16,866 nt of DNA from Pseudobdellovibrionaceae bacterium. GTDB taxonomy: Bacteria > Bdellovibrionota > Bdellovibrionia > Bdellovibrionales > Bdellovibrionaceae. The stretch lies in NCBI GenBank assembly GCA_039810425.1, contig JBDHWW010000059.1:1-16866 (forward strand), written 5' to 3'. The position numbers were made by a program, and so were the translations under genes. Below are positions 1 through 16,866 of this stretch, one piece after another (within the stretch, counting starts at the first letter, position 1; every line of letters starts with the position of its first letter). Below the pieces are notes generated by a model. The model was not told where the DNA came from. It ran no database searches and saw only the letters and a program-made list of their open reading frames with translations.

Positions 1-17
1 GCCCCCATTCCCCGGGA

Positions 18-44
18 AAAGACGGACCATCCGGGTCCGTCTTT
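18..44. terminator. Likely bidirectional intrinsic terminator hairpin
   Basis: Perfect 11-bp stem AAAGACGGACC / GGTCCGTCTTT with a 5-nt loop and A/T tracts on both sides; 10 nt downstream of the stop of ORF 55..279(-). Confidence 0.6.
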
Positions 45-54
45 ATTATCCCAA

Positions 55-279
55 TTAAGCCTGGAACTCCTGAATAGTGCCTAGAACTCCTGATGCGGGA
101 GGCATCAGGAGTAGCGGGAGTTTGAGGGGAGAGCCCTCAACAGACAGGATGTCTGTTTGCAGTGACTCTGCGGCAATAAAAAACTCCGCATTCTCCACCG
201 AAGCCTTGATTTCACGTCGACACATTATCACCAAGAACTCACAGCAACGCGGGCCGGATAAGGGTTTGCATGTAGACAT
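55..279 (-). CDS. Small hypothetical protein (74 aa), uncertain
   Basis: ORF followed directly by a terminator-like hairpin, with a possible extended -10 (TGtTATAAA) at about 351-359 on the minus strand. No recognisable domain, weak RBS, and it overlaps strong hairpins. Confidence 0.3.
   Translation of the reverse strand: MSTCKPLSGPRCCEFLVIMCRREIKASVENAEFFIAAESLQTDILSVEGSPLKLPLLLMPPASGVLGTIQEFQA
59..190 (+). ncRNA. Candidate structured RNA with tandem GGA/purine-loop hairpins (CsrB/RsmY-like)
   Basis: Three consecutive perfect stems: 86-112 (loop GGGAG), 122-140 (loop GAGAG) and 139-157 (ACAGGATGT), plus extra GGA motifs. Confidence 0.3.
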
Positions 280-476
280 GGTTTAATTGAGGAAGAAGGT
301 CCTTCTACGAGTTGGAGGTATATTTGCGGATTAAGGTGTCTTTTCTTTTGTTTATAACAATGAGACAGCGTGGTTAAAGAAAAGGTCTTCTGACAAAGCT
401 TCCGAACTTCACCACCGTCGTCCGGACTCCTGCAACCCCTTTGCCATCAACAGCGTAAGGGGTCAGTTTTTAATGT

Positions 477-767
477 TTACTCGTGGATAGAACCTTTGGC
501 GTCTTCCGCGCGAGTGGCGGACAAAAGCATCTTTTCGATGACATTCTTGTGATCACGAGCTAGCGAAGAGCCCCGGCGTTGGAGCAGTTCCAGTTCATCT
601 TTTAAAAGCCGTTGAAAACAATCTGACGTCGGCTGTGAAAGCAAAGCTTTCGGCCCTTCGGCGAGAATTAAACTGCTCTGTTGTTGTTCGCTCAATAAGC
701 AGTTGTTATCCGCACTGTAAGCAGGTGCCGTCATAAAGGCCAATGTTAAAAAAATCGCACTGTTCAT
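477..767 (-). CDS. Small secreted hypothetical protein (96 aa)
   Basis: Start re-assigned to ATG 767 (GGAAGG upstream); N-terminus MNSAIFLTLAFMTAPAYSA resembles a Sec signal peptide; two Cys. Confidence 0.65.
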   Translation of the reverse strand: MNSAIFLTLAFMTAPAYSADNNCLLSEQQQSSLILAEGPKALLSQPTSDCFQRLLKDELELLQRRGSSLARDHKNVIEKMLLSATRAEDAKGSIHE

Positions 768-871
768 GGTGGGCCTTCCGCGAAGGTTTAAAATAATAGC
801 CCTTACGCCAGCCCCGGAATGAACATTTGCAGTATGGGGCTGCGTTGGCTGGCCAAGAGAATCGGGCAGAA

Positions 872-1951
872 TCACTTCTTAGGTTCTGCTTTCGGTTCGT
901 TTTTGGCTGGTAGATAGTCAGGGGCAATGAATTCCACTGTCAGCGGATATCTATAGATTTTGCTGGAAACCAAAGAAGGCCTGCCGGCTTCAGCATAAGC
1001 TTCGTCCCAAAGGTGGGCGAGCAATACGGAAGAACGGGCTAGCTCCGTCACGATGATCTTGTTGAACCGCTTGTAACCAACGGCCGCACTTTCACGTTCA
1101 GCGGCTTTTCGGACATCCATGCCTTTTTCGTTCACAACGGTTGAAGGCTTTTTCACCGGGTCTTGCTTGAAGATCAGTTTCAACTCATCCTGAGACGACT
1201 CGCTCAAAGCTTTCATTTTCTCGACAACTGTTTTTGGCTTTAAGAACTTAGGACTCTTCATAGCGCGTGCCTCTTTCAAGACACGAGCTTGAAGATCACC
1301 ATCGAATTCGCTGGCAACTTGGTCTTCGTAGTATGCGTGCAAGCCGCCGTGGCCTGTGGCATAACCATCATAGTCCGCCGTGTTATGCAAAGGCTGAGAA
1401 GCATCACCGACAAAATGGCCGGTCAAACCCAGACTGACGGCCATCTCATAAGCAGCTTTGTTGTAAGGAAGATTGTCGTCTGTTTCTTCTTTGGAATTCT
1501 TTGGTGGTTCCGCCGCCGCCAATTCTTTGCCGAAAGTCAGGAAACGGCGATAGAACTGATCCGCGCGCCACCACAAAGAACCAAACTCAGAAGGTACGTT
1601 GTGGATCGTTGCGCTCTTATTGAACTGGTTTGGTTTGCCAGTGTAAGTTTCAACAATCTGCGGAAAGTCCGTCGGGATTTCAGTCACTTTTATGCCCAAG
1701 ATCTCAACATCAATGAAATGAGTCGGGTTCCCAAGCTTCGTTACGTCAGAAGGGAAAGAACGCCAGTAAAAATCCGGCATATTGCAAAGATGGCCCATCA
1801 TCTGTGGTTTGTTTTTTAAATATTCTTTGAGACCCGGTTCTTTAACCAAGAACACCGCCGTTTCGCAGATTGCTGCATGGGCACGTCCTCCCCACCCATG
1901 GGCTTGAGAGGTAAGTCCGACGACCGTCAAAAGAGCTAAAAGAGTTTTCAT
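872..1951 (-). CDS. Secreted S1/P1 nuclease / zinc-dependent phospholipase C-fold enzyme
   Basis: Signal peptide ending AHG, then mature N-terminal WGGRAH; HFID, GHFVGDASQPLH and LHAYYED zinc-ligand motifs; TGATG overlap with the upstream permease stop (alternative GTG at 1954). Confidence 0.85.
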   Translation of the reverse strand: MKTLLALLTVVGLTSQAHGWGGRAHAAICETAVFLVKEPGLKEYLKNKPQMMGHLCNMPDFYWRSFPSDVTKLGNPTHFIDVEILGIKVTEIPTDFPQIVETYTGKPNQFNKSATIHNVPSEFGSLWWRADQFYRRFLTFGKELAAAEPPKNSKEETDDNLPYNKAAYEMAVSLGLTGHFVGDASQPLHNTADYDGYATGHGGLHAYYEDQVASEFDGDLQARVLKEARAMKSPKFLKPKTVVEKMKALSESSQDELKLIFKQDPVKKPSTVVNEKGMDVRKAAERESAAVGYKRFNKIIVTELARSSVLLAHLWDEAYAEAGRPSLVSSKIYRYPLTVEFIAPDYLPAKNEPKAEPKK

Positions 1952-2829
1952 CACAACACCTTTCCTAATGCTTTAGGGGCTTCACTTTTACCAAAGAAAC
2001 CCGCCAGCGCAATGATTGTCACAACATAAGGTAAAATCTGAATAAACTGAACCGGCACTTCTACGCCGCCGATTGCCACGCCCTGCAAACGAATTTGCAA
2101 AGCATCCGTCACACCAAAGAATAAACACGCCGCCAGTGCTGGCAATGGCTTCCAGCGGCCGAAGATCAAAGCCGCCAGCGCCATAAATCCGCGGCCACCG
2201 GTCATCATCGGAGAATAAGAGGACGCTAAGAAGGTCGAAAGGCTCGCACCACCCATAGCAGCTAAAGCACCGCTGGTGATAACGCTGAACCAACGAACTT
2301 TGCGAACGCTCACACCGGCAGAAGAAAGGGCTTCAGGATGCTCTCCCGCAAATTGTAGCCACAATCCTGAATGCGTTTCATAGAACCAATAAGCCACTCC
2401 CGCAACGAGAACAAAGGCCATCACCGTCGGTTCAAAGCTAAAACGGTCTTCGAGGGCAATACCCGGAGTGGAACCGGTCGAGTTAAAAAGAATCTTTGTT
2501 AAGAACGGCATCACACCGACAGTGAGGATATTAATCGCAGTCCCCGTGACGATTTGATCCGCTTTAAGCTCAATCACAAAGAATGCATACAGTGCGCCGA
2601 TCAAGCTGCCGGCGGCCAAAGCCATGGCCCAGCCGGCCCATGCAGAATGGGAATAGTAGGCAACAACCGCTGCGATAAAAGCACCCGTCAGCATGAAGCC
2701 CTCCAGTGCGATATTTACAACGCCCGAGCGTTCACTCATCAAACCGCCCATAGAGGCAAAGATCATCGGCGTTGCCATGCGAAGGCCCGCTAACAACAAT
2801 GAAAGAAACGCTATTAAGAGATCACTCAT
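1951..2829 (-). CDS. Nucleoside/simple-sugar ABC transporter permease (NupC/YufQ-like)
   Basis: Hydrophobic; SERSGVVNIALEG, GEHPEA..AGV and GRGFMALAALIFGRWKP motifs; ATG 2829 overlaps the upstream stop (ATGA). Confidence 0.92.
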   Translation of the reverse strand: MSDLLIAFLSLLLAGLRMATPMIFASMGGLMSERSGVVNIALEGFMLTGAFIAAVVAYYSHSAWAGWAMALAAGSLIGALYAFFVIELKADQIVTGTAINILTVGVMPFLTKILFNSTGSTPGIALEDRFSFEPTVMAFVLVAGVAYWFYETHSGLWLQFAGEHPEALSSAGVSVRKVRWFSVITSGALAAMGGASLSTFLASSYSPMMTGGRGFMALAALIFGRWKPLPALAACLFFGVTDALQIRLQGVAIGGVEVPVQFIQILPYVVTIIALAGFFGKSEAPKALGKVL

Positions 2830-3866
2830 GACTGGCGCTTCTTTCCCTTGGTGCGTGTTTTCCAAACCCACAGGCCGTGCGACGCCACGCCAAGAATAAT
2901 CAAGCTCTGAATGATTTTAGAAAAATCGCGAGTGATCGTTGTTGTTTCAAGATCCAGATCGGAAGCTCCTTTGTGAAGCGCGCCCATCAAGAAGGCAGCG
3001 AAAATAACGCCGATCGGATTGTTCTGAGCAAGCAATGCCACGGCAATGCCGATAAAACCATAATCTGCTGAAAAGCCGACTTTAAACTGGCCGGCGCTTC
3101 CCATCACCTCACCCAGAGCGACAAAGCCTGCCAGCGCGCCGGCAAGGCCCATCGCCCAGATGCGGATTTTCTTTTCAGAGATCCCTGCGCGATTGGCTGC
3201 ATCAGGATTTGCGCCCACGACGCGGAGTTCGTAACCAAAAGTAGTTTTCCACAAAAGCACCCACACGCAGATAGCGACAAAAATCGCAATCACCAGAGCG
3301 GCACTCACCGGGGTGTCCGGGAAAAACTTCGCTACGAGGTCGTAATCCTTCAAAAAATAACCGGCTCCCACCAGAGCCGTCTCAGGATTCTGTGAGTTCG
3401 GGTTTGGAATCACCCGCAACGTGAACCAGCTCGCAAGACCCGCGGCAATAAAATTTAACATAATCGTCACAATCACTTCGTGGCTGCCGCGAACCGCCCG
3501 CAACCAACCGGCAACGAAGCCCCAGAACCCAGCCATCGCGAGGGCTCCTGCCAGAGCCAGCAAGGGGGCCAACGGGAACGGTACATTCGGCAAGAATACA
3601 CCGATCGCCGCAGCGGTAAGAGTCGCCATTGTCAACTGACCTTCGCCGCCGATGTTGAAAAGGCCGGAGTGAAACGCCAATGCCACAGAAAGACCGCAGA
3701 AAATCAGCGGTGTTGTATAGAATAAAGTCAATCCCAAATCATAACGAGAGCCAAAGGCGCTGTTATACAGAATGCCGGCGATATGAAACGGATTTTCGCC
3801 CGCAAGCGACGTCAATGACAATGCGATCACAAGACCAAGAGCGAAGCCGGCAAAAGTCCTCTTCAC
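2826..3866 (-). CDS. Nucleoside/simple-sugar ABC transporter permease (NupB/YufP-like)
   Basis: GLFNIGGEGQ, EVIVTIMLN, GYELRVVGANPDAA..AGI and GF.GIAVALLA motifs; GTGA overlap with the ATPase stop. Confidence 0.92.
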   Translation of the reverse strand: MKRTFAGFALGLVIALSLTSLAGENPFHIAGILYNSAFGSRYDLGLTLFYTTPLIFCGLSVALAFHSGLFNIGGEGQLTMATLTAAAIGVFLPNVPFPLAPLLALAGALAMAGFWGFVAGWLRAVRGSHEVIVTIMLNFIAAGLASWFTLRVIPNPNSQNPETALVGAGYFLKDYDLVAKFFPDTPVSAALVIAIFVAICVWVLLWKTTFGYELRVVGANPDAANRAGISEKKIRIWAMGLAGALAGFVALGEVMGSAGQFKVGFSADYGFIGIAVALLAQNNPIGVIFAAFLMGALHKGASDLDLETTTITRDFSKIIQSLIILGVASHGLWVWKTRTKGKKRQS

Positions 3867-5383
3867 GCGCGACCTCCCATGGCGGCGCCGATTTCAATTT
3901 CGTTATAATGGTTCCCACGCAGGAACTCGGCCACGATCTGTCCTTTGAACAAAACCAAAATACGATCTGACAAAGTCATGAGCTCTTCAAGTTCAGAAGA
4001 GACCAACAAGATGCCGGCCCCGCGGTTGCGGGCATCCAAAAGTTGTTCATGAATAAATTCAATCGCACCGATATCCACGCCACGCGTGGGCTTCGCCGCT
4101 AAAATAAAATCAGGATTGTTCTGCAGCTCGCGCGCGACGACAAGCTTTTGTTGGTTGCCCCCGGAAAGGCGATCGATCTGCGTATAAATATCGCGTGGTC
4201 TGACATCGAATTTTTCCATCGCGGCCTTGGTTTTGGCAAAAATATTTTGGAAATTAAAAAAGCCGAGGCGGGCGTACTCTGTGGAGTTGTGATAGCCCAA
4301 GATGAAGTTTTCATAAAGCGGGCGTCCGCTGACAACCCCGAAGCGCAAGCGGTCTTCCGGAAATGCCGCTAAACCCAAAGCGCGCACCTGAGCGGCCGTC
4401 AGTTTCACGGTTGATTGATCTTTGATTTTGATCTGACCTTTGATTTTTATATGGTGCGGATCCAGAAGCGCATAAATCAATTGATCCTGACCATTGCCTT
4501 CAACACCCGCGATGCCGACGATTTCGCCCGTACGAACTTGCAGATTCAAGTGCGCCAAAGTACCGTGCTTGTCGGCCAAATTCACATCCGTCATTTTCAT
4601 TACAAAATTCTGATTGGCAAACTGTGTGCGGCTGCTCAAAGAAAGATTCTTGATTTTACGGCCGACCATGTGCTCAGCAAGGTCCTCTACGGAGGTTTCA
4701 GAGATTTTCTTATTCGCTGTTGCCGTTCCGGCGCGCAGGACGGTCACCGCATCCGCCACAGCCATCACTTCTTTCAGTTTGTGCGTGATAATGATGATGG
4801 TGCGGCCCTCAGCCTTTAGCTTCCGCAAGTTTTTAAATAAATCGTCGATCTCTTGGGGGGTCAAGACGGCGGTGGGCTCATCCAGTATGATGATCTTTGA
4901 ATCCTGCGAAAGAATTTTCAGAATCTCAATACGCTGCTGGGTGCCGACAGAGAGCCGATGAACCGGCACATCCCAATTGATGTCGAATTGGTATTCCGCC
5001 GCGAGCTTTTGCAGGCGTGCGCGGTGTTCGCGGCGGCGGAGCCCTTGAAAGGCCTTCGTATTTTTCTGAAAGAGAAGAATATTGTCCAAAGCGCTGAGGG
5101 GTTCGGCCAACATGAAGTGTTGATGGACCATCCCGATACCGAGGTTCATCGCATCGGCGGGGGAGTGAAAGTGCACTTCTTGGCCGTGTACTTTTAAAAT
5201 CCCCTCATCGGGGGGGTAAAGGCCGAAAAGAATCTTCATCGAGGTCGATTTGCCCGCGCCGTTTTCACCCACGATGGCGTGAATGCTACCTGCGGCAACT
5301 GAAAAGCTCAACTTCTGTACAGAGATGCAATCTCCGAACTGTTTGTGAACTCCAGTGAATTCAACAGCAGGCTGGCCTGACAT
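3863..5383 (-). CDS. Nucleoside/simple-sugar ABC transporter ATP-binding protein (two fused NBDs, NupA/YufO-like)
   Basis: Walker A GENGAGKST, MVHQHF, ILDEPTAVLTPQE; second domain has LSGGNQQK and PTRGVDIGA. Confidence 0.95.
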   Translation of the reverse strand: MSGQPAVEFTGVHKQFGDCISVQKLSFSVAAGSIHAIVGENGAGKSTSMKILFGLYPPDEGILKVHGQEVHFHSPADAMNLGIGMVHQHFMLAEPLSALDNILLFQKNTKAFQGLRRREHRARLQKLAAEYQFDINWDVPVHRLSVGTQQRIEILKILSQDSKIIILDEPTAVLTPQEIDDLFKNLRKLKAEGRTIIIITHKLKEVMAVADAVTVLRAGTATANKKISETSVEDLAEHMVGRKIKNLSLSSRTQFANQNFVMKMTDVNLADKHGTLAHLNLQVRTGEIVGIAGVEGNGQDQLIYALLDPHHIKIKGQIKIKDQSTVKLTAAQVRALGLAAFPEDRLRFGVVSGRPLYENFILGYHNSTEYARLGFFNFQNIFAKTKAAMEKFDVRPRDIYTQIDRLSGGNQQKLVVARELQNNPDFILAAKPTRGVDIGAIEFIHEQLLDARNRGAGILLVSSELEELMTLSDRILVLFKGQIVAEFLRGNHYNEIEIGAAMGGRA

Positions 5384-5388
5384 GGGAA

Positions 5389-6387
5389 TTACTTTTTCCC
5401 TTGAGTATAGTAATCGGGAACCTTGATTTTACCGGCTGTGATCTGGGCTTTCAATTCATCCAGTTTCTGTAGGATATCCGGAGTTAAAAGTTTTTTGTTG
5501 TTATCATCCAAAGCGTAATCAACGCCTTTGTCTTTGATTCCATAGTGAACCGCACCGGCGGTGAATTTACCATTCTGCGTGTCTTGAATGGTGTTATAAA
5601 CAGCCACATCCACGCGTTTCATCATACTCGTCAAGATAAAGCCCGGCTTCATCCAGTTTTGGTTGGAGTCAACCCCGATTGCGAGTTTTTTCTTCTCTTC
5701 AACGGCGTCGAAAACACCCGAACCGGAAGCGCCTGCAGCCACGAAGATCACGTCCGCACCTTGAGAGATTTGCGCAAGAGCCAACTCTTTTGCTTTTGCG
5801 GGATTGTTCCACGCTTCACCAGTGACGCCGATGTAGTTTGTAGTCACAGTCGCCTTGGGATTGATGTGTTGGGCACCAGCAGCGTAGCCCATTTGGAAAC
5901 GGCGGATGAGTGGAATATCCATGCCGCCGATAAAGCCGAGCTTTCCACTTTTCGATTTCAAAGCCGCGGCGGCTCCCACAAGAAAAGAGCCTTCGTGATC
6001 CGCAAACAACAAAGAGCGAACATTGGGTGCTGCGATGTCACCGTCAACGATGGCGAATTTCACATTTGGGAACTGAGCGGCGACTTTTTTAACGGCTTCG
6101 GCCTGCGCGAATCCAATGCCGATAACCAAGTCGAAGTTTTTGCGCGCAAACGCGCGATGCAGGTTTTCAATGGCGTTCGTGTCCGTGGCCTCAACATATT
6201 TCAATTCAATTTTGAGATCTTTTTCGGCTTTAGACGCACCTTCGTAGGCGGCGGAGTTAAAGGACTTGTCGTCTTTGCCGCCTTTGTCGAGAACCAAGCC
6301 GACCTTCAAAGGAGCCGCAAGAGAAATCGCAGAAGAACCAATGCCACTTACCAAAATCGTAAAAAACAATACGAGGTTTTTAAACAT
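5389..6387 (-). CDS. BMP-family (PnrA/TmpC-like) ABC substrate-binding protein, probably nucleoside-binding
   Basis: DDKSFN, EGSFLVG, GFIGGM, GADVIF.AAG, AIGVDSNQ and TSMMKRVD motifs; start re-assigned to ATG 6387 (AGGA upstream); signal peptide without a lipobox Cys. Confidence 0.92.
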   Translation of the reverse strand: MFKNLVLFFTILVSGIGSSAISLAAPLKVGLVLDKGGKDDKSFNSAAYEGASKAEKDLKIELKYVEATDTNAIENLHRAFARKNFDLVIGIGFAQAEAVKKVAAQFPNVKFAIVDGDIAAPNVRSLLFADHEGSFLVGAAAALKSKSGKLGFIGGMDIPLIRRFQMGYAAGAQHINPKATVTTNYIGVTGEAWNNPAKAKELALAQISQGADVIFVAAGASGSGVFDAVEEKKKLAIGVDSNQNWMKPGFILTSMMKRVDVAVYNTIQDTQNGKFTAGAVHYGIKDKGVDYALDDNNKKLLTPDILQKLDELKAQITAGKIKVPDYYTQGKK

Positions 6388-6548
6388 AGTTAAATTCCTG
6401 ATTTTATTGGAAAAGTTAATTAAAACTCGGGGAAATCTAGCCCTCATGCCTCGGGGGGTCAAGCCAAATTTATCTCTGAAAGTTAACAAAAAATTCGCTG
6501 GTAGCGCGTGGCTTTTCACATAGGGGCGGACTACTTATAGACCCTATA

Positions 6549-6566
6549 GTTTACACTTACGTAAAC
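6549..6566. promoter_or_regulatory. Palindrome GTTTAC-N6-GTAAAC, candidate Crp-family operator
   Basis: Perfect 6-bp arms with a 6-bp spacer in the divergent intergenic region, 35 bp upstream of the regulator start. Confidence 0.35.
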
Positions 6567-6601
6567 ACTCGGATAAACAATGCAAGCATTGGAGGTTTGC
6601 A

Positions 6602-7324
6602 ATGCAAACACAGACAGTTCTTAATGCGGGTTCCGTCGGAGTTATTGGGAATACAGAAAGTAGTACAGTGATTTCAACAGCTTCGGAGCTACCCTACGAA
6701 ATCATTCAGCTCAAGGAAGGAGATATCCTCTACAGAGAGGGAGACACGTCCAAGGGTCTTTACTACGTTCACAGTGGTTCGGTGAAGGTGGTGGTAAACA
6801 GAAACCTAACCCGTGGCCGCACGACATCCCCGGAATATGTTACCAAGCTGGTGTCGCCTGGTGAGTTTTTTGGTTACAAAGCCCTTGTAAGAGGTTCACC
6901 CTCTTCGTCGATGGCAAAAGCCATTAAGCCAACGACTGTCTGGTTGTATCCAAAAGATGTGGTTCTGACCGGGCTTCAGCAAGCGTCGCCTTTGTTGAAA
7001 ATGCTCCTTCAGCAGGCCGTGTCTGATATCGAAAGTTACGAGATCACAAACCAATTGCACTACTTGGCTTCAGTTCAAGAGCGCATCGCGTACCAATTGG
7101 TCGTGTTAGCGGACAAGTTCGGGGTGCAAACTCCGGCTGGTATTTCCTTGAACTTGAAGTTAACTCGCAACGAGTTTGCACAGTTAGCAAGTACCATCAA
7201 TGAATCTTTGTCACGCCATCTGACGGAGTTTAAAAACGAAGGTTTGATCGAGCTCAATGGTAAAGAAATTATTATCAAGGACATGAAATCTTTGATGGCG
7301 AAGTCGGGTAACTTTAAAATCTAG
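6602..7324 (+). CDS. Crp/Fnr-family transcriptional regulator
   Basis: cNMP-binding-like barrel (LYREGD..GLYYVHSGSVKV, PGEFFG); C-terminal HTH LTRNEFAQLASTINESLSRHL..FKNEGLI; GGAGG RBS at 6591-6595. Confidence 0.93.
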   Translation: MQTQTVLNAGSVGVIGNTESSTVISTASELPYEIIQLKEGDILYREGDTSKGLYYVHSGSVKVVVNRNLTRGRTTSPEYVTKLVSPGEFFGYKALVRGSPSSSMAKAIKPTTVWLYPKDVVLTGLQQASPLLKMLLQQAVSDIESYEITNQLHYLASVQERIAYQLVVLADKFGVQTPAGISLNLKLTRNEFAQLASTINESLSRHLTEFKNEGLIELNGKEIIIKDMKSLMAKSGNFKI

Positions 7325-7381
7325 CCGGAAGATAGCCAAAGTCTAGTTTTGAGACTGGAAATTAAAATACACAACACCCTT

Positions 7382-7410
7382 AAAAAGCGGACTGCCAAGT
7401 CCGCTTTTTT
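7382..7410. terminator. Intrinsic terminator after the Crp/Fnr gene
   Basis: AAAAAGCGGACT-GCCA-AGTCCGCTTTTT(T): 12-bp inverted repeat with a T tract. Confidence 0.8.
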
Positions 7411-7515
7411 CTGAGAAAATCTTGGACGATCGCAGTGTTATCCACACGGTTTCCATAATTCCGGCGTAAAACTGAATTGTGGAGGCTCAGTGGCTTCTGT
7501 TTTGGGGTGTAGTGT

Positions 7516-10500
7516 ATGAAACTCTCGGATTTATCGATTCGCAATCCTGTTTTTGCCTGGATGCTCATGTTTGGTTTGATCGGTTTCGGTCTGATTTCAT
7601 ACAGCCGCATGGGCCTCAGCCAATTGCCAGACGTCGACTTTCCCACCGTGACCGTCTCTCTGTCTTTGGCCGGTGCCGCCCCTGAGGTTATGGAAACTCA
7701 AGTTGTCGATGTTGTCGAAAGTGCGCTGATGACCGTGGAGGGGGTGCAAAGAATCACCTCCACCAGTAAGTCCGGTGCTGCAACCGTGACGGTTGAGTTC
7801 GATTTGGACCGTAATATCGATATTGCACTTCAAGATGTTCAAGCCAAAGTGGCTGCGGCCCAAAGAAGACTGCCGGACGAACTCGATCCACCGACGATTT
7901 CTAAAACCAATCCTGAAGATCAGCCGATTCTGTGGCTGGCTTTGACCTACGACAAAGGCGATTCTGAATTCCTGATGAAGTACGCGAAGGATTACTTGCG
8001 GGACCGTTTGACGACCGTTGAGGGTGTGGGTGAGTTGACTCTGGGGGGATACACGGATCCAGTGATGCGTGTTCACGTTCGTCCCAAGGATCTTATTCGT
8101 TACAATATCTCCGTGAATGACGTGATAGATGCGGTCAAAAATGAGCACTCAGAGCTTCCGGGGGGGTATCTTGAAAATGATAAAAAGTACTTCAACGTTC
8201 GCACCATGGGTGAAGCAAAGACGGTGGATGAATTTAAATCCATTGTGATCAGTAGCCGCGGAGGTAAGGCCGTTCAAGACCCGACCAATATGGTTCGTCT
8301 GTCCCAAGTTGCGGACGTGAGCATGGGCCTAGATGATGTTCGCCGCTTCTCGCGTTTCAACGGAACTCCGGCGCTGGGTCTCGGTATCAAGAAACAGCGC
8401 GGGACGAATGCGGTGGCCGTTGGCCGGGGTGTGAAGGAAAGAGCCAGAGAACTCGAGTCACAATTGCCGGAAGGTATGAAGCTTGCGGTGAACTACGATT
8501 CAACAATTTTTATTGAAAACTCGGTCCGTGAACTCGTAAAGCACTTGGGTCTTGCAGTGATTCTGACTTCGATCGTGTGCTGGATATTCCTCGGGAGTTG
8601 GTCGGCGACCTTCAACGTTCTCTTGTCGATTCCGACGTCACTCCTCGGAGCGTTCATCGGTTTGTACTTCCTGGGATATACGCTCAATACGTTTACGCTT
8701 TTGGGTTTGACTCTGGCGATCGGTATCGTCGTGGATGATGCCATCATGGTTCTCGAGAATATCTTCAGGTATAACGAACAGGGCAGGGGCAAGATCGAAT
8801 CCGCCATCATTGGCGCCCGCGAGATCACCTTTGCGGCGATCGCCGCGACGGCTGCGGTTGTCGCGATCTTCTTGCCGGTCGCATTCATGAAGGGAATCAT
8901 AGGCAAGTTCTTCATGCAGTTCGGAGTGACGATCTCGATTGCGGTTGTGTTGTCATTGTTGGAGTCCTTGACGATCACTCCTATGCGTTGCGCAAGTTTC
9001 GTTCATGTTGGTCACAGAACAACTCGTTTGGGCCGCGCTTTCGAATTGTTGATGGATAAAACCGTTCATTGGTACGCCGGAGCTTTGAAGTTTTGCTTGC
9101 GCCATCCAAAGAAGATTCTCATCGCTTCCTTGGTATTTGTGGCGGCGTCGTTCACAGTGCTCCGCAACCTCAACAAAGAGATGTCACCGGCTCAGGATAT
9201 GAGCATGTTCATGGCACGTTTGATGTTGCCGGTGGGTACTTCACTTGCCTATACCAACCAACAGGCGCAAACGGCTGAAAAATACCTCCAGTCGCGCCCT
9301 GAAATTTTGAAAGTCTACTCGGTGATCGGTGGCTTCGGTGGTGGTAGTTCTTCGGACTCAAATCAGATTATGATGATGGTGTCGTTGAAACCCAAAGGGC
9401 AGCGGGGTATCGATAAAGAGGCGGGTCACGAGTTGTCGCAGGCGGAGTTCATGCAAGTCGCCCGTAAGATCCTTGCAAAAATTCCTGATGTGCGTCCGGT
9501 CTTGATGGATATGTCGATGCGCGGATTCTCTTCTGGCCGCGGCTTCCCGGTAGAGTTTACGGTTCTAGGTTCTGACTGGGATCAGTTGGCAAAATCAGCT
9601 GACGAAATCATGGAAGGAATGACCCAGTCTGGTTTAATGGTCGACGTCGATTCGGACTATCTTTTGGGTATGCCGGAAATTCAAATCGTTCCGGACCGTG
9701 TCGGCGCCGCTCATCGTGGAATCCGCGTGGCTGCGATCGGTAATTCCGTAAATGCGCTTATCGGTGGCGTGAAGGTCGGAGAGTATCCAGAAGGCGGTCA
9801 CCGTTACGATATCAAAGTGAAGTTGAACTCTCAGTTGCCACCGCAACAAGAGTTGCGGTCACTGATGATCAACAATGCGCTCGGAAATTTGATTCCGATC
9901 ACGCAGGTCACCAGCGAAAGAACTGAAAAGAGCTTGCAGTCGATATCTCGTTCAAACCGTCAACGGGCGATCACCGTCAGTGCTAATCTCAAAACGGGCG
10001 TTTCTCAACAAGCCGCAATGGCCAAGGTTGAGGAGATCGCAAAGCATGTTCTGAAGCCGGGCTACATGATTGCTCAAGGCGGTAATGCGAAGTCTTTCCA
10101 AGAGTCTTTCCAAAGTTTAATTTTTGCGTTGGTGTTGGGTCTGTTTGTTGCCTATATGGTTTTGGCGAGCCAGTTCAACTCGTTCATAGATCCGGTGACG
10201 ATCCTGATGGCCTTGCCGTTCAGCTTTAGCGGCGCTTTCTTCGGATTGTGGGTGACGGGGCAATCACTCAATATGTATTCGATGATTGGTTTGTTGTTGT
10301 TGATGGGGATCGTAAAAAAGAATTCGATCTTGTTGATCGAGTTCACAAACACAGTGCGCGACCGGGGTGTTGATAAAGCCTTTGATGCCTTGGTGGAAGC
10401 GTGCCCGATTCGTCTTCGTCCCATCATTATGACATCAGCGGCAACGATTGCCGCCGCAATTCCTTCGGCTCTTGCGGCAGGCGAGGGCTCCGAGACCATG

Positions 10501-10668
10501 AAACCAATGGCGATCTGCTTGATCGGTGGTGTCCTGGTATCGACAGGTCTGACCTTGTTCGTAGTTCCCTGCTTCTACTTGATCATGGATAAATTTAGAA
10601 AACGCGACGAAGTCCGCGCCAAAACAAAAGAAGCCTTCATCGCCGTCGGCGACGAAAATCTGGCGTAA
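7516..10668 (+). CDS. RND efflux transporter permease (AcrB/AcrD/AcrF family)
   Basis: 1050 aa; SIRNPV, LP.VDFP, GIVVDDAIMVLENI, LASQFNS..DP, KKNSILL and RLRPIIMT motifs with proton-relay residues intact. Confidence 0.96.
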   Translation: MKLSDLSIRNPVFAWMLMFGLIGFGLISYSRMGLSQLPDVDFPTVTVSLSLAGAAPEVMETQVVDVVESALMTVEGVQRITSTSKSGAATVTVEFDLDRNIDIALQDVQAKVAAAQRRLPDELDPPTISKTNPEDQPILWLALTYDKGDSEFLMKYAKDYLRDRLTTVEGVGELTLGGYTDPVMRVHVRPKDLIRYNISVNDVIDAVKNEHSELPGGYLENDKKYFNVRTMGEAKTVDEFKSIVISSRGGKAVQDPTNMVRLSQVADVSMGLDDVRRFSRFNGTPALGLGIKKQRGTNAVAVGRGVKERARELESQLPEGMKLAVNYDSTIFIENSVRELVKHLGLAVILTSIVCWIFLGSWSATFNVLLSIPTSLLGAFIGLYFLGYTLNTFTLLGLTLAIGIVVDDAIMVLENIFRYNEQGRGKIESAIIGAREITFAAIAATAAVVAIFLPVAFMKGIIGKFFMQFGVTISIAVVLSLLESLTITPMRCASFVHVGHRTTRLGRAFELLMDKTVHWYAGALKFCLRHPKKILIASLVFVAASFTVLRNLNKEMSPAQDMSMFMARLMLPVGTSLAYTNQQAQTAEKYLQSRPEILKVYSVIGGFGGGSSSDSNQIMMMVSLKPKGQRGIDKEAGHELSQAEFMQVARKILAKIPDVRPVLMDMSMRGFSSGRGFPVEFTVLGSDWDQLAKSADEIMEGMTQSGLMVDVDSDYLLGMPEIQIVPDRVGAAHRGIRVAAIGNSVNALIGGVKVGEYPEGGHRYDIKVKLNSQLPPQQELRSLMINNALGNLIPITQVTSERTEKSLQSISRSNRQRAITVSANLKTGVSQQAAMAKVEEIAKHVLKPGYMIAQGGNAKSFQESFQSLIFALVLGLFVAYMVLASQFNSFIDPVTILMALPFSFSGAFFGLWVTGQSLNMYSMIGLLLLMGIVKKNSILLIEFTNTVRDRGVDKAFDALVEACPIRLRPIIMTSAATIAAAIPSALAAGEGSETMKPMAICLIGGVLVSTGLTLFVVPCFYLIMDKFRKRDEVRAKTKEAFIAVGDENLA

Positions 10669-10685
10669 CCCGAAAAGAAAGTGAA

Positions 10686-11033
10686 TAGATCAATTTCTAA
10701 AGCATGTTTTGAGCGACGTTGCTTTTGGTTTTTGGGATCACGATACTCACAGCAGGCCTGAGCTCGCTGCCAAATTTGCCTCTTGATATGGGCGCGAATG
10801 TATTTTCTATACGGAGCCCGTTTTACCTGCGGCGCCGATGGTAGTGGTGCGGCAATGAGGTGGTTTCAAATTTTTGGTAGTCGCAACCTAACAAGGCCGA
10901 CAAACAGCCTGCGGAGAGCAGTTCGCGTGGATTGAAGCGCGCACGAAAAAAATTACGAAAACCAACGTCAAACGAAAAATCGGTAACGATGATATTAACG
11001 CAGGACTACCTTCGGCGGCGGAGGCGAAGTCAT
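10686..11033 (-). pseudogene. Decayed HNH endonuclease fragment
   Basis: Manual translation of 10817->10686: APYRKYIRAHIKRQIWQRAQACCEYRDPKNQKQRRSKHALEIDL. This fits the HNH pattern R.I...KR.VW.R...C.Y.D......C.S...LE.DH with the second Cys and the His lost; upstream Pro-rich linker pieces (TSPPPPKV, LPSAPQVK) are broken by stops. Confidence 0.6.
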
Positions 11034-11117
11034 TTGATCACTGCAATGTTGATGAAGGGTTGGTTAGAAAACATTAACCTATTGACCGAAATCAATCTCA
11101 ATTGGACCATCGAGTGT

Positions 11118-11765
11118 ATGACCCGCCTACTAATTTTATTTTCATTAGTGCTACCCTTCTCGGCAGCTAAATCCGTTCAAGAGGACCTCAAGGCTGTAGA
11201 AGTCGTATTCGTGCAGGACCTACCTAAGGAAGAACTCAGCGAGAAGTGCGATGTACAGGAGAAACAAATTTGTGGCGCTAAGAGCTCATTAGACTGTTCA
11301 TTTGATCGAAGGGTTTGTATGCACACGGACATGAAAAATCCACCCAAGCCGATTCGGCCTTTCATGGGAAAGAAGTTGGAATGTGATTGGGAAGAAAACC
11401 GGCAAGGGGAAGAGGCAACATCGGAAACCATACGAGCGGTGGTTCAATATGCATCGAGGGGAATTCCAGAGCCATCTTTCCACGTCAAATTCCAATCAAC
11501 AAATGATAATGATTATGACGGTCGTGAAGTTGGTTTCGGAGGTTATTGGGTCAAAAGGCGCTCGAAAGAAGGTCTTACCATCTATGAAATCCACACGGAC
11601 AAAACAGTCGCTGGCGGCAGGTGTAATAGTAAATTTATTTATGATGTTACCAAGTCGCTCATAATTCGTGAAAATAGTTTCGAGATCCGCTCTGATTTTA
11701 AATGTTCACATCTGTTATTTTTTAAGAAGCCTTATTTCACCCGGTTGTCTTGTCGGCCGCTCTGA
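11118..11765 (+). CDS. Secreted Cys-rich hypothetical protein (215 aa)
   Basis: Start re-assigned to ATG 11118 (signal-like MTRLLILFSLVLPFSAA); 8 Cys; the upstream in-frame extension overlaps the HNH remnant. Confidence 0.65.
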   Translation: MTRLLILFSLVLPFSAAKSVQEDLKAVEVVFVQDLPKEELSEKCDVQEKQICGAKSSLDCSFDRRVCMHTDMKNPPKPIRPFMGKKLECDWEENRQGEEATSETIRAVVQYASRGIPEPSFHVKFQSTNDNDYDGREVGFGGYWVKRRSKEGLTIYEIHTDKTVAGGRCNSKFIYDVTKSLIIRENSFEIRSDFKCSHLLFFKKPYFTRLSCRPL

Positions 11766-11812
11766 ATTCACTTGTTTGAAGGAAAATAGTCGTTCGGCAA
11801 AACAAAGCATAG

Positions 11813-11844
11813 CCGATCCGAATCACCTCAGGTGATTCGGTCGG
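11813..11844. terminator. Strong hairpin downstream of the Cys-rich gene (possible terminator)
   Basis: CCGA-T-CCGAATCACC-TCA-GGTGATTCGG-TCGG; no clear U tract. Confidence 0.35.
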
Positions 11845-12029
11845 TAAACTTGCTTCTAGATCTGCTACTCAAAACATCTGAGTTTTGAAACAGCCATTTT
11901 TTCTATCTGCCGCTCTGAAGTCCGCTGCGCTACTTCTGCCCATATAGGGACTTACCACTTTTGCACAGTTTTATGATCGGAGATCTCACACTCCTGGCGG
12001 GGTGTTCCGCTCGAGTCTTCTGGCCTTCG

Positions 12030-12078
12030 TTAGCCAGAGTCTGTGGGGTAGGGACGGGGGCTTAGCTTGGGTAACATA
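12030..12078 (+). repeat. 49-bp exact direct repeat, copy 1
   Basis: TTAGCCAGAGTCTGTGGGGTAGGGACGGGGGCTTAGCTTGGGTAACATA, identical to 16746-16794; flanks differ on both sides. Confidence 0.97.
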
Positions 12079-12086
12079 ATAGCTTC

Positions 12087-12952
12087 TTAGCGGTAGAGTG
12101 GGGGATTTAGGGTATCAATGATACTTTCGAATGCAGCCAAAACGCGGTTTGTTCCTCTTAAGCCTAAAGTTCCGATCACGCGCTCCGTTCTTGCGTTGCC
12201 AGTGGGCCTTCCGATGCCGCTCAGCCAAAGTTTCAAGCCCTGGATCTCGACGTTGTGCTTTGTGTACTTCGAAGCATTGGCGCTGCCATGGTCGGCAACA
12301 ACAATCGGTTTCAGTACCCCTTTAGGCAACAAGTCGAGTCGCTCGGTTGCAACAGCATCGGTCACCAGCGCCACTACTTGCAGTTTTGTAATCTGTGGGT
12401 GAAGTCCCCACGACAAAATCTTTCGCGAATACCAATCAAGCAGCACGAGTAAAAACATGAACTTTCCGTCAACTGTGACCCACGTCCAATCCATTCCCCA
12501 TAGCAGGTTCTTACGCCACGGCTCATTTAGCAACATGTCGGCCGGTTCAATCACTGGCTTTGACGGCTTCCGCTCAAATGGGTGATTCAGTCCGTGCTTT
12601 TTCATGATCTCAGCGACTTTCGTTTTACCTATGAAAACTGTCGCTCTTTTCTCAAGTTGGTATGCCACACGCCGGCAGTGCCACGACGGATTCTTCTTCA
12701 CCATCGTGACAACACGCTTTTCTTCAAGCGGCGTCACTTTGTTTCTGCCGCCACCACCGCCGTGGTTTGGACTCAAACCATTCTTTTTCCACCGGTAGTA
12801 CGATCTCGGATGGATTTGCAAATGCCCACAAATCGTCGCCACTGTCTCGGTCGCTCGCGCACCGTCAATGAACTCACGAAGTGTCTCGCGTTGAACCTTG
12901 GTCAAATGGCGGCCATATAGAGGCCCCTCTAGACCGAGCGATTCTTTTTTTT
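12087..12952 (-). pseudogene. IS3 transposase OrfB (rve/DDE), truncated and fused to a foreign tail
   Basis: WGMDWTW, LLDWYSRKILSW, ADHGS and GNARTERVIGTL; the expected C-terminal YN..R.H..L segment is replaced by GLRGTNRVLAAFESIIDTLNPPLYR. Confidence 0.85.
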
Positions 12953-13255
12953 CATCGCCTGAAGTTCGATCGAGGTTTCGAGCAGCGCCTGAGACAGATG
13001 CTCGGTCTCGAGTTTCATTTCTAAAATCACCGGATCTGCTTTCGGCTTCGGACCTCGTTTGATGTCCTTCAGCCCCGCAATCCCGCTGTGAACAAACTTC
13101 TGCTTCCAACGCGATAATTGCGCCGGTGCGATGTTCTCGCGGCGGCACACTTCGCTTGCGCCCACGCGCTCGGCCTCTAGTACCAGCTCCGCCATCTTTT
13201 CCGCAGACCGACGGTTGCGCTTCTTCTTTTCTACTTTCGAACTTTCCTGACCCAT
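12929..13255 (-). CDS. IS3 transposase OrfA (HTH)
   Basis: SAEKMAELVLEA..VGASEVCRRENI....LSRWKQKF followed by a coiled coil; ends at a slippery A-run. Confidence 0.85.
   Translation of the reverse strand: MGQESSKVEKKKRNRRSAEKMAELVLEAERVGASEVCRRENIAPAQLSRWKQKFVHSGIAGLKDIKRGPKPKADPVILEMKLETEHLSQALLETSIELQAMKKKNRSV
12944..12952 (-). other. -1 programmed frameshift signal (A8G) of IS3-a
   Basis: ATGAAAAAAAAGAAT in the orfA/orfB overlap; orfB lies in the -1 frame. Confidence 0.75.
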
Positions 13256-13478
13256 CGTGGACCCCTTCTAACATGGTTGTTCTCCTTCGAGAACAGGGGC
13301 CACTTTCCAGATTTCAACAGCTTACAGCTGAAATCCGCACACTCTATTGACTTAAATTATCTCGCTCTTTGTGACGAACGAGCCCGGACAGCACAGTTAG
13401 GGCTGCAGAAAAGATTGGTGCTTCTGAAGCGTTCGTTCGACAAAATGCTAAAGTGCGACCTTGATATAAAAATGTAGG

Positions 13479-13841
13479 TTATTTTCCAACAACCTTTTGA
13501 AGCTGGTCGACAACAAATTTATTCAAGCTTTTGTAGCCTTCCTCGTGGGATTTACGAATGAGTTGCTGATGAAGTTCGGGATTACTTCTCACAAGAAAGT
13601 CTCCACTCGCTTTAATTTTCGCAATGGGCTCTGGAATTCCTTGTTTTTGAGATACTAAAACTTCAAGTTGCCCCTCAACAGCTTCGTGGGCCATTTCTAA
13701 AGCTTCAGCAGGAGAATCTCCGTGAGTCATGCAGCCTGTGAGTTCTGTTACGGAAACAACATAAGCTTGATCTTCATCTGAGAAGTGAATGTTGTAAGAG
13801 TAATAGGGAATCAGATCCTTAATCTTTTTAGGTAATGCCAT
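13479..13841 (-). CDS. hicB: HicB-family antitoxin (120 aa, C-terminal ribbon-helix-helix)
   Basis: YVVSVTELTGCMTHGDSPAEALEMA.EA, SGDFLVR..PELH and SLNKFVV motifs; ATG 13841 overlaps the hicA stop (TAATG), with GGAGG RBS. Confidence 0.92.
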   Translation of the reverse strand: MALPKKIKDLIPYYSYNIHFSDEDQAYVVSVTELTGCMTHGDSPAEALEMAHEAVEGQLEVLVSQKQGIPEPIAKIKASGDFLVRSNPELHQQLIRKSHEEGYKSLNKFVVDQLQKVVGK

Positions 13842-14059
13842 TATTCCTCCACTGCTTTTAAAACCTGTTTTATCTGATACGGTTTTAAGTCTTTTGAGTG
13901 AGTTGCCAAAGTTATAACTTTGCCGTTTTTCAACCACTGCTCATGAGATCCCTTTTGTCGAGCCAGTACCCAGCCTAGCTGTCCTAGCAGAGTCCTCAAT
14001 TCCTGAGCTGAGATCGATCCATTTTTTAACTTTGCTAATAGCTTATCGGCTTTACTCAC
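13841..14059 (-). CDS. hicA: HicA-family mRNase toxin
   Basis: 72 aa, basic; LG.LGW...RQKGSH and LKPYQIKQV motifs; directly upstream of hicB. Confidence 0.92.
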   Translation of the reverse strand: MSKADKLLAKLKNGSISAQELRTLLGQLGWVLARQKGSHEQWLKNGKVITLATHSKDLKPYQIKQVLKAVEE

Positions 14060-14061
14060 AT

Positions 14062-14094
14062 AAACATGATATCAAAAGTGATATCATGTTTCAA
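14062..14094 (-). promoter_or_regulatory. hicAB sigma70-type promoter overlapped by a palindromic operator
   Basis: -35 TTGAAA (14094-14089), 17 bp, TG-n-TATCAT (14071-14066); perfect 13-bp inverted repeat AAACATGATATCA-N4-TGATATCATGTTT (14062-14091). Confidence 0.8.
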
Positions 14095-14252
14095 CTTCAA
14101 ATTTCGTCTCAAAACGAGAAAATATAGTCGAAGATAGCTAAGGCATTGAAAGTACTGAGTTCTAAGGTCAAATCGAAAACCTATTGGTGGCAGCTTACTT
14201 GCATTTCAAATCAGTTTAATAGTTTTGACACCAAATAAAGGATTCAAGTCTT

Positions 14253-14933
14253 ATGAAAGTAACAATGACCTCTATTCTAATGACGTTTTCAGGGCTGCTG
14301 TTGATTTCATCGACAACTATTGCATCTGGACAAGGGCAAGATGGACAAGCAGGTCCAGTCGGGCAAGTTGGACGCAATGGCCAGAGTGGAAAGATCGGCA
14401 TCAATTGGACTCCGGTAGATCCAAATCCAGAATACTTTTTTTATATTCCAATTAAATCTGGAGACGTCGAAGCTTTCCAAAAAGTTTTAGCTGGGGGAGC
14501 AAAAATCAATTGGCCGATGAGCAATATCGTGGGCCGTCCAACAGCTTTTGAAGTCGCTATGGAATCAAGATGGATCGAAGGTCTAAGAATCATGTTTCAA
14601 AACCCAGATCCAAAAAATAAACCGAGAACGTACGTTCAAGTTAAGACTGACAAAAATGTCTCTGTAAATATTTATGAATTTCTAACGTTAGGTGAAAAGT
14701 TAAACTCTGTCGGTGAATTGACAACTACAAGCTTTGCAGTGCGTACAGAAAACTTAGAAATTCTAAAAATGATGGTGGATGCCGAGACTGATTTAGAATG
14801 GCTTACCAGAGCGACTGAAAAGGTTTTGCCAACATTGACAGCAAATACTAATGGCTATGCGACATACCCTAATAATGTTGAAGCTAGAAAAGTTATTGAA
14901 AGTAAAATCGCTGAGCTCGGCGCAAAAAAATAG
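14253..14933 (+). CDS. Secreted protein with short Gly-X-Y linker and degenerate ankyrin-like repeats
   Basis: Signal peptide; GQDGQAGPVGQVGRNGQSGKIG; IKSGDVEAFQKVLAGGAKIN, GRPTAFEVA, FAVRTENLEILKMMVDA and KIAELGAK segments. Confidence 0.7.
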   Translation: MKVTMTSILMTFSGLLLISSTTIASGQGQDGQAGPVGQVGRNGQSGKIGINWTPVDPNPEYFFYIPIKSGDVEAFQKVLAGGAKINWPMSNIVGRPTAFEVAMESRWIEGLRIMFQNPDPKNKPRTYVQVKTDKNVSVNIYEFLTLGEKLNSVGELTTTSFAVRTENLEILKMMVDAETDLEWLTRATEKVLPTLTANTNGYATYPNNVEARKVIESKIAELGAKK

Positions 14934-14962
14934 TCGGCTGGCGATCGCCAGTGGCGAATATC

Positions 14963-15243
14963 TGGAGTGCGGTCACTTTCTTGGAGTCGAACAGCTTAAC
15001 GCGTTCGACGTGCGGCTGACGGTTTGATCTCTTAGTTCAAATCGTTCTTCTGTTCAAATTCTTCCGGCGGCAAATACCCGAGACTCGAGTGAAGCCGCTT
15101 CTTGTTATAAACGTCTTCGATGAACACCGGCAACCGCTCGACCACGTCGAGCATCGTGTTGTAGCCGAACATGTAAATCTCATCGTACTTCAACGTCTTC
15201 ATGAACGACTCAGTCCAAGCATTGTCGTACGGATTTCCTTTTC
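14963..15243 (-). mobile_element. IS3-family 3' remnant (IS3-b): OrfB C-terminus plus probable IRR
   Basis: Manual translation 15243->15032: KGNPYDNAWTESFMKTLKYDEIYMFGYNTMLDVVERLPVFIEDVYNKKRLHSSLGYLPPEEFEQKNDLN*; probable end TGGAGTGC at 14963. Confidence 0.85.
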
Positions 15244-15261
15244 CCCCTGTTTCAGGAAAGA

Positions 15262-16745
15262 TGTCGCCTCGGTTTGAAATTTCAGGGGGCGAGATCTGAG
15301 AGTTAAGTGAGAGCGCGTCAAAGTTATTCGAGAGAGTTCAAGGAAGCGATCGTCGCCAAGATCGTGAGTCGAGGGAATCAGACGATCGAAGAGATCTGTG
15401 AGCGAGAGGGCGTCGGCCTATCCACTGCTGCCAATTGGCTCCGGGCTCGTGCTAATGTGGCCGTTATGGCGAAGCAAAAGACAGCGAAGAAGTGGACACC
15501 TGAAGAAAAACTCAAAGCGATTATCGAGACCTCGGCAATGAGCGAAGAGGAACTCGGCGCATTCCTGCGTCGCGAGGGCCTCCACAGCCAACAGCTTCAG
15601 GAGTGGCGCGAGGAAGTTCTCAAGGGCCTTCAGTCCGCGCCGCGCAAGCCGCAGTCCAAGAAGGATGAACGCGATGAGAAAATCAAAGATCTCGAGCGCG
15701 AACTTCGCCGCAAGGACCAGGCTCTTGCCGAGGCGTCGGCGCTTTTGATCCTTCAAAAAAAAATCGACCTGATCTGGGGAAAAAAAGGCGAGGACGAAAA
15801 ATGACGGGAGCCGACCGCGAGAATGTCTTGCGGCTTGTCGAGGAAACCGTCGCCGATGGCGCGACCCAGGAGAAGGCCTGCGAGTATCTCGGTGTTACCG
15901 AGAAGTCGATTCAGCGCTGGCGTCTAAAGCCCGTGCTGGACGACCAGCGGCGTGGACCGAAGACCACGCCCGCCAACAAGCTATCAAGTGACGAGCGAGC
16001 CAATCTGATCGCTGTGGCGACGAGCGCGGAGTTCCGTGATGTGAGTCCGCATCAGATCGTTCCGCGCCTAGCTGATCGCGGCGAGTATCTGGCCTCGGAA
16101 GCAACGATCTATCGCGTTTTAAGGGCTGAGAAGCTCATGGCACACCGAGGTCGCTCTAAACCCCGTGAAGTGGCAAGGCCGAGGGCTTATGAAGCGACAG
16201 GGCCATGTGAGCTGTTCAGTTGGGATATCACCTATCTGCGTAGCCAGATCGCCGGGCAGTTCTTTTACCTGTATCTGTTTTTGGACGTTTTCTCGCGTAA
16301 AATCGTCGGTTGGGAGGTGCACGATTGTGAATCGGCCGAGCACTCGTCGCGACTTCTCACGAAGATCTGCCTCGCCGAGGGCATCCAGAAAAACCAGATC
16401 GCGGTGCATGCCGATAACGGCGGACCAATGAAGGGTGCGACGATGCTGGTGACGATGCAGCGCCTGGGTGTTGTGCCGTCGTTCTCTCGCCCTTCAGTGA
16501 GCAACGACAATCCGTTCTCAGAGTCGATGTTCAAAACGCTGAAGTATTGCCCCCAGTATCCGTCGAAGCCGTTTGCCTCGATCGAGGATGCACAAGCGTG
16601 GGTGAGCGAGTTCATTCAGTGGTACAACACCGTTCACTTGCACTCGGCGATTGGCTTCACGACACCGGAATCGCGCCATCGCGGTGAAGACACGGAGATC
16701 CTCACCAAGCGCAAAGAGGTGTACGAGGCAGCTAAACAAAAGCAC
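15262..16745 (+). mobile_element. IS3-family element, 3'-truncated (IS3-c)
   Basis: Probable IRL TGTCGCCTCGGTTTGAAA at 15262; orfA/orfB with ATGA overlap; cut off at 16745 by the 49-bp repeat; no IRR. Confidence 0.88.
15307..15804 (+). CDS. IS3 transposase OrfA
   Basis: YSREFKEAIV, KWTPEEKL, FLRREGL...QL..WR, LERELRRKDQALAEASALLILQKK motifs; A9 run at 15755-15763 is a frameshift candidate. Confidence 0.9.
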   Translation: MRARQSYSREFKEAIVAKIVSRGNQTIEEICEREGVGLSTAANWLRARANVAVMAKQKTAKKWTPEEKLKAIIETSAMSEEELGAFLRREGLHSQQLQEWREEVLKGLQSAPRKPQSKKDERDEKIKDLERELRRKDQALAEASALLILQKKIDLIWGKKGEDEK

Positions 16746-16781
16746 TTAGCCAGAGTCTGTGGGGTAGGGACGGGGGCTTAG
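15801..16781 (+). CDS. IS3 transposase OrfB (DDE intact, native C-terminus replaced by repeat-derived LARVCGVGTGA)
   Basis: SWDITY, DVFSRKIVGW, HADNGGPM, NDNPFSESMFKTLKY and WYN..HLHSAI motifs; the typical ...HPxRWS..RNW tail is absent. Confidence 0.88.
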   Translation: MTGADRENVLRLVEETVADGATQEKACEYLGVTEKSIQRWRLKPVLDDQRRGPKTTPANKLSSDERANLIAVATSAEFRDVSPHQIVPRLADRGEYLASEATIYRVLRAEKLMAHRGRSKPREVARPRAYEATGPCELFSWDITYLRSQIAGQFFYLYLFLDVFSRKIVGWEVHDCESAEHSSRLLTKICLAEGIQKNQIAVHADNGGPMKGATMLVTMQRLGVVPSFSRPSVSNDNPFSESMFKTLKYCPQYPSKPFASIEDAQAWVSEFIQWYNTVHLHSAIGFTTPESRHRGEDTEILTKRKEVYEAAKQKHLARVCGVGTGA

Positions 16782-16794
16782 CTTGGGTAACATA
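16746..16794 (+). repeat. 49-bp exact direct repeat, copy 2
   Basis: Identical to 12030-12078; begins immediately after the IS3-c codon CAC. Confidence 0.97.
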
Positions 16795-16866
16795 TTACCT
16801 GGAGCAGTAGATAGTTTGCATTATCAAGCGGCGTAGCGAACGTGCTTGTTATGAAAATATCTGCGT

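Follow-up and report, generated by a model that had tools for sequence, protein, structure and literature searches.

Features of the locus

We analysed a window of 16,866 nucleotides (contig JBDHWW010000059.1 of assembly GCA_039810425.1, from a Pseudobdellovibrionaceae bacterium), in which toxin-antitoxin genes, a hydrophobic open reading frame and remnants of three insertion sequences lie between two copies of a short direct repeat (Table 1). The family label of IS3-b is presumptive, being taken from a motif and not from a profile match, and the remainder of IS3-a was not found in the assembly.

Table 1. Features of the right-hand part of the window and the evidence for each
Feature	Position	Strand	Basis or remark
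Left flank of copy A	11922..12030	.	Non-coding; interrupted by the element; also at C68:942-1052 (84%)
49-mer copy 1, left part of element A	12030..12078	+	Exact match, BLAST
Mini-element copy A: terminator-side end, dif-like site, leader, oriIS-like end	12031..12164	+	134 bp; left end possibly 12030; unitig boundaries, family alignment, end rule in relatives
Candidate KOPS-type octamer GGGTAGGG	12046..12053	+	Points to the XerD-type arm, 15 bp away; putative function
dif-like site	12069..12097	-	XerD-type arm 12069-12079, 6- or 7-bp centre, XerC-type arm to 12096/12097
oriIS-like right end	12144..12164	+	Followed by T; cuts IS3-a there; likeness to ISCR1 oriIS
IS3-a, 3'-truncated at the oriIS end	12165..13395	-	Pfam rve/HTH; X4 record 17 spans 12165-13395
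hicA-hicB toxin-antitoxin pair, cargo	13479..14059	-	41% GC
226-aa ORF, hydrophobic N-terminus, cargo	14253..14933	+	40% GC; no Pfam match
IS3-b, 3' remnant of an IS3-like element cut by IS3-c	14963..15240	-	Translation
IS3-c, 3'-truncated by element B	15241..16745	+	NF033516 over cut-off; X4 and X5 match to 16745
49-mer copy 2, left part of element B	16746..16794	+	Exact match, BLAST, unitigs
Candidate KOPS in copy B	16762-16769		Faces the XerD-type arm
End of high-copy IS630-type element, inserted at TA, ends the contig	16793..16866	-	Unitigs, assembly copies

The 49-bp repeat is part of a 134-bp mini-element

The initial annotation had reported an exact 49-bp direct repeat, and the two copies were indeed identical in letters and orientation. 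A BLASTN search of the 3.54-Mb assembly returned these two copies only, the next matches being of 12 to 14 bp with E values of at least 0.4. Copy 2 was said to interrupt orfB of IS3-c, and IS3-c relatives in runs X4 and X5 agreed with the window until 16745 and then diverged. Copy 1 had been placed about 90 bp from the break in IS3-a; these 90 bp are themselves part of the unit, since IS3-a relatives in the unitigs of X2, X4 and X5 aligned from 12165 onward. The 49 bp are therefore not the unit, as had been proposed, but the left part of an element of about 134 bp that carries no genes, and their length is accidental. Likewise, the right edge of copy 2, taken earlier as a boundary of the unit, is an ordinary insertion: a high-copy IS630-type element has inserted at a TA in this copy and thereby ends the repeat after 49 bp. 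The IS630-type element had a depth of 301, compared to 15 to 17, in the X1 unitigs, and its end occurred at five other sites in the assembly, all five starting with TA and one adjoining a DDE_3 open reading frame. One X1 loose end ran from the other terminus of this element into window sequence from 12077 onward, demonstrating that copy 2 extends past the insertion. The imperfect terminal inverted repeats described within the 49-mer are the termini of nothing, and the 49-mer folded no better than shuffled sequences (z of 0.10 and -0.38).

The X1 unitigs contained approximately three copies of the element with common ends (depths of 37 and 50 versus 15 to 17), with a third left flank in X1 record 2, a second right flank at 12165, and a one-letter difference in copy C. 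Neither the contig of the third copy nor the two loose-end flanks were found in the assembly. All junctions were read from unitigs, one run possibly being the assembly's own source. It is very unlikely that the assembly mis-paired three near-identical copies of 134 bp, all of them plain insertions, and so gave copy A its unmatched flanks. Such an error could be pictured from unitigs of word length 31, which cannot phase across the repeat, from records 1 and 5, which enter it by only 27 to 30 bases, and from the missing contig of the third copy. Against it, record 5 is continuous from 12138 to 16775, which shows the intervening block to be real; matched flanks are absent in relatives as well, and the single differing letter of copy C could be phased by read-length data. 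The identity of the element is unaffected by this question. At the left boundary, T16746 was absent from the IS3-c relatives of X4 and X5, so this end is placed to within one base and may violate the pyrimidine rule described below; no close IS3-c relative covering base 16746 was found, 4 of 181 genomes matching at 71 to 76% and viral contigs at 48%.

The element carries a dif-like site

Copy A contains the two-arm architecture of XerC/XerD dif-like sites, in which 11-bp arms flank a 6- to 8-bp centre and the XerD arm is the best conserved. Its XerD-type arm was identical at 9 of 11 positions to that of the chromosomal dif of this genome, on contig C57, and its XerC-type arm at 6 of 11 when a 7-bp centre was used, or at 8 of 11 compared to the XerC arm of genome G001. 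The initial annotation had suggested a constant boundary at TTAGCC; the crossover-type site is instead the dif-like one in the middle of the element, and the 49-mer includes 10 of the 11 bases of its XerD-type arm. In copy B the arm is broken at that point by the IS630-type element, and this copy is probably dead as an Xer site. We rejected the window site as the dif of the chromosome terminus: the real dif, at C57, is like that of HD100 and has a different centre. The chromosomal dif of G001 lies at the GC-skew switch, and around a related site in G005 the skew does not change sign. This G005 site shares a neighbouring gene with a site on contig C30 of G000, and the two look like an older copy that is absent in G001.

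Both window copies have the candidate KOPS facing the XerD-type arm. The pattern GGG.AGGG was skewed 117:30 on G-rich strands and ranked second among 15,960 gapped octamers. Among relatives this arrangement is not universal, being present on the XerD side in four lineages and missing in most (0 of 11 in G014 and 0 of 5 in G526). Genes for XerC-like, XerD-like and FtsK proteins are present in the genome, the best XerC/XerD matches being to TIGR02225 and TIGR02224, both below the curated cut-offs, and FtsK gamma scoring above its cut-off.

The unit follows the genes of one IS91-family transposase clade

In relatives, the unit lies directly behind the transposase gene of one IS91-family clade. 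It is preceded there by a fixed TATTTTACC motif, and the junction with this motif is exactly where solo copies begin. The linked transposases scored over the cut-offs of PF04986 and PF14319, and barely over that of NF033538. The clade comprised 14 transposases (99/97), and TATTTTACC was found behind 11 of the 12 that have downstream DNA. In loci chosen by protein and not by the arm, the XerD-type arm followed TATTTTACC in 10 of 12 cases and both arms, as counted by eye, in 7 of 12; none of 13 rows outside the clade had the XerD-type arm. The oriIS-like end occupies the same position behind IS91-family genes. Right ends behind the clade genes resemble the ISCR oriIS 22-mer (PMC13023784), almost identically in G040; the end in the window is weaker but aligned with the same 22-mer. 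On the complete plasmid pBdHAGR1, one gene, annotated in its 3' part only, was accompanied by three solo copies that were 99 to 100% identical to its downstream end, and by two copies of a second type, each with a full site. The two full sites of HAGR004 are direct repeats around a block of about 6 kb (28.6-34.6 kb). In the G209/G511 type, the end behind the gene also contains a full site. In G133b, which belongs to a different family, the XerD-type arm is the same as that of the window. No transposase of this clade was found in the assembly studied or in viral contigs; the only full-length IS91 gene of the assembly, on C55, belongs to another clade and has a classical oriIS without a dif-like site.

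At the level of sequence comparison, these results demonstrate the anatomy of the element, its link to the transposase clade and its fixed ends, and the best explanation of the element is a miniature, non-autonomous form of the oriIS (right) end of an IS91/ISCR-family rolling-circle element, from a clade in which a dif-like site lies between transposase gene and oriIS. We consider it highly improbable that the unit is an extended Xer site with accessory sequences, of the pdif or cer kind, that cannot transpose and is merely targeted by IS91 genes. IS1202-family elements do target dif sites, according to the available text of PMC10132070, and arrays of sites with cargo occur without a transposase in G029 and G526. 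Yet the outer end of the unit resembles an oriIS and lies as far behind the gene as is usual, solo copies on pBdHAGR1 are 99 to 100% identical to the DNA that follows the gene there, both ends are sharp to the base and cut two IS3 reading frames, and an Xer crossover cannot create ends that lie 38 and 68 bp from the site.

Distribution, ends and targets

A profile search found relatives of the element in 18 of 149 other genomes of the family, with up to 18 matches per genome. Only the profile reached the family; DNA queries against other genomes failed to, the 76-bp query matching 0 of 60 and the 136-bp query 1 of 400. Among 41 full-length copies, the base to the left was C or T in 31 of 34 solo copies and G in all 7 that follow the TATTTTACC motif. 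T stood to the right of 40 of the 41, a count that is partly circular since the right-hand boundaries were fitted by hand; the conservation of the XerD-type arm in the alignment of relatives is partly circular too. A pyrimidine on the left and a T on the right, the latter at an edge fitted by hand, may reflect a Y|T cut, which may not account for T16746. The target of the IS91 family is a tetranucleotide with T in second place, as the available part of PMC13181058 describes it. No target duplication longer than 3 bp was found among the 41 copies (0 of 34 in the solo subset), and terminal inverted repeats were absent. A search for the empty targets of the 34 solo copies returned none, the sole match being a self-match. 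A candidate terIS palindrome, GC-rich and subterminal, was seen by eye in the G504, G511 and G029 types.

Both enzyme types named in the initial annotation, a tyrosine recombinase and an HUH nuclease, are implicated. A Y1/RAYT-REP system, in which a GTAG-led palindromic repeat accompanies a Y1 transposase, was rejected: there is no stable hairpin, and the linked enzyme is an IS91/ISCR Y2 protein. Other identities were also rejected. Neither the 49-mer nor its 141-nt surrounds gave a significant fold (z of -1.49 to 0.90) for an integron attC, which is characterised by an extended hairpin and R''/R' core boxes, and no structure was found for a group II intron 3' end or for a MITE with inverted ends. 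The first 10 bases of the unit match one IS630 end at 9 positions, which we took as chance because no TA stands beside the unit. Rfam had no match on the repeat and two weak ones elsewhere. Exact-pattern scans gave no match in viral contigs, and none and then one unrelated match in both metagenome and genome contigs. A looser pattern gave 44 viral matches, seemingly by chance and many within coding DNA, and matches in genus g3 with an AGCCAAA arm were dropped, all of them being in one coding context.

A proposed route of movement

We think it probable that the element is a miniature IS91/ISCR oriIS end with a dif-like site, which a Y2 HUH transposase acting in trans moves, thereby planting XerCD sites and bounding the block. 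The transposase would start at oriIS (12164) and copy leftward until a built-in terminator right behind the gene, so that mostly a piece of 120 to 135 bp would move and insert, with no duplication, where a pyrimidine stands on the left and a T on the right. Each insertion would plant a site for host XerC/XerD, and two direct copies would come to bound the block of hicAB, a gene of unknown function and IS3 stumps. The block may have moved by read-through from B to the terminator of A, or been excised and joined elsewhere via XerCD or homologous exchange; any of these would account for neither IS3 resuming, and the unmatched flanks could be due to read-through or recombination. The IS630-type element would later have struck copy B within the XerD arm. 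The initial annotation is thus partly supported: its reused end, acted on in trans without target duplication, was judged right, and its undescribed mobile system proved to be a variation on known parts, with chemistry that is not wholly undescribed.

It is unlikely, in our judgement, that the same mini-element carries the dif-like site only to resolve tandem or cointegrate rolling-circle products of its parent, or as a relic, solo copies being mobile debris and the unmatched flanks arising by read-through, deletion or RecA exchange and not by XerCD. In keeping with this, 5 of 12 clade genes are followed by a degenerate site or by none, among them the spreading pBdHAGR1 type, copy B is disrupted by IS630, and IS801 fragments are viewed mainly as recombination homology in the available text of PMC3189936. 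Many partial copies also have their breakpoint outside the site (at least 9, compared to approximately 6 at it). The XerD-type arm is nonetheless conserved across lineages with differing flanks, three half-copies (G029 C238, G526 C34 and G504 C221) end at the border of arm and centre or inside the centre, and direct arrays on G029 C175 share one centre.

Comparison with known systems

Right-end miniatures of IS801 (229, 360 and 679 nt) are mobile in trans, as the available text of PMC3189936 reports. Like them, the present element retains the right end, has an internal left end, lacks a transposase, makes no duplication and would move in trans, and upstream DNA can be carried. In IS801, the same text states, internal stops are chance tetranucleotides and miniatures arise afresh from the full element (PMC3189936); here, by contrast, a single conserved motif behind the gene marks the presumed stop throughout the clade, there are more solo copies than genes, and a dif-like site is part of the piece. 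Compared to ISCR elements, the transposase is a Y2 HUH protein about 41% identical to that of ISVsa3 (ISCR2), with an oriIS-like end behind the gene and no conserved upstream end seen; the clade proteins score far under the cut-off of ISCR clade Ia, and the XerD-type arm is absent from the 330 nt behind ISCR1, the one ISCR element compared in this way. For ISCR28, 'sandwich' capture by two oriIS is described in the available part of PMC12772301. The pdif modules and dif-module islands of Acinetobacter likewise have additional dif-like sites, in which the XerD arm is conserved and the centre varies, set in rows that bound accessory genes, including toxin-antitoxin pairs; in the available parts of these reports, pairs of sites are frequently inverted or differ in their centres, and neither accessory sequences nor KOPS were found on the plasmids studied (PMC11705084, PMC12907356). 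In contrast, the sites described here are direct repeats within a 130-bp transposon end, with KOPS on the XerD side in the four lineages noted above. The literature searched gave no report combining IS91/ISCR with dif.

To our knowledge, how extra dif-like sites came to flank accessory genes in dif modules is unexplained. A transposon end that carries such a site, with base-sharp ends that cut unrelated genes, offers a direct and testable route. More broadly, and in our view doubtfully, the origin end of this clade may act as a vehicle that delivers host recombination sites: 130-bp pieces with XerCD sites, in some lineages with their own FtsK loading motif, would be dropped almost arbitrarily by the transposase, and the DNA between two drops would become a stackable module that XerCD can excise. 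If true, two unrelated enzymes would here have been combined into an integron-like system, and the birth of dif modules would have a concrete route. Rolling-circle activity overlooked by IS annotation may also be marked, in these predators, by short repeats that lie unannotated at the seams of islands. All of the parts are small, and in the cultured Bdellovibrio sp. HAGR004 a transposase gene of the clade, the solo copies of its end and two full dif-like copies are together on a finished plasmid (AP029177.1).

Extent and copy number of the repeated unit

The initial annotation described an exact 49-bp direct repeat, and identical copies were indeed present at 12030-12078 and 16746-16794; a genome-wide check found just these two in the 149-contig assembly, in which the window makes up the complete contig C59. 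Unitigs from 4 of the 22 listed read runs were compared with window positions 11000-16866, with no phasing across the repeat. For run X1, which may be the source run of the assembly, unitig depth was 15-17 for single-copy DNA, 37 for 12057-12105, 50 for 12076-12165, and 301 for 16793-16866. A 2692-nt X1 contig joined a third flank to the unit at 12030, and another X1 contig exited the unit at 12165. The truncated element IS3-a was present from 12165 onward in the unitigs of runs X2, X4, and X5, and IS3-c, previously claimed to be cut at the second repeat copy, was carried up to 16745 by those of X4 and X5. The X1 depths, the third flank, and the IS3 boundaries therefore indicate about three copies of the unit, with IS3-c interrupted at its left end and IS3-a at its right end. 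By its unitig boundaries it spans 12030/12031-12164 and is longer than the 49 bp originally assigned to it, with a left end uncertain by one base because of T16746. A further X1 contig joined the element 7 bases in, at a loose end at 12037, with a flank absent from the assembly; this is either a shortened copy or another strain.

The end of an IS630-type element occupies 16793-16866 and was found at five further places in the assembly, every one starting with TA, and a DDE_3 ORF adjoins one assembly copy of it. Since an X1 contig joined the other end of this element to window position 12077 onward, the second copy of the 49-mer is a full unit with the IS630-type element inside it. Unitig depth indicated approximately 17 copies of the IS630-type element, and many contigs of the assembly were broken by it.

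Hand-written end patterns were used to collect 41 full-length copies of the unit, which were 121-135 bp long. The base before the unit was G in all seven copies with the TATTTTACC motif and C or T in 31 of the 34 solo copies, and a T followed the right end, an edge fitted by hand, in 40 of 41. The reported lack of a target duplication held, with none longer than 3 bp among these copies, and no empty target site was found for any of the solo copies.

A dif-like site within the unit

Dif-like site of the unit and chromosomal dif of the same assembly
Feature	Position	Strand	XerC-type arm	Centre	XerD-type arm
dif-like site	12096-12069	-	CTACCGCTAAG	AAGCTA	TTATGTTACCC
chromosomal dif	contig C57		ATTTCTGATAA	GTTATA	TTATGTAACAC

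The XerD-type arm of the site in the middle of the unit was identical to that of the chromosomal dif at 9 of 11 positions, whereas the centres were unlike, that of the window site being perhaps 7 bp. The IS630-type insertion point lies within the XerD-type arm of the second copy. The chromosomal dif agrees with a site located at the GC-skew switch of genome G001 and with the HD100 dif site as given in PMC2731167. This dif, like the family-type unit copies on a Bdellovibrio plasmid, fits a Bdellovibrio-like host. Host genes included XerC-like and XerD-like genes, both below the cut-off, and FtsK. An older dif-like site (C30:36528-36555, L010) has the same position and gene neighbour as one on C3 of genome G005 (L009); the DNA on the XerD side differs between them, and G001 carries another gene at that position, adjoining a tRNA-like gene.

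Both window copies carry GGGTAGGG, a candidate FtsK loading motif (KOPS), oriented toward the XerD-type arm, and loading is required on the XerD side according to a portion of PMC2673442. The strand skew of GGG.AGGG (117:30) was the second strongest among 15,960 gapped octamers in the genome, with other G-rich words close. Exact KOPS matches were found in units of this assembly, G029 (4 of 5 listed), G504 (5 of 9), and G040 (1 of 5) and in none of the other 12 listed sources. Shuffling gave a chance of 0.4-2.6% for four flanks selected post hoc, and the motif may be a by-product of the GC-rich left end; we propose a KOPS role for GGGTAGGG only tentatively. GGG.AGTG was more strand skewed still (163:35, genome-wide) and may be another word of the KOPS type here.

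Of 181 other family genomes, 18 matched a relaxed site pattern; roughly half of the matches lay in coding DNA and were discarded. Fifteen hand-picked sites yielded alignment A1 and model R1. Among 149 other family genomes, with up to 20 candidates scored in each, at least 18 gave R1 matches; three of these genomes had contributed to the model. There were at least 18 matches in G504 and at least 9 each in G029, G526, and G014. Contig C175 of G029 carried three direct copies sharing one centre, with cargo between them, and C49 of G526 carried three copies.

Link to IS91/ISCR transposases

Beyond several of the unit copies lay a motif common to them, together with an ORF encoding a Y2 transposase. 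Choosing loci by transposase protein (30 fetched, 27 examined) gave the order gene, stop, about 60 bp, TATTTTACC, and a unit ending in an oriIS (right-end) look-alike. The 27-protein tree contained one clade of 14 transposases (support 99/97), with G477 and G542 as long branches. Behind the 12 clade genes with downstream DNA, TATTTTACC was present in 11, the XerD-type arm in 10, and both arms in 7 (counted by eye), and the site had decayed in 5. The XerD-type arm was behind none of the non-clade genes (13 rows, ISCR2 and G463 being interrupted there). A search of 300 other genomes from the wider phylum found transposase loci in 14. Three close loci had sufficient sequence downstream, and two of them carried the arm, in one case exactly that of the window; of 12 distant loci, 1 matched a loose pattern. 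The ISCR1 oriIS, as given in part of PMC13023784, can be aligned with window 12144-12164.

The finished Bdellovibrio plasmid pBdHAGR1 carries one clade gene and three solo copies 99-100% identical to the downstream end of that gene, all three with a degenerate dif-like site. It also has two G511-type copies in direct orientation whose site is full. L228 (G399 C1:2314855-2315405) is a derivative with an internal deletion, in which the initial third of a clade transposase gene runs directly into a dif-like site and oriIS end. Counting against the interpretation as a whole, no clade transposase was found in the present assembly, where the surroundings of two of the three unit copies are also unassembled, so this does not prove its absence. 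The single full-length IS91 gene there (C55:345-1811) belongs to another clade and has a classical oriIS and no dif-like site, which, like the one-base uncertainty from T16746, also counts against it; C55:4822-5109 is an IS91/ISCR-like transposase fragment. The element is a real feature and very likely an IS91/ISCR miniature plus a dif-like site, both kinds being already known. No report of IS91/ISCR with a dif/Xer site was found in the mainly open-access papers searched; in the available text of an ISCR paper also mentioning XerC, that protein serves merely as tree root. Further related literature was covered in extracts (PMC11318664, PMC11705084, PMC5737581, PMC6218425, and PMC12907356).

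Proposed mechanism

As described in parts of PMC13181058 and PMC3189936, IS91-family transposition starts at oriIS and ends at terIS (the left end) or a look-alike without duplication, can act in trans, yields right-end miniatures, and carries upstream DNA on read-through. With a conserved stop right behind the gene, the piece that usually moves would be the 130-bp end, and it would plant dif-like sites as it does so. Direct pairs of units could then bound blocks such as 12165-16745, and these might be moved by read-through or reshuffled at the dif-like site, which would explain why neither interrupted IS3 gene continues elsewhere in the window. Some partial copies count for Xer use: three half-copies stop either inside the centre or where it meets an arm, and another three stop within an arm. 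At least 9 break away from the site, and these, with the decay behind clade genes, count against it. On balance, we regard Xer use of the dif-like site as probable and a full module-making system as possible but less likely than not.

Neighbouring features

Window 11790-12030 is a non-coding stretch of approximately 250 bp that contains a palindrome of 32 bp (11813-11844). It had no Rfam match and is repeated at C68:800-1060 between an ankyrin-like ORF (by eye) and a tRNA-like gene. The ORF at 14253-14933, with no Pfam match, has low GC and a hydrophobic N terminus followed by a short Gly-Gln repeat. An integron integrase above the TIGR02249 cut-off lies at C143:1461-2063 (L045), on a 2.6-kb contig.
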